Assembly: GCA_038897035.1 (NCBI GenBank)
Contig: JAWAXF010000001.1
Location: forward strand, 27,895 to 91,894
DNA: 64,000 nucleotides
Direction of reading: 5' to 3'
From: Candidatus Bathyarchaeia archaeon
GTDB taxonomy: Archaea; Thermoproteota; Bathyarchaeia; Bathyarchaeales; DTEX01
Position numbers and translations under genes: made by a program. Of this stretch, positions 1 to 64,000 are shown in pieces. Under the pieces are notes generated by a model. It worked only from the letters and a program-made list of their open reading frames with translations, did not search any database and was not told the DNA's origin. Positions within the stretch are counted from its first letter, which is position 1. Each line of letters opens with the position of its first letter.

Positions 1-21
1 CGAGACTCTGGAGGAGACGCT

Positions 22-579
22 GTGATAGAGGCCGAGGTTCTAGGCAAGTGCCTTATTGTTGAGGGCTTTAGGGGTGTTAAAATCGATATCATAGATAGAG
101 TTATCAATATAATTAGAGCTAATTCCGGAGGTTGCTATGTCCAGATTTTAGATGCAGATTATATAGCTGGCTTTGAGCACATATTCTTTGCTGTCCTAAA
201 CGCGCTTAAGACCTTTAAGGCCGGCTATAATATATCAAGGAGTATACCAATGGAAATTCTACTCTTCGCCTCTGGGCAGGATCAGATTAAGAGGGCCATT
301 GAGGTTCTCGGGGTTAAGGAGACAACTCGTAATGTCGTCCTTGTAATCGTTGCCAGGAAGCGCAATGAGGCCCTCTCAGCGCTCGGTTCTATTGTAAAAG
401 CCTTGGGGTGGGAGGCTGATCAAGGCGTGATTGAAGTATCCAATGAAAAGGTCCAGCGAATAATAGGCGCGTTTAAGATTTCACCTGCAGAGCTAGAAGC
501 TTCTACGAGGGGCTCTCCAGAGGAAGCCATAAAGAACGTTCTTATCGAGAGGGCTGCACTACTAGTAGCACAGCGTTAG
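22..579 (+). CDS. cgi121: KEOPS complex subunit Cgi121
   Basis: Motifs HIFFAVLNA, EILLFASGQDQIKRAIEVLG and C-terminal LIERAALL. Confidence 0.85.
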   Translation: MIEAEVLGKCLIVEGFRGVKIDIIDRVINIIRANSGGCYVQILDADYIAGFEHIFFAVLNALKTFKAGYNISRSIPMEILLFASGQDQIKRAIEVLGVKETTRNVVLVIVARKRNEALSALGSIVKALGWEADQGVIEVSNEKVQRIIGAFKISPAELEASTRGSPEEAIKNVLIERAALLVAQR

Positions 580-586
580 GATATCT

Positions 587-1114
587 TCATTGGAGCTTCT
601 CTTTTACTACCGATAGTATGTCTGTTGGCCTTATAACAGAAACCCCTGTCAGCCTTCCAAGGACTTCTATAAGGATTATTTTGTCTGGATTATTTAGGTC
701 TACCTTACGGTTTAGATTCTCCACAGCCGCCTCTATTATCTCTCTGCTTGAGATCTCTGAGTGCCTCTTCTCGATGGTGACTCGGAATGTTTCATTCTCC
801 TGAACCTTGTGGTGTAGGCTCGCTGCGGCCCTCTTAATTTCATCTATCCTAGTCCTCACAACAACCTCGATTGGAATAACCTTTAGGACGTAGCGGAATT
901 CCCAAGGTCTCTCCCTAAGGATCTCCCTTAAACCCTCTATAATCTTAAATGGGTCAAGCCTAGTCTTGGCCACAACTAGGCCGGCCACCTCGGTCTTATC
1001 CACTAGCGCCTCCCTATCGCCCAGCTCGCCGAGAAGAAACCAAATTTCAGAACAGGCATTATTTTCATTACCCTTAAATGTAGAGATAAGGAGGTTAAAA
1101 TCCTCCATCACCAT
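587..1114 (-). CDS. Stand-alone THUMP domain RNA-binding protein (Tan1-like)
   Basis: TFRVTIEKRH...KVDLNNPDKIILIEVLG THUMP signature; start moved to ATG 1114 after a GGAGG SD. Confidence 0.85.
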   Translation of the reverse strand: MVMEDFNLLISTFKGNENNACSEIWFLLGELGDREALVDKTEVAGLVVAKTRLDPFKIIEGLREILRERPWEFRYVLKVIPIEVVVRTRIDEIKRAAASLHHKVQENETFRVTIEKRHSEISSREIIEAAVENLNRKVDLNNPDKIILIEVLGRLTGVSVIRPTDILSVVKEKLQ

Positions 1115-1193
1115 CAGCAATCCTCCAAATCCATAATTATGAGACAATATGATATATCCTTAGCGAATATAAACGTGGTTCACAAAATTGGTG

Positions 1194-1280
1194 ATTTTTG
1201 GTCAGCGGAGGTTAGTTTAAGGCTTCATTGCCCATTCATCGAATAGGCTCCTTGCCGTCACCACACATCATCCCAAAAAT
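1194..1280 (-). ncRNA. Probable box C/D guide sRNA
   Basis: Minus strand: ATTTTTGG-G-ATGATGT (C)...AGGA (D')-hairpin GCCTATTC/GAATGGGC-A-ATGAAGC (C')...CTGA (D)-CCAAAAAT; 8-bp terminal stem and K-turn geometry at both motif pairs. Confidence 0.65.
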
Positions 1281-1342
1281 AAATGAATAATAGTCAATTA
1301 TTTATCCGTAACCGTTATTTATGGTTATGTTAGGGTGCTTGG

Positions 1343-1921
1343 ATGTCACTGGACGTGTATCTGAGGAGAAGGAATTTCAGTAGAACCACAGAACCACGCT
1401 GTGATATTCAGGTCGGAGAGAGATCTCATAATGGTGAGAGAATTTATATCATCCAGAAGCACGCTGCCAGCCATCTTCACTATGATCTTAGGCTTGAGAA
1501 GGATGGCGTCTTAAAGAGCTGGGCTATACCTAAGGAGCCGCCGACAATCAAGGGCATTAAGCGCCTAGCCATTCAGACAGAAGACCACCCAATAGAGTAC
1601 GCGAACTTTGAGGGGGTTATCCCGAAGGGGGAGTATGGCGCTGGGAAGGTTGAGATATGGGATAGAGGAACATTTAATGTTGAAGAGTGGGGCGACGAGA
1701 AAATAATTATTCACATACATGGCGAGAAACTTAAGGGTAGATACTGCCTAATAAGGTTCAAGAAGCAGGAAAACAGCTGGCTCCTTCTTCAAAACCTAGC
1801 TCTTCCTAAAGGATCTATAAACAAAGAAGATAGACTTACCTGGGTGCTAGGTGGCAAGTTAAGTATAATGATGACGAGATCAAATGTTAATGAGACAGGA
1901 GATGAATGTTTTGGAGTTTGA
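1343..1921 (+). CDS. Stand-alone LigD 3'-phosphoesterase (PE) domain protein; C-terminus probably frameshifted (natural stop about 1799)
   Basis: [46 protein letters not shown] motifs. Confidence 0.88.
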
Positions 1922-3848
1922 GGTCATTTTCCAGCCGGAGGGGAAACGTGTAAAGTGCCCTTCAGGCGTGACTGTTCTTGAGGCGGCAAGGGCTGTTAGT
2001 GTAGACATAACAGCAGTCTGTGGGGGGCTTGGTAAGTGTGGGAAGTGCCGGGTGATAATTGAGACCGGGAAGGAAGACCTAAATCCAATAACGGAGACCG
2101 AACGCGATCTCCTCTCTGAGGCAGAGCTATCTACGGGTTATAGGCTTGCATGCCAAGTTCTCGTAAGAAAGAATTTAGTTGTTAGGGTACCGGAAAGGAG
2201 CCGTACGGGTAGGCAGAGGCTACTGATAGAGGGCGTAGAGGCCCCAGTTAAACTTGAGCCCTATCTCAGAAAGTATTTTGTTGAGTTGCCTAGACCAGGC
2301 CTATCAGATTTAAGGTCGGATGCTGAAAGGCTTCTGGATGCCTTAAGGATAAAGTACGGTCTAGAAGATTTAGTAATTGAGCCCTTTGTTCTCCAAGGCC
2401 TCCCCTCAGCTTTAAGAGAGACTGATTGGAAGGCTACTGTAACCATATGGGGTGATAGGTTCATAATCGATGTTGAGCCGGGCGACACTACTAATAGGCT
2501 TTTCGGATGCGCCATCGATATAGGTACAACCAAGATTGCTGGGTACCTGCTTGACTTGAATAGTGGGATGGTTTTGGCGGTAGACTCTCTGATTAACCCG
2601 CAAGTGGCCTATGGCGAGGACGTGATATCAAGAATAGCCTACGCATCTAAGGGCGCTAAGGAGCTTAGGGATCTTCAAGGATCTGTGGTTGAGGGCATCA
2701 ACAGGATCCTAACGAGTCTGATGGATAAGACTGGTGTGGATTCAAGTGAGATATATGAGATAACCATCGTGGGCAATACTGCAATGCACCACATATTCTT
2801 TGGAGTAAATCCGAAGTACGTGGCCCTAGCGCCGTATCCACCAGTTGTGAGGAGTAGCATTGACGTGAAGGCGAGGGATATTGGCTTAGGAATTAACCCG
2901 AATGGTAATATTCACGCGCTGCCAGTAATAGGCGGCTTCGTCGGCGCCGATGCCATCGCAGTTATGCTCGCGACTAAACTGTATGAGAGGGATGAGGTAT
3001 GCATGGCCCTGGATATAGGGACAAATACTGAGGTTATTCTGGGGAACAAGGATTTAGTGATGGTTACATCATGTGCCTCAGGGCCAGCCTTCGAGGGCGC
3101 GCATATAAAGCATGGCATGAGGGCTGCTACGGGAGCCATTGAGAGTATTAGGATAGATCCAGAAACCCTTGAGGTTAGATATAAGGTTATAGATGATGCT
3201 AAGCCCTGTGGGATATGTGGTTCAGCAATAGTTGACGCCGTCGCTGAGATGCTTAAGGCCGGGGTGATCGATACCTTCGGAGCATTTAATAGGGAGGCTA
3301 AGTCGCCTAGGCTAAGGCTATCTGAGGATGGGTGGGAGTTTGTTATAGCCTGGGGTAGTGAGACGGCCACCGGCAAGGATATCGTGGTCACCCAAAGGGA
3401 TATTAGGGAGATTCAGCTGGCCAAAGCTGCAATACATGCTGGCTGCATGATACTAATGCGTAAAATGAAACTCAAAGAGTCTGAAATAAGCTCTCTTTTC
3501 CTGGCAGGGGCGTTCGGCACATACATAAATCCTGAAAGCGCTAGGATAATAGGCATGTACCCAGAAATCCCTTTAAGTAGGGTTCATGCGGTAGGCAATG
3601 CCGCCGGAACCGGTGCGAGGATATGCCTGGTCTCCAAGTCGATGAGAAAGAAGGCCGAGGAAATACATAAGATTATTAAATATGTTGAGCTCGCCGCCGA
3701 GCCGAACTTCCAATCAGAATTCTTAAACTCGTACTTCCTACCATATACTGACCTCTCAAAATACCCGGAAACCATCGGCATGCTCAAGAAGCTTGGCAGA
3801 AATGTTAGGGAGCCACCGCTAATGTTTGGTTCTGGGAAAGAACAATAA
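1902..3848 (+). CDS. Reductive activator of corrinoid proteins (RACo/AcsV-like; 2Fe-2S ferredoxin plus ASKHA ATPase)
   Basis: [10 protein letters not shown] 2Fe-2S motif; [27 protein letters not shown] motifs; start may be TTG 1911. Confidence 0.9.
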
Positions 3849-3856
3849 AATACCTT

Positions 3857-5353
3857 TTAATTGGAGGAATATTCCCTCCTAAAACGCTCAAACATCTCGT
3901 CTCTCAGTCTTCTTAGTTTCTCGCTTATCCTCACTGGATATGTCTCGCTATTCCTAATACGCTTATATTTATCCGGTAGGGCGGCTAGCTGTTCAGCGCA
4001 GTACCTTCTTATCTCCTTTAGGCTTGGGAAGTCGTAGGCTATCTCGCCCTTAATCATTATTGGTACCAGAAGGGGCTTCGCTCCCTCAACCTCTTCATCC
4101 CATAGGGTTATGATATCTTCCACAAACTGTCCATTCTCAATCCTCCTCCAAACCTGCTTCTTGCCGGGCAGAGTAGCCTTGCTCAAGCTGCTCGTGAACT
4201 TTGTCACCGGAATCATTCTGCCAGTTTCGTCGCTTGTCTCAGCGATCTTAAATATGCCGTCCAGGGCTGAGACGCCGCCCTCCTTCGTTAAGGAGTCATA
4301 GTTTGCACCAGTTACAAGCTTTGTCCCGACACCGAAACCGTCTATCGGCGCGCCGTTGGCCAGAGCATGCTCTATGACAAACTCGTCTAGGCGGTCGCTT
4401 GCAAAAATCTTAGTATCGGTTAGCCCAGCCTCATCGAGCATCTTACGCGCAATCTTACTCAGCTCAACGGGGTCTCCACTATCGAGCCTTATTCCAGCTA
4501 GCCTATAGCCCCTCTTTTTCAGCTCTAAGCCCACCTTTATGGCGTTCTCAATGCCCTTGATAGTATCGTACGTGTCCACTAGTAAAACAGTATTATGTGG
4601 GAAGCTCTCGGCGTACTCCATAAATGCCTTTAACTCGGTTTCTTTAAATGACCTCATCTCCCTATACCGCTCCTCAATAAATTTGTGGGGTATCGTTCCG
4701 ACAAAGGGTATGCCCCACTTCATGGCGGCTATGACGAGAGATGTCCCATCAAACCCACCTATATAGGCGGCCCTAGCGGCTAAGATAGCGGCATCCCTTC
4801 CATGGGCCCTCCTAGCGCCGAAGTCGACGACGGTTTTAGGTGAATAGAGTATATTCTTACCCTTAGCGACGCAAACTATCCTAGAAGCCTTTGTAGCAAC
4901 CATACTCTCAAAGTTTATGAGGTTAAGTAAGTACGTTTCAAGTAACTGGACGTCTATGGATGGCCCAGTAATATTTATCACCGGCTCATTCGGAAATACC
5001 GGCGTCCCCTCTGGAACCGCGTAGATGTCGCCCTTAAACCTGAAGTTCTCCAAGTAGTCGAGGAACTCTTTAGTTAAGTCCTTGCCAGCAACCTTTTCAA
5101 GCCACTCACGGCACTTCCTACTTAGGCCCCTATTTAGAATCTGAATGTAGGCAATAAACTGTTCTAAGCCTGCGGCGATAATATATGAGCCCAAATGTCT
5201 CGGGATCTCTCTAAAGAAGTAAGTTTCAGTAATGATGTTATTCACGCCATGATCGAAATTACATTTCCCGGAAGTTAGCTCATAGTAATCCATAAAGAGG
5301 AAGAGGTCTTCCTCAGATAAAAGTCCGATTTCAAGTCTCTTTCTTTCACCCAC
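3857..5353 (-). CDS. pncB: Nicotinate phosphoribosyltransferase
   Basis: DYYELT, DFGARRAHG, LVDTYD, IRLDSGD, GFGVGT motifs. Confidence 0.92.
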   Translation of the reverse strand: MGERKRLEIGLLSEEDLFLFMDYYELTSGKCNFDHGVNNIITETYFFREIPRHLGSYIIAAGLEQFIAYIQILNRGLSRKCREWLEKVAGKDLTKEFLDYLENFRFKGDIYAVPEGTPVFPNEPVINITGPSIDVQLLETYLLNLINFESMVATKASRIVCVAKGKNILYSPKTVVDFGARRAHGRDAAILAARAAYIGGFDGTSLVIAAMKWGIPFVGTIPHKFIEERYREMRSFKETELKAFMEYAESFPHNTVLLVDTYDTIKGIENAIKVGLELKKRGYRLAGIRLDSGDPVELSKIARKMLDEAGLTDTKIFASDRLDEFVIEHALANGAPIDGFGVGTKLVTGANYDSLTKEGGVSALDGIFKIAETSDETGRMIPVTKFTSSLSKATLPGKKQVWRRIENGQFVEDIITLWDEEVEGAKPLLVPIMIKGEIAYDFPSLKEIRRYCAEQLAALPDKYKRIRNSETYPVRISEKLRRLRDEMFERFRREYSSN

Positions 5354-5542
5354 CTCTAGTCCTCCCTTGCCTTTAATGTCATGAAAATATCATGAGAGAA
5401 CAGAAAGAAATATTTAACCTAATCTGTAAATGTTTTATAAATTTTTCATAAGAATGAAATTAAGGATTCTCTAAAAGGGCAATTAATAGTGCCTTTTTGT
5501 CCGATAACGATATTATTGCCGTGCAATAAGGTTATAGTGAGG

Positions 5543-6643
5543 ATGAGCTCTAATAAGCTCGATTTTAGCGGGGTCTCAATTATAATTAAGACGTTGAGGG
5601 GCTATGAAAATGTAGTAGCACAAATCCTAAAGGAGACTTTTCCGGAAATTGATGCCCTGGCCAGACCGCTGAACTTTTCTGGTCTTGTCCTGGCTAGAGG
5701 TAATGTTTCGGCGGAGGATTTAGCCAAGGAGATTAAGTTGAGGGTTCCCGAGGTGGAGAGGGTGTTGCCAGTAAAATGTTATGTGCTGGCCGATGTGGAC
5801 GCTATAGCCGATGCAGCCAAAAGGGTCGTAGATGAATTGGCTAGCGCGAGGTCCTTTGCAGTAAGCACTGTTAGGAGGGGGCGCCATAGCTTCACAAGTA
5901 TAGATGTTAACGTGAGAGTTGGAGCCGTGATAAAGGAGGGTTCTGGCCTCCCGGTCAACCTAGATTTCCCAGACAAAGTTGTCTTCGTTGAGATCATAGG
6001 CCCCCACGCATATCTGGGGGTAGTTGATGGCGGCGAGTTCCCTAAGAAGATGAGGCCTGGGAAGTTTCAGGTTAGAGAATATTTTAGGAAGGTTTCAGTG
6101 GTCCAAATGCCTTATCTCGGCGGATTAGAGGTTTCCCATGAGATGGGCGTGAGGATTGGCCGGGAGACCCAGACATTCGAGGCTGGCGAGCTCGTTATAG
6201 CGCCAATAGGGTCCGTTAGAGCAAATGAATTAGCTGCTTTTCTTAAAGGGGTCTTTGAGGGAATCGAGTCCAGATACCAGATCCAGGCTAAGAGCTACGC
6301 GCATAAGCCCCACAAAACTGAGGTCTATGTCCAAAACCTCTACGAGCTTGTCAGGGAGAGGGCAAAAGAGCCTATAATAGTTTTTGAGCCGGAGGGCGAG
6401 CCAATTAGCTCGGTTTCAGATAAGCTTGCGGACCTGGTGATTGAGAACAGAAGAACGAATTTCCTCATAGGTTCTAGGGAGGGCATACCGCTGGGAATAT
6501 TTCGCTTCGCAAACCTCGTAGTAGACCTATGCCCCGGAGTAACAATAGCAACTGATCTGGCGGCAGCATCAGCCTTAATGGCGTTAGCATTCGCTGTCCA
6601 TAAAAAATTGAATAAAAATTTTGATACCTTTTATAGGCATTAG
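5543..6643 (+). CDS. THUMP plus SPOUT-fold putative RNA methyltransferase
   Basis: N-terminal THUMP (SFAVSTVRRG, VNLDFPDKVVFVEI); C-terminal SPOUT knot (FEPEGE, FLIGSREGIP, VDLCPG). Confidence 0.8.
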   Translation: MSSNKLDFSGVSIIIKTLRGYENVVAQILKETFPEIDALARPLNFSGLVLARGNVSAEDLAKEIKLRVPEVERVLPVKCYVLADVDAIADAAKRVVDELASARSFAVSTVRRGRHSFTSIDVNVRVGAVIKEGSGLPVNLDFPDKVVFVEIIGPHAYLGVVDGGEFPKKMRPGKFQVREYFRKVSVVQMPYLGGLEVSHEMGVRIGRETQTFEAGELVIAPIGSVRANELAAFLKGVFEGIESRYQIQAKSYAHKPHKTEVYVQNLYELVRERAKEPIIVFEPEGEPISSVSDKLADLVIENRRTNFLIGSREGIPLGIFRFANLVVDLCPGVTIATDLAAASALMALAFAVHKKLNKNFDTFYRH

Positions 6644-6696
6644 TCAAATTTAAGGTTCCCGTCAATTTAACTAGAATTTTAAAGAAACCTGTAACA

Positions 6697-7620
6697 CTAT
6701 TTAAGGCTAACTTTTAGGAACTTATTACACTTTGTAAACCTTGCATAATATTCCGCGTAGGGGTTCGCCACCCGTGGGGGGTCGTATGGCCCGCCGCCAA
6801 GTAACATGTTCACATTTGAATCTCTAAATCCGTATTCCGTTGGCGCTTTTTCCGGGAACCACCACCCATACTGGGCTCCCACAACTTTTGGGTGAATCTT
6901 ATCGGTTAAGCGTGCTCTTTGCTTAATCTTCCCTCTTCGTGTTTCTATCCAACCCAACCCCCATCTTTTATCCCAAGATCTTTCGCAGTTAGCGTGTTTA
7001 TTTCTACAATTGGGTCTGGATTAAGTTTTCTTAACGACCCAATTTGTCTTCCTCCAGATGTAAAGAAGGGTTCAACTCTTAATCCAATAATTAATATTGC
7101 GGATATTCTCTTGCAAGTTCTGGATCTAAATACTCGGAGGGTATTTTGGCGTGGGGTAACGGATCAAAACCTAATGACTTAATTAACGTGCTGTAAAACT
7201 CAAACTTTTTAGAGGGCGTGTTAAATCCGATCTGTTCATATTTTCTATATCGCATTTCGCCCTTCAAAATGCCTATATTCTTGAACTGATCAAAATTAAT
7301 TCCTGCATCTTTCAATAACCAATCCTTCCAAGGAAAGTCTTTTTCTAATTCGAGTTTCTTAGCAAGTTGGATTAAGATCTCTTTGTCATCCCAGCATTCT
7401 CCAACTTGAGTGACTTTCTGGCGGAGAGTATAGCACCAAAAGAAGTGAATGTCGGCAATATCATCCGTTTCTAACCAGCTTGCCGCTGGAGGGACTATAT
7501 CTGCTTGCTGTGCAGTCGGCGTCATAAACATGTCGACAACTACTGAAAAATCAACTTTTTCAAAGCTCGCATAACTTTTTAGGGATTTGTGTGAGTTATT
7601 AGTGGGTTGCTTCCCATGAT
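6697..7620 (-). pseudogene. Decayed molybdo/tungsto-bisPGD oxidoreductase (acetylene hydratase-like), C-terminal half only
   Basis: VVDMFMTPTAQQADIV.PAASWLE, GFNTPSKKFEFYS, IETRRGKIKQRA, YGWWFPE, SNVNML fragments spread over several frames; N-terminus absent; AT-rich. Confidence 0.8.
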
Positions 7621-7802
7621 AAGTAAAGCCTACCAAGATAAGGTACGCAGGTTGCCGTCGGGCATCTTTAATAAAATGTTTGCTAAAATGAAGATTGGGC
7701 GTATAAATGACCTCATTTATGGTAGACCTAAGTCGAGGTTTAAATAAAAATGCAAAAAGCAAAGAATATGATAAATTATTATCTTCAATTATTATCTTCT
7801 AT

Positions 7803-8930
7803 TCACCCTTTTATGGATGGCGGCTTCTGCCCTCTTAATCTCTTTTTCCTAGATGTAGCTATTCTTTTAATCGCACTTGCTATCTCGTCATATAATGCTG
7901 GAAGATCCCACCCACCTGTAGTATAAGTGAAGTTCTCTTTAGCAGTCCTTATATTAACATTAACCTCGTAGCGCCTTCTCTGGCCTTCTATAGATGATGT
8001 CTTAATTATGCTTCTGGCCTCTAATATCGATGGAAGAAATTTACTCAAGCTATTAACTAGCCTGGTAAACTTTGTTTTCGCAGCTTCTGCCTCAAAGGGG
8101 TCATCTGGCAGCCCAACAATATATACTGGGGCGCTGGTTTCCTCCTTAGCAGCTATTAGCTTCGTGAAGTCCCTATAGGTTACTATTCCATGCAGTTCCT
8201 CTCCAAGGGTCACAAGCGAGTAGGAGCGGCCCTCGGTGAGCATCCTCTCAGCAATGCCCCTTATTGGTGTCTGCGGCTCACACTCAAGCGGGTACGCCTC
8301 CATCATGGTCTCGGCCTGATAATCCAGTAGCCTAAGCGTATCCGGCACACCGGAAACGTACCTCTCTCCCCCATAATCCGTGATTAAGTTGAAAACTATG
8401 TGCTCAGAGGTTAATACGCCGCGGATCTTCCTATCCTCCTTAACTGGCAGGTGATCTATCCTCCTTCTGAGCATTATCTCCCTAGCCTTAGACACCTTCT
8501 CACCTGGGGCTATTGTTACCGTGTGGGGCGTCATGATCTTTGAGACGTTTATATTCCCTAGGGCGCTATTCTTAATTTCTTTAACCAAAGCCTTAACATC
8601 GATTTTACCAATTATTATGTTGTCCTGGACTATTGGGAGGGCCCTTAGTTTATAATCCGCCATTATGCGGGCTGCCTCAAAGAGCCTTATGTGGGGCGGC
8701 AGCTTGGGAACGAAGTTTAAGAGGTTTTCAATCTTCATGGCAGCTGGATTCTTAGCCTTTAAAATGTCCCTTACGGTTGCCGTTCCAACCTTACTGCCAA
8801 CCCAAGTAAATACCTCGTATGCCTCCTCCTCTCTCATCAAGCCAATAACCTTTGAAACCAGCGTGGAGGGCTCAACAACAATGCACTCTGAAATGAGATC
8901 TTTAACAAATACGTCCCTTCGGGAGACCAA
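7803..8930 (-). CDS. Four-CBS-domain protein with C-terminal HPF/RaiA-like domain (candidate archaeal ribosome hibernation factor)
   Basis: CBS repeats (LRALPIV, KIMTPH, RIDHLPV, GIVTYRD); C-terminal RYEVNVNI...GWDLPALYDEIASAIKR resembles the HPF fold. Confidence 0.75.
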   Translation of the reverse strand: MVSRRDVFVKDLISECIVVEPSTLVSKVIGLMREEEAYEVFTWVGSKVGTATVRDILKAKNPAAMKIENLLNFVPKLPPHIRLFEAARIMADYKLRALPIVQDNIIIGKIDVKALVKEIKNSALGNINVSKIMTPHTVTIAPGEKVSKAREIMLRRRIDHLPVKEDRKIRGVLTSEHIVFNLITDYGGERYVSGVPDTLRLLDYQAETMMEAYPLECEPQTPIRGIAERMLTEGRSYSLVTLGEELHGIVTYRDFTKLIAAKEETSAPVYIVGLPDDPFEAEAAKTKFTRLVNSLSKFLPSILEARSIIKTSSIEGQRRRYEVNVNIRTAKENFTYTTGGWDLPALYDEIASAIKRIATSRKKRLRGQKPPSIKG

Positions 8931-9037
8931 ATCGACCCCACAGAAAAGTTATATGCCAAAGTTCCCTATTATAACTAATGGATTTTCCGGAATTTTATGA
9001 TTGCGATTAATGTGCTGTGAGAGAAGAGAAACACCCT

Positions 9038-10144
9038 TTATTCCTTACCTAGGTTTACCTCTAATCCAAGCATCTTATTCAGCAGTTTCGGTTTCCGCTT
9101 AAAGTACTCTCTTACCGGCTCGAGGATCTTTATGAGGGCCTCAGCTACACCGTTCTTTAAGTCGAGTGGATGTATCTCGCCGCAGAGATAGGCATCCCGG
9201 AGATCCTCGTACTTCTCAAATGTTACTGGCCCGCCGTATTTAGATGGTCTAGGGATATCTATATAACCCATCTCAGGAAAAACTATGTACTTCGCGTGTT
9301 CGAGTATCGGGTTATCCTCATCTTGCCTGGGCGGGCAGTATGCCGCCTTAATCTTCGCCCTAATATCCTCCGGGGGGTCATGGATGAAGATGCAGCTCTC
9401 AGGCTTGCTTTTAGACATTTTTATGCTTATCTTGCGGCTGAGCTTTGCATCCTCATCAAACCTTATTTCCTGTTGCTCGGGGGGGATTTGAGGCTTTAAG
9501 CCGGATAACAATGGCGTGTGGAGGCATATGGGTTTCTTCCAGCCCATTTTCTCAGCAACGTCTCTGGCAAGCATGTGTGCTTTCCTCTGGTCTATGCCCC
9601 CGCAGGCCATGTCCAGCTTTAGGTGGAATATGTCCGCTGCCTGCATGCATGGATAAAATATCCATGCTGTCTCAATATCCGCTACATCTAACTCGCGACC
9701 CATTATAGTAAGAGCTCTCCTGATCCTTAGGAGGGAAGCGCTCTTCGCTATCCTAATAACCTTCTCCCAATAATCCACATCCTTGGCTATGTCTGAGGCC
9801 CAGACAAAACTTATATTGCCAGCTGATGTTACTCCAAGGGCCTCGAAACACTGTTTAAAATACTCTCCGCACAACCGTATATTCTCCATTGCGCCGCCAA
9901 GTTTATTATTTATCCAGCTGTGCCAGTCCGCAAGGAATATTATGAAGTCGAAGCCCGCCCTGGCAATATCCTTAATCTTTGATCCGCATACAAGCCCCAT
10001 GCCAATATGCATTAGACCGGAGCATTCAAAGCCCCAGTAAGTCTTGGGCCTCGCCTCGCTCTCCAAGAGACTGCGCAGTTCATTGATGGTAACTATCTCC
10101 TCAGTGTTCCGGGCTATTAGGTTCATTCGCTCCTCGAGATCCAA
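9038..10144 (-). CDS. tyrS: Tyrosine--tRNA ligase
   Basis: YWGFECSGLMHIG, YPCMQAADIF, GGIDQRKAH, KMSKS; TTG start after a GGGGGT SD. Confidence 0.95.
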   Translation of the reverse strand: MDLEERMNLIARNTEEIVTINELRSLLESEARPKTYWGFECSGLMHIGMGLVCGSKIKDIARAGFDFIIFLADWHSWINNKLGGAMENIRLCGEYFKQCFEALGVTSAGNISFVWASDIAKDVDYWEKVIRIAKSASLLRIRRALTIMGRELDVADIETAWIFYPCMQAADIFHLKLDMACGGIDQRKAHMLARDVAEKMGWKKPICLHTPLLSGLKPQIPPEQQEIRFDEDAKLSRKISIKMSKSKPESCIFIHDPPEDIRAKIKAAYCPPRQDEDNPILEHAKYIVFPEMGYIDIPRPSKYGGPVTFEKYEDLRDAYLCGEIHPLDLKNGVAEALIKILEPVREYFKRKPKLLNKMLGLEVNLGKE

Positions 10145-10355
10145 ACGCTGACCCCCAAGCAGCATCATTTAACAGCTACTTAAAGGCTTATTTATAAAGG
10201 TTCAAAAAAGATGGGTTATTATTAAGCATGGGCTTAGAGAAATTGGACATAAAGTCATAATTCCCCTTAACCTTTCGGGAATGGAATTGAATAGTTTGCT
10301 GGGAGCAATGCTAAAAGGGAAGTTTTGTTATTTCTTGTTGAGAGGGTAACGTGAC

Positions 10356-11162
10356 TTGGATTGCGATATAAGCGTCTCAAAGCTTGATTTTGAAAGAACT
10401 GCTAATGAGATCGTTGATTTCATTAGGGGCGTTGTTGAAGGTTCCGGCGCCTCTGGGGTTGTTTTAGGCTTAAGTGGTGGCGTAGATAGTAGTTTAGTGG
10501 CAGCTCTATGCACCCGCGCCCTAGGAGGCGATAGGGTTCTGGGTGTCATAATGCCCACAAACTTCACACCTAAAGAGGATGTTGAGGACGCTCTTGAATT
10601 AGCCGGGATCCTTGGGATAAGGCATGTTACCGTAAATATTGATGAGATATGTGATTCCTTTATAAGGTCTTTGGGCGCGGATCCAGCTGATTTGAGGGTT
10701 AGGATGCCGCTTGCCAATCTGCGTGCCAGGGTTAGGATGGTGATATTGTATTTCTATGCGAACCTATATAATTATCTCGTCGCTGGAACAAGCGATAAGA
10801 GCGAATACTTAATAGGTTTCTTTACAAAGTACGGTGACGGTGCTGCGGACTTCTTTCCAATCAGGCACCTCTATAAGACCCAGGTTAAGGATCTCGCGGC
10901 TTACTTAGGCTTGCCTGAGAAGATTGTTAGGAAGCCGAGTAGCCCACAATTATATCCGGGGCATAAGCTCTCGGATGAGCTCCCAGTGGATTACTCAACT
11001 ATAGATCCGATACTCGTTGGCCTGCTTGAGAAGAAACTTACATGCGAGGAAGTCAGCAAAATCCTAAAAGTTCCTAGGGAGATAGTTGAGGATATCATGC
11101 GTAGGTATCTTAAAAGCATGCATAAGAGGATAAGCCCACCAACGCTAAAGGATGACAGATAG
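10356..11162 (+). CDS. nadE: NH3-dependent NAD+ synthetase
   Basis: GLSGGVDS, NLRARVRM, GFFTKYGDG, KPSSPQL. Confidence 0.95.
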   Translation: MDCDISVSKLDFERTANEIVDFIRGVVEGSGASGVVLGLSGGVDSSLVAALCTRALGGDRVLGVIMPTNFTPKEDVEDALELAGILGIRHVTVNIDEICDSFIRSLGADPADLRVRMPLANLRARVRMVILYFYANLYNYLVAGTSDKSEYLIGFFTKYGDGAADFFPIRHLYKTQVKDLAAYLGLPEKIVRKPSSPQLYPGHKLSDELPVDYSTIDPILVGLLEKKLTCEEVSKILKVPREIVEDIMRRYLKSMHKRISPPTLKDDR

Positions 11163-11221
11163 GGGATAAAGTTAAGAAACTTTAATTTAGCTAGTCCCTC
11201 ACTTGTTAGATTGGTGTCCCT

Positions 11222-12394
11222 ATGAAGATCTCGAGAAGGATGGATGTCATCAAGCCCTCAGGAACAATAGCTATGGCTGAGAAGGCCCGCGAGATCGCTA
11301 GGAGTGAGCGGAGGATACTCAACTTAGATATTGGGGAGCCGGACTTTGACACGCCCGAGCATATTAAGAGGGCCGCTATAGAGGCGCTTATGAACGGCTT
11401 TACACATTATACCTCGAGCCTTGGAATAATTGAGCTTAGGGTGGCCATCGCAGAGTACCTAAAAAATAGAAGAGATGTGGACGTAAACCCGGAGAAGGAG
11501 ATCATAATTACTCCAGGAGCTAAGCACGCGATCTACTGCGCATGTATGGCTACATTGGATCCAGGCGATGAGGTTCTTGTCTTGGCGCCCACGTGGCCGA
11601 CGCATTTCACATGCGTTGAGGCGGCTGGGGCCATCCCCCTGGAGATCCCATGCGGAGACACATATAGCGTTAATGAGGAGATACTTAAGGAGAAGGTAAC
11701 GGATAGAACAAAGATGATTTTAATAAATTCTCCCAATAATCCCACCGGTGGGGTGCTGAGTATAGATAATTTGAAGGTTATCGCCGACCTTGCTGCGGAC
11801 CATGACCTCCTAGTCCTTTCTGATGAGATATATGACGAGATAGTTTATGATGGTGTTAAGGTTAAGAGTATGCTGAGTTTCGAGGATATTAGGGACAATG
11901 TGATAGTTGTTAATGGGCTCAGTAAAACTTTTGCTATGACCGGGTGGAGACTTGGCTATGCCATAGCTAACGAGAGAATAATTGAAGCTATGAATAGGCT
12001 GCAGCAGGCTACTACGACATGCCCAACGAGCTTTGTCCAGGTAGCTGGCATAGCTGCCCTTAAGGGACCGATGGATAGCTTTAAGAGGATGATAGAGGAA
12101 TTCGATTGCCGGAGGAAGTATATTGTAAGGGCGCTCAACGAGATCCCGGGCGTTAGGTGCGTTATGCCCAAAGGTGCCTTCTACGTCTTCCCAAGACTTC
12201 AAGGAGTGAAGATGTCTAGCTTCGAAATAAGCATGAGGCTCCTTGAAGAGGAATGCGTGTCCACAACGCCTGGAAGCACCTTCGGTGAATGTGGTGAGGG
12301 TTATATTCGCATATCCTACGCGACCAGCCTTAAAACAATAGCTGAGGCTATGGAAAGAATTAAGAAATTCGTTGAGAGATACTCAGTTAAATAG
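11222..12394 (+). CDS. Class I PLP-dependent (aspartate-type) aminotransferase
   Basis: GEPDFDTP, NSPNNPTG, SDEIY, SKTFAMTGWRLGY. Confidence 0.92.
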   Translation: MKISRRMDVIKPSGTIAMAEKAREIARSERRILNLDIGEPDFDTPEHIKRAAIEALMNGFTHYTSSLGIIELRVAIAEYLKNRRDVDVNPEKEIIITPGAKHAIYCACMATLDPGDEVLVLAPTWPTHFTCVEAAGAIPLEIPCGDTYSVNEEILKEKVTDRTKMILINSPNNPTGGVLSIDNLKVIADLAADHDLLVLSDEIYDEIVYDGVKVKSMLSFEDIRDNVIVVNGLSKTFAMTGWRLGYAIANERIIEAMNRLQQATTTCPTSFVQVAGIAALKGPMDSFKRMIEEFDCRRKYIVRALNEIPGVRCVMPKGAFYVFPRLQGVKMSSFEISMRLLEEECVSTTPGSTFGECGEGYIRISYATSLKTIAEAMERIKKFVERYSVK

Positions 12395-12425
12395 GAGCTT
12401 TCGTTAGCGGTGGAGGGGGTAGGGG

Positions 12426-13520
12426 ATGCCATTTGATAGCAGATCCGTGGATTTCTTAAGGAGGCTTACTGAATCTTTCGGTCCTTCTGGTTTTGAGCGG
12501 GAGACCGTAAGAATAGTGAAGGAGTACATGAAGCCGTACTCCGATAATATCCTCACCGACAAACTGGGCTCCATGGTATTTGTCTCAAAGGGGGAGCGTG
12601 AGAGACCGCATGTCCTATTAGCTGGTCATGTTGACGAGGTTGGCTTTGTAATATCGGGGGTGGATGAGAACACCGGCTTTTTAACATTTAATCCCCTCGG
12701 TGGGTGGTGGGATCAAGTACTACTCTCCCAGAGGGTTGTTATTAGAACCGAGAAGGGCGACATACATGGCGTTATAGCGGCTAAGCCGCCGCACCTATTA
12801 ACTGATGAGGAGAGGCAGAAGCCCGTTGAGAGGAGGAACATGTACATTGATGTGGGCGTATCCTCCGCTAAGGAGGCTGCTGAGCTCGGGATTAAGATAG
12901 GTGACCCCGCGGTACCATGGTCTCCATTCATGTTAACTAATAATGGTAGGGTTGCCATGGGTAAGGCGTTCGACGATAGAATAGGCGTCTTCGTGATAAT
13001 GGAGGCGATACGGAGAATAAAAGAGAATAGCATTAAGCATCCAAATACTATCTATGCGGCTGCGACGGTTCAGGAGGAGGTTGGGGCTAGGGGGGCTCAG
13101 ACGGTTGCCCATATAGTTGACCCGGATGTCTGCATAGTCGTTGAGGTGGACATTGCTGGCGATGTCCCGAGTATAAAGCCCAGCGAAGCCCCGACGAAGA
13201 TGGGTAGGGGGCCGAGCCTATGCACATATGACAGTAGCATGATCCCAAATCAGCCTCTTAAGGAGTTCGTTATTAGAGTTGCTAGAGAGATCGGCATCCC
13301 GCTTCAGCTGTCTCAGATAGCTAGAGGTGGGACGGATGCCGGCAGGATTCACATTAGTAGGGCTGGCTGCCCAAGCGTCGTTATAGGCGTGCCTACAAGG
13401 CATATCCACAGCCACGTAAGCCTAGTGAACTTGGAAGATGCGGAAAACACCGTTAGGCTCGTGCTAGAGCTCATTAAGAGACTCGATCAAGAGACTGTCG
13501 AGAGCTTCATAGCCATATAG
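12426..13520 (+). CDS. M42 family (TET) aminopeptidase
   Basis: GPSGFE, AGHVDEVG, KAFDDRIG, QEEVGARGA, GGTDAG, RHIHS. Confidence 0.93.
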   Translation: MPFDSRSVDFLRRLTESFGPSGFERETVRIVKEYMKPYSDNILTDKLGSMVFVSKGERERPHVLLAGHVDEVGFVISGVDENTGFLTFNPLGGWWDQVLLSQRVVIRTEKGDIHGVIAAKPPHLLTDEERQKPVERRNMYIDVGVSSAKEAAELGIKIGDPAVPWSPFMLTNNGRVAMGKAFDDRIGVFVIMEAIRRIKENSIKHPNTIYAAATVQEEVGARGAQTVAHIVDPDVCIVVEVDIAGDVPSIKPSEAPTKMGRGPSLCTYDSSMIPNQPLKEFVIRVAREIGIPLQLSQIARGGTDAGRIHISRAGCPSVVIGVPTRHIHSHVSLVNLEDAENTVRLVLELIKRLDQETVESFIAI

Positions 13521-13651
13521 CCGAGTCTTCTATATTATCGCCAATTATTTTATCCTCCCTTTAATTACTGCCTAAAAGGTGTTTCGCGGAGCCGTTCGTT
13601 GGAAACTGTTTTAAAGTGGGTTTGAGATTAAATACAGCTAGCGTGATTATT

Positions 13652-14299
13652 ATGAGTTTAAGCAGTTTTCTAAGCAAGATAAGGGAGGAATTATTGAAGA
13701 AAGATGAGGTACGCCAGGAGACCCAAAATTTAGCGAGAAGGACTACCAGAATATCTAAACAGGTAATCTTCTCTGTTCATAGGGATATGATTGCTGAGGC
13801 TGAAAATCTCCTTAGAGAAGCAGAAGCGAACATAAATGAGCTCGTTGAGCTCTCAAAATCTTACCCGGAGATCTGTATTGGGTTAATAGATACTCCGCTC
13901 CAAGAGTACGCTGAGGCCAAGATATTTCTTGAGCTCATTAGAAGCGGGAACTTTATGGGCCCCCGAGAGGTTGGTGTTCCAGGGGATTCCTATGTCCTCG
14001 GGCTGGCCGACGTCGTGGGCGAGCTGAGGAGAAGAGCCCTTGACCTAATAAGGAGGGATGATATTAGGGGCGCTGAGGAATGCCTAAATCTGATGGAGAC
14101 AATATACAGCGAGCTAATAGGATGCGACGAGCTCCAAGCGTTGATACCTGGGCTTAGGAGGAAATGTGATATAGCAAGAAGAATTGTGGAGGCAACGAGG
14201 GGCGATGTAACCATTGAGGGTAGGAGAACTATACTAAACAACGCCATAAAGGATCTGCAGAGGACCCTGAAATCGATCACAAGTGATGTTGAGAAATGA
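13652..14299 (+). CDS. Translin/TRAX (C3PO-like) family protein
   Basis: QEYAEA, YVLGLADVVGELRR, LRRKCD translin motifs. Confidence 0.88.
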   Translation: MSLSSFLSKIREELLKKDEVRQETQNLARRTTRISKQVIFSVHRDMIAEAENLLREAEANINELVELSKSYPEICIGLIDTPLQEYAEAKIFLELIRSGNFMGPREVGVPGDSYVLGLADVVGELRRRALDLIRRDDIRGAEECLNLMETIYSELIGCDELQALIPGLRRKCDIARRIVEATRGDVTIEGRRTILNNAIKDLQRTLKSITSDVEK

Positions 14300-15015
14300 G
14301 GGAGATTAACCTCCCACAGAATATAAACTTTAACTTGGAGAAGGCTCGGAAGGCCCAAATAGTCCTATCAAAGATGGTTATTAGGGAGGATCAGATAAAC
14401 ATGCCGATAAAGTATGTTGCCGGGGTCGATGTGGCTTATGCTGGTAATAACTCCATTGGCGTGGCCGCGGTGCTAAACTATGAGTCTCTTAAGCCAGTGG
14501 AGGTTAAGCTGGCTACCGTTAAAGCTAAGTTCCCATATATGCCGACGCTGCTATCTTTTAGGGAGATGCCCGCCGCGGTTGCCGCTATTAAGAGACTCGA
14601 TATTAAGCCTGATGTTTTCCTAGTGGATGGGCAGGGGGTAGCCCATCCATATAGGCTTGGCTTTGCAAGCCACCTCGGCGTAACCCTAAATGTTCCAGCG
14701 ATAGGTGTTGCCAAGAGAATTTTGTGCGGTGAGGTTGTGGGGGAGGGTGATGTCTGGAGGCCGATTGTACATGAGGGTGAGGTTGTGGGCGCCGCTGTCT
14801 ACACGAGGCGTGGTAGTAAGCCAGTCTATGTTAGCATCGGCCATAAAGTCTCATTGGAAACCGCCATAAAAGTAGTCTTAGCGTGCACGAGGGGTCATAG
14901 GATCCCGGAGCCGCTTCGCATATCCCATATATCCGCCGAAAGGGCAAAGGAGGAATTTATGCAGGATATTTATTCTCCTAAAGGATCTATTGGAGGGGGC
15001 CCGAATGAGTATTGA
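14296..15015 (+). CDS. nfi: Endonuclease V
   Basis: AGVDVAY, FPYMPTLLSFRE, VDGQGVAHP, IGVAK, PVYVSIGH, RIPEPLR. Confidence 0.95.
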   Translation: MREINLPQNINFNLEKARKAQIVLSKMVIREDQINMPIKYVAGVDVAYAGNNSIGVAAVLNYESLKPVEVKLATVKAKFPYMPTLLSFREMPAAVAAIKRLDIKPDVFLVDGQGVAHPYRLGFASHLGVTLNVPAIGVAKRILCGEVVGEGDVWRPIVHEGEVVGAAVYTRRGSKPVYVSIGHKVSLETAIKVVLACTRGHRIPEPLRISHISAERAKEEFMQDIYSPKGSIGGGPNEY

Positions 15016-15697
15016 TCCTAGGTTAATGGAAATCATAAATAGGATTAGGGACGAGTCGCTTAGGAGGAAGATGCTGGATCTTCTAAGCGATATCTCGGTT
15101 AGGCTTGGTGGGAGGGAGTTCACTGGCTTACCGCTCGCCGAGTCCCCTGCGAGCAGAGCGCATCATCATAGCTACCCCGGCGGGTTAATAGATCACATCT
15201 TGTCCATGGTGAACATCGGTTTGGCACTGTGCGACTCCGTGGAGAACGTGTATGGCGGGGAGGTTAACAGGGACTACGTTGTATGCGGGGTCATATTACA
15301 TGACATATTTAAGCCGTTAACCTATGGAATGAAGAGTGACGGAACCTATATTTTCTCGCAGCTTGGGGAGCGCATAGACCACCTAACATTAATAGTCTCA
15401 GAGCTCCTGAATAGAGACTTTCCCATAGATTTGGTCCATGTGGTCGCCTCAAGTCATGGTCAGGGGAGCCCGATATCGCCTAAAACCATCGAGGCTCTAA
15501 TATGCCACATAGCGGATGAGACTGATTCGAGGCTGAATGGGGAGATACTGAATGCGGCTAAATACTTGGTTAGGGAGACAACCGGCGAGACTTGGGAGAG
15601 AATGGATTCAAAGACGGCCATGAAGATCATAGCCCAAAAGGCTAGGGGCGGTTGGGAGGGGCTCAGAGCATGGATAGAATCTATAAAAGGGAAATAG
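15005..15697 (+). CDS. HD-domain phosphohydrolase (YhaM/HDIG-like)
   Basis: PASRAHHHSYPGGLIDH, LHDIFK, SSHG, HIADETDS. Confidence 0.85.
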   Translation: MSIDPRLMEIINRIRDESLRRKMLDLLSDISVRLGGREFTGLPLAESPASRAHHHSYPGGLIDHILSMVNIGLALCDSVENVYGGEVNRDYVVCGVILHDIFKPLTYGMKSDGTYIFSQLGERIDHLTLIVSELLNRDFPIDLVHVVASSHGQGSPISPKTIEALICHIADETDSRLNGEILNAAKYLVRETTGETWERMDSKTAMKIIAQKARGGWEGLRAWIESIKGK

Positions 15698-15864
15698 ATG
15701 CCAAATTAAAGCACCAGCAATGAAGATCATTTTAAAGAGATTTGTATTTTTCTTAGTGAAGGGAAAATTTAACTGCTTGTCTTCTCCGGCAGCTTCTTGG
15801 ATCTAGCCCTCTCTCTAGGGTCTATGAGCCTTAAGCGCAGTGCATCGGTTCTTGGCTAAATGCC

Positions 15865-16386
15865 CTAAATGTTAAGTTCTAGTATTTCGGCGCTTCTTCT
15901 CTCCGTGTTTAGTATGGCGATTGTTGCCCGCCCGCTTAGATAGCCGCATGCCTCGCCCGGATTTATAACGAGGGTTCTGCCGACGCTATATATCTCTGCC
16001 TTATGGGTGTGGCCGTGAACAATCACATCATAATAGCCTGAGTTGATTATGGCTCTGAGTAGGGCTTCGTCCTCCCCATGTATCAATGCCGTCCTCAGCC
16101 CACCAACATTTAATTCGGCGAACCTGCCATGAAGATTCGCTCCGATCTCCTCAAATCTCCTTCTTAGGAGATCGTGGTCGCCGTCGTTGTTGCCGAATAT
16201 GCCGATGAGCTTAGCTTTCAATGGCTTAAAACGCAGTACTGCGAAGGGTGCGACATAGTCGCCTGCATGAAGCACTAAATTAACATTCTCATCATTAAGT
16301 CTCTTAACAATTGAATCTATTGCCTGTATTCTATCATGTGTATCAGCGACAATACCAACCCTCTTTGCATCGGGGAAAGCGGTCAT
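15865..16386 (-). CDS. YfcE/MJ0936 family metallophosphoesterase
   Basis: ADTHD, HAGD, GNND, HGHTH, NPGE motifs. Confidence 0.9.
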   Translation of the reverse strand: MTAFPDAKRVGIVADTHDRIQAIDSIVKRLNDENVNLVLHAGDYVAPFAVLRFKPLKAKLIGIFGNNDGDHDLLRRRFEEIGANLHGRFAELNVGGLRTALIHGEDEALLRAIINSGYYDVIVHGHTHKAEIYSVGRTLVINPGEACGYLSGRATIAILNTERRSAEILELNI

Positions 16387-16415
16387 ACTATGCCCCCTAA
16401 ACCTTGTTAAGCGGT

Positions 16416-16625
16416 CTAATTCTCTGCCGCCTCGCCTCTGCCAGCGCCCCGCGGAGCCACCTTATACTTTGTGAAGCCGCAGTGGCCACAGGTGTAGCGG
16501 TTTCCATGGTCCGCCATGAAGTATCCTGGGCCGCATCTATCACAGAAGGGGAGTAGTCTCCTAAGCTTTCCATTTTCAATCCTGTAATATGATGAAATAA
16601 GATTCTTTTCGCCCTTCTTTGGCAT
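16416..16625 (-). CDS. rps27ae: 30S ribosomal protein S27ae (eS31)
   Basis: CDRCGPGYFMADHGNRYTCGHCG zinc ribbon; conserved operon position. Confidence 0.95.
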   Translation of the reverse strand: MPKKGEKNLISSYYRIENGKLRRLLPFCDRCGPGYFMADHGNRYTCGHCGFTKYKVAPRGAGRGEAAEN

Positions 16626-16931
16626 TTACCCTTCACTCTCCCCCTTTTTGGGTGTGTTTCTGGTTATTATATGTTTTGGCTCGAGTATTTCAGCTTGATC
16701 TGGCGAATTGTAGATGTGTGCCTCGCCCCTGGTTGTCATCGTTCCAATCCTCGTCTTCATTTTCACTACATAAATTCTATCGACATCAGCTTTGAGTAGG
16801 TTAGCTATCTTCTCTCTAACCTCTTTGCGCGTTGGGGTTGGCCCCCTCTCGTGTGAAACCATGAAAAACACCTCTTTTCTTTTGAGCAACTCATTATATT
16901 TAGTATCCACTATCTTTACATCAAGCTTCAC
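16626..16931 (-). CDS. rps24e: 30S ribosomal protein S24e
   Basis: NELLKRKEV, TPTRKEVR, GEAHIY, EPKHIITRN. Confidence 0.95.
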   Translation of the reverse strand: MKLDVKIVDTKYNELLKRKEVFFMVSHERGPTPTRKEVREKIANLLKADVDRIYVVKMKTRIGTMTTRGEAHIYNSPDQAEILEPKHIITRNTPKKGESEG

Positions 16932-16934
16932 TCC

Positions 16935-17495
16935 TCAAACCCCCATGTAATCAAGATTATTCTCTTCATGTATATCCCGCTTATATTCCGTTCTCTCCAC
17001 AATTTTATGCATCTTTTCCTTTGACTCTTTATTAACACTTATTACCACCGCTCCCTCATTTGGCTGCCCGTACACGACCATCGAGCCCTCCGGGGCCAGC
17101 AGAACAGCGACTATCGTTAAGAGGTCCTCCTCACCTTCAACGAGAACCTCGACTGGGCCATCGGAACTGATTGCCTCACCTATAACCAGCCAAGAGTCCC
17201 TTGTAATCATGCCAGCTGGATTAGATAAGTTTAGGATTTTATTAGCCCTATAATTCATCCGCTCAATGGGTTTACGCATAGACCTGTTATCTATGATAAA
17301 AACGTCTACCCTCAACCCCCTTTCAAGGAGACTTTTAGAGATAATATCGCCCACCGTTATAACCTTGCTTGGCTTATAATCATTAATTATTCTGCCAATG
17401 GCCTCTGTAACCTCCTTAATATTTCCCCTTATAAGCAGTCCAAGCGGTTTCTTCAGCTCGTCTCTGAGGTCTGGTGTAAGTATATAGGTTCCCAC
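16935..17495 (-). CDS. GTP-dependent dephospho-CoA kinase (DUF359)
   Basis: LKKPLG, VGDI, NPAGMI, GEEDLL, YGQPNEG; conserved position between spt4 and rps24e. Confidence 0.9.
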   Translation of the reverse strand: MGTYILTPDLRDELKKPLGLLIRGNIKEVTEAIGRIINDYKPSKVITVGDIISKSLLERGLRVDVFIIDNRSMRKPIERMNYRANKILNLSNPAGMITRDSWLVIGEAISSDGPVEVLVEGEEDLLTIVAVLLAPEGSMVVYGQPNEGAVVISVNKESKEKMHKIVERTEYKRDIHEENNLDYMGV

Positions 17496-17496
17496 T

Positions 17497-17682
17497 TCAC
17501 CTCACTTTGATGGCGTATCGGCCCTTCTTCTCAATCTTTAGGGTTTTCGCTATAACTGAATTTTCTGGGTCGAATATAAAGACGACGCCGCTGAAGTCCT
17601 CGCTTAAGTCCGTTGACTTGCAGTTTGGGCAGACCTTTTCCTCAGTTATATAGTGACATCTTCTGCAGGCTCTCTCAACCAC
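17497..17682 (-). CDS. spt4: Transcription elongation factor Spt4 (RpoE'')
   Basis: RACRRCH...CPNC...G.YAIKVR. Confidence 0.95.
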   Translation of the reverse strand: MVERACRRCHYITEEKVCPNCKSTDLSEDFSGVVFIFDPENSVIAKTLKIEKKGRYAIKVR

Positions 17683-17692
17683 AGATAACCCC

Positions 17693-18289
17693 TCATTCTT
17701 TCTTTTTGGCCTTCGCCTCCTCCTTTGCCTCCAATTCTCCCCTGAGCTTCTTTAGGTCCTCTTCGATCCACTCGATCTTCCCTAAAAATGGTTGCCGGGC
17801 CGTCACACCAATTTTTCCAAGTCCAGAGCCCTTGCTAAGCGAGACCGCAGTTATCCTGACGCGCATTCTATCGCCGATGCTTACCTTCCTCTTCGTCTCC
17901 TTCCCCATCAAGACTCCCTGCTTCTCGTCATAGGTTATGAAGTCGTCCATAATTTGAGATATATGTAGGAGCGCATCAACTGGGCCGACGCGAATAAATG
18001 CCCCGAAGTCCGCAACCTCAACAACCTCCCCCTCGACAACCTCTTGGATCTTCGGCATGAATGTTAGAAGCGAGAAGACAACTTTGTGGTGTGTCGCCGG
18101 GTCACCGGGTATTATCTTACCGACCGATGAGACCTTAACATCAGTGACGGCTATCAGGTAGCCTAGCTCCTCATCTATCATGCCAACATACTTTGCCCTA
18201 AGCTGCTCTAACGCAACTTTCTCAAGGGGCTCATTAAACCTATTGGGCGGTATGCGGACAGTATCCTCGATGGTTGCCAAGCTAAACGT
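17693..18289 (-). CDS. rpo7: RNA polymerase subunit Rpo7 (E'); probable ACG start at 18289
   Basis: EDTVRIPP, EVVEGEV, FGAFIRVGPVDALLHISQI, RQPFLGK. Confidence 0.95.
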   Translation of the reverse strand, partial: TFSLATIEDTVRIPPNRFNEPLEKVALEQLRAKYVGMIDEELGYLIAVTDVKVSSVGKIIPGDPATHHKVVFSLLTFMPKIQEVVEGEVVEVADFGAFIRVGPVDALLHISQIMDDFITYDEKQGVLMGKETKRKVSIGDRMRVRITAVSLSKGSGLGKIGVTARQPFLGKIEWIEEDLKKLRGELEAKEEAKAKKKE

Positions 18290-18380
18290 ATTATTTCACT
18301 CCCCACAAAAACTTCATCTAATAAATATTATTGAAAATGCATATTGAAAGGTCATTTAAAAACTTTTTGAGGGCTTAGGG

Positions 18381-19385
18381 CTACTCGAACCTTCTATCTA
18401 CAATATCCCAGACTTCCGGCCCTGTTCCAATAAACGTCACCGGTATCTTTATCTCACTCTCTATCCTCTTAATAAACTCCCTTGCCTCAGCGGATAAATC
18501 GTTAAATGACCTTGCACCCTTACACTCTGGAAATAGGACATCAATCTTAGTCAAGGCCGCCTGAGTGGCGCTATTTAGCATAACCGCCCTCTTAGCCAAG
18601 TCAAAGTTGAAGGGGGCAGACCTCCTCCTCCTACCAGTTACAGAGGCTATCTCAGCCCAGCCCCTCCTCTCAGCCTCCTCCCAAGATATCTCGCCGGGGA
18701 GTGGCCCGGCGCCAACTCTAGTAACATAAGCCTTAAAGACTACTATAACCTCATCAACCTTCTTCGGCCCGACGCCAACATCCGAGCACGCAGCCGAGGC
18801 TGTGACGTCCTTAGAGGTGACATACGGATACGTCCCATGCCAAAGAGATAGAAATGTCCCCTGCGTCCCCTCAATTAAAACGCTCTCGCCATCATCAATG
18901 GCGTTATTCACCTCTAATGGCACGTCCCTCAGGAACCTTTGTAGCTCCGGTACGTCTCTGGCCAGCTTCGCCCTCCTTAATACTCGATCCGCATTGCATG
19001 GCCCGGTTCCACTTCCTGTCGTCCCTATCTCGGATGCTAGGTGCCCGGATTTATCCGTCTCTATATGTTTCGGCTCAATGATGGCGCATTGGGGGTCAAG
19101 CCCAACCCTATCCCCAACATTAAGGAGATTAACCTCGCTTAGAAAGACATTTGGATCGACAATAACCCCCGGGCCTATCAGGAGGCGGCACTTTTCGTAG
19201 ACGAAGGCGCTTGGAACCATGCGAACCCTAAATGTTTTGCCCTCATGGACCACGGTGTGCCCAGCATTCGGCCCGACGCCAGCCCTCACGGCTACGTTGA
19301 CCTTATCCCTCAGAGCGAGGTAGGATATTATTTTCCCCTTACCAGTATCCCCAAAAAAGCCACAAACAATAACCGTGCACGGCAT
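18381..19385 (-). CDS. purA: Adenylosuccinate synthetase (short archaeal type)
   Basis: GDTGKGK, GPNAGHT, EGTQG, YPYVTS, TRVGAGP, VTGRRRR. Confidence 0.95.
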   Translation of the reverse strand: MPCTVIVCGFFGDTGKGKIISYLALRDKVNVAVRAGVGPNAGHTVVHEGKTFRVRMVPSAFVYEKCRLLIGPGVIVDPNVFLSEVNLLNVGDRVGLDPQCAIIEPKHIETDKSGHLASEIGTTGSGTGPCNADRVLRRAKLARDVPELQRFLRDVPLEVNNAIDDGESVLIEGTQGTFLSLWHGTYPYVTSKDVTASAACSDVGVGPKKVDEVIVVFKAYVTRVGAGPLPGEISWEEAERRGWAEIASVTGRRRRSAPFNFDLAKRAVMLNSATQAALTKIDVLFPECKGARSFNDLSAEAREFIKRIESEIKIPVTFIGTGPEVWDIVDRRFE

Positions 19386-19499
19386 ACCAAAATCCCCACC
19401 ACAGTTAAAAAAGAGATTCCTAAAAGATAAAATTATGCTTTCTGATAATAAGGTGTGGAGATCACGAATTGCCGCTGAAGGTTGTTGGGTGGTGTGGAG

Positions 19500-20258
19500 A
19501 TGCAGATGATTAGGATAATACCAGTTACTGGGATGCCAATAATTAAGGAGGGGGATGATTTAGGCCTTCTTATATGCGAGGCTGCCGCTAGGCAGGGTAC
19601 GCCCATCGAGAATGACGATATAATTGTCGTAACCCACGTGGTTATCTCAAGGGCCGAGGGGAGCGTAGTAAATTTGGATAAGATATTCCCCTCAGAGTTC
19701 GCTAAGAGTGTAGCGGAGAACCTCGACAAAGACCCGGCGCTGGTGGAGGTTATCCTAAGGGAGTCTAGATCTATTGCCCGCATGGGCGGCGGCCACATAA
19801 TTGTGGAGACAAAGCACGGCTTCATATGCGCTAACGCTGGAGTGGATAAGTCAAATGTTCCAGGAGATAGGAATGTGGCCCTCCTGCCTAGAGACCCCGA
19901 CCTATCTGCCCGTAAGATAAGGGAGAGAATAAGGGAGATAACTGGCAAGGACGTGGCCGTAATAATCTCCGATACCCATGGAAGGCCACTGCGGGAGGGT
20001 GAAATAAATGTTGCTATTGGAGTGGCTGGGATAAAGCCCATTCGGGATAGGAGGGGTGAGAAGGACCTCTTTGGATATGTTCTTAGGGTTAAGAGGACGG
20101 CTGTTGCCGATGAGCTGGCCTCGGCCGCGGAGCTGGTTATAGGCCAAGCCGATGAGGGGATACCAGCGGCGATAATAAGGGGCTACCGATATGAGGGGAG
20201 CGAGGATGCAACCGCTAAAGACCTCATAATGCCAAGAGAAAGAAGCCTCTTCCTGTAA
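19500..20258 (+). CDS. cofE: Coenzyme F420-0:L-glutamate ligase
   Basis: ETKHGFICANAGVDKSN, LLPRDPD, ISDTHGRPLREG, ADELASAA. Confidence 0.92.
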   Translation: MQMIRIIPVTGMPIIKEGDDLGLLICEAAARQGTPIENDDIIVVTHVVISRAEGSVVNLDKIFPSEFAKSVAENLDKDPALVEVILRESRSIARMGGGHIIVETKHGFICANAGVDKSNVPGDRNVALLPRDPDLSARKIRERIREITGKDVAVIISDTHGRPLREGEINVAIGVAGIKPIRDRRGEKDLFGYVLRVKRTAVADELASAAELVIGQADEGIPAAIIRGYRYEGSEDATAKDLIMPRERSLFL

Positions 20259-20261
20259 CCT

Positions 20262-20903
20262 CTAAGCCAAGAGCCTCTTAGCCAGAGTCTCAGCCCTCTT
20301 CAGGTCTAGGGGTGCATTAATGTTCACGAATGTGTGCATCTTTGGGTCTATCTTCTCAACGACCAGCGTAGATATGTAGCGGATACCCTTCAGCAGCGAT
20401 ATCATTGCCCGCATACTATAGCTGCCTCCCTCAAAGGCCCTCCTAGCGGCCCTAAGGGCGGCCTCAGTCCTATAAACTGCCTGAAGCGGCTCTATGAAGC
20501 CCTCTGGCCACCGGAGAACTGCAGCATTAACGCCTGCTGCCGCATTGAACAGCAGATCTATGAGCCCCGCGGAGACAAACGGCGTGTCGCATGGCAGAAT
20601 GGCCGAGTAGCCACCCCTAGCATTCATCAACCCGGTATAAGCGCCCCTAAGCGGGCACTCTGGGAGACCTTCCTCATCGGCGATTATCCTACACTCCTTG
20701 GGGAGAATTTGGGAGTAAGATGGTATTTGGGAGCGGTCCTTCAAGCAGACTATAACCTCATCGACAATACTCTGAACCCTACTGACAACATGCATTATCA
20801 ATGGTCTATTGGCTAGCTGCGCTAGGCCCCTATCGCATCCAAGCCTCCCTGAGCCATTGCCAGCGAGTATAATGGTGGTTCTCTCCACTATCTTCTCTCC
20901 CAA
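20262..20903 (-). CDS. MobA-like NTP transferase
   Basis: ILAG..S.RLG.D, PCDTPF, EPLQAVY, FVNIN motifs, partly degenerate. Confidence 0.75.
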   Translation of the reverse strand: MGEKIVERTTIILAGNGSGRLGCDRGLAQLANRPLIMHVVSRVQSIVDEVIVCLKDRSQIPSYSQILPKECRIIADEEGLPECPLRGAYTGLMNARGGYSAILPCDTPFVSAGLIDLLFNAAAGVNAAVLRWPEGFIEPLQAVYRTEAALRAARRAFEGGSYSMRAMISLLKGIRYISTLVVEKIDPKMHTFVNINAPLDLKRAETLAKRLLA

Positions 20904-21781
20904 ATCATTGCCCTCTTAATAATATAGTCGACTATTTCATCGGCTATATTGACGCCCGTTACCGTCTGGAGCCCCATCCAGCCCGGCTGACTATTCAGTT
21001 CGACGATGAATGGGCCCCTATCGCTCTCGAGGATATCTACGCCGCTAACCTCGCAGCCAATGACCTCAGAGGCCCTTATAGCTAAGTCCTCGATCTCCTT
21101 GGTGGGCCTGTAGGGAACTGGAGTGGCACCTAAGCTGACGTTTGTCTTCCACATGTTAGCGACCCTACGCATGGCCGCTATAACCATCCCACCGAGCACA
21201 AATAGCCTCAGATCATAATTTCCATGCGGTATATACTCCTGAACATATATGACCTGGTGGTGGAACTCTAGGGCCCTGAATATCCTATCGGCGACGTCGG
21301 GGTCAGAGACCCTTGTCGAGCCTATCCCGCGGGAGCCAAATATGGGCTTTATAACGACGTCTCCGCCCAGCTCGTGAAAGGCCTTTAGGGCCTCCCTCGC
21401 ACTCTCGGTAACAACCGTTCTTGGTACTGGTAGGCCAGCCTCCTCAAGGAGCGCTAGGGCATAGTACTTATCAACTGAGCGCTCGATCGCGTGGGGCGGA
21501 TTAATAATATATAGGCCCTGCCTCCTCAACCTATGCAGTAAATCCATCCTGAAGATTATTTCTTCTAGGGAGCCGCGCCCGATCGGCCGGACAATTATCG
21601 CCCTTAACACCCTCAAAATATCCACGTCTCCCAGAGAGGCCTCGGGCTTGAGGCCGACCCTCGCCGCTAGGCTCCTGAAGCTGAAGCATAACGGCTGGAG
21701 ACCACGCTTGGTGATGGCATCCCTAAGCTGAGCCGTACACCAGGAGTTCTCATTCCTCGTCAATATACCTATCTTCTCCAT
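20888..21781 (-). CDS. RimK-family ATP-grasp alpha-L-glutamate ligase (MptN/CofF-like)
   Basis: GSLEEIIFRMDLL, DKY, LPVPRT, KPIFGSRGIG, WKTNVSLGA, ELNSQPGW. Confidence 0.88.
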   Translation of the reverse strand: MEKIGILTRNENSWCTAQLRDAITKRGLQPLCFSFRSLAARVGLKPEASLGDVDILRVLRAIIVRPIGRGSLEEIIFRMDLLHRLRRQGLYIINPPHAIERSVDKYYALALLEEAGLPVPRTVVTESAREALKAFHELGGDVVIKPIFGSRGIGSTRVSDPDVADRIFRALEFHHQVIYVQEYIPHGNYDLRLFVLGGMVIAAMRRVANMWKTNVSLGATPVPYRPTKEIEDLAIRASEVIGCEVSGVDILESDRGPFIVELNSQPGWMGLQTVTGVNIADEIVDYIIKRAMIWERR

Positions 21782-21919
21782 AAGTCTCCTCGCAACACCC
21801 CGCTTGTTAACCCTTATAGCCTAAATTTTATTCCGCTCTAATTAAACTAAGCGGCCAAAGATATATTTCGGGCAGATAAGCTTTTAAGTAACCTCGCTAT
21901 ACTCCGCTGGGTGTAGGGG

Positions 21920-22417
21920 ATGATCTTAGTTAATAGGCCGCGCATCTCGAGGTACATCGCCGGATTGTACTTGGCGATAATATTGTTTGTAGCTGGGGAA
22001 ACGGCGCTCCTGATATATGTCCTTCCCCAATCACTACTAAAATTTTTAGTTGCTGTAGTGCTAGCCGCTATAGAGGATGTGCTAATCCTTCTACTGATCT
22101 CGATCTATAGGACGAAATATATTATTACAGGCAATGAACTCATCATAAAGGCGACTAAGCTTATAGGCGGCTCAAAGCGCATTCGTCTAGAGGATATAAT
22201 AAGCGCTGAGAGAACCCTAATACCATTTAGCATAAGACTACTTGGAGCTAGCCTATATGGAGGATACCACTATATCCCTGGACTTGGAAGAGCCTTCATG
22301 ACAATGACGAACTTTAATGATGGAGTCCTATTAAGGACGGTTCATGGAAACTATATTATAACTCCAAGGGAGCCCGAAAGGTTCATTGAAAACATTAATG
22401 CTATGAGGGGGTGCTAG
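21920..22417 (+). CDS. Membrane protein with bacterial PH-like domain
   Basis: Two N-terminal TM segments followed by TKYIITGNELII...YIITPREPERFIE. Confidence 0.65.
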   Translation: MILVNRPRISRYIAGLYLAIILFVAGETALLIYVLPQSLLKFLVAVVLAAIEDVLILLLISIYRTKYIITGNELIIKATKLIGGSKRIRLEDIISAERTLIPFSIRLLGASLYGGYHYIPGLGRAFMTMTNFNDGVLLRTVHGNYIITPREPERFIENINAMRGC

Positions 22418-22419
22418 GT

Positions 22420-23115
22420 ATGGACGTTTATGTGGGTACATCCGGTTGGCTCTATTTTTGGAATGAGGAAGGAACCCTTGACTGGTACATTAGGAACTCC
22501 GGTCTGAATGCTGTTGAGCTGAACATGAGCTTCTATAGGTTCCCGTTTCCAAGAGCGGTTAGGTCTTGGAGGGATAAGGGCTCCAGCCTCAGATGGGCAA
22601 TTAAAGTAAATAGACTGATAACTCATCAGTTTAAGCTTAACGAGAGGGCGCTGGAGAGCTGGAGGAAATTTAGGAGCCTCTTCGAGCCAATGGACCACCT
22701 AATAGACTTCTACCTCCTTCAGCTACCACCTTCGATGAAGGCATCCTCCATCCAAAGGATAGAGCTGTTCGCTAATAATACCGGTTTAGGGGAGCGGCTC
22801 GCCCTTGAGCCTAGGCACATGAGCTGGTTTAGTGATGACGAGGTTATTAGTTGGGCATCTAATCTCGGCGTAACTCTAGTTAGCGTCGACTCGCCTAGCT
22901 TCCCCCTAAAAATCTTCAACACGAATGGCATAGTCTACGTTAGGATGCATGGGAGGACTGCATGGTACTCCCACTACTATACTGATGATGAGCTAATAGA
23001 GGTTAAAGAGAGGATTTTAGAGTTAGGTCCAGAGAAGATCTACATCTTCTTTAACAATGACACAAGTATGCTTGAGAACGCCCAGCGGATGCTATCCCTC
23101 TTCAGGAGGGGATAA
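22420..23115 (+). CDS. DUF72 family protein
   Basis: YVGTSGW, VELNMSFYR, QLPPS, EPRH.SW, YVRMHGR, FFNND. Confidence 0.92.
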   Translation: MDVYVGTSGWLYFWNEEGTLDWYIRNSGLNAVELNMSFYRFPFPRAVRSWRDKGSSLRWAIKVNRLITHQFKLNERALESWRKFRSLFEPMDHLIDFYLLQLPPSMKASSIQRIELFANNTGLGERLALEPRHMSWFSDDEVISWASNLGVTLVSVDSPSFPLKIFNTNGIVYVRMHGRTAWYSHYYTDDELIEVKERILELGPEKIYIFFNNDTSMLENAQRMLSLFRRG

Positions 23116-23120
23116 TGCCC

Positions 23121-24458
23121 CTAAATTATCTCCGCCTCAAGATAATTTGCACGTGCCTTAACAACCTTAACGTTAATGAATTCTCCAAGCAGATTCTTCT
23201 GGCTCCTAACGACTATTGGCTTATAGGCATAGTTCCTCCCGATCCACGAGTCACTCGAGCCCTTCTCGTCAATAAGTATCTCCCCCTCCCACCTAACCCA
23301 CCGCATATTCATCTCTAATGAGATTCTGCTCGCAAGTTCTGTTGCCGCTCGGCTTCTCAGGGCAATATCCCTGCTATCAATTTGCTTCATCCTCGCAGCC
23401 GGGGTGTTAGGTCTCGGGAAGAACTTTGATATGTTAACGATGTCCGGCTTAACATCCTCTATCAGTTGTAGTGTCCTCTCAAAGGCCTCTTCGTCCTCGC
23501 CTGGGAAACCACAGATTACATCCGTCGCAACAGTTATCTCCGGGATCTCCCTCCTAAAAGACTCAATTATATTCTTGAACTCCTCGACGGTATATTTGCG
23601 GTTCATCGCCCTCAGGACTTCATTATCCCCGCTTTGGACTGGGATGTGAAGGAACTTGAATACATGTTCATCCTTGTAGGCTTCCATTAGGTCTGGGAGC
23701 ATCTTTATAGTGTGGTTTGGGTTCATCATCCCAACCCTAATAAAGAACTTACCATCAACACTACAGCAGTCTTTAAGTAGCTCAACGAGGTCTGTCCCTA
23801 TATCTGCTCCGTATGCTCCGCTGTCTTGTGAGGTTAGCCATACCTCCCTAACCCCATCGTAGACGGCCGACTTAAGCCTACTCACAATAAGCTCCCTTGG
23901 GTATGAGAATAGTCTGCCCCTAGCGAACCTAACACAGCAGTATGCACATGCGCCGAGACACCCCTCAGAGATCGAGATTATCTCGATCACCCTATTAAGC
24001 CTAATCTTAGGCTGACCCGGCTTCACTATCGGCTTCTCCGAGAAAAATATCCTGTTCTTTTCTCCATCCTCCGCAGCCTTCAAAGCTAAGACCACTTTAT
24101 CAATGCTATAGGGGTCTAGCACCGCTGAGAAATTCGGAGCGGCGCTCAATACCGCCTTAAAATTTATCTTCGGTAAACAGCCCGCAATGATAAGCGGCTT
24201 ACCGAGCCCACCAAAGAAGCGTATCTTACCGATCATGCGGTCCTCTGTAGGCTTCTTCACACCACAAGTGTTAACTAGGATTATATCGGCATCCTCAGCC
24301 CTACTAACCACCCTATAGCCCGCATTGATTATATGGGCAAGCATCATCTCTAAGTCAGCCCTATTCGCAGCGCATCCGTAACTCTCAATATAAATAGTCT
24401 TCCCTAAGACCCCAACATTTCCATCGAGACCAAATCTTACAGGAGTTGTTTCTTCCAT
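23121..24458 (-). CDS. mtaB: tRNA t6A37 methylthiotransferase (archaeal MtaB/CDKAL1 type)
   Basis: ESYGC.AN, NTCGVK, EGCLGACAYC, RVGMMNP, HIPVQSG, C-terminal TRAM domain. Confidence 0.92.
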   Translation of the reverse strand: MEETTPVRFGLDGNVGVLGKTIYIESYGCAANRADLEMMLAHIINAGYRVVSRAEDADIILVNTCGVKKPTEDRMIGKIRFFGGLGKPLIIAGCLPKINFKAVLSAAPNFSAVLDPYSIDKVVLALKAAEDGEKNRIFFSEKPIVKPGQPKIRLNRVIEIISISEGCLGACAYCCVRFARGRLFSYPRELIVSRLKSAVYDGVREVWLTSQDSGAYGADIGTDLVELLKDCCSVDGKFFIRVGMMNPNHTIKMLPDLMEAYKDEHVFKFLHIPVQSGDNEVLRAMNRKYTVEEFKNIIESFRREIPEITVATDVICGFPGEDEEAFERTLQLIEDVKPDIVNISKFFPRPNTPAARMKQIDSRDIALRSRAATELASRISLEMNMRWVRWEGEILIDEKGSSDSWIGRNYAYKPIVVRSQKNLLGEFINVKVVKARANYLEAEII

Positions 24459-24703
24459 GAGTTGAGCTCTAAAACAAAGGAGAAGAATCCGGCGATATAA
24501 ACTTGACCTCCAATTTTTACAAGAAATTGTCTTAACTTATGAGGTGCGGGAGATGATGATGTGACTGTATTTCTGATAATACTCTAAAACTTATGAATAA
24601 AAGTTTTATAAAATGAAGGCACGAAGATGTTTGAATTATATTTTGATATTAATATGTAGATTTTATGCTTTTACTTGCGTGAGCTTTTCTGTGGTGGCCA
24701 GAT

Positions 24704-24871
24704 ATGAAGTTGATAACAATTTACCTCCCCGAACCATATTTAGAGGCCTTAGATGAGCTGGTTAACAAGAAACTCTATCCTCATAGGGCCGAAGCCATTA
24801 GAGCTGCTATACGTGACTTAATTGAGGTTGAGCTGTGGGGTAGGAAGGGCCATGTCAAAGCTGGCAGATAA
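24704..24871 (+). CDS. cdrS: Ribbon-helix-helix regulator, CdrS-like (55 aa, absent from the ORF track)
   Basis: [40 protein letters not shown]; overlaps the ftsZ start as in archaeal cdrS-ftsZ operons. Confidence 0.85.
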
Positions 24872-25973
24872 AGCATTACAGTATGTGTGGAGTGAGAGCT
24901 TGCCGGGTGGTTTAAGGGAGCCTGGTTACTGCCGAATACTCGTCATCGGGGTCGGCGGGGCAGGAAATAATACCGTGAATAGGCTTATGGAGATGGGTGT
25001 AGCCGGGGCCGAGTGTATAGCAATAAATACCGATCTACAGCATCTGAATGCCGTACACGCCCACCAGAAGATCCTTATTGGTGAGAAGATCACCCGCGGT
25101 TTAGGCTCAGGCGGAGACCCAAATATTGGAAGAGCAGCCATCGAGGAGTCGATTGAGCAGGTTGACAAAGCTATAAATGATGTTGATATAGTGTTTGTGA
25201 CGGCTGGGATGGGCGGGGGCACTGGCACGGGGGCCGCTCCTGCTGTCGCTAAGCTTGCCCGCGAGAAGGGCGCCATCGTCATCGGAGTTGTTACAATGCC
25301 ATTTAAGATAGAAAAGGGTAGAATTAACATCGCCTTAAAGGGATTGAATGATATGCGTAGGGAGTGCGACACGGTCATAGTTATTGACAATAATAAGCTA
25401 ATGTGGCTTGTGCCCCATCTGCCAATAAATGAGGCTTTTAGGGTCGGTGACCAAGTCTTAGCCAATATGATTAAAGGTATAACTGAAGTAGTGTCCATGC
25501 CAAGCCTAATAAATCTGGACTTCGCCGATTTTAGGACAATAGTGAGGCGTGGTGGTGTTGCCATCGCTGGTATAGGTGAGTCTAATGCGCCCAACAGGGC
25601 TGAGGATGCTGTTCAAAAAGCCCTTAGGATGCCGCTCCTAGATGTGGATTATAGTGGAGCGAATGGAGCCCTAATCCACGTGGCAGGCGATGAGAGCCTA
25701 ACGATTGAGGAGGCAAATACCGTCGGCGAGATAATAACCCAAATGATGAGCGATGATGCTCTAGTAATATGGGGTGCTAGAGTAGACCCGAACCTTAAAA
25801 ACACCCTTAGAGTTACACTTATTATGACTGGAGTCAAGTCGCCGTATATACTCGGCGGGTATGGATCTAAGACGCCGGAGCTATATGACTTAGACCCAGA
25901 ATCGGCAAAGAAGCCTGAGAAAATCGGCGTAAGCGAGCTTGGACTACAGGGGATTCCTGTCCTCGAAAGCTAA
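24852..25973 (+). CDS. ftsZ: Cell division protein FtsZ
   Basis: [33 protein letters not shown]. Confidence 0.96.
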
Positions 25974-26651
25974 CATTCTCCCTTTTCGTCTAAAGATACT
26001 CTTTATTCTAAGCGCAAAGGGCATTCCAGCACCAATTGGTGTGGTTAACCCCCTCTTTATTGACCCAACAATCGAGTCTACGCTCCTTTCCTCGGTATTT
26101 ATAAGCGTGTATGCTAAGCCGATGGCCTCCACAATATGCGAGTCGCTCCCAGCAGTCTGTGGCAGATTATAGTCCTCGGCAAACTTCTTACATGCTTGAA
26201 CTGATAGCTTGAATGGGAAGAGCGATGAGTTTATAACCTCTATTGCATCAAAGCCTAGAGATAGGATTTTAGGGCTTAGGTCTATCCCGCCCTTAAAGAG
26301 AGATTGAGGATGGGCCGCCACGGCTATCCCGCCGGCCTCATGAATCCCTTCAATCGTCTCCTCCATGCTCAGCCCCATTGGAATAGATTCGGTAACGTTC
26401 AATCCTATTATGTGGCCCCTTTTGGTAGAGACCTCTATGCCAGGTATTATTATTGGCGGGCGCTCCAGCCCCGCATCTGAAACAACTTTACAGGCCTCTA
26501 AGGCGCCCTCTATGGTGTCATGGTCTGTTATGGCAACTCCATCTAAATGCTTCCTCTTAACCTCCGCTAAAAGGCTCTTTAGGGTTATGTTGCTGTCACC
26601 GGAATAGCATGTATGAACGTGTAGGTCAATTTTAAGCGGCATTTTAAACAC
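25944..26651 (-). CDS. PHP domain metallohydrolase
   Basis: DLHVHT, ITDHD, GIEVST..GH, AAHP, GSDSH. Confidence 0.9.
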   Translation of the reverse strand: MFKMPLKIDLHVHTCYSGDSNITLKSLLAEVKRKHLDGVAITDHDTIEGALEACKVVSDAGLERPPIIIPGIEVSTKRGHIIGLNVTESIPMGLSMEETIEGIHEAGGIAVAAHPQSLFKGGIDLSPKILSLGFDAIEVINSSLFPFKLSVQACKKFAEDYNLPQTAGSDSHIVEAIGLAYTLINTEERSVDSIVGSIKRGLTTPIGAGMPFALRIKSIFRRKGRMLAFEDRNPL

Positions 26652-28648
26652 TATCTCACTTTGCTTCCAGGTCTTATTGGAGCCTCTGGCACAATTAGTA
26701 CTAGGTTATCCCCGTCCTCGGCTGCCAATATCATAGCCTCGGAATCTATGCCAAAGACACGCCTAGGCTTTAGGTTCACCACAACAGTGACATATTTCCC
26801 CTTAAGATCCTCAGGCCTATAATATTTCGCTATCCCAGATATGCACGTTCTGAGGGAGCCGCCGACGTCAATCGTTAGCTTCAGCAGGTTCTGTGAACCC
26901 GCCACCCTCTCAGCCTCAACCACCCTTCCTACGCAAATGTCCAATTTCGAGAACTCTTCGTAAGATACCTTCTCGGATTTCTCTCTTATCTTCTCAAGCA
27001 TGCCCTGTAACTCCTCCTCAGAGACGCTTATCTTCGTGAATAACGGCTCGGCCCTGTTAATCTTGTGGCCTGAGGGAAGCGGCTTATAGGCATCATCCCA
27101 CGAGACCCCCTCGGGTATATTCAGCATCTCACGGAGCCTACGCGCAGTTATAGGTATAAACGGCTCCAGTATTACTGAGAGGGTCTTGACTATCTGGGCT
27201 GATATATAAAGCGTGTTCGCGGCTACCTGCGCATCCGACTTTATGATCTCCCATGGTCTCTTCTCGTTCAGATACCTGTTCCCAGCCCGGCTTAGCTCCA
27301 CCACCTCCTTGAGGGCTGCTTGGAGCTGACAGTTCTCGAGGAGTTCGCTAACGGCCTTAACCTTCTCATGAATTATGTCCAGTGTTGTCTCATCAATGTC
27401 GTCCAGGTTCATTGGGGTTGGAATCACACCTCTGAAGTAGGTATTTATGAACTTGAGGGTTCTGTGTATGAAGTTCCCGAGGGTATCGTTTAGGTCGGCG
27501 TTAACCTTCTCTATAAATACCTTCCAGGTGAAGTCCGAGTCCTTCGTCTCAGGCCTTATTGCTATCAGCGTGTATCTCCAGTAGTCTGCCGGGAACATTT
27601 CAAGGGCCTCATCTATCCAGACACCTATCCTCCTACTCTTAGACGACTTCTGGCCCGCGAAGATAAGCCACTCGTTGGTGCAGACATTCCATGGCAGATT
27701 ATAGTCCTCGTGGGTGGCCATTAATAAGGCTGGGAGGATCAGCGTGTGGAAGGGTATGTTATCCTTCCCTATAAAGTAGAGGGTTCTCGTACTCTCATCG
27801 AACCAGTAATTCCTCCACCCCTCATCGTCACCGCGTCTCTTAAAATACTCTATTGTTGCCGAGACGTAGCCTAAAACGGCATCGAACCAGACGTATATAG
27901 TCTTATCTTCAGCGCCCTTGAATGGTGCTGGTATACCCCACTTATTATCCCTGGTTATCGGCCTAGGCCTTAAGCCCTCCTTTATGAGGTTTAGGCTGAA
28001 GTTTCTTGCGTTTTCTGGAAGTCTCTTATTTCCCTCAATATATGCTAGCAGCCTATCCGTAAATTTTGGCATATCGAAGTACCAGTGCTTGACGGTTCTG
28101 GTGGCGGGCTTAGATCCGCATATGGCGCATCTAGGCTCAATTAGCTTTGTTGGCTCTAGTAGGCGCCCACACTGCTCGCACTGGTCTCCACGTGCTCTCT
28201 CGTACCCGCAGTATGGGCATAATCCCTCAACGAATCTATCTGGCAGAAAGCGCTGGCACTTCTCGCAGTATGGTAGCTCATCCTCCCTGACGAATACGTA
28301 GCCATTCTCCTCTATCTTAAGCATGACGCTCCTAACAAACTCCCTATGAACCTCGCTCTCAGTCCTAGTGTAGTTATCGAAGGATATCGCCCAATTCCCA
28401 AAGAGCCGCGTGACTATCTCGTGGTTTCTATCAGTTAATTCCTTGGGCGATATATTCTGTCTTATTGCCTCAACCTCTATCGGCGTGCCGTGTTCATCAG
28501 AGCCGCTTACAAAGAGAACCTCCTCACCCCTAAGCCTATAATAGCGGGCGACAACATCCGCTGAGAGAATGGGCAGCAGATTTCCTAGGTGAGGTATATG
28601 GTTAATGTATGGCCAAGCAGCGGTGACTAGGACCCTTCCGAGTTTGAT
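26651..28648 (-). CDS. metG: Methionine--tRNA ligase with C-terminal tRNA-binding domain; N-terminus extends about 106 codons beyond the tracked ORF with no canonical start
   Basis: In frame upstream of ATG 28324: GRVLVTAAWPYINHIPHLGN, SGSDEHGTPI, FDNYTRT; also YVWFDA, GKDNIPFH, KSSKS. Confidence 0.93.
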   Translation of the reverse strand: MKLGRVLVTAAWPYINHIPHLGNLLPILSADVVARYYRLRGEEVLFVSGSDEHGTPIEVEAIRQNISPKELTDRNHEIVTRLFGNWAISFDNYTRTESEVHREFVRSVMLKIEENGYVFVREDELPYCEKCQRFLPDRFVEGLCPYCGYERARGDQCEQCGRLLEPTKLIEPRCAICGSKPATRTVKHWYFDMPKFTDRLLAYIEGNKRLPENARNFSLNLIKEGLRPRPITRDNKWGIPAPFKGAEDKTIYVWFDAVLGYVSATIEYFKRRGDDEGWRNYWFDESTRTLYFIGKDNIPFHTLILPALLMATHEDYNLPWNVCTNEWLIFAGQKSSKSRRIGVWIDEALEMFPADYWRYTLIAIRPETKDSDFTWKVFIEKVNADLNDTLGNFIHRTLKFINTYFRGVIPTPMNLDDIDETTLDIIHEKVKAVSELLENCQLQAALKEVVELSRAGNRYLNEKRPWEIIKSDAQVAANTLYISAQIVKTLSVILEPFIPITARRLREMLNIPEGVSWDDAYKPLPSGHKINRAEPLFTKISVSEEELQGMLEKIREKSEKVSYEEFSKLDICVGRVVEAERVAGSQNLLKLTIDVGGSLRTCISGIAKYYRPEDLKGKYVTVVVNLKPRRVFGIDSEAMILAAEDGDNLVLIVPEAPIRPGSKVR

Positions 28649-28726
28649 GCACCCCCACTAGCAGAAATAATCTTAATATCTCATACTTAAGTAAAACGGC
28701 TATAAAGGGCTGAAGGCAGTGCGGTC

Positions 28727-29422
28727 TTAGCTGCTTGCCCTATCTATTTTTCTCACGTTTGTCCTCGTGCCTACGTACGCCGTATGCGCCATATCCAAGA
28801 ATAAGCCCGTTTCAACAACGCCAGGGATCATCTTCAATATCTCATTTAATTTATAGGGGTTCTCAATAACCCCGAAGTCGACATCCAATATGAAGTTTCC
28901 ATTATCAGTCACATACGGCACGCCTTTTCCCACCTCACGTAGAATTGTTTTTCCTCCAATCTCCCTTATCCTCTTAGATACAAGGGGCACACCAAATGGT
29001 AATACCTCGACCGGCACGGTCTGACCTCTACCCAGCTTATCCGTTAACTTCCTCTCGTCCGCAACTATTATCAGCCGCTTAGACGAGGCTGCAACAATCT
29101 TCTCCCTAGTCAACGCCCCGCCCATACCCTTTATCAAATTTAACACCGGATCTATTTGGTCGGCACCATCAATTGTTAGATCTATTACTGGGTGCTCATG
29201 TAAGGTCGTTACGGGTATGCCGCACTTAACTGCCAGTAGGAATGATTGGTATGATGTTGGTATTCCTAGAAGATGTAGGCCCTCCTCCTTAACCCTGCGC
29301 CCAATCTCCTCTATGGCGTAGGCGGCCGTTGAGCCGGAGCCGAGGCCTACAACAAAGCCATCTCTAACGCACTTAACAGCCTCTAAGGCAGCCCTCCTCT
29401 TAGCATCCTCAACCCAATCCAA
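28727..29422 (-). CDS. rpiA: Ribose-5-phosphate isomerase A
   Basis: GLGSGST, DGADQ, IKGMGGALTREKI, TDNGNFILD, PGVVETGLF. Confidence 0.95.
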   Translation of the reverse strand: MDWVEDAKRRAALEAVKCVRDGFVVGLGSGSTAAYAIEEIGRRVKEEGLHLLGIPTSYQSFLLAVKCGIPVTTLHEHPVIDLTIDGADQIDPVLNLIKGMGGALTREKIVAASSKRLIIVADERKLTDKLGRGQTVPVEVLPFGVPLVSKRIREIGGKTILREVGKGVPYVTDNGNFILDVDFGVIENPYKLNEILKMIPGVVETGLFLDMAHTAYVGTRTNVRKIDRASS

Positions 29423-29429
29423 GCCTACA

Positions 29430-30188
29430 CTACTCCTCGGTCTCTATCTGACTCAGTCTACTAAGAACCTTCTCTATCTCAGCCACTATCTTCTCAATAC
29501 TTTTGTCAGCCTCGCCTCCCTCAGATGGCCTCTCGGCTTCCTCCCCAACCTCACCTCCCTCAGCGGCCTTTGGCTTAACAGCCTCCTTCCGCCTCTTCTG
29601 TACAGCTGGCCTCTCAACCCTCTCCTCTTGCATAGGTGCTTGCTCTCTGGCTTCTTCTACCTTAACCTCCTCCCCCAACGGTTTAACGGTCTGTTCCGTG
29701 GGCCTTGGGCTAATTACGGCTTTAAGTTCCTCAATTCTCTTATCAATTATCTCAAGTCTCTCAGAGAACATTTTAATGAACTCCTCTCTCATCCTCTCCA
29801 GCTCATTGAGCGCCATTATTGTCTCGCCGCGCGCTATCTCTTCCTTGACCCTCTCCAAATCCTCCCTGTATTTTTTGGCTAATGCGTCCCTCTCCTCAGA
29901 AGTTATCCTCCCCTCCGCCTGGGCCTCATAAAGTCTCCTTATAGCGTAGCTCAGAATCTCTCTTTCGACATCGAGTATCCTTAGCTTACCCTTAACCTCT
30001 CTGACGAACTCATCAGAAACAGACCTGCCGGTGGGTAAAAGCTTCTCTACCGTTACATCACCCTTCACCGGCTTCGTTTCATCTTTCAGGTACCTTCTTC
30101 TCTCCTTCTCTATCAGAAATAGTACCACTAATGCTACCGTAGTGGCCCCTAACACGATGGTCAGGTAAAACCATATTTCTTCGGGCAA
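29430..30188 (-). CDS. Membrane-anchored coiled-coil hypothetical protein
   Basis: N-terminal TM helix, long E/K/R-rich helices, acidic linker, amphipathic C-terminal helix. Confidence 0.7.
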   Translation of the reverse strand: MPEEIWFYLTIVLGATTVALVVLFLIEKERRRYLKDETKPVKGDVTVEKLLPTGRSVSDEFVREVKGKLRILDVEREILSYAIRRLYEAQAEGRITSEERDALAKKYREDLERVKEEIARGETIMALNELERMREEFIKMFSERLEIIDKRIEELKAVISPRPTEQTVKPLGEEVKVEEAREQAPMQEERVERPAVQKRRKEAVKPKAAEGGEVGEEAERPSEGGEADKSIEKIVAEIEKVLSRLSQIETEE

Positions 30189-30346
30189 ATCTCCAGCCCC
30201 TTTACTCTACATTATAGTTTCACAAGAATTGGGAAATATAACTTTCCGTAGCTTATAGTCCATATACATCACTTATCTATACCCTTCTGGCCACACTATA
30301 AAGTACAGCGAGATTATGCCCACGATAATCGCTGGCAAAGGAGCGC

Positions 30347-31072
30347 TCAGCCGCGCCTAATCCTGTGCCCATATCTGCCTAGAAGCGGCACGAACGCTAC
30401 CCCACCAAGGTTCTCCTCAATAATCCTGCAATTCTCCAATTTCCTGACGCGTATCAGCGTCTGATAAAACCCCACCTCGCCTACCGGTATAACCATGATT
30501 CCACCCGGTCTAAGTTGCTCCTTTAATGGGGCTGGTATGTTTGGGGCCGCGGCCGTTACAAGTATCCTATCGTATGGCGCCTCATTCGGATAGCCAAGAG
30601 ATCCATCACCACATATGACAGTAATTCTATCACCATAACCAGCCTCCTCAATATTTTTCCTGGCAAACTCGGCCAGTTCCGGTATGATCTCTACGGTATA
30701 CACGTGACCCCACTTCCCCCTCGGGGCGTCGCTCGGAGCAACTATCTCAGCTACCGTTGAGGCATGCCAGCCGGATCCGGAGCCGACCTCAAGAACCCTG
30801 TGCCCCACATCTAACTCAAGGGCCTCATTCATTATGGATACCATGTCTCGCCGGGCTAATCGCAAGAATTAGCCCTGTGGCGCGGAAACAGTCTGCCCAT
30901 AACCTATCGGAAGCGGAGTATCAACCGCAGCATATAGCTTCTGATCCTCCGGTAGGAAAAGACTCCTGGGCACAAGTCTCATAGCCCTAATAACCCTAGG
31001 AGACCTAAGTATACCGGACGCAATTAAGTTCTCGATGAGTTTTTCCCACTCACCCCCAGACAAGAGCGACAC
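30347..31072 (-). CDS. pcm: Protein-L-isoaspartate O-methyltransferase; two exons (31072-30877 and 30846-30347), 231 aa after splicing
   Basis: [21 protein letters not shown]|[41 protein letters not shown]. Confidence 0.92.
30847..30876 (-). other. 30-nt archaeal BHB-type mRNA intron
   Basis: CGCC-AC^A-GGGCTAAT-TCTTGCG-ATTAGCCC-GGCG-AG^A-C: two 3-nt bulges around a 4-bp helix; contains in-frame TAA; excision gives CCA CAC ATG (P-H-M). Confidence 0.88.
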
Positions 31073-31231
31073 CTAAAACATACAAATAAGCACATAAACT
31101 TAAGCATTAACGCCAGCCCCTTAAGAAGACATATATAGAACTAATAGAGATGCCGAGATATGCCTAAAAGGAAAGACTAAAATATTTTATGGTTCTAGTA
31201 ATCTGACTTGGGATGCTATTGGAGGAGTTTT

Positions 31232-32924
31232 ATGAGAGGCGGCGACATCATCGTAAAGACTCTTATGGAGATCGGCTCCGGGCTTATTTTTGGGCTGCCG
31301 GGAGTGCATTGTCTTGATGTTTACCGGGCCCTCTGTTCAGAAAAAAAGTATTAAGCACATCCTCATGAAACATGAAGCCAACGCTGGGGTGGCTGCCGAC
31401 GTCTATGGCAGGTTAACTGGCGAGCCCGGCATTGTTTTAACTATTGCTGGTCCCGGCGCAAAAACTGTGTTACTGCCGTAGCACAGTCCTACACAGCAGC
31501 CTCACCGCTTATCCACATAAGCGGTGATGTACCCCTTCATCCATATAAGGAGCCACTTCATGGAGTAGATTTAGACGATTTTTTAGCTCGCATCTTTACG
31601 CCAATAACAAAATGGTCTGTTAGGGTGAAATGTGTTGACGATATCGCGCCAACATTAGTAAAAGCATATGAAGTTTCAAGGGAGGGACGTAGGGGCCCGG
31701 TTCATGTAAGCATACCAATAGACGTCATGAATTCTGAGAGCGAATCTCCTATAGGGGGCATATTGAAACCTAGTAGATCATATAAGATTGGCGAAATTGA
31801 CGATGAAACTATCAATAGGCTATTAACCGCTAAAAGGCCTATTATATATGCTGGAAAAAACGTCTCGAGATACCTATGTGAGGAGAAACTTTTAGAATTA
31901 TGTGAGGTTTTGCACGCCCCCTAATAGTACATGGTAGGAGAGATGGGAATGACGTTGTTGTTCCTTATGACCACCCATTGTATGCTGGTTTTGTAGGCGG
32001 CTTCTCCCATCCCGCGGCCTTTCACGCGTTAAAGGCGTCTGACCTAATATTAAGTGTGGGCATAAGGCTTGGGTGCGGGGAAGCCTTTAGGCTGCATACA
32101 TATTGATGTAGAGGGGAGAGCTGCCCCAGCCGCAGTCAACAAGATTATTGTTGGGGATATAAAAGAGACCATTTCAGCTTTGGTCGATAGATTGAAAATC
32201 TTTTCCTTCCAGAGAACCTGATATCATCTTCTTAAAGGAGATAATGGAGATAAAACGGCAAGTCGCTGAAGAAATAGAGCGGGAAATTGAGACGCACAAA
32301 AATAGTAGTCCCCTACATCCTGGCGTTGTAGCCGAGATTTTAAATTCAACCTTAGGTGAGGACTCCATTTTAGTACTTGATTGTGGGTTAAGTACTTTTT
32401 GGGTAAGGGACGTATATAAGAGCCCATGCGTCCGCGGCGTATTGAGCCCAGGCGGATATGAATCTATGGGGTTTGCATTACCCGCATCGATCGCTACCAA
32501 AATTGTATATCCCGAGAAGAAGGTTTTTGCAGTGATTGGTGATGGGGGCCTTTTAATGTCATATTCAGATCTCCCAACCCTAGTCGAAAACAACATTAAT
32601 GTCGCCATAGTGGTCTTTAACGATAGTAAATATGGTCAGATATGGCAGCTTCAGAAAAAGTTATTTGGAGATCGATTTATAGCCGTAGATCTCCAAAAAA
32701 TAGATTTTGCCAGAATCTTTGAGGCTATTGGGGGTAAAAGTATAAGCGCGGAAACAGTTGATGAAGTAAAAGCGGCTTTTAATGAGGCTATGGGCTCCGA
32801 TAGACCAGTGTTAATAGATGTAAAGACTGATTTCCGCTATAACGCCCCAGGCTCAGACTTACTCATACAAAACCAAGATTTAGAGATTGGACACATTACC
32901 GATGAGGGTTCCCCGAGACCTTAA
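31232..32924 (+). pseudogene. Acetolactate synthase-like TPP-dependent enzyme, multiply frameshifted
   Basis: MRGGDIIVKTL..FGLPG, HEANAG..ADVYGRLTG, GPG, GPVHVSIPID, SMGFALPA, GDGG...VFND; frame breaks near 31345, 31460, 31920 and 32100. Confidence 0.82.
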
Positions 32925-33193
32925 GACAGAGCCTATGACCCTAGCTTTGGGGGAGGCCATAAAGTGCTGGGGAATTTTCCCCGAGGGAAGCGGTCTCACG
33001 CATAAGCCCGGCATGGCTGGTTTAACCCTCAAGCGGGAAATCTACTAGTTATTAAAGGCTAAGGCTCTGCAAGCCAGTATGAGAATAAACGCATACCTTA
33101 AGCACATCCTGCTGGGACAGTCCAACCCCGCAAATCTCTGCTTTCCAAGGAGAGCCCGTTTTAAGCTCCGTTTTAGGAAAGCAGAATTTTTCT

Positions 33194-33269
33194 TGGAGCC
33201 CCGGGCGGGATTTGAACCCGCGACCCGCGGCTTACAAGGCCGCTGCTATAACCACTAAGCTACCGGGGC
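33194..33269 (-). tRNA. tRNA-Thr(TGT), intronless, CCA encoded
   Basis: GCCCCGG acceptor stem, GCGGC-CT-TGT-AA-GCCGC anticodon arm, GGTTCAAATCC T-arm, ends TCCA. Confidence 0.95.
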
Positions 33270-33391
33270 TATATTCATCATTTTTTGCTCTCTAAACTTT
33301 ACTTAACCTTTACGCTTGTTCGCATAATTTTTTGAATCCAAAAAAGTAGATATTTACGCGTTAGTTAAATGGTTTTAGGTGTGAGGGCACT

Positions 33392-34174
33392 TTGATTAAT
33401 GGGATTAAGGAAGGTGACTATGTTCTATTGTACTTGGACGATAAGAGAACTTATTTAGTTAGGGCTGAGAGGGGCAAGGTTTTTCACACGCATAAGGGTT
33501 TCGTCAGGGTTGATGATTTCATTGGTCGGGAGTTTGGTGTAAGAGTTAAGAGCAGTATGGGCGTAGAGTTTATTGCATTTAAGCCCTACATAAGAGACTA
33601 TATATATAAGAGCTCGAGGGGGACGCAGATAATATATCCTAAGGATATTGCACTAATAATATTAAATGGCAATATACAGCCCGGAGGCAGAATCGTGGAA
33701 GCTGGAACTGGTGTCGGGGCGCTTACAACAGCATTGGCTAGCTATGTCAGACCAGATGGGAAGGTATATAGCTATGAGGTTAGAGAGGGGTTCCTTGAGA
33801 TCGCGCGTAAGAATCTTGAGAGGGCTGGTGTGCTTGAATATGTTGAGCTAAAAATCAAGGATATAACTCAGGGAATTGATGAAAGAAATGTAGATGCTGT
33901 CATCCTTGACATGGCGGCACCTTGGCTTGTGGTGCCGCATGCCTATGAGGCGCTTAAGGGTAGTGGTTCGTTTGTGTCATTCAGCCCAACAATCGATCAG
34001 GTTGTTAAGACTGTTGAGGAGCTGAGGGCTTATGGCTTTGCGTATATAGAGACCATAGAGTGTCTTATTAGAAGAATGCGTGTTAAAAAGGGTAAGACGC
34101 GGCCAGAGACGTTGATGACTGGACATACAGGTTACATAACCTTTGCAAGAAAAGCCCTTAAAAGCTCGCCCTAA
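33392..34174 (+). CDS. trmI: tRNA (adenine-57/58-N1)-methyltransferase
   Basis: FHTHKG, TQIIYPKD, EAGTGVGALT, ILDMAAPW, FSPTIDQV, GHTGY. Confidence 0.93.
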   Translation: MINGIKEGDYVLLYLDDKRTYLVRAERGKVFHTHKGFVRVDDFIGREFGVRVKSSMGVEFIAFKPYIRDYIYKSSRGTQIIYPKDIALIILNGNIQPGGRIVEAGTGVGALTTALASYVRPDGKVYSYEVREGFLEIARKNLERAGVLEYVELKIKDITQGIDERNVDAVILDMAAPWLVVPHAYEALKGSGSFVSFSPTIDQVVKTVEELRAYGFAYIETIECLIRRMRVKKGKTRPETLMTGHTGYITFARKALKSSP

Positions 34175-34195
34175 TTCAGGATTGAGGGGCGAGGA

Positions 34196-35089
34196 ATGAC
34201 TGCCCTTAAGGAAATTTACCGTTCTAGATTTATCAGAGTAATTCTACAAGTTATCTTTTCTTTCGTGCTAGCCTTTAGTCTTTTAATGCTCATACGCACA
34301 CTCCTAGGTGTGGAAAACCCCTTCTTTGTGGTCTCCTCTGGAAGCATGTATCCAACCCTTAATATTGGGGACTTTATAGTTATTCAGAGAGCCACACCAG
34401 CCCAATTAAAAATTGGAGATATTGTGGTGTTTATGGATCCGCATGCCCGTCTTAAAGCGCCAATAGTTCATAGGATTGTAAATATATTTGTTGATGAGAG
34501 CGGCAATTATAAGATTGCCACCGTTGGAGATGCCGTTAGCGTTGGATTAGATCAGTTCTCCCCGTGGGATGCATCTCTACTCATCGGTAGAGTAATTATG
34601 AGAATCCCTTATATCGGCAACCTGTATTTACCATTACTCTTAAAAGAGAGCATTGCCAGAAAAGAAATTATCATCATTATTTCCATAATAATTATTCTTA
34701 TAGCTCTAATGCTCTTATCTGGTGACGAAGAAAAAAAGGATGCTCAAAAGAAGGTATTATGGAGCGGTGCACGCATTATATATATCCTTGTAATAAATTT
34801 GTTGCTCTTATATCTTTTATTCTTTAGTTTATGGGGGTGGGGGATATATAGTTTGGGTATGCTTGAAGAGTATCGGTTAAACGCCGAGAAATATGGAAGC
34901 AAAAATGTTTTTTTAACAATAGGCTTTATGACCTATAGAATTGATTGCCTAGTGTATGGCAGTATACGTCAAGGCGCATTAACCTTCTCTTGGTCCCAAT
35001 TTCTACTTTTAATCATAATATTGTTTAATGTGACGGAAATATTGATTCCATACATCCGCTTTCGTCTAAATAGACGAGTATCTTCATAA
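34196..35089 (+). CDS. Archaeal signal peptidase I (Sec11-like) with extended multi-TM C-terminus
   Basis: VSSGSMYPTLNIGD, GDIVVF, PIVHR, RIPYIG. Confidence 0.85.
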   Translation: MTALKEIYRSRFIRVILQVIFSFVLAFSLLMLIRTLLGVENPFFVVSSGSMYPTLNIGDFIVIQRATPAQLKIGDIVVFMDPHARLKAPIVHRIVNIFVDESGNYKIATVGDAVSVGLDQFSPWDASLLIGRVIMRIPYIGNLYLPLLLKESIARKEIIIIISIIIILIALMLLSGDEEKKDAQKKVLWSGARIIYILVINLLLLYLLFFSLWGWGIYSLGMLEEYRLNAEKYGSKNVFLTIGFMTYRIDCLVYGSIRQGALTFSWSQFLLLIIILFNVTEILIPYIRFRLNRRVSS

Positions 35090-35147
35090 AAATGGAAATA
35101 AATATAAATGACTCTTTATAAAGCATATATTTTGGGGAAAAATTTAT

Positions 35148-35720
35148 ATGTCACAAGCACAGCAGCCTCAAGTTAGGGTTAAAATAGAGAATGTTGTGGC
35201 CTCTGCAGTATTGAATCAGAAGATAGATTTAAATGCTGTTGTTAAGGGTTATCCAGGTGTAGAGTATCGCCCAGAGCAGTTCCCCGGACTCGTTTTTAGG
35301 CTAAAGAGACCGAAAACTGCAACGCTAATATTCGGTTCTGGCAAAATGGTTTGCACTGGCGCAAAATCCGAGAGGGAAGCTCGTAGGGCAGTCATGAGGG
35401 TAATAAAGGAGCTCAAAAGAAGCGGTATAGTAATAGTAAGTAAGCCTGAACTAAAAATACAGAACATCGTAGCTTCAGCAAATCTCGGCGGAACCATCGA
35501 TTTAGAGAGAGCGGCATACACCCTCGGTAGGACGATGTACGAGCCAGAGCAATTCCCGGGCCTGATTTATCGAATGGAAGATCCAAAGGTCGTCATACTC
35601 TTATTTGCCAGTGGGAAGCTGGTTTGCACTGGTGCAAAGAAAGAAGAAGACGTATACAGGGCTGTCGATAATCTCCTGAAGAAGCTTGAGAGGGAGAAGC
35701 TAATATATTACGGGCAATAA
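35148..35720 (+). CDS. tbp: TATA-box-binding protein
   Basis: Two repeats of ENVVAS / Y.PEQFPGL / LIF.SGK.VCTGAK. Confidence 0.97.
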   Translation: MSQAQQPQVRVKIENVVASAVLNQKIDLNAVVKGYPGVEYRPEQFPGLVFRLKRPKTATLIFGSGKMVCTGAKSEREARRAVMRVIKELKRSGIVIVSKPELKIQNIVASANLGGTIDLERAAYTLGRTMYEPEQFPGLIYRMEDPKVVILLFASGKLVCTGAKKEEDVYRAVDNLLKKLEREKLIYYGQ

Positions 35721-35745
35721 AATATACTTACGTCACGTTAAATCT

Positions 35746-36375
35746 CTAGTAAACTAATGGTAGAGGCTCCCTTAGCCTAAATTTAGTATTTATCCTTTCC
35801 GCAAAATTCCGAATCTTGGAGATATCTATCTCAGGTAGGTTCAATGCAGTTATCTCAACATCTATATTAGCGTTCTTTAAGGCTTGAATGAAATTTATTA
35901 TGCTTTTATAAGCCTCTTTAAATTCAGGTCTACAAACTCTGTTGTATGTTTCTTCGTCATGTCCGTTTAAGCTAACGCTAACAACATCAACACCAGCGCT
36001 CTTCAGCTCAGCCACGACGTCTCTACCCGGGTTAAGCAGGGGCGCCTGCCCATTAGTGTTTAGCCTAACTTTAAGGAAAGGATGGTACTTCTTAATCCAT
36101 TTAGTGACTTTTAAGAGGCAATCGAGCCTAGACGTCGGTTCCCCGAAACCGCAGAAAACTATCTCATTCCATCTTCTTCTTGAAATATGCTCTTTTAATT
36201 CTTCAATGATTTCTTCAGCAGTTGGTTCGCGGCTGAGCTTTAGTCTGAAGCCCGATATCCCATCCCAGAAGTGTCTGAAGCAAAAGTAACATTTATTGGA
36301 ACATTGGTTAGTTATATTTAGGTATAAGGAGTCTCCAAGCCAGTAGACTATATCCTCTCTTTTCTTTCTATACAT
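35746..36375 (-). CDS. TatD-associated-type radical SAM protein
   Basis: LYLNITNQCSNKCYFC, EIVFCGFGEPT, RLNTNG, SVSLN. Confidence 0.87.
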   Translation of the reverse strand: MYRKKREDIVYWLGDSLYLNITNQCSNKCYFCFRHFWDGISGFRLKLSREPTAEEIIEELKEHISRRRWNEIVFCGFGEPTSRLDCLLKVTKWIKKYHPFLKVRLNTNGQAPLLNPGRDVVAELKSAGVDVVSVSLNGHDEETYNRVCRPEFKEAYKSIINFIQALKNANIDVEITALNLPEIDISKIRNFAERINTKFRLREPLPLVY

Positions 36376-36389
36376 ACAATATTGTTTAC

Positions 36390-36953
36390 TTATTTTCTCC
36401 CATAAAACCTCTTTGATGACACGCTGAGGATTACGAGTCCGCTCATTATTTGGCAGCCAGAGCAGGCAACGAAGAGCGATTCGAAACCAAAATTGCTGAC
36501 CATTATCGCGGCGATTAGTGCTGCTAGCGAACCAGCTATCTCGTAGGCAGACTCAGATATGCCAAACAATAGGCCTTTTCTCTTTCTTCCGCCCATCTCA
36601 GCAATCATTGCCAACCTTGCTGGATCTTCGAGGGCGCATGAAATTCCGGAGATAAACTCAAGTAAATATAGTTGGATTACATTTGAGACGAAGATGTAAG
36701 TTAATGAGCATGCCGCGCCGAATAGAGTGCCAATTAAGAAGATTTTTTCTTTGCCATAAATATCCACCATTCTACCAGCTATTATCCTGAAGAATGCTGA
36801 TGAAAAACCAAAAACTGTTAGAATAAAACCAATATCAATTACCGTGACAGAAAAACGGTTGAGAACAAATAGTGGATAAATTGGGCCAAGCAGACCCATC
36901 GCTAGCGAACTTAGAAAGCTTAACGTGACTATTAGAGCTAATCGCCTCCGCAT
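36390..36953 (-). CDS. Half-size (6-TM) MFS-fold transporter
   Basis: Motif A-like GRMVDIYGKE, six hydrophobic segments, RKGLLFG; ATG 36953 after AGGGGTG SD. Confidence 0.75.
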   Translation of the reverse strand: MRRRLALIVTLSFLSSLAMGLLGPIYPLFVLNRFSVTVIDIGFILTVFGFSSAFFRIIAGRMVDIYGKEKIFLIGTLFGAACSLTYIFVSNVIQLYLLEFISGISCALEDPARLAMIAEMGGRKRKGLLFGISESAYEIAGSLAALIAAIMVSNFGFESLFVACSGCQIMSGLVILSVSSKRFYGRK

Positions 36954-37189
36954 AGACGCCACCCCTAGGTAGGGTGAGGGTGAATGCGCTGCTCAGCCTC
37001 ATTCTCCCCTCAAGCCCAACCTCCATTCCCTGATCTGCTTGCCCCCTGATTTCTCCATTATTATATAAGCTTCTCGGGCAATTAAAACCTTATTAATCAC
37101 GTTACTCTAAACATAATAATTTTCTTCTTAAGAAGCTTTAATTGTCTCTTGGGATGGGAAAAAAGGTTTAATTGTCACTCAAGTCACTT

Positions 37190-38218
37190 TTAGTGAAATG
37201 TCAATTTTGCTGTTGATTGCTTTCTTCCCTTAAAGTGTTCCCATCCTCTCCTCTCTATAGGTATCCTTTTTCCATTGACGTGTGCTTCAACTTTCTTTTC
37301 GCTTATGGTTCTCCCCACTTCCATTAATTGTACTCCAGCGCTATTAAGGGCCCTTTTCACTTCATCCCACTTTTCTGGTCTGATTGTTACAACCAGTTCA
37401 TACTCTTCCCCGCCATATAGGCATAAATCGAGTGGGTCAAGGCCATATATTTTAGCGAAATCCTCCGTTTCAGGGGCTACTGGAATATTATTTATTATGA
37501 AGCCTACACCACTAGCCTCTGAGAGTTCATGGAGACTCCATGCCAAGCCATCACTCGAATCTATTGACGCCGTTGGCGCCCCCAGATCCGCTAGTAATAG
37601 GCCTTCTTTAAGTCTAGCTCTTGGCATTAAAACAGACTCCACCAGAGGTCTTCTAATATGCTCTGGTGTGCTCAGCCCCTCAAGCAGAATCTTAAGCCCA
37701 GCTGCGGTCTTTCCGAAGAGCCCCGTTACGGCAACTATATCTCCTGGCCTCGCTCCGCTCCGTCTAATGATCCTTTCCCTGCCACAGTAACCAACGAGCA
37801 TACAGCATATTGTTAAGTCGGTGGACTCATTTGTGTCTCCGCCTATAATGTAGACCCCGTATTCTCTGGTGCCCTCATTCAAACCGAACGCTATCTCCAT
37901 CACATCTTCCTCCGTCAGGTCTGCCGGCAGGCCTATGGATATAAGCGCGGCTATTGGCCTGACACCCTTAGCTGCGAAGTCGCTCACGCTCATAACAATT
38001 GCCTTTCTCGCAGCCTGCCTTAGGCTCATGCCCGGGGGAACATCAGTCTTGCCAACAAGCATGTCTGTTTTTAAGACGACTAGATCTTCCCCGCCAGCTG
38101 GAATTGCCGTAACGTCATCTCCAAAGGGTATTGGTATATCTGGCATGGAGTTGAAGGTCTTAGTGAGTAAATTTATAACCCATCTTTCACCTAGATCCTT
38201 AATTCTTATTCTCCCCAT
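37190..38218 (-). CDS. thiL: Thiamine-monophosphate kinase
   Basis: GDD, KTDMLV, SDFAAKG, GGDTN, RSGARPGD, DSSDGL, GGEEYEL. Confidence 0.94.
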   Translation of the reverse strand: MGRIRIKDLGERWVINLLTKTFNSMPDIPIPFGDDVTAIPAGGEDLVVLKTDMLVGKTDVPPGMSLRQAARKAIVMSVSDFAAKGVRPIAALISIGLPADLTEEDVMEIAFGLNEGTREYGVYIIGGDTNESTDLTICCMLVGYCGRERIIRRSGARPGDIVAVTGLFGKTAAGLKILLEGLSTPEHIRRPLVESVLMPRARLKEGLLLADLGAPTASIDSSDGLAWSLHELSEASGVGFIINNIPVAPETEDFAKIYGLDPLDLCLYGGEEYELVVTIRPEKWDEVKRALNSAGVQLMEVGRTISEKKVEAHVNGKRIPIERRGWEHFKGRKQSTAKLTFH

Positions 38219-38294
38219 ATCATCTCAACCTAAAAGCAACCAGCTAAGACTATTTCTTTAGGAGTTAAATGAATTTATTTCTGGGCGATGCTGG

Positions 38295-39101
38295 ATGCGA
38301 CGCAAGATAATCACATTAACCACAGATTTTGGTTTAAGGGATTCTTATGTTGCTGAGATGAAGGCCGTTATACTCTCAATATGTACAGAGGCATGTATAG
38401 TAGACATAAGCCATGAGGTTAGAAAGTTCGATATTAGAATGGGTGCCTTCCTCTTATTTCGGGCAGCGAGGTTCTTCCCTAGAGGATCTATACATGTGGC
38501 TGTAATAGATCCAGAGGTCGGCACTGGAAGGCGCCCAATAATAATTGAGACCAAAAACTTCCTTTACGTTGGCCCCGATAATGGCATCTTGATCCCCTCG
38601 GCTCAGAGGGATGGAATTAAGCATATTTACGTCATAAAAAACCAGAAGTATATGTTTAGAGAAGTTTCAAGAACGTTTCACGGGAGGGATATTTTCAGCC
38701 CCGTTGCAGCCTATCTGGCTATTGGGGTTCCCCCATCCGAGATGGGGCCGGAGATCTTTGATCCAGTTGTCCCAAGCTTCGCCAAGCCCAGCATCTCAAA
38801 CGGCTCCATTGAGGGAGAAATAATTCACGTAGACGACTTTGGAAACCTCATCACCAACATAGAATATAATGATCTAAAGTCCGCAGGAATCGAGGAGGGT
38901 GATTATTTAACCGTTAAAATTGGGAGAGAGAAGCTGGCACTTAAGCTATGTAGGGCCTATAGTGAAGTGGAAGTTAATGCTCCGCTGGCGATAATTGGCA
39001 GTTGCGGTCTCCTAGAAATCTCAGTTAACCAAGGTAATGCTTCCACCTTTTTTGGCGCCAATGTTGGCGAAAAAGCATTTATTTATAAAAAAGTTCTCTA
39101 G
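38295..39101 (+). CDS. SAM hydroxide adenosyltransferase (DUF62, chlorinase/fluorinase family)
   Basis: LTTDFG, VIDPEVGT, GPDNG, SRTFHGRDIF, DDFGNLITN, LEISVNQG. Confidence 0.92.
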   Translation: MRRKIITLTTDFGLRDSYVAEMKAVILSICTEACIVDISHEVRKFDIRMGAFLLFRAARFFPRGSIHVAVIDPEVGTGRRPIIIETKNFLYVGPDNGILIPSAQRDGIKHIYVIKNQKYMFREVSRTFHGRDIFSPVAAYLAIGVPPSEMGPEIFDPVVPSFAKPSISNGSIEGEIIHVDDFGNLITNIEYNDLKSAGIEEGDYLTVKIGREKLALKLCRAYSEVEVNAPLAIIGSCGLLEISVNQGNASTFFGANVGEKAFIYKKVL

Positions 39102-40034
39102 TCACCCTCTTCTTACTATACGTGCTCCGCCCCCAGGTTTGGCGCATAGCGGCCTGCTCCTTATGCCCACCTCCCCAAACGCATCCTTCATCGCCAATGC
39201 GACTTCCTTAGTGCTTGTTTTCTCAGAATTTACCAAGGCTATTATTGATGGGCCAGCCCCGCTTATAGAGACCCCAGCAGCCCCAGCCTTTAAGGCAGCC
39301 TCCTTAACGCGATTTAATCCCGGTATTAGATGCGCCCTTGCGGGCTCAATAACAGCGTCCATCATCCCCTTACCCATAACTTCGACGCTATTTAGTGCTA
39401 TTCCGGCGACGAAGGTTGCAGCCCGACCGATATTATGGACCATGCTTGAGAGACTAACCTGCCTTGGTAGGACGGATCTCGCCAGCCTAGTGTCAACTTT
39501 TATCTCTGGCATCACTACCGCGAACTCGGCATTCGATGGAAGCTTTAGCCTTAAGACCTCAAGGGGCTCCCTAGCGACTATCAACGTGAGGTCCCCTAGA
39601 ATCGCGGCTGAGACGTTATCTGCATGTGGTGATCCGGCCGAGGCGATCTCGCCCATTGCCGCCGCCTCTATCAACTGAGTTAGCGTTAAATTAAGGCTTA
39701 AAAGATCATTTATGGCTACCGCTGTCGCGGCGGCGCTTGCGGCGCTACTGCCCAATCCGCTTCCGGGCCTTATACCCTTGTAAACTCTTATCATTAGGCC
39801 GCACCTCTCTCCAGCCTTTTTTAGCATCTCCATGGCAACTACTCCAGCGGTGTTCTTATCAGGTTCGGTCGGTATCTCCCCTGAGCCCTCCCCATAAACC
39901 TCTATCTTAATGGCCTTATCCTCACTTCTCTTGACGATAACCCTATCGAACAGTACATCTAAGGCAACGCCGAACACATCGAATCCGGCGCCCAGGTTCG
40001 CGGATGTTGCCGGCGCAACCACCTCAACAGCCAT
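39102..40034 (-). CDS. thrB: Homoserine kinase
   Basis: PATSANLGAGFD, PGSGLGSSAAS, HADN, SGAGPS. Confidence 0.94.
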   Translation of the reverse strand: MAVEVVAPATSANLGAGFDVFGVALDVLFDRVIVKRSEDKAIKIEVYGEGSGEIPTEPDKNTAGVVAMEMLKKAGERCGLMIRVYKGIRPGSGLGSSAASAAATAVAINDLLSLNLTLTQLIEAAAMGEIASAGSPHADNVSAAILGDLTLIVAREPLEVLRLKLPSNAEFAVVMPEIKVDTRLARSVLPRQVSLSSMVHNIGRAATFVAGIALNSVEVMGKGMMDAVIEPARAHLIPGLNRVKEAALKAGAAGVSISGAGPSIIALVNSEKTSTKEVALAMKDAFGEVGIRSRPLCAKPGGGARIVRRG

Positions 40035-40201
40035 TAAATCCAACACCATCACCAAAACGTAATCCCTTCATAAAACTAGTTAAGGCTATCCTCTTAATAT
40101 AAAAAACCTGCGCGGACCCTGAAACAGCAACTTTTATTTCCAACAATCTAATAGTTTATATTTAGGCCATTTACCTCTTAATTATCTAAGTATGGTGTAT
40201 T

Positions 40202-41653
40202 GTGATGGTAGTTCCGCTCGAGAGGATTGATAAGTACACTTGGCGTATACCGAAATATAAGCCTGGCATGCGTGTTCCAGGCGTCATCTTCGCAGATGAT
40301 GATCTGCTTGAGAAGATGAAGACCGATAGGACCCTTGAGCAGTGTGCCAATGTAGCTCATCTGCCGGGCATATACAAGTATTCTATAACTTTGCCGGACG
40401 GTCACGAGGGTTATGGCTTTCCTATCGGTGGCGTGGCGGCGACAGATTATGAAGAGGGTGTGATAAGCCCGGGCGGGGTAGGCTACGATATAAACTGTGG
40501 TGTGAGACTTCTAGTAACAAACTTTTCGGAAAAAGATGTCAGGCCTAAGTTGAATGAGCTGGCCACAGCAATATTCCACAACGTTCCATGCGGCCTAGGC
40601 AGCCATAGGAAGGACTTCTCAGTCTCTATGAATGAGCTTGATAGAATAGTGAGGGAGGGGGTTCCATACCTAGTAGATAAAGGTTATGGCTGGCGGGAAG
40701 ATATTGAGCACTGTGAGGAGCGTGGGTGCATGCCGGGCGCTAACCCAGACAAAGTCTCAAGCACAGCTAAAAAGAGAGGTGCGCCGGAGCTAGGAACGCT
40801 TGGCTCAGGAAACCACTTCTTAGAGATACAGAAGGTTGACAGAATATTTAATGAGGGGATTGCAAAGGCTTTCGGCATAACTCATGAAGGCCAAGTTACC
40901 GTGATGATTCATTGTGGCTCGCGTGGATATGGGCATCAGATATGCTCGGACTACCTGAGGATTATGGAGAGGGCCGTGCATAAATATCATATAGAGCTGC
41001 CAGATAGGGAGCTCGCATGCGCTCCTGGCACAAGCCGGGAGGCCCAAGATTACTATGAGGCTATGGCATGCGCAGTAAACTACGCCTTCGCAAATAGGCA
41101 GATGATAACCCACTGGGTTAGGCAGAGCTTTGAGCAGGTCTTTAAGACCCCCGCGGATAAGATTGGCCTACGCCTATTATATGACGTGGCGCATAACATC
41201 GCTAAGATTGAGGAGCACACCGTTGACGGTAAGACTATTAAGGTCTGGGTTCACAGGAAAGGTGCGACGAGAGCCTTCCCGCCGGGCCACAGGGATGTCC
41301 CAGCAGATTATAGGAGCCTCGGCCAGCCAGTTATAATACCGGGCTCGATGGGAACGAGCTCCTGGGTTCTAGTGGGCACCCCAAGAGCCATGGAGATAAC
41401 ATTTGGTTCAACGGCCCATGGTGCTGGTAGAATGCTCAGCCGCGCAGCCGCCACAAAGCGCTTTACTGGGGGCGAGATAAAGAGGATGCTTGAGAGTAGG
41501 GGCATAGTCGTCAGGGCGGCTAGCATGGCCGTCTTAGCTGAGGAGGCTGACCCAGCTTATAAGAATGTTGATAAGGTTGCCGAAGTGAGCAACGCTGTTG
41601 GTATAGCAATGTATGTCGCTAGACTAGTCTCATTAGCAGTTGTTAAGGGCTAA
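40202..41653 (+). CDS. rtcB: tRNA-splicing ligase RtcB
   Basis: PDGHEGYGFPIGG, GYDINCG, GTLGSGNHF, HCGSRG, HNIAK, HRKGAT, HGAGR. Confidence 0.97.
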   Translation: MMVVPLERIDKYTWRIPKYKPGMRVPGVIFADDDLLEKMKTDRTLEQCANVAHLPGIYKYSITLPDGHEGYGFPIGGVAATDYEEGVISPGGVGYDINCGVRLLVTNFSEKDVRPKLNELATAIFHNVPCGLGSHRKDFSVSMNELDRIVREGVPYLVDKGYGWREDIEHCEERGCMPGANPDKVSSTAKKRGAPELGTLGSGNHFLEIQKVDRIFNEGIAKAFGITHEGQVTVMIHCGSRGYGHQICSDYLRIMERAVHKYHIELPDRELACAPGTSREAQDYYEAMACAVNYAFANRQMITHWVRQSFEQVFKTPADKIGLRLLYDVAHNIAKIEEHTVDGKTIKVWVHRKGATRAFPPGHRDVPADYRSLGQPVIIPGSMGTSSWVLVGTPRAMEITFGSTAHGAGRMLSRAAATKRFTGGEIKRMLESRGIVVRAASMAVLAEEADPAYKNVDKVAEVSNAVGIAMYVARLVSLAVVKG

Positions 41654-42446
41654 TAAAGTCAACAATTTTTTTACTATCCTTTGTATTACTATTCTCTTCT
41701 TTCCCAGCGTATGTTGTATACAGAACCTCCTTAATCTTCTCAGATATTTTCTGGCCAAGCCCATAAACATCCTTAGGCCACCTTTCAACGTTCGCTAAGG
41801 CGTTAAACGGCGTCTTATAGACTTTAAGCAAACTTATAGCCCTCTCCCTCCCAATGTTTGGCAGACTTGCCAAGAAGAAGATTTGCGCATCAAAGACAGA
41901 CTCCAGCTTCTTAACCGGGTGGACAGCCGGCTCCCTCTTCTCCTCAAACTGCTCCTGCTTAGCAGAAGTGTAAAGCAGGAGGGCTGTCTCCCTATGATTG
42001 ATCGTGTTAATTACGCCTATACCATTCTTTGCCAAGGCGAATATTGCGCCCCATACAGACGATGGACTTATTTTACTAAACTTATAAATCAATGGAAGGT
42101 AGCCTTCAATCAGCAGGAACGGCTTCTCATAGGCCTCCTTCAGGAGGAAAATCTGCTCAAATAGGTCCCGGCGTGTAAGCGTGTTAACGAAATCTTGTAC
42201 TGTTTTCCGCTCAAACGCGCATCCATTGGAGATCACATAATCCCCTTTATCAAGGGTCTCAACTCTTATTATCGCGCCGAGCTCCTTGAGGCCCTCAACT
42301 ATCTTCGGTGCCGCACTAGCCTCCCTACTATCTACAATTACTACTGGTTGATCTGGTTTACCGCCCTTTATATATGGTATAAGGGTTCCAGAGCCAGCCA
42401 TGATGTATCTCCAAGATAATCGACTGTAAAAATTTTTATCTTCCAT
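41643..42446 (-). CDS. Short XPF/ERCC4 structure-specific endonuclease with HhH domain
   Basis: VDSRE, GDY, ERKT..DF, LPNIG, GLG.KI; C-terminal KKIVDFI. Confidence 0.9.
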   Translation of the reverse strand: MEDKNFYSRLSWRYIMAGSGTLIPYIKGGKPDQPVVIVDSREASAAPKIVEGLKELGAIIRVETLDKGDYVISNGCAFERKTVQDFVNTLTRRDLFEQIFLLKEAYEKPFLLIEGYLPLIYKFSKISPSSVWGAIFALAKNGIGVINTINHRETALLLYTSAKQEQFEEKREPAVHPVKKLESVFDAQIFFLASLPNIGRERAISLLKVYKTPFNALANVERWPKDVYGLGQKISEKIKEVLYTTYAGKEENSNTKDSKKIVDFISP

Positions 42447-42518
42447 CTCCTTAAATATCTTTCAGATATAAAAATAACATGTTTATGCATAATGGCAAAA
42501 ATAAAAGCAGTGTTGTAG

Positions 42519-45500
42519 ATGAGTAAGACTTTACTTGAAGGTTTAAGGGCAATATATCGTGGCATGTGTCCAAACTGTGGGGGAGAAATTAGTGACAGAG
42601 AGCTACTGAGCACTAGTGTTTGCAAACAGTGTCTACCAGTAGAGGTGGCTGATAAAGAGCAAGTCTATCTAGAGCTCGTTAAGAGGGGTCATATTGGCGA
42701 ATACGTAAAGGTTTTAGAGGTCGAGTTTGAGCTCAAGAGCTTTTCTAAGTTCTTTAGTTCGCTTATTGGGTCTAGGCCATGGGCTCTTCAGGAAGTCTGG
42801 GCTAAGCGTGTCCTGATGGGCAGGAGCTTCTCTATAGTTGCGCCTACAGGTATCGGGAAAACGCATTTCGGGCTTATAATGGCCTTATATTTAGCCCGTA
42901 AGGGAAAGAAGAGCTATATTATAGTGCCGACAAGTCTTCTAGTTAAGCACTTGCTTGATAGAGCTAGCCTTTTCATTGAGAAGATGGCTGCGAGGGGGGA
43001 GCCAACTCCCACGATTATAGGCTATTACTCTGGAATGCGGAAGAAGGAGATGGAGGAGACATTAAATAGAATCAGAGAACAGAATTTCTCCATGCTAATC
43101 ACAACTGATAAGTTCCTATACAATAGGTTTGAGCTTATTAAAGACGTAGACTTTGACTTCATATTTGTTGACGACGTAGACTCCTTCCTTAAATCCCCGA
43201 AGAATATTGATAAAGCTGTTCTTCTTATGGGTTTTAGTGCCGAAGATATTGAGAGAGCCCTAAAAGAGGAAGAGAAAAAGGAACCCATAAGGGTTACTGT
43301 CACAGCATCAAAGCGGGCGAACCCCGGGAGAATTTTAATTGTCTCGGGAGCCACATTAAGGGGAAAGAGAACAAAGAGAATAAAGATTTTCAGAAGACTC
43401 TTTGGTTTTGAGCCAGGCTTCAGCCCAGAATTTGTCAGAAACATAGCCAACCTCTATATTAAATCCAGAGGAGACATCACAGCGGAGACTATTGAAATAG
43501 TTAAAAGGCATGGATCTGGTTGCTTAGTCTTTGTTCCACAAGTTAAGGGCTTAGAGTATGCTAAGGAGATCGCACACGCCCTTAAGGAGGCTGGGATAAG
43601 CGCCTTTGTATATGAGCGAATGAGACCGAGGCTGCTTGAGAAGTTTGTAGGTGGTGAATATGCCGCCCTCGTCGGGGTTGCAAGTAATAGGAGCCCATTG
43701 GCCAGGGGCCTCGACCTTCCAGAAACAATAAGGTATGTTGTCTTCGCCGGGGTTCCTAGGAGGGAGATCAGAATTAGCGTTAATGAGAACAGCCCACAAA
43801 AGATTCTAACGCTGCTTAAGGCCCTCTCACCATTCTTTGAGGAGAAGTTTAGCAAAGAAGCTGCCCCAGTAATAGCTGCCCTCACAAAGGTAGTTCCAGT
43901 AACAAAGGATATAATTGAGAGGATTAGGGAGGCTGACGAAAAGGGCATCGAGCTGGATGGCTTTGCGGGGTATGTTCAAAGGATCGTCAAGGAAGCCAGA
44001 AAGCTCCTAGTCAAGATAATGGAGGACATAGATCTGAGGAGGATTACCGAGAGACTTGATGTTGACGTGAAGATAGAGGATAATGAATATGTTTTAGTTA
44101 TGCCTGATGTCGACGGCTATATACAGGCTTCAGGCAGGTCATCAAGATTCTACGCCATGGGGATAAGCCGTGGAGTATCTATACTCATAGTTGATGATGA
44201 GAAAGCCTTCTATGGGCTGAGTAAGAGGATTCAGCTGGCCACTGAGGAGGAGTTTGAGGAATACTCTCTTGAAAGGGCTATTGAAGAGTTTAAGCATGTA
44301 GATGGCGATAGGGAAATAATTGGGAAGATACGGAGGGGTGAGTTCTCAATAGATACCGTGGACATTATTAGATCCGCCTTGATAATTGTCGAGTCGCCGA
44401 CGAAGGCTAGGACAATAGCATACTTCTTTGGCAGACCAGCTAAGAGAACTGTAAATGACTTTACTGTCTACGAGGTCGCAAGCGGCCAAATGATATTAAA
44501 TGTTGTTGCCTCAGGCGGGCACATCTTCGATCTCACAATCGAGGGCGGTTTCCATGGCATCTTAAAAGAGGATGGCTTCTATATTCCAGTCTACACTGAT
44601 GTAAGAAGGTGCAATAGTTGCGGCGAGCAATTCACTGATAGGGATGAGTGCCCATCCTGTGGTTCAAAGGACATATTCTCGAAGAGAAAAGTCGTTGAGC
44701 TAATTCAGAAGCTCGCTATGGAAGTAAATAAAGTCTTCATCGCAACCGATCCGGACGCTGAGGGCGAGAAGATAGGCTATGATATATATGTGATGGCCAA
44801 ACCCTACTGCAGAAATGTCGAGAGGCTTGAGTTCCATGAGGTGACGCGCAGAGCCCTTAGAAAGGCCATATCCGAGCCTAGGAGCATAAGGCTACCCTAT
44901 GTTCAGGCGCAAGTTGTTAGGAGGGTTGAGGATAGATGGGTTGGCTTCGAGCTCAGTAGAAAGCTATGGGAGAGGTTCAAGATAATGACATTATCAGCTG
45001 GCAGGGTGCAGACTCCGGTTCTAGGCTGGGTTATAAAGCGTGCCGAGGAGCTAAAGAACAAGATCCCGGTAGCCGAGATCCTGCTGGAAAATGGTATTAC
45101 ATCAAGAGTTGTGAACCCGCCGGACGCGGGAGAACTTAAGAGGAAGTTTAAGGAGGGCGAGCTTAGAGCGAGAATTGAGGATATATCCTTCCGCGAAGAC
45201 AAGATTTACCCACAACCACCATATACAACCGATAGCATGCTTAAGGACGCAACCCAAAAGCTCGGCTTCACCGTTGGATACACTATGGGGTTAGCTCAGA
45301 GACTTTTCGAGTCGGGTCTAATAACATATCATAGAACAGACGCAACAACCGTATCGACAACGGGCATAGACATTGCGCGCCGATACATCGAGGAGAACCA
45401 CCCAGGCCTATTTAAGCCGAGGGAGTATAGAAGTGAGGGCGCACATGAATGTATAAGGCCGACCAAGCCCCTAAATCTCAAGCAACTACGCTTCTATTTG

Positions 45501-46091
45501 TCATCGGGGGTTCTGAGGGTACCCCAGAAGCTTAGCGCCGATCACCTAAAGCTATATGACATGATATTTAGGAGATTTATTGCCAGCCAGATGAGTGAGG
45601 CAAAGGTTTTAGTCCAAGAGTTTACGCTGAGGGTTGATGGCGCGGAGACTAGGCAGAGTAGAGTTGTGAAGGTTCTTGAGCAGGGATTCTTGGCAATTAA
45701 TCCTGTTGTCAGGGTTGATGATGAGGTTCATGAGGGAGAGTATAAGATTGTGAGGTTGAGGATTAGGCGAGAGTCAACAGTCAGACCTTACCGTGAGGGG
45801 GACCTGATAGCGCTCATGAAAGAGAGGGGCATTGGGAGACCGAGTACATACTCGAAGATAATTGATATACTCTTAAAGAGACGATATATAGTTGAAAATA
45901 AAAGGGTCTTGTTCAGCACAAGGCTTGGTAGAACCGTATATAATTACTTGGTCGAAAAATTTGGTTCGCTTGTATCAGAGGATTTAACCAGAAACCTTGA
46001 GAAAACCATAGATGCCATAGAGAATGGGCAGGCGCATTACCAGGATGTTTTAAGGACCATTGAGAACGAAATAAGAAATATTGTAAAGTAG
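42519..46091 (+). CDS. rgy: Reverse gyrase
   Basis: CPNCGG zinc finger, APTGIGKT, DDVD, RGLDLP, QASGRSSR, VESPTKA, ATDPDAEGE, SAGRVQT, LITYHRTD, GIGRPSTY. Confidence 0.97.
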   Translation: MSKTLLEGLRAIYRGMCPNCGGEISDRELLSTSVCKQCLPVEVADKEQVYLELVKRGHIGEYVKVLEVEFELKSFSKFFSSLIGSRPWALQEVWAKRVLMGRSFSIVAPTGIGKTHFGLIMALYLARKGKKSYIIVPTSLLVKHLLDRASLFIEKMAARGEPTPTIIGYYSGMRKKEMEETLNRIREQNFSMLITTDKFLYNRFELIKDVDFDFIFVDDVDSFLKSPKNIDKAVLLMGFSAEDIERALKEEEKKEPIRVTVTASKRANPGRILIVSGATLRGKRTKRIKIFRRLFGFEPGFSPEFVRNIANLYIKSRGDITAETIEIVKRHGSGCLVFVPQVKGLEYAKEIAHALKEAGISAFVYERMRPRLLEKFVGGEYAALVGVASNRSPLARGLDLPETIRYVVFAGVPRREIRISVNENSPQKILTLLKALSPFFEEKFSKEAAPVIAALTKVVPVTKDIIERIREADEKGIELDGFAGYVQRIVKEARKLLVKIMEDIDLRRITERLDVDVKIEDNEYVLVMPDVDGYIQASGRSSRFYAMGISRGVSILIVDDEKAFYGLSKRIQLATEEEFEEYSLERAIEEFKHVDGDREIIGKIRRGEFSIDTVDIIRSALIIVESPTKARTIAYFFGRPAKRTVNDFTVYEVASGQMILNVVASGGHIFDLTIEGGFHGILKEDGFYIPVYTDVRRCNSCGEQFTDRDECPSCGSKDIFSKRKVVELIQKLAMEVNKVFIATDPDAEGEKIGYDIYVMAKPYCRNVERLEFHEVTRRALRKAISEPRSIRLPYVQAQVVRRVEDRWVGFELSRKLWERFKIMTLSAGRVQTPVLGWVIKRAEELKNKIPVAEILLENGITSRVVNPPDAGELKRKFKEGELRARIEDISFREDKIYPQPPYTTDSMLKDATQKLGFTVGYTMGLAQRLFESGLITYHRTDATTVSTTGIDIARRYIEENHPGLFKPREYRSEGAHECIRPTKPLNLKQLRFYLSSGVLRVPQKLSADHLKLYDMIFRRFIASQMSEAKVLVQEFTLRVDGAETRQSRVVKVLEQGFLAINPVVRVDDEVHEGEYKIVRLRIRRESTVRPYREGDLIALMKERGIGRPSTYSKIIDILLKRRYIVENKRVLFSTRLGRTVYNYLVEKFGSLVSEDLTRNLEKTIDAIENGQAHYQDVLRTIENEIRNIVK

Positions 46092-46095
46092 AGGA

Positions 46096-46611
46096 TTATT
46101 TTATGATTCTTTTAGTCTGCGGAAGCGGCAATTTATTCACTAAGTTAAGGCGATACTCATATCTTAAGAACTTCTCAAACTCCTGGAAAACAATGCTTCC
46201 AGTTTCGTTCAACTTCATGCATATAGGGTTCTTAGAATACGCTTCACTTAAATCGTAGACGGCTACGTGCCTCCGCATATTCTGGTTCTCAGCCAACATT
46301 ACAAATATATCCCCTGAGGGCTTCTCCTGAAGAATCCACGCTGTGTAAGAAACATTCACTAACCTATACATTATATCATTCTCACGTATCGGATAAAGGT
46401 TGCTGAGAGAGATTGCCCTGAAAGTTTTTGGATAAACCTTCCTAGCGCAGAGGAAATTGTGATATTCTCCACCAGCATATATAATGTCCTCATATAAAGA
46501 AGCCCACCAACCCATCAATCTACACTGCCGCTTAAACTGCTTAATCAGATCCCAGACTATGGGTATAATTTGCATCCTTGTCCTCCAAATAGAAAAATAC
46601 GCATAATCCAT
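46096..46611 (-). CDS. Hypothetical protein
   Basis: 171-aa ORF filling the gap between rgy and rli; no recognised motif. Confidence 0.55.
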   Translation of the reverse strand: MDYAYFSIWRTRMQIIPIVWDLIKQFKRQCRLMGWWASLYEDIIYAGGEYHNFLCARKVYPKTFRAISLSNLYPIRENDIMYRLVNVSYTAWILQEKPSGDIFVMLAENQNMRRHVAVYDLSEAYSKNPICMKLNETGSIVFQEFEKFLRYEYRLNLVNKLPLPQTKRIIK

Positions 46612-46785
46612 CTTATAAACTATACATTTTTATGAAAATTTCGCCTTTATTGAAAAATTAGATTATTTTATTAATATAGAGTCTTTAAGGGTCCCTTGAG
46701 AGTCTTATATAACTGCTTATGTCCTCATCTAAGAGGTGATCCTGCGCCGAAGGAAAAGAATAGGGAGAAAACCGATGGTAAAGGA

Positions 46786-46797
46786 TTTTTATTTAAG
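46786..46797 (+). promoter_or_regulatory. Putative TATA box for ABCE1
   Basis: TTTTTATTTAAG about 28 nt upstream of the GGGGGAGTG SD-like element. Confidence 0.4.
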
Positions 46798-46837
46798 ACT
46801 TTGTTCTTCTTTAGATTTCTCTTAGGGGGAGTGGCAT

Positions 46838-48616
46838 ATTAGGATAGCTGTTATCGATACTGAGAAGTGCAAGCCTAAGCGCTGTGATAGGGCCTGTTAT
46901 CGTTTTTGCCCGCAGGTTAGAAGTAGAATTGAGGCTATAAAATTTGAGGATGATAAGCCAATAATTTCAGAGGTTTTATGCACGGGTTGCGGCATATGTG
47001 TAAAAAAGTGTCCATTTAAAGCGGTCTCTATAGTTAATGTCCCAGAAGAGCTGAGGGAAGAGTGCGTTCACAGGTTTGGGCCAAACGCCTTTAAACTCTT
47101 CCGCCTACCGGTTCCATCTCCCGGGGTGGTCTTGGGTCTATTGGGACAGAATGGCATAGGGAAGACAACTGCGATAAAAATACTTTCTGGCGAGATAAAA
47201 CCTAACCTTGAAAAATATGATAACCCCCCAAAGTGGCCCGAGATAATACAGTATTTTAGGGGCTCAACACTTCAAGAATACTTTCATAAGCTGAGCGGGG
47301 GAGAACTCAAGGTCGTCCATAAACCCCAATATGTTGATAGGATACCGCGGGCCGTGAAGGGTAGGGTTGGCGAGATCCTTGAGCGCATCGACAAGAGAGG
47401 TAAGCTCAGGGAGGTTTCCGAGAGACTTCAGCTTAAGGTTATATGGGATAGAACCTTAGATGTGTTAAGTGGCGGGGAGCTCCAGAGGGTTGCTATTGCA
47501 GCGGCTGTTTGCCGGGAGGCTGACGTCTACCTATTTGATGAGCCGTCCAGCTACCTGGACATTAAGCAGAGGCTCGAGGTCGCTAAGGTGATTAGGAGCC
47601 TGAAGGAGGAGGATAAGATGATAATTGTTGCGGAGCACGACCTAGCGGTGCTAGACTACCTCTCCGACCAGGTATGTATCTTCTATGGTAAGCCTGGAAT
47701 CTATGGAGTAGTCTCCCATGTTCATGGGGTCAGGGTTGGAGTAAACATTTACTTAGATGGCTTCATACCGGACGAGAATATGCGCTTCAGAAAGGAGCCA
47801 ATAGTATTCCATGTTAAACCGCCAATTAGTGACTCGTTGACTAATGTGCCTATTCTGAAGTGGAGTGAGATGACAAAGACTTACGGAGATTTTAAGCTTA
47901 AGATAGAGGCTGGTGAAGCTAAGCTGGGCGAGGTGATAGGTATATTAGGGCCGAACGGCATCGGTAAGACCACATTTATAAAGATACTGGCTGGGCTGGA
48001 GAAGCCTGATCAAGGTTCATCGCCGACGGAGGATATCCTCAGGGTTAGCTATAAGCCTCAGTACATTTCAACAGAGTATGAGGGAACGGTTGAGGATCTC
48101 CTTAAGCTGGCTGCCAAAGATAAGTTTGCCTCAAGCTGGTATCAGACTGAAATAATTAATCGGCTTAACCTGGCCCCCCTCTTTGATAGGAACGTTAAGG
48201 AGCTAAGTGGTGGGGAGCTTCAGAAGGTTGCGATAGCCGCCTGCCTATCTCATGATGCGGACATATACCTTCTTGATGAACCGAGCGCCTACCTTGATGT
48301 TGAAGAGAGACTGGCAATGGCGAAAACCATACGAAGGGTTGTCGAGGATAAATGTGTAACGGCCTTCGTCGTCGAGCACGATATAATCGCCATGGACTTC
48401 ATAGCGGATAGGCTGATGATATTCGCTGGCGAGCCCGGGGTTTATGGCTTAGCTAGGTCCCCAACTACTCTCCTAGATGGCATGAATAGCTTTCTTAAGG
48501 AGATGAAGGTAACTTTTAGGAGAGACCCAGATACAAAGAGACCTAGGGTGAATAAGGAGGATTCTAGGCTCGATAAATATCAGAAAAAGATTGGACAATA
48601 TTATTATGTTAAATAG
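46838..48616 (+). CDS. rli: Ribosome recycling ATPase ABCE1/Rli1; probable ATT start
   Basis: In frame upstream of the tracked ORF: (I)RIAVIDTEKCKPKRC...C...CP...LCTGCGICVKKCPF Fe-S domain; two ABC domains; RPRVNK..S.LD..QK tail. Confidence 0.95.
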   Translation: MRIAVIDTEKCKPKRCDRACYRFCPQVRSRIEAIKFEDDKPIISEVLCTGCGICVKKCPFKAVSIVNVPEELREECVHRFGPNAFKLFRLPVPSPGVVLGLLGQNGIGKTTAIKILSGEIKPNLEKYDNPPKWPEIIQYFRGSTLQEYFHKLSGGELKVVHKPQYVDRIPRAVKGRVGEILERIDKRGKLREVSERLQLKVIWDRTLDVLSGGELQRVAIAAAVCREADVYLFDEPSSYLDIKQRLEVAKVIRSLKEEDKMIIVAEHDLAVLDYLSDQVCIFYGKPGIYGVVSHVHGVRVGVNIYLDGFIPDENMRFRKEPIVFHVKPPISDSLTNVPILKWSEMTKTYGDFKLKIEAGEAKLGEVIGILGPNGIGKTTFIKILAGLEKPDQGSSPTEDILRVSYKPQYISTEYEGTVEDLLKLAAKDKFASSWYQTEIINRLNLAPLFDRNVKELSGGELQKVAIAACLSHDADIYLLDEPSAYLDVEERLAMAKTIRRVVEDKCVTAFVVEHDIIAMDFIADRLMIFAGEPGVYGLARSPTTLLDGMNSFLKEMKVTFRRDPDTKRPRVNKEDSRLDKYQKKIGQYYYVK

Positions 48617-48753
48617 TCAGAGTTGATGCAATTTATATTTCATTATCATGTCAACAATGAATCCCCTTTAATATCATTTTAGTCAAAAATTGTTGCAAAA
48701 TCCATTTATTCGGTTCTAGTCCTCTCCTCTATAGAGGTTAGGGGAGTATATTC

Positions 48754-48993
48754 ATGGTTGTTGCCGAAGAGAAGAGGGAGCCAATACGCTCTCATAAGGT
48801 CGTTATTAGGGGTATTGTCGAGGGGTACGAGGTTGCCTCACTCGATGATTTGAAGAAGATTGAGGATCGAATTGAGGGCCTACAGAGCGAAATAAACGCT
48901 CTAAGGAACCAGATTAGCGAGCTACAGAAAACGTTAAATGCGACAAATATGAGACTGGAGAGACTGGAAAACTTCTTACGATCGTTTAAATGA
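48754..48993 (+). CDS. Small coiled-coil hypothetical protein
   Basis: GGGGAG SD; heptad pattern LKKIEDRIEGLQSEINALRNQISELQKTL. Confidence 0.65.
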   Translation: MVVAEEKREPIRSHKVVIRGIVEGYEVASLDDLKKIEDRIEGLQSEINALRNQISELQKTLNATNMRLERLENFLRSFK

Positions 48994-49083
48994 AGCGCGC
49001 CCCTAGGATTCGATAATCTCACCAAAAAAAGACGAGACCTAGAAATTTTGGAAAGAAAGAGCCCTTTAGTCTGCTCTATTAGC

Positions 49084-49824
49084 CTAGAATGTGCCATTTT
49101 TTGAGGATTTCAAGACCTCATATACCTTTAATAATGCTCTCACCGGATCATCGCTAAGAGTTATGTAGGAGCCGACTACAGCGACCTTCGCTCCGGCTCT
49201 AAAGGCCTCCACAATTGTTTCTGGGTTGATGCCCCCGTCAACCTCAATAACTTTGTTGGTAAATCTTTTTGATATTCTTCTCAGCCTATCCGTCGCTTCA
49301 CTATGATACTTTTGTCCACCCAAACCCATTGGTACGCTCATCACTAAGATTACATGGGCTTTCTCAGCAATTTTCTCGGTGAGCTTCTCTTCAGGAGTTG
49401 GGAGGTTTAAGCCGATGCCGGCTCTATAGCCATACCTTTTGATGGTTTCAATGGCCTTTATTGTCTCTTCCTCGGAGCTGAAGGCTTCAACTTGAATTGT
49501 GATAGTTATATTTGACCTATCACTGCTTAACATAAACTTATTCATATCCTCTACAAGCTTGAGGGGCTCAAGGGTCATTAAATGCACGCTCAGAGAGGTC
49601 TCCTTAATAAGTTCCTCATATAATCTCCTTATCAAATCCACGGAGAACTTAGTCTTATCTGATATCAGCGGCGGCCTCATAACGTCTACGTGGACGCCCT
49701 TTATTTTTCCAGTTCTAATTAATTTAATTATGTTCTTGAATGCCCAGCTCTCTCTCAAATTATTTATACTTCTAGATAGCCCAGGCTCGTACTCTAATAT
49801 TGACAGTGAAATGGGCATGCCCAC
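49084..49824 (-). CDS. rpe: Ribulose-phosphate 3-epimerase family protein
   Basis: HVDVM, VHLM, VMSVPMGLGGQ, EVDGGIN, VVGS. Confidence 0.82.
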   Translation of the reverse strand: MGMPISLSILEYEPGLSRSINNLRESWAFKNIIKLIRTGKIKGVHVDVMRPPLISDKTKFSVDLIRRLYEELIKETSLSVHLMTLEPLKLVEDMNKFMLSSDRSNITITIQVEAFSSEEETIKAIETIKRYGYRAGIGLNLPTPEEKLTEKIAEKAHVILVMSVPMGLGGQKYHSEATDRLRRISKRFTNKVIEVDGGINPETIVEAFRAGAKVAVVGSYITLSDDPVRALLKVYEVLKSSKNGTF

Positions 49825-50003
49825 ACACTAATTCTAGAGATCTCGAACTAATAAATGCTAATAAACTGGTGGTGTATTCCTCCACATACTAAGGACTTCT
49901 GACTGTTTTCTCTAAAGTGTTACAAAAGAGAATAAAAATAACAGCAACAAATAAGTAAGTCTTTGTCTCTTTTATATAGAATTATATCCAAGGTTGGGTC
50001 TGC

Positions 50004-52358
50004 TTGGTTTCCGAGAAGAATATCCGAGTCAAGATTGACGAGCTGAGAAGCAGCATAGGTCTTTTGAAGGGCGTTGAGCTCTCTATAGGCAAGATAGTTG
50101 GTGAGGAGTGGCTTGAGGAGATTGGGCCGACACAGTTCCCAAAGATAACTGACTTAAGGGAGTGGGACCTCAAGCTCCTACAGCGTTATAAGCCCTTCTA
50201 TATGCCCTTCTGCGACCTCTGTTGCCTCTGCACATTCGGAAAATGTGATTTAACAGGGGATAAGCGTGGAGCATGCGGAATAAATATGTCAGCACAGCAG
50301 TCACGCATAGTCCTGCTGGCTTGCTGTATAGGCGCCGCAACGCATGCATCCCATGCTAGGCACCTACTTGAGCATCTAATAGAAAAGTATGGGCGCGATA
50401 ATCCAATAGACGTTGGCGGCCCAAGCGTTGAGGTGGAGGCGCCAATAACACGCCTAGTATGCGGTATTAGGCCCAGAACCCTCGGTGATCTAGAGGAAGT
50501 TCTAAATTACCTTGAGCGGGAAATAGTTAGGTCATTAGCGGCCACGCATACCGGCCAAGAGGCAAGCAACCTAGATTTTGAGTCAAAAGTATTTCACGTT
50601 GGAATGATAGATCATGTTGCGCTTGAGGTGGCTGATATAGCGCAGATATCAGCGCTCGGTTTTCCGAAGGCGGATCCAGAAGCGCCCTTAGTTGACATAG
50701 GTTTGGGCGTTGTTGACTCGACGAAGCCAGTCATAATGGTTGTCGGCCACAACGTTCCACCAGCAGCAGCTATAGTAGACTACTTGGTTGATAATGGATT
50801 ATATGGCGGCATTGAGGTTGTAGGCTTATGCTGCACAGCACATGATCTTACACGATATAATCCTAAGGCGAGGATCGTTGGGCCAATATCATGGCAACTA
50901 AGGTTTATTAGGAGCGGCGTAGCCGACGTCATAATTGTTGATGAGCAGTGCATTAGAACCGATACGCTCCTAGAGGCCCAGAAGGTTAAGGCTCCAGTTA
51001 TAGCGACGAGCGATGTGAACTGCGCTGGGCTGCCAGATAGGACAAAAGATAGCGTTGAGAAGATTATTGAGGACTTGGTTCTAAATGGGCAGCCAGGCGC
51101 ATTGATCTTAGATCCGGAGAAGGCTGCTGAGGTCGCTGTTAAGACGGCTCTATTAGTTGCGCCGAGGAGGATGAAGCTTAAGGCTCTCCCAGACGTAAGC
51201 GACATAATTGAGAGCGCAAAGAAATGCCGTAAATGCGATGACTGTAGAAGGGCCTGTCCAAACGATTTGCCAGTAAGAGATGCCCTCGCAGAGGCGTTAG
51301 AAGGCAACCTAAATGCTCTTGCAGATCTCTATGAAGCATGTATCGGCTGCGGTAGATGTGAGAGCGCATGCCCAGTAGATCTCCCACTCCACAGCTTCAT
51401 AGTTAAGGCTGCCGAGAAGAGGATAAAAGAGGAGAAATATAAGGTGCGCGTGGGTAGGGGCGCAATACAGGATGTTGAGATTAGGCAGGTGGGCAGCCCA
51501 ATAGTTCTGGGCGAGATACCCGGAGTTGTTGCCTTCGTCGGCTGCGCTAACTATCCTAATGGAGGAACCGAGGTTGCCAAGATGGCAGTCGAGTTCGCTA
51601 AGAGGCGCTATATTGTCGTGGCAAGCGGCTGTGCAGCCATGTCCATAGGAATGTATAGAGACGAAGAAGGCAAAACGCCATACGAGACCTTCCCAGGAGC
51701 CTTTGACGCTGGGGGAATAGTTAATGTTGGCTCATGCGTTTCAAACTCCCATATTGCTGGCGCAGCAATAAAGATAGCAAATATATTTGCTAAGCGTAGA
51801 CTCAGGGCAAACTATGAAGAGATAGCCGACTATATACTTAATAGGGTTGGCGCAGTCGGCGTAGCTTGGGGCGCCATGTCGCAGAAGGCTGCTGCAATAG
51901 CCAGCGGCTTCTGGAGGCTCGGCGTCCCAGTTATCGTTGGACCTCATGGGCTCAAGTATAGGCGTATGCTCTTAGGCAGGAAGGATAAGCCTGAGGACTG
52001 GTACGTCTATGATGCTAGGACCGGGGAGAAAATTTATGTTGGCCCGGCCCCTGAGCACCTATTCTATGCTGCTGAGAGTAAGGAGGAGGCCATGGTTATG
52101 ATAGCAAAGCTATGCATGAGACCAAACGACACTACTAAAGGTAGGGCGATAAAGCTTTCAAATTACATTGACCTCTATAAGCGCTTCTTCGGAACAATGC
52201 CGGATGACGTGCACCTCTTCGTCCGCACATTGGCCGATGTTCCGCTGACGATGCGCGAGGAGGTTATAAAGGTTCTTGAGGAGAGGGGCTGGAAAGAGAA
52301 TATTATACCAGATCCAACGCTCCTACCAAGACTCGTGAGAAAGAAGGCTGGTGAATGA
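50004..52358 (+). CDS. cdhA: CODH/ACS (ACDS) complex subunit alpha
   Basis: [26 protein letters not shown], two 4Fe-4S motifs, [18 protein letters not shown]. Confidence 0.97.
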
Positions 52359-52359
52359 T

Positions 52360-52908
52360 ATGGCCGGGAGAGCCGAGTCCTGGCAGACGGCTGAGATACC
52401 TGGACCGAAGAAGGCAATGACTATAACCAACCCACAGATAGTCACGGCGCTGATTAGACGATCGAAGGACCCCCTCCTCATTGTCGGAGCAGAAGCACCA
52501 AAGACAAAGCTTGGCGGAGGAGATCTAATAGACTACGCTATAAAAATATCTGAAGCTGCTGGAATACCAATACTCTCCTCACCGAGCATCTTGGGAGAGT
52601 TCCTTAATAGGGGTTTTAAGAGAATTTTTAGCATGCCTCTCGTCGACATAGCGAATAGACTTACAGACCCTAACTGGGCTGGGCTTGAGGGTAGGGGACA
52701 GCATGACCTAGCCATGTTTATGGGCTTTAGGTACTATGTGTGCTGGCTTATCCTCTCTGGTCTAAAGCACTACTCTAAAAACCTCAAGACGATCTCCCTA
52801 GAGATGCACTATCAGCCACATGCACTATGGTCATTCCCGAACATCTCCAAGGAAGAATGGGAGAAAAATCTCGATATAATTATTAAAAGTTTAAAAGAGG
52901 GAAAATGA
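52360..52908 (+). CDS. cdhB: ACDS subunit epsilon
   Basis: WQTAEIPGP, DPNW.GL.G.GQHDL, LSGLKH, YQPHA.WSFPN. Confidence 0.93.
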   Translation: MAGRAESWQTAEIPGPKKAMTITNPQIVTALIRRSKDPLLIVGAEAPKTKLGGGDLIDYAIKISEAAGIPILSSPSILGEFLNRGFKRIFSMPLVDIANRLTDPNWAGLEGRGQHDLAMFMGFRYYVCWLILSGLKHYSKNLKTISLEMHYQPHALWSFPNISKEEWEKNLDIIIKSLKEGK

Positions 52909-52942
52909 TTTTTTAAGAAAAGGTTGAAGGGGTAAGGATAAT

Positions 52943-54358
52943 ATGTCCATGTTTGCCGATATTCCGGTTGGTGTTGGCGAGGTATACTCTGGCGAGAGGA
53001 TTAGGTGGCAGGATACTTATGTTGAGTTTGGCGGGTTAAGGGTTCCATACAAGTTTGAACTCGTTAAAGTCCGTAAGATGGATGAGGTTGAGGATGGAAA
53101 GATAACTATAATTGGCCCAGATATAAAGGATCTTGAACCCCAGAAGTCTTATCCGCTTGGAATATTTATTGAGGTTGCGGGGAGCCAGCTTGAGGAGGAG
53201 CTCGAGGGAGTCGTAGAGCGGAGGATACACGAGTACACGAACTATATTGAGGGCATGATGCACTTAAATCAGAGATACGATATTTGGATAAGGCTAAGCA
53301 AGAGATCCTTTGAGAAGGGCTTAAATTCGTTCCACGTCATCGGGAAAGTTTATCAGAGATTGTTTAAGATGGAGCTTCCAATAATTGAGAAGATACAAAT
53401 AACCTTTATAACAGACCCGGAGAAAATTAAGGAAATGTATGATTATGCACTTAAGGAATATGAGAAGAGGGATGCCAGAGCTAGGGGTCTGAAGGATGAG
53501 GAGGTCGACGCATTCTACGGGTGCACCCTATGCCAATCTTTTGCGCCGACACACGTATGCGTTATAACCCCACAAAGATACTCTAATTGCGGGGCCATAA
53601 GCTGGTTTGATGCAAGGGCTTCAGCGAGGATTGACCCAAAGGGACCGGTATTTAAGATAGAGAAAGGCGAGTGCGCAGATTCAATAAAAGGCGAGTATAA
53701 TGGCGTAAATGAAGTTGTTAAAATGAAGTCCGGCGGGGAGATACAGCGCGTATGGCTCTACACTGCCTTTGGCTATCCCCATACATCCTGTGGGTGCTTT
53801 GAAGCAGTTGCATTTTATATACCCGAGGTTGACGGCTTCGGAATAGTTCATAGGGGCTTCACAGAAAACACCCCAATAGGCATACCCTTCTCGAAGCTGG
53901 CAGACTCAACTGCCGGTGGTAGACAAATTGACGGCTTCCACGGAATATCAATCGAATACATGCGCTCACAAAAGTTCCTACAGGCGGATGGGGGTTGGGA
54001 GAGAGTTGTCTGGGTTCCCTCAGCCGTTTTAGAGAGGGTTAAGGACTTCGTTCCAAAGCACCTTTTGGATAAAATAGCAACAGAGAAAGACGCTAAGAAT
54101 GTGGAGGAGCTCAAAAACTTTTTGGTAGTTAAGGGTCACCCGATAGTTAAGAGGTGGGAGGAGAAGGCTAAAGCTGAGGTGGTTGCAAAGCCAGTTGAGG
54201 AGAAGGCTGTGCCAGCATCTGCCGTCGCCGCTCCGGAGGTTACTGCGGAAATGGTGGCTCCGGTGACCGTCGGCGCTGTCGGAGGCTTCAGGATAATCCT
54301 TAAGAATGCTAAAATTAGGGCGGAGAAGGTCAAGATAATTCGGGCTAAGGAGAAGTGA
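52943..54358 (+). CDS. cdhC: ACDS subunit beta (acetyl-CoA synthase)
   Basis: HLNQRYD, FYGCTLCQSFAP, HTSCGCFE, FLQADGGW. Confidence 0.97.
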   Translation: MSMFADIPVGVGEVYSGERIRWQDTYVEFGGLRVPYKFELVKVRKMDEVEDGKITIIGPDIKDLEPQKSYPLGIFIEVAGSQLEEELEGVVERRIHEYTNYIEGMMHLNQRYDIWIRLSKRSFEKGLNSFHVIGKVYQRLFKMELPIIEKIQITFITDPEKIKEMYDYALKEYEKRDARARGLKDEEVDAFYGCTLCQSFAPTHVCVITPQRYSNCGAISWFDARASARIDPKGPVFKIEKGECADSIKGEYNGVNEVVKMKSGGEIQRVWLYTAFGYPHTSCGCFEAVAFYIPEVDGFGIVHRGFTENTPIGIPFSKLADSTAGGRQIDGFHGISIEYMRSQKFLQADGGWERVVWVPSAVLERVKDFVPKHLLDKIATEKDAKNVEELKNFLVVKGHPIVKRWEEKAKAEVVAKPVEEKAVPASAVAAPEVTAEMVAPVTVGAVGGFRIILKNAKIRAEKVKIIRAKEK

Positions 54359-54365
54359 TGAGATA

Positions 54366-55598
54366 ATGAGTAAGGAGAAGAAGGAGGAGACCGAGGAAGG
54401 AGCTCTCATCAAGATTAGCCCAAAGCTCCTTGACCTCCTAAGGGAGTTTGGCGAGATCGAGTTAGAGGATGTCGAGATAGAGGCTGAGGAGCTAGAGATA
54501 TGGGTCCCAGCAGTTACCGCCGTTGCCCCACCAGCCGCAGCCCCGCCTAGAATAGTCCCAGCCAAGCCAGTTGAGGTAATGAGGGCCGAGTTTAAGCCCC
54601 CAATCCAAACATATCAGGGAAGAATAGTTGAGGTTAAACTTGGCGCAACGCGGAGTGAGGGGGGCACAAGGGAGAAGGTCATAAAGGTTGGTGGGGAGGC
54701 TGCTCCAGCCTTCTACCTATTTGAGGAGAACCCGCCGAACCCGCCGGTAATCTCGGCTGACGTATTTGACATGGAGGTCCCGCTTCCAAAGGCCATAAAG
54801 ATGCACGTCCAAGAGGTCATCGGCGACCCGGCCGCATGGGCTAAGCTCGCTGTAGATAAGTTTGGAGCAGACTTGGTTACAGTCCACCTAGTTAGCACGG
54901 ACCCTCTGAGGAGGGACGCCCCGCCGAGTGAGGCGGCAAAAACTATTGAGAATGTCCTGCAGGCGGTTAAGGTTCCAATAATCGTCGGCGGCTCGGGGGA
55001 TCCAAAGAAGGATGCCGAGGTATTTAAGAGGGCTGCGGAGGTGGCTCATGGGGAGCGCGTCATGTTGAGCTCGGTAACGCTGGATATGGCTGAAGCTGGC
55101 CTCCTTGGAGATATCGCCAAGGCCGCTAAGGAGCACGGTCACGTTGTACTGGCATTCACGGCCATAGATTTGAACCAAGCTAAGGAGCTCAATAGGAAAC
55201 TCTATGATTATCTGCCTAGGGATAGTATAATCATGGATCTGACGACTGCCGCCCTAGGATATGGGCTGGAGTATTCATTTACTGTTCATGAGAGGGCTAG
55301 GTTAGCGGCATTAGCCGGCGACCCTGAGCTCCAGCATCCCACCTCCTCAGGGACTACTAACGCCTGGGCCGCTAGGGAGGCTTGGCTTAAGCTAGGCTCT
55401 GAGTGGGAGCCTAGGGAGCTTAGAGGCCCATTATGGGAGACGATCACGGCTCTGACCCTCCTTCTAGCTGGCGTAGACATGTTTATGATGATGCACCCAG
55501 CGGCAATACACACGGTAAAGGAGGTCATAGGGAACCTTTATAAACGTGGTGGGGCTAAGCCCGAGGGCATATCTGATTGGGTCTCCATTAAAATATAG
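54366..55598 (+). CDS. cdhD: ACDS subunit delta (CFeSP small subunit)
   Basis: GGSGDPKKD, TAALGYGLEYSF, NAWAAREAW, RGPLWE, MMHP. Confidence 0.95.
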   Translation: MSKEKKEETEEGALIKISPKLLDLLREFGEIELEDVEIEAEELEIWVPAVTAVAPPAAAPPRIVPAKPVEVMRAEFKPPIQTYQGRIVEVKLGATRSEGGTREKVIKVGGEAAPAFYLFEENPPNPPVISADVFDMEVPLPKAIKMHVQEVIGDPAAWAKLAVDKFGADLVTVHLVSTDPLRRDAPPSEAAKTIENVLQAVKVPIIVGGSGDPKKDAEVFKRAAEVAHGERVMLSSVTLDMAEAGLLGDIAKAAKEHGHVVLAFTAIDLNQAKELNRKLYDYLPRDSIIMDLTTAALGYGLEYSFTVHERARLAALAGDPELQHPTSSGTTNAWAAREAWLKLGSEWEPRELRGPLWETITALTLLLAGVDMFMMMHPAAIHTVKEVIGNLYKRGGAKPEGISDWVSIKI

Positions 55599-55613
55599 TC
55601 TTGGGTGAGGGGA

Positions 55614-57050
55614 ATGAGCGCCAGCGAAGCGAGGAAGGGCGTTAGGGAGATAAGCCCACTAGACGTCTATACGCTTCTACCAAGGACGAACTGTGGGAAG
55701 TGCGGCGAGAGCAACTGCATGGCCTTCGCAACAAAGCTCGTCAACAGGGAGGTCGCGCTGGAGTTATGTAATCCGCTCATTGAGGAGGATAAATACAAGA
55801 GCCAGTACGCAAAGCTGAGGGATCTCCTAGCGCCGCCAATAAAGGAAGTCGTTATTGGGGTTGGGGAGGGCGCAGTTAAGGTTGGCGGCAAGCTCGTAAT
55901 GTATAGGCATGAGCTCACCTACACAAACCCAACACCAATAGCCATAGACATCACAGATGAGATGCTGGAGGATGAGATGCTCAAGCGCCTAGAGAAGATC
56001 AATGGCCTCGCATATACTTATATCGGCAGAACAATCAGGCTCGACATGGTGGCGATTAGGTCAACCTCAAACGATCCAGCGAAGTTTAAGTCGGTTGTCC
56101 AGAAAGTTGCATCTGTAACGAAACTCCCGCTGATATTATGCACGTTTAACCCGGACATCATGAGGGCCGGCCTCGAGGTAGTATATGATCGGAGGCCGCT
56201 GATATATGCCGCCACAGAGCACAACTGGAGGCAGATGGCCGATCTAGCACTAATGTATAATTGCCCACTAGCGGTCTTCGCCCCAAACAATATAGGGCTG
56301 TTAAAGTCTCTCACAAACACCCTCCTGGAATATGGCGTTGAGGGCCTCCTTATGGATCCCGGAACATTTCCGGAGGAAGGTATCGCCGACACCCTCACAA
56401 ACTTCACAATGATTAGGAGGAGTGCATGCAAGTTCGGTGACAACTTGCTGGGCTTTCCACTAATAGGTGTGCCGATGACGGCGTGGTCTATAAAAGACGC
56501 TCCTAAGGAAGTCCTCCATTGGAAGGAGGCATGCCTAGCAGCGATGCTGATTGTCAGGTACGCTGACTTACTCATAATGCATAGCCTTGAGGGCTGGGCC
56601 CTACTACCAAACCTGATCCTAAGGGCTAATATATATACTGATCCAAGAAAACCCGTTGCCGTTGAGCCGGGGCTGAGGGTCTTCGGCAGCCCAGATGAGA
56701 ACTCACCAGTCCTAGTAACATCAAACTACGCGCTGACATTCTTCACGGTGCAGTCTGATATTGAGTCGGCCGGGATAAGCTGCTACCTCATCGTCGTTGA
56801 CAGCGAAGGATATGCCGTGGAGAGCGCTGTTGCCGGGAGGAAGATGACGGCTCAGACAATAGCGGATGCGCTTAAATCCTCCGGTGTGGAAGGTAAGGTT
56901 AGGCATAGGCTCCTCATAATTCCAGGGTTGGCGGCTAGACTAAGTGGCGAGATAGAAGAGATAACCGGCTGGAAGGTTCTTGTGGGGCCCAGAGATTCAT
57001 CCTTCATTCAGGCATTCTTAAAGGAGAACTGGCCTCCAAAAAGTTCGTGA
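55614..57050 (+). CDS. cdhE: ACDS subunit gamma (CFeSP large subunit)
   Basis: LPRTNCGKCGESNCMAFA, YRHE, IYTDPRKP, NYALT, VGPRDS. Confidence 0.96.
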   Translation: MSASEARKGVREISPLDVYTLLPRTNCGKCGESNCMAFATKLVNREVALELCNPLIEEDKYKSQYAKLRDLLAPPIKEVVIGVGEGAVKVGGKLVMYRHELTYTNPTPIAIDITDEMLEDEMLKRLEKINGLAYTYIGRTIRLDMVAIRSTSNDPAKFKSVVQKVASVTKLPLILCTFNPDIMRAGLEVVYDRRPLIYAATEHNWRQMADLALMYNCPLAVFAPNNIGLLKSLTNTLLEYGVEGLLMDPGTFPEEGIADTLTNFTMIRRSACKFGDNLLGFPLIGVPMTAWSIKDAPKEVLHWKEACLAAMLIVRYADLLIMHSLEGWALLPNLILRANIYTDPRKPVAVEPGLRVFGSPDENSPVLVTSNYALTFFTVQSDIESAGISCYLIVVDSEGYAVESAVAGRKMTAQTIADALKSSGVEGKVRHRLLIIPGLAARLSGEIEEITGWKVLVGPRDSSFIQAFLKENWPPKSS

Positions 57051-57101
57051 AAACTTTTTCTTCTAGCTTCTACACATTTTACTCTTACAGAGGGTTTCAT
57101 C

Positions 57102-57875
57102 TTGAAGATAATTGTCTCCATGGGTAGGGGTGGAACTGGCAAAACAAGCTTCGTAGCCCTGACCACAAAATACTTTATTGAAAAGGGCGAGTTCCCAATA
57201 CTCCTTATAGATGCCGATCCAGACCAGAGCCTAGCAGACGTTCTCGGAATAGATTTCGAGGGAGAAGGCAAAAAGACGATCTCAGAGCTCCTCGTCGAGA
57301 CTTTCATTGAGGGTGGGGGGACGCTAGTCGGGGTTCCTCCATCCGAGAGAATGGAGAGCAGGATTTGGGAGGAGGGCCTATACGAGGGAGAGTACTTTGA
57401 CTTGATCGCGATAGGGCCTAAGTGGGTTGAGGGCTGCTACTGCCTTCCAAACGATGCTCTAAGGGCGGCCCTCGGGAACCTTATAAAAAACTATAAATAT
57501 ATTATCATCGACACACCTGCTGGTCTAGAACACTTAAATAGACGAATAACCACTAGAGTTAACGATATATTTGACTTAATAGATCCTTCAGTGAAGTCCT
57601 TTGAACATGTAGCCAGGGCGTATAGGATAGCGCGCGAAGTCAACATAAAATTCGACAATTTTTATGTTGTCGGCGGCTTTAGATTCCCAGAGAATCTCGG
57701 AGGTAGAGTTGAGAGCGAATTAGGCTTGAAGTTCCTTGGGAAGATAGCCTTTGACAAAAATGTTGAAGATTTTGTTCTTTCCGGGAGGCCCCTTCTCGAG
57801 ATCCCCGAGGCCTCTCCAGCGTATTCTTCAGTTAAGGAAATATTGGCCAGAGCTGGATATTATCTAAGGAGTTGA
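57102..57875 (+). CDS. CooC/AcsF-like nickel-insertion ATPase
   Basis: GRGGTGKT, IDADPD, EGCYC, DTPAGLEHLNR. Confidence 0.88.
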   Translation: MKIIVSMGRGGTGKTSFVALTTKYFIEKGEFPILLIDADPDQSLADVLGIDFEGEGKKTISELLVETFIEGGGTLVGVPPSERMESRIWEEGLYEGEYFDLIAIGPKWVEGCYCLPNDALRAALGNLIKNYKYIIIDTPAGLEHLNRRITTRVNDIFDLIDPSVKSFEHVARAYRIAREVNIKFDNFYVVGGFRFPENLGGRVESELGLKFLGKIAFDKNVEDFVLSGRPLLEIPEASPAYSSVKEILARAGYYLRS

Positions 57876-57886
57876 GAGACACTAAA

Positions 57887-58312
57887 ATGGGCGAGACCAA
57901 AAGCATAGACATTTTTCAGATGCTTCTAGAAAGCTCGGGAAAAAGGAGTCGTAGGCATGAGGTTTTAGAATCCCTCGGGATAAAAGAGTATTTCTCTGAC
58001 GGAAGTATAGAGATAGACAAGAAGACTTGTAGGGGCGTGGATTGTCAGCTCTGCATTAAGGTCTGCCCAACAAACGCTCTCTACTGGAGCTATGGTCAGG
58101 TAAACATAATTAGAGATTTATGTATACACTGTACTGCCTGCGTTTTAGTTTGCATGGTTGACGACTGCATTAAAGTCACTAGGAGACGATCCAGTGACAG
58201 GGTCGAATCCTTTAGTAACCCAAGGCAAGTATTCAGGATGCTTCAGTCAATTGGCTCCGAAAAGCGCCTCGACGTAGTGAACAGGATCTTTCAGCCTAGA
58301 AGACCCTTCTAG
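57887..58312 (+). CDS. 4Fe-4S dicluster ferredoxin-like protein
   Basis: CRGVDCQLCIKVCP and CIHCTACVLVC motifs. Confidence 0.85.
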   Translation: MGETKSIDIFQMLLESSGKRSRRHEVLESLGIKEYFSDGSIEIDKKTCRGVDCQLCIKVCPTNALYWSYGQVNIIRDLCIHCTACVLVCMVDDCIKVTRRRSSDRVESFSNPRQVFRMLQSIGSEKRLDVVNRIFQPRRPF

Positions 58313-58324
58313 GAGGAAGTATTC

Positions 58325-59134
58325 TTGAAGATTGTTGTCGCTGGTAAGGGTGGTGTTGGGAAAACCCTTGTCGCCGGAACCATAGCCCGAATCTACGCCC
58401 GCATGGGCTTCAATGTTCTGGCAATCGACGCTGATCCAGCAATGAACCTCGCCTACGCCCTGGGCATACCACAGGAGACCTCGTCGAGGATAGTGCCCAT
58501 AGCCGAGAACAGCTCCCTGATAGAGGAGCGAACCGGGGCTAAACCCGGATCAGCATTCGGAATACTCTTCAGTTTAACACCCACGGTGGATGATATAGCT
58601 GATAGGTATGGTGTTGTTGGACCGGATGGGGTTAGACTTCTTGTCATGGGCACTATAAGATCCGGCGGATCCGGCTGCGCATGCCCGGCAAACTCACTCT
58701 TGAGCGCATTGATTAGACACATAACCTTAAGAAGGGGTGACATAGTGATCATGGATGCAGAGGCTGGTCTAGAGCACTTGGGCAGAGCTACAGCCAAGGG
58801 CTTTGATACTTTAATATGCATTGTTGAGCCAAGCGCGCCATCAATTGAAACCGGCATAAAAATCAGGAGACTGGCCAGCGAGATAAATATTAGGGATATT
58901 ATCTTTGTTGGGAATAAGATGTCTGACCCCGCTGATGAAGAGTATATTAGGGGGGAACTAGGTAGGTTCTCCCTAGACCTCTTCCACATAATCCCCCTTG
59001 ATCAAAGCGTTATTAAGGCTGGAATAGCCCGCGTTGCACCGATAGATCACTCACCATCTTCGCCAGCAATCCTGGCCATAAAGAGCCTCGCCGACAAGCT
59101 CATAAGGAGATTTGCTAGCAGCATAAAACTTTAA
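58325..59134 (+). CDS. cooC: CooC-like nickel-insertion ATPase
   Basis: GKGGVGKT, IDADP, GCACP, DAEAGLEHLGR. Confidence 0.9.
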   Translation: MKIVVAGKGGVGKTLVAGTIARIYARMGFNVLAIDADPAMNLAYALGIPQETSSRIVPIAENSSLIEERTGAKPGSAFGILFSLTPTVDDIADRYGVVGPDGVRLLVMGTIRSGGSGCACPANSLLSALIRHITLRRGDIVIMDAEAGLEHLGRATAKGFDTLICIVEPSAPSIETGIKIRRLASEINIRDIIFVGNKMSDPADEEYIRGELGRFSLDLFHIIPLDQSVIKAGIARVAPIDHSPSSPAILAIKSLADKLIRRFASSIKL

Positions 59135-59214
59135 ACGTTAGAAAAAGAATTGGATACTCTCCCCTTAAATATGAATTAAGATAAGCATTTACCCTGAAAA
59201 AGCATTAAATATAT

Positions 59215-61899
59215 TTGGGCGAGCTATTTTTGGGCGTAGAGGGACTGGATAAAATATTTAACCCCAGAAGGATCGCCGTCATCGGTGCAAGTAATAGGGA
59301 GGGGTCTGTTGGATATAAGTTATTCAGGAATCTTATTGGTTTTAGGGGCTTCATTTATCCAGTTAATCCATTCAACCAAAGCATTCAGGGGGTTACCGCC
59401 TACCCAAGCATAAAGAGGATCCCATGGCAGATAGATTTAGCCATAATCGCCACGCCGGCCCATATAGTTCCCGAGATCGTAGAGGAGTGCGGTGAAGCTG
59501 GGGTGACTGGAGTAATAATAGTCTCGTCTGGATTCAGGGAGACCGGCCCAAGCGGCAGAGCCCTTGAGGAGGAGATTCAGAGGATAAGATCTAAGTTTAG
59601 CTTGAGGATAATAGGGCCCAATTGCCTGGGGGTTATGCGCCCAAGCATAAAATTAAATGCGACATTTGCAAATAGAATGGCTAAGCCCGGCTACGTGGCA
59701 TTTATATCTCAGAGCGGTGCTATCTGCGCCTCGGTTCTCGACTGGGCTGAAGCTGCAAATGTTGGGTTCAGCGCGGTTGTATCGCTCGGCGGCACAATAG
59801 ATGTGGACTTCGCAGACCTCATAGATTACTTCGGCATGGATCCAGAAACTGGGAGCATAATACTCTTCGTGGAGTTCATAAGCGACCCTGGTAAATTCTT
59901 AAGCGCCGCTAGGAGGTTCGCCGCGACGAAGCCCATAATAGCCATCAAGGCTGGCAGGACCGTGGAGGGCATGAAAGCAGCCTTCTCTCATACAGGTGCA
60001 ATTGCGAGCGATGACCTCCTTTACGACGCCCTATTCTCTAGGGCAGGTGTGGTTCGGGTTGAGACCATCTCTGACCTATTCTGCTGCTCAGAGACCCTTG
60101 CCACGCAGCCCCCACCAAAGGTCCCCGACCTATTAATAATAACTAATGCTGGTGGAGCTGGCGTTATGGCCACCGACGCCCTGATCTCGAGGGGCGGGAG
60201 ACTGGCAAAGTTAAGCGAAAAAACCATTGAGGAGCTTAACAAGATGCTGCCGCATTATTGGAGTAAATCTAACCCGGTAGACATATGTGAGGATGCAACT
60301 GTTGAGAGGTTTAGGAAGACGGCTGAGATATGTATTAAAGATCCAAATGCAGGTGGCTTCCTAATAATCTACACTCCCATTGGAGAAGCGGATCCGAGGG
60401 AGACTGCTGAGGTCATAGTTGACGTTTTTAGGGGGTCTAGGAAGCCTGTCTTCGCATGTTGGCTCGGTGAGGAGGAGGTTAACGAAGCTAGGGAAATATT
60501 TAGGAGGAATAAGATACCAATATATTCAACTCCAGAGGAGGCTGTTGCATCTTTTATATACATGTACCAATATGCTAGGAATGTTGAGCTGCTCTATGAG
60601 CTTCCAGAGGAGATTAGGTTAAGCCCCCCAAGCGATAAAATGCGTCTAAAGGGTATAATTAGACGCGCATTGGACGAGGGCAGATTTATTCTCACAGAGT
60701 ATGAGTCTAAGGAATTTCTTAAGGAGTATGGGATACCGGTCTCTGAAACGTATGTCGCTGGGAGCCCGGAGGAGGCTGCGGAGATAGGCTCCAAGATAGG
60801 CTTTCCCGTAGCTATGAAGGTCCTTTCTCCGGACATAACGCATAAGATGGATGTTGGCGGAGTAATACTAAACATTTACAGCGAGACGCAGGCGAGAAAC
60901 TGCTTTTTACAGATAATCGAGAATGCTAAGTCCCGTTACCCAAATGCTAGAATCTATGGTGTTACAGTTCAGCCGATGCGCCCAGGGGAATACGAGGTTA
61001 TTATTGGATCTAGGAGGGATCCGATCTTCGGGTCATTCATAATTTTTGGGAGCGGCGGGTCTAATGTTGAGGTCTTTAGGGATGTTGCCATAGGCTTCCC
61101 ACCATTAAATCAGGTCTTAGCGAGGAGAATTATTGAGCGGACAAAGGTATACGGGACTCTTTCCAGAGGATTTAAAGGTTTATCTTTAGCCAACCTCAGG
61201 CCGATCGAGGAGGCCCTCGTAAAGTTCTCCCAGATAGTGGTGGACTTCCCAGAAATATCGGAGATGGAAATTAACCCGCTCGCCGTCACATCCAGCGGCG
61301 TCATAGCTCTAGATGCTAGAATAATAATTGATCTAGAGAAAGTAAAAGTTGAACCTAAGCCGTATGAGCACCTTATAATAAGGCCCTATCCAATAAAATA
61401 CGTATCTGAGATCACGCTACGCGATGGGACCAAGGTTATTCTTAGGCCAGCCAGACCAGAAGATGAACCGCTGCTCACAGAATTATTTAAAACCTTCTCG
61501 GTAGAGACCATGAGGATGAGGTTCTTCCGTGTGCTGAAGGAGATAGATCGTTATGCTGTCGTTAGGCACTGCAATATTGATTACGGTCGTGAGATGACGA
61601 TTGTAGCAGAGACCGAGACTGAAGGTAGGAGGCGCCTGATGGGCATGGCTAACCTCATTGTCCAGCCAGATGGGGAAAGCAGTGAAATATCCATTGTTGT
61701 TGGGGATCCATGGCAGAACAAGGGCTTGGGATCAGCTATGATGGACCACCTAATAGAAGTTGGCAGAGACATGGGACAGAAGAGGCTCTTTGGGGAGTCC
61801 CTCGCAGATAACAGAAAGATCCTTCATATCCTACAAAAGAGGGGCTTTGAAATAAAGAAGGTGGATGAAGAAACCTGCATCGCCATACTCAATCTTTAA
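59215..61899 (+). CDS. ADP-forming acetate--CoA ligase (alpha plus beta) fused to a C-terminal GNAT acetyltransferase (Pat/Pka-like)
   Basis: IGAS, GPNCLG, SQSGA, SHTGA, TNAGG, NPVD, THKMDVGGV, INPL, DARI; GNAT motif WQNKGLGS; start may be TTG 59230. Confidence 0.92.
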   Translation: MGELFLGVEGLDKIFNPRRIAVIGASNREGSVGYKLFRNLIGFRGFIYPVNPFNQSIQGVTAYPSIKRIPWQIDLAIIATPAHIVPEIVEECGEAGVTGVIIVSSGFRETGPSGRALEEEIQRIRSKFSLRIIGPNCLGVMRPSIKLNATFANRMAKPGYVAFISQSGAICASVLDWAEAANVGFSAVVSLGGTIDVDFADLIDYFGMDPETGSIILFVEFISDPGKFLSAARRFAATKPIIAIKAGRTVEGMKAAFSHTGAIASDDLLYDALFSRAGVVRVETISDLFCCSETLATQPPPKVPDLLIITNAGGAGVMATDALISRGGRLAKLSEKTIEELNKMLPHYWSKSNPVDICEDATVERFRKTAEICIKDPNAGGFLIIYTPIGEADPRETAEVIVDVFRGSRKPVFACWLGEEEVNEAREIFRRNKIPIYSTPEEAVASFIYMYQYARNVELLYELPEEIRLSPPSDKMRLKGIIRRALDEGRFILTEYESKEFLKEYGIPVSETYVAGSPEEAAEIGSKIGFPVAMKVLSPDITHKMDVGGVILNIYSETQARNCFLQIIENAKSRYPNARIYGVTVQPMRPGEYEVIIGSRRDPIFGSFIIFGSGGSNVEVFRDVAIGFPPLNQVLARRIIERTKVYGTLSRGFKGLSLANLRPIEEALVKFSQIVVDFPEISEMEINPLAVTSSGVIALDARIIIDLEKVKVEPKPYEHLIIRPYPIKYVSEITLRDGTKVILRPARPEDEPLLTELFKTFSVETMRMRFFRVLKEIDRYAVVRHCNIDYGREMTIVAETETEGRRRLMGMANLIVQPDGESSEISIVVGDPWQNKGLGSAMMDHLIEVGRDMGQKRLFGESLADNRKILHILQKRGFEIKKVDEETCIAILNL

Positions 61900-62688
61900 T
61901 TAGAATTCTGGAATAATCTTCTCTTCAACTATCCTTTTCACATCTAAGAGGGCCACGCCGGCCTTTAACGGCTCCTTTTTAAGGCATGAAATGTAAAGTT
62001 CTCTATCAAACCTGACAAGCCCGTCTATATTCAAGCCTATTTTGGAGGCTCCCTTAACAATGAGATCTCTTATATCATCAGTAACTTTATTGACTATAGC
62101 CCAGTATTTTTTCCCCAAAGCATCGGCTACTTTCTTGAGCATTAACGCGAGTTCAAGGGACTCCGCCGTCGGGTCAACTACTGCGAGGACACCATCTGAA
62201 ACCTCCTCAACACTCCTGCCAACATGCTCTACGCCGGCATCAGTATCAATTACTACAACCTCGCCCCTCTCCAGGCTCAGGTTTCCCAGCAATATTTTCG
62301 TGAGTATACTAAATGGGCATGCGCAGCCCTCACCATATTCTCTAACCTTACCTATGATTACAAGCCCTACGCCCTCTCTCGAGGTCGCTATATATTCGCT
62401 TGGGAGGGAGCTTAGCTTTATGCCGCCCTTAGCCGTAGACAATGCCTTAAGAATGTCCGGCTTCATTCTTTCAAAATCTTCTTCCTCTTTCTTTCCACCA
62501 ACATACTCGACTAATGGTCTCGGCGGGTTAACGCCTAAGAAAATTGGCAGGAGAGAATTTGATTCATCTGAGTCAACTATATACGCCTTGAATCTCTCCG
62601 AGAGTGCTTTAGCCATTAATATTGATATGACTGTTTTACCGGATCCGCCTTTACCACAAACCATAATCTTCATGGCCCACTCCACCAT
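61900..62688 (-). CDS. CooC-like ATPase (third paralog)
   Basis: CGKGGSGKT, DSDESN, GEGCACP, DTDAGVEH. Confidence 0.87.
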   Translation of the reverse strand: MVEWAMKIMVCGKGGSGKTVISILMAKALSERFKAYIVDSDESNSLLPIFLGVNPPRPLVEYVGGKKEEEDFERMKPDILKALSTAKGGIKLSSLPSEYIATSREGVGLVIIGKVREYGEGCACPFSILTKILLGNLSLERGEVVVIDTDAGVEHVGRSVEEVSDGVLAVVDPTAESLELALMLKKVADALGKKYWAIVNKVTDDIRDLIVKGASKIGLNIDGLVRFDRELYISCLKKEPLKAGVALLDVKRIVEEKIIPEF

Positions 62689-62906
62689 TAACTCTTAACC
62701 TTTAGCTCCTCCTCAACCCTCAATACAAGTACCGAGTTTATGGCGTCAATCATTAGAAAGCCAACTCCTGATATAATTTTCTCTCCACCTTCTATAGTGC
62801 GAATCTTAAATGTCCCTTCATCCACAGATACACGCATCACATTGTTAGCTATTAGAGTACTCTCGCCCCTCCCGGCATCCTCAACATAAACCTTTAAAAG
62901 GCACAA
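62688..62906 (-). CDS. cooT: CooT-family nickel-binding protein
   Basis: TTG start gives MCLLKVY, the N-terminal Met-Cys signature; about 72 aa, beta-rich; adjacent to cooC. Confidence 0.72.
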   Translation of the reverse strand: MCLLKVYVEDAGRGESTLIANNVMRVSVDEGTFKIRTIEGGEKIISGVGFLMIDAINSVLVLRVEEELKVKS

Positions 62907-63002
62907 CCATAACACCAGCCTGCAGATTACATAAAGAGATTAATTGCTTCAAAGGGTTAAATTTATAGATGCCCAATCAACTTTCTTTTTAGACGGAACC
63001 CA

Positions 63003-64000
63003 ATGAGCACGTCCATATACAGGGAGATAATTGAGTACTTAAAGAGTATTCCGAAACCAACTGATAGGGATGTTCAGGTAGCCAAGATTAGGGTTGCGGA
63101 GAAGTATGGCTTAAGCGTAATACCGCCGAACTCCGAGATAATTAAGTATTTGAGGGCTGATGAGAAACAAACCCTGCTCAAGGTTTTGAGGAGAAAAATT
63201 GTAAGGACGATTTCAGGCGTAACAGTTATCGCGGTTATGACCAAACCGTGGCCATGCCCGCAGAAGGAGCCCTGCGCATACTGCCCCGGTGGGCCCGCCT
63301 ATGGGGTCCCGCAAAGCTATACTGGCCGCGAACCCGCTACGATGAGGGGCCTACAATTTAACTTTGACCCCTACAGCCAAGTTAGGCATAGGATTGAACA
63401 GCTCGAAGCCATTGGACACATGGTTGATAAGATTGAGCTGATAGTTATGGGCGGGACCTTCCCTGCAATGCCAGTTGATTATCAATTAAACTTCATTAAA
63501 AAGTGCCTTGACGCGATGACTGGCGTCCGCTCCTCCTCCCTTGAGGAGGCTAAGAGGAATGCTGAAGTTAGCCCAAGAAGGAATGTTGGAATAACTGCTG
63601 AGACACGCCCCGACTGGTGTAAGGAGCCTCACGTAGACGTGATGTTGTCTTATGGAACCACGCGTGTAGAGATAGGCGTACAGAACATTTATGATGACAT
63701 ATATGCCCTTATTAATAGGGGTCACGGGGTCAAGGATGTTATAGAGGCGACCAGAGTGGCTAAGGATGCAGGGCTTAAGGTTGTTTATCATATGATGCCC
63801 GGCCTCCCGGGATCAGATTTCAATAGGGATCTAGATGCATTCAAGAGGATATTCATAGATTCGAACTTCAAGCCGGATATGCTCAAAATATACCCGTGCC
63901 TTGTGGTTAAGGGAACAAAGGTTTATGACTGGTGGGCTAAGGGGCTCTATAATCCATACACAACCGAGGAGGCTGCTAGGCTAATAGCCGAGGTTAAGAA
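63003..64000 (+). CDS. elp3: tRNA U34 carboxymethyl-forming radical SAM/acetyltransferase Elp3 (partial, runs off the window)
   Basis: RTISGVTVIAVMTKP.PCP...CAYCPGGP, PQSYTGREPA, MGGTF, ETRPDW, EIGVQ, HMMPGLP, KIYPCLVV. Confidence 0.95.
   Translation, partial: MSTSIYREIIEYLKSIPKPTDRDVQVAKIRVAEKYGLSVIPPNSEIIKYLRADEKQTLLKVLRRKIVRTISGVTVIAVMTKPWPCPQKEPCAYCPGGPAYGVPQSYTGREPATMRGLQFNFDPYSQVRHRIEQLEAIGHMVDKIELIVMGGTFPAMPVDYQLNFIKKCLDAMTGVRSSSLEEAKRNAEVSPRRNVGITAETRPDWCKEPHVDVMLSYGTTRVEIGVQNIYDDIYALINRGHGVKDVIEATRVAKDAGLKVVYHMMPGLPGSDFNRDLDAFKRIFIDSNFKPDMLKIYPCLVVKGTKVYDWWAKGLYNPYTTEEAARLIAEVK

Follow-up and report, generated by a model that had tools for sequence, protein, structure and literature searches.

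The question raised by this locus is how a functional enzyme can be obtained from a protein-L-isoaspartate O-methyltransferase gene (pcm; Pfam PCMT, PF01135) whose reading frame is interrupted by a short insert containing an in-frame TAA. The gene lies on the minus strand of the window, that is, the whole stretch of 64,000 nucleotides that was analyzed. Two ORFs were found to be broken at the insert, one at 30869-31072 (67 aa) and the other at 30347-30865 (172 aa). The first ORF matched positions 4-60 of the PCMT profile (E 1.9e-12), and the part beginning at ATG 30844 matched positions 61-208 of 210 (E 7.7e-43). The break, a 30-nt insert at 30847-30876, thus falls exactly at the step from profile position 60 to 61, and no part of the protein is missing or duplicated. 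Both exons together gave approximately a full-length profile match, which places the gene in the PF01135 family. When 30847-30876 was removed in silico, one frame of 231 aa was obtained with a single terminal stop and an A-P-H-M junction. The pcm genes of intronless relatives encode A-P-H-M at this site, which is exactly the predicted spliced junction. The protein of one intronless relative matched the PIMT structure 1jg1 with an E value of 2.7e-55, and this nearest solved PIMT carries the identical motif, unbroken. Compared to genus relatives, exon 1 had a dN/dS of 0.08-0.26 and exon 2 of 0.03-0.07 (dS at least 0.5), indicating that both pcm exons are under purifying selection. A mobile or repeated element was also considered and rejected, as the 51-nt region is single-copy in the genome and the remaining matches were of 11-15 nt and due to chance.

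The borders of the insert were found to form a motif of the bulge-helix-bulge (BHB) type, as the motif is defined for pre-tRNA in PMC6379350, with two 3-nt bulges on opposite strands and a 4-bp helix between them (Table 1). The inner stem of the window's pcm intron has 8 perfect pairs and a possible U-G ninth. The inner helix h' of the strict hBHBh' form is present, and its outer helix h is reduced to one G-C pair. In a comparative set of 112 distinct pcm junctions, which were aligned, this outer exon-exon pair was G-C in 111 and G-U in 1, and the position beyond it was occupied by T (44), C (28), G (26) or A (14). With a single outer pair and an unconstrained next position, the motif is of the relaxed HBh' form and not of the strict one. 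A longer distal outer helix, in which the Thr-Val codons would pair with the Met-Val codons, was hinted at by the fold and was rejected. At the third position of the Thr codon the four bases were about equally frequent (A 30, T 28, G 27 and C 27), giving no sign of constraint on a distal exon-exon helix. The 71-nt fold of the intron region had an energy of -25.1 kcal/mol (z = -2.32), which was matched by 3 of 200 shuffles, so that the fold by itself is only modestly unusual. Two of the 3' bulge bases were paired in the minimum-energy structure and unpaired in the centroid. The sequence-only reading of this DNA had described a conserved pcm motif broken by a 30-nt insert, cuts by the EndA rule that give A-P-H-M in a 231-aa ORF, and a relaxed BHB with a 4-bp helix, opposite 3-nt bulges and an 8-bp inner stem. 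The sequence, the Pfam split at 60/61, the in silico removal, the fold and the single outer pair agree with it on all of these points.

Table 1. Features of the interrupted pcm gene, its BHB motif and the candidate exon ligase in the window
Feature	Position	Strand	Remarks
pcm exon 1	30877..31072	-	GTG start at 31072 from the ORF list; last base is the C of the split His codon; Pfam and dN/dS
BHB intron (predicted), 30 nt	30847..30876	-	Contains in-frame TAA; removal gives the 231-aa frame; single-copy in the genome
pcm exon 2	30347..30846	-	First two bases are the AC of the His codon, followed by ATG; includes the stop codon; Pfam and dN/dS
Central 4-bp helix, 5' strand, CGCC	30879..30882	-	Within the exon 1 codons for Ala and Pro; pairs with 30849-30852
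Central helix, 3' strand, GGCG	30849..30852	-	Intron 3' end
5' bulge, ACA	30876..30878	-	Predicted cut after the second base, between 30877 and 30876
3' bulge, AGA	30846..30848	-	Predicted cut after the second base, between 30847 and 30846
Inner stem and loop	30853..30875	-	30868-30875 pairs with 30853-30860; 7-nt loop 30861-30867; from the fold
Span closed by the outer exon-exon pair G30883-C30845	30845..30883	-	Single pair
RtcB RNA ligase, putative exon joiner in trans	ORF 40202..41653	+	PF01139 profile positions 1-426, E 3.1e-176

The insert was found to be widely distributed. It was present at the identical split His codon in 54 of the 57 pcm loci found in 61 genomes of the order to which this genome belongs, in 69 of 80 loci in records named as Bathyarchaeota or Bathyarchaeia, and in all 19 loci from family f20 together with families f47, f58, f62 and f45. 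The last four families are outside the class Bathyarchaeia, and 14 of their genomes carried the insert. A sample of 301 Bathyarchaeia genomes contained at least 56 in which the junction pattern was matched, always once in each genome, compared to 0 matches in the 301 genomes for the reversed control. Metagenome contigs yielded 80 pcm loci, of which 78 were assessable, and the insert was present in 77 of the 78. No spliced copy of pcm was found in DNA among these 78 loci, and the sole insert-free locus (L322, 72% identical) resembled an ordinary intronless lineage and not a spliced copy. In a tree of the exon-2 protein (164 columns, quick search, weak backbone), intron state was clustered, with 9 changes compared to a shuffled mean of 45, a pattern compatible with one gain as well as with several. 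Its 136 rows were L001-L057 and L142-L220, with L058-L137 (named loci, mostly from the same genomes) and L251-L330 omitted, and 17 rows (A-[ILV]-H, APS and QPG junction variants) were assigned their intron state by hand. Clean loss of the intron, leaving a continuous gene, was found in several lineages and even inside one genus.

These findings show that the pcm intron is old, being common to most of the order, to one further family of the class and to four outside families, with several clean losses. It is not peculiar to this genome, and its age and wide inheritance were understated in the sequence-only reading. That reading had proposed that relatives be aligned for variable inserts at the identical His codon with compensatory changes, and such inserts were found on a large scale.

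The 112 junctions allowed what is variable in the insert to be separated from what is fixed. Insert length varied from 23 to 57 nt and multiples of three were not preferred, the length modulo 3 being 0 in 31, 1 in 43 and 2 in 38 junctions. An in-frame stop was present inside the insert in 88 junctions and the remaining 24 were all frameshifting, which makes read-through impossible in all 112. Both bulges were exactly 3 nt in every junction, and the helix and bulge columns were free of gaps. In the 3' bulge, A occupied both outer positions in 112 of 112 junctions and the middle base was variable, and the third base of the 5' bulge was A (90), T (18) or G (4). The central helix was 99.8% paired over the 112 junctions and had all four pairs in 76 of 77 metagenome loci. 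Moreover, all 9 inner-stem pairs tested were changed on both sides across relatives. Under the named structure 91.9% of cells were paired, compared to 21-43% when the partner was slid by 1-3 columns, and the outcome was equal on a 92-row alignment. The number of cells changed on both sides was 335, a value reached by 0 of 500 shuffles. Kinship among the sequences causes the shuffle controls to overstate significance, and more weight is carried by the slid-partner control and by compensatory changes that recur independently. The first intron base was not A in 22 of the 112 junctions, so that the cutting register is unambiguous. From this pattern of conservation, 30847-30876 is very probably a real archaeal BHB intron within the coding sequence of pcm.

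The locus could also be read as a split gene, in which two polypeptides (one of approximately 66 residues that ends inside the insert, the other of 165-172 residues with a new start at ATG 30844 or TTG 30865) would assemble without any splicing and the hairpin would be intercistronic. In favor of such an arrangement, ATG was found directly after the insert in 112 of 112 junctions, a purine-rich GGCGA/GGTGA is located 3 nt upstream of it, and purifying selection acts on both ORFs, which are intact. However, the ATG belongs to the conserved H-M motif and is present equally in intronless genes, which makes its presence uninformative. Covariation was found between GGCG/GGTG and the exon 1 codon for Ala, the pair between the third base of this codon and the intron being G-C in 93 junctions, A-U in 15, G-U in 4 and mismatched in 0; this is in keeping with a helix and not with a ribosome-binding site. 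Moreover, the His residue would be lost from both pieces of a split protein, yet its codon was rebuilt by the canonical cut in 112 of 112 junctions (C+AC in 111 and C+AT in 1) and as C+AC in 77 of 77 metagenome loci. Bulges that are fixed at 3 nt in every junction while loop length is free, and clean loss to a continuous gene in several lineages, including within a genus, also stand against two separate polypeptides. A split gene is considered very unlikely.

Candidate enzymes to cut and to join the transcript are encoded by the genome. Two PF01974 (EndA) paralogs are present. The paralog of 191 aa keeps Tyr, His and Lys and is closest to the crenarchaeal EndA chains 3p1z_B, 3ajv_B and 2cv8_A, and in the paralog of 201 aa the His position is occupied by Ala. 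This make-up of one putative catalytic and one putative non-catalytic paralog fits the two-subunit type of EndA. Cutting of relaxed motifs has been tied to two-subunit or epsilon-type EndA, according to PMC5829648. With only one pair in the outer helix, cutting of pcm would depend on a broad-specificity endonuclease, and the broad specificity that this lineage's EndA may have is suggested solely by its two-paralog make-up. RtcB is encoded within the window itself (Table 1), the PF01139 match being at G000:C1:68234-69544, which corresponds to window positions 40340-41650.

We infer that the pcm transcript is cut by EndA and joined by RtcB. In the transcript, CGCC of exon 1 (Ala and Pro codons) would pair with GGCG before the 3' bulge. 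The 5' bulge would be closed by the intron stem-loop of 8-9 bp, and the 3' bulge by the single G-C exon-exon pair. A two-subunit EndA would then cut after the second base of each bulge, and RtcB would join the exons, by which C + AC would become a His codon again and the conserved S-A-P-H-M motif would be restored. The spliced mRNA would be translated into the 231-aa enzyme, and the excised 30-mer would probably be circularized. In the unspliced mRNA, translation would end at the TAA, producing a fragment of 67 residues. No RNA run was found to contain this stretch, and three raw-read metatranscriptome runs and one contig set, included for their shared study origin, gave 0 reads on 30247-31146, a result that speaks neither for nor against splicing.

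Cutting at the BHB might also serve mainly to regulate or destroy the mRNA, with poor ligation or conditional splicing leaving little functional enzyme most of the time. The unspliced form is non-functional in 112 of 112 junctions due to a stop or a frameshift, the element was long retained although clean loss is possible, and in Haloferax expression is affected by a BHB located in a 5' UTR, as reported in PMC7714728. In contrast, both exons are under strong purifying selection and the frame is restored exactly, which indicates that selection sees the spliced product, and the repeated loss of the intron without loss of the gene suggests that the intron is dispensable. A predominantly regulatory or destructive role is judged very unlikely indeed.

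A chance insertion that inactivated pcm, followed by decay of the gene, is what the in-frame stop of the window copy would suggest when taken by itself. Such a pseudogene is highly improbable, as the identical interruption was kept in more than 100 distinct sequences from several families and no further stops or frameshifts were found in the pcm exons across the 57 order-level loci. In addition, dN/dS remained at 0.03-0.26 at saturating dS, and no second pcm copy was seen in the genome, where the sole other match was a methyltransferase paralog (33% identical, E 1.7e-5). Translational recoding, in which the ribosome would bypass the insert with the hairpin as stimulator, as in the bypassing of phage T4 gene 60, finds approximate ingredients in the stable hairpin and in a stop that, in 88 of 112 junctions, follows closely on the break, but its probability is negligible because no matching take-off and landing codons were seen in the window copy, the DNA contains no intact His codon in frame with the Met codon so that hopping cannot yield A-P-H-M, the insert may be anywhere from 23 to 57 nt long, and neither the exon-insert pairing nor the fixed 3-nt bulges have a role in bypassing.

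The pcm intron, read as a spliced BHB element, can be compared with other systems. HAC1/XBP1 splicing is likewise independent of the spliceosome, with a structure-recognizing endonuclease that removes a short coding intron and a joining step of the tRNA-ligase type, which is performed by RtcB in animals. In contrast to pcm, the endonuclease there is Ire1, and splicing is stress-regulated and changes the frame deliberately. Archaeal pre-tRNA introns share with the pcm intron the two 3-nt bulges, the 4-bp helix between them and the pairing of the 5' exon with the 3' end of the intron, as described in PMC6379350. The size of the pcm intron is within the tRNA-intron range, and the same enzymes, EndA and RtcB, would be involved. 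Nevertheless, pcm is without a tRNA body, its exon-exon helix is one pair where tRNAs have the anticodon stem, and its product would be an mRNA in which the reading frame relies on precise cutting. The HVO_1309 mRNA of Haloferax volcanii contains a BHB intron in its 5' UTR that was verified in vivo and in vitro, according to PMC7714728, and the pcm mRNA, as a predicted substrate of the splicing endonuclease, resembles it. It differs in that the verified Haloferax intron is in an untranslated leader and in another phylum, whereas the pcm intron is in a coding sequence and is predicted from sequence.

According to the 2020 paper (PMC7714728), cbf5 is the sole further BHB intron reported, and as far as PMC2738675 and PMC7714728 describe it, cbf5 has been for more than 20 years the only archaeal coding sequence known to contain a tRNA-type intron. 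In the full texts searched, no pcm or isoaspartate intron and no mRNA intron of Bathyarchaeia was found. The prediction of the sequence-only reading that this is a new mRNA intron locus is thus in keeping with the literature searched, in which no prior report was found. If the intron is real, pcm would be a second, independent host gene, with an intron conserved across a broad part of the phylum, and would take EndA/RtcB splicing of mRNA beyond a one-gene curiosity. The more than 100 natural variants would constitute a mutational series for what a broad-specificity endonuclease needs outside the tRNA context. Repeated precise loss, even within a genus, bears on the gain and loss of archaeal introns, and the case would be a warning that real genes of uncultivated archaea can be missed or truncated by annotation pipelines. 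A wider proposal may be put forward as a speculation that is unlikely to hold as a whole. The pcm intron would not be a neutral passenger. Already present before several classes of the phylum diverged, it would have been retained because it ties production of a protein-repair enzyme to the machinery of tRNA splicing and RNA repair (EndA and RtcB), as an archaeal counterpart of HAC1/XBP1. Together with cbf5, it would make endonuclease-based mRNA splicing a regular layer of expression in these archaea, with further split genes hidden among annotated 'pseudogenes'.

The genome was scanned for BHB geometry combined with ORF fusion, which gave 779 loose candidates, 19 candidates with a stricter filter and 39 with a separate filter on the 3' bulge. 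No further mRNA intron was found among six scan candidates inspected by their flanking translations. Four of them clearly marked the border between one gene and another, different one (such as a methyltransferase beside an RNase Z-like gene), one was without a long fused frame and one had low-complexity frames. The scan recovered pcm and missed cbf5, the latter due to a central-helix mismatch in this genus.

The cbf5 gene of the same genome was found to be split at the classical cbf5 intron site. The insert was common to 29 of 30 relatives and its central helix covaries, and the classical cbf5 intron is now extended to Bathyarchaeia. An intron at this cbf5 site is established for crenarchaeal pre-mRNA of Desulfurococcales and Sulfolobales; it is cut between the second and third bulge residues, and its splicing and cleavage by EndA have been demonstrated experimentally, as given in PMC2738675. 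The pcm intron resembles the cbf5 intron there described in being a short BHB-type intron in a coding sequence, often with a relaxed motif, and in its predicted cut between the second and third bulge residues. Both are in phase 1 at a key conserved residue, with G and AC of the catalytic Asp codon separated in cbf5 and C and AC of the His codon in pcm, and both show lineage-specific clean loss. The cbf5 intron is tied to hetero-oligomeric EndA, as the pcm intron may be. In contrast, the host of the cbf5 intron is a pseudouridine synthase and that of the pcm intron a protein-repair methyltransferase. The former intron was described in Crenarchaeota and has proven splicing, whereas the latter is present in Bathyarchaeia and in four other families of the phylum and is a prediction made on the DNA itself. 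The pcm intron does not interrupt the catalytic Asp codon of cbf5 and is separate from the cbf5 insert. It is the same kind of element as the cbf5 intron and not a member of the cbf5 family.

The pcm gene of the window, encoding protein-L-isoaspartate O-methyltransferase, was found to be broken into two minus-strand ORFs that meet at 30865-30869 in the ORF list. The two parts cover successive stretches of the PCMT profile, and the gene is therefore complete, with extra bases at one point. The closing pair, central helix, bulges and inner stem that the sequence-only reading had described for this insert were confirmed, and excision of 30847-30876 by script gave, as that reading had claimed, a single 231-aa frame with an A-P-H-M junction. 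The inner stem, perfect over 8 bp, is capped by a loop of 7 nt. Seen from the 4-bp helix, the 5' bulge is on the inner side and the 3' bulge on the outer; thus the 5' exon is base-paired with the last part of the insert, the arrangement found in pre-tRNA. Taken alone, the folding energy of -25.1 kcal/mol stands out only modestly (z = -2.32, equalled by 3 of 200 shuffles); two bases of the 3' bulge are paired in the minimum-energy structure and open in the centroid. A repeated mobile element was rejected because the 51-nt junction region occurs as a single copy in the genome.

Features of the interrupted pcm gene and the RtcB gene, in window coordinates
Feature	Position	Strand	Remarks
pcm 5' ORF	30869-31072	minus	67 aa; PF01135 PCMT profile 4-60
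pcm 3' ORF	30347-30865	minus	172 aa; from ATG 30844 PCMT profile 61-208
Closing pair G-C	30883 with 30845	minus	sequence
Central 4-bp helix CGCC/GGCG	30882-30879 with 30852-30849	minus	sequence
3-nt bulges ACA and AGA, opposite strands	30878-30876, 30848-30846	minus	sequence
RtcB gene	40202-41653	plus	inside the window

When the genome itself and its 60 nearest relatives were searched at the level of the order, pcm was strongly matched in 57 genomes, and a 58th had a weak, paralog-level match only. The junction was read in all 57 loci, and the insert stood at exactly the window's position in 54; the three loci without it, all from family f6, have an uninterrupted A-P-H-M identical to the predicted spliced sequence. 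Among close relatives from a collection of named genomes, the insert was present in 69 of 80 pcm loci and absent from 11. Across the class Bathyarchaeia, pcm was found in 269 of 301 sampled genomes and the junction pattern matched 56 of the 301, once in each, a minimum count, since the pattern missed two genomes that have a split pcm match; a reversed control pattern gave 0 matches. By family, the matches were 15/15 (f1), 22/49 (f10), 2/2 (f11), 8/12 (f7), 1/1 (f2), 1/1 (f12) and 0/6 (f6) within the order, and 5/7 (f20) and 1/15 (f26) in the rest of the class. In the phylum, 140 of 201 sampled genomes have pcm, and 14 genomes from families outside the class gave a match starting at the junction (f47, 8; f58, 3; f62, 2; f45, 1). 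The loci of these 14 and five from f20 were retrieved, and in 19 of 19 an insert of the same architecture interrupts the same codon. Metagenome contigs showed the insert in 77 of 78 assessable pcm loci, 69 of them distinct and 60 new to the set.

The sequence-only reading had proposed that relatives be compared for variable inserts at the same His codon with compensatory changes, and the outcome was positive in 112 distinct junctions, with inserts of 23-57 nt. Divided by 3, insert lengths leave remainders of 0 (31 junctions), 1 (43) and 2 (38), which shows no pressure to preserve the reading frame; an in-frame stop lies within 88 inserts and the remaining 24 all have frameshifting lengths, so that translation through the insert is impossible in all 112. 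In 57 junctions a stop occupies one and the same place in the 5' arm of the inner stem, the third codon from the split His, and this shared position may simply reflect common descent of the stem sequence. Helix and bulge columns are free of gaps throughout and each bulge is always 3 nt, while loop length is unrestricted. Pairing in the central helix reaches 99.8%. Its pair between the third base of the Ala codon and the insert is G-C in 93, A-U in 15 and G-U in 4 junctions and is never mismatched; thus, in several separate lineages, the insert has changed along with a synonymous change in the exon. In the inner stem, changes on both sides occur at 9 of 9 pairs. Paired cells amount to 91.9% overall compared to 21-43% in a control with the 3' partner slid 1-3 columns along. 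The 335 double-change cells were reached in 0 of 500 shuffles, a count that is not a probability because the sequences are related; more weight rests on the slid-partner control and on the variety of pair types. Between the exons, the outer helix consists of a single pair (G-C in 111, G-U in 1) next to an unconstrained position, and the motif is therefore of the relaxed HBh' form as defined in an excerpt of PMC6379350, which upholds the earlier label of a relaxed bulge-helix-bulge (BHB) motif.

The cutting rule for cbf5, after the second base of each bulge according to an excerpt of PMC2738675, restores the His codon when applied to pcm in 112 of 112 junctions (C+AC in 111, C+AT in one). Because both the intron and exon 2 begin with A, the window copy leaves a one-base ambiguity in the register. 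In 22 junctions the intron starts with T or G, and there only the canonical register yields His. We infer that the pcm transcript is cut at these positions and ligated.

The pcm gene is alive. In comparisons with relatives in the genus, exon 1 has a dN/dS of 0.08-0.26 and exon 2 one of 0.03-0.07 (dS at least 0.5). The pcm of a relative that lacks the intron matches the solved PIMT structure 1jg1 at E 2.7e-55, sharing the motif in uninterrupted form. Regulatory or inefficient splicing is a possible refinement of the intron reading. Production of pcm as two separate polypeptides from a split gene would lose the conserved His and leaves the exon-insert covariation and the fixed bulges unexplained. 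Inactivation by insertion, making pcm a pseudogene, is contradicted by both conservation and selection. Ribosomal bypassing of the insert could not yield the His codon and would make the exon-insert helix useless.

The cbf5 gene of the same genome is also split, outside the window (contig C5, locus L141:1482-1510). Its first ORF, with the DKCLD domain, stops soon after G-H-G-G-T-L, and the second part starts with P-K-V-T-G and holds TruB_N (profile 17-149), TruB_C_2 and PUA. This is the site that an excerpt of PMC2738675 gives for the crenarchaeal cbf5 intron, and therefore the lineage already has an archaeal mRNA intron of the only established type; the same excerpt names only Desulfurococcales and Sulfolobales as its reported hosts. 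An insert occupies this site in 29 of 30 loci from relatives (L221-L250, all except L240), and the 4-bp central helix covaries among them, with three fully paired versions. The pcm insert and the cbf5 intron share the same construction, both in this lineage. In two relatives, cbf5 exon 2 (G044:C66:1837-4203, G045:C11:292017-294371) holds about 1.6-1.9 kb extra without a break in the open frame (873 and 797 aa), which is probably an intein.

The sequence-only reading had called pcm a new mRNA intron locus, and this agrees with a full-text search of the literature, which returned no report of a pcm intron and none of an mRNA intron in Bathyarchaeia. A 2009 paper described introns in other protein genes as only predicted (PMC2738675), and a 2020 paper gave cbf5 as the sole BHB intron reported in addition to its own 5' UTR case (PMC7714728). 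The pcm intron would matter for archaeal RNA biology and for the annotation of uncultivated archaea.

Two PF01974 genes are encoded in the genome, both with N- and C-terminal domains of the splicing endonuclease EndA. The catalytic residues of EndA are Tyr, His and Lys. The 191-aa paralog keeps these positions and is closest to the crenarchaeal chains 3p1z_B, 3ajv_B and 2cv8_A; the 201-aa paralog has Ala at the position of the catalytic His of Methanocaldococcus EndA (1a79). Judged from sequence, this make-up is compatible with a two-subunit EndA, a type that cuts relaxed motifs outside tRNA according to excerpts of PMC5829648 and PMC2738675. About 10 kb separate the RtcB ligase gene from pcm, and the catalytic EndA paralog is on the same contig (G000:C1:95308-95565), about 3.4 kb past the end of the window. 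ARAGORN found only 37 tRNA genes, 18 with introns, some at non-canonical positions; three of these "introns" are implausibly long (295-320 nt), and further interrupted tRNA genes are probably hidden.

On a quick-search protein tree of exon 2 (136 rows, 164 columns) with a weak backbone, intron state requires at least 9 changes versus a shuffled mean of 45. All but one of the 74 intron-bearing rows fall within one 95-row group (support 84) that includes 22 intronless rows, and one clade (support 100) unites intron-bearing and intronless members of a single genus. This pattern fits an old gain and several later clean losses, the alternatives being more than one gain or transfer of gene and intron together. 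An old gain with clean losses would give the pcm intron a history like that proposed for the cbf5 intron in an excerpt of PMC2738675. In genus g30 of family f10, this pcm query had no match in 12 of 14 genomes, those listed being 88-100% complete, and among seven genomes of genus g24 three match the junction pattern, three have a full-length uninterrupted match and one has a split match outside the pattern; therefore, both gene and intron are being lost in places. The only intron-bearing pcm of family f26 (L209, G250:C178:1350-2110) is on a 3.8-kb contig and nests within the window's own genus on the protein tree (support 92), which points to either misbinning of the contig or recent transfer. 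In the window's own assembly, contigs C10, C16, C18-C21 and C23 have 41-43% G+C compared to 44-46% in the rest, which may mean islands, mobile DNA or contamination of the bin by foreign contigs.
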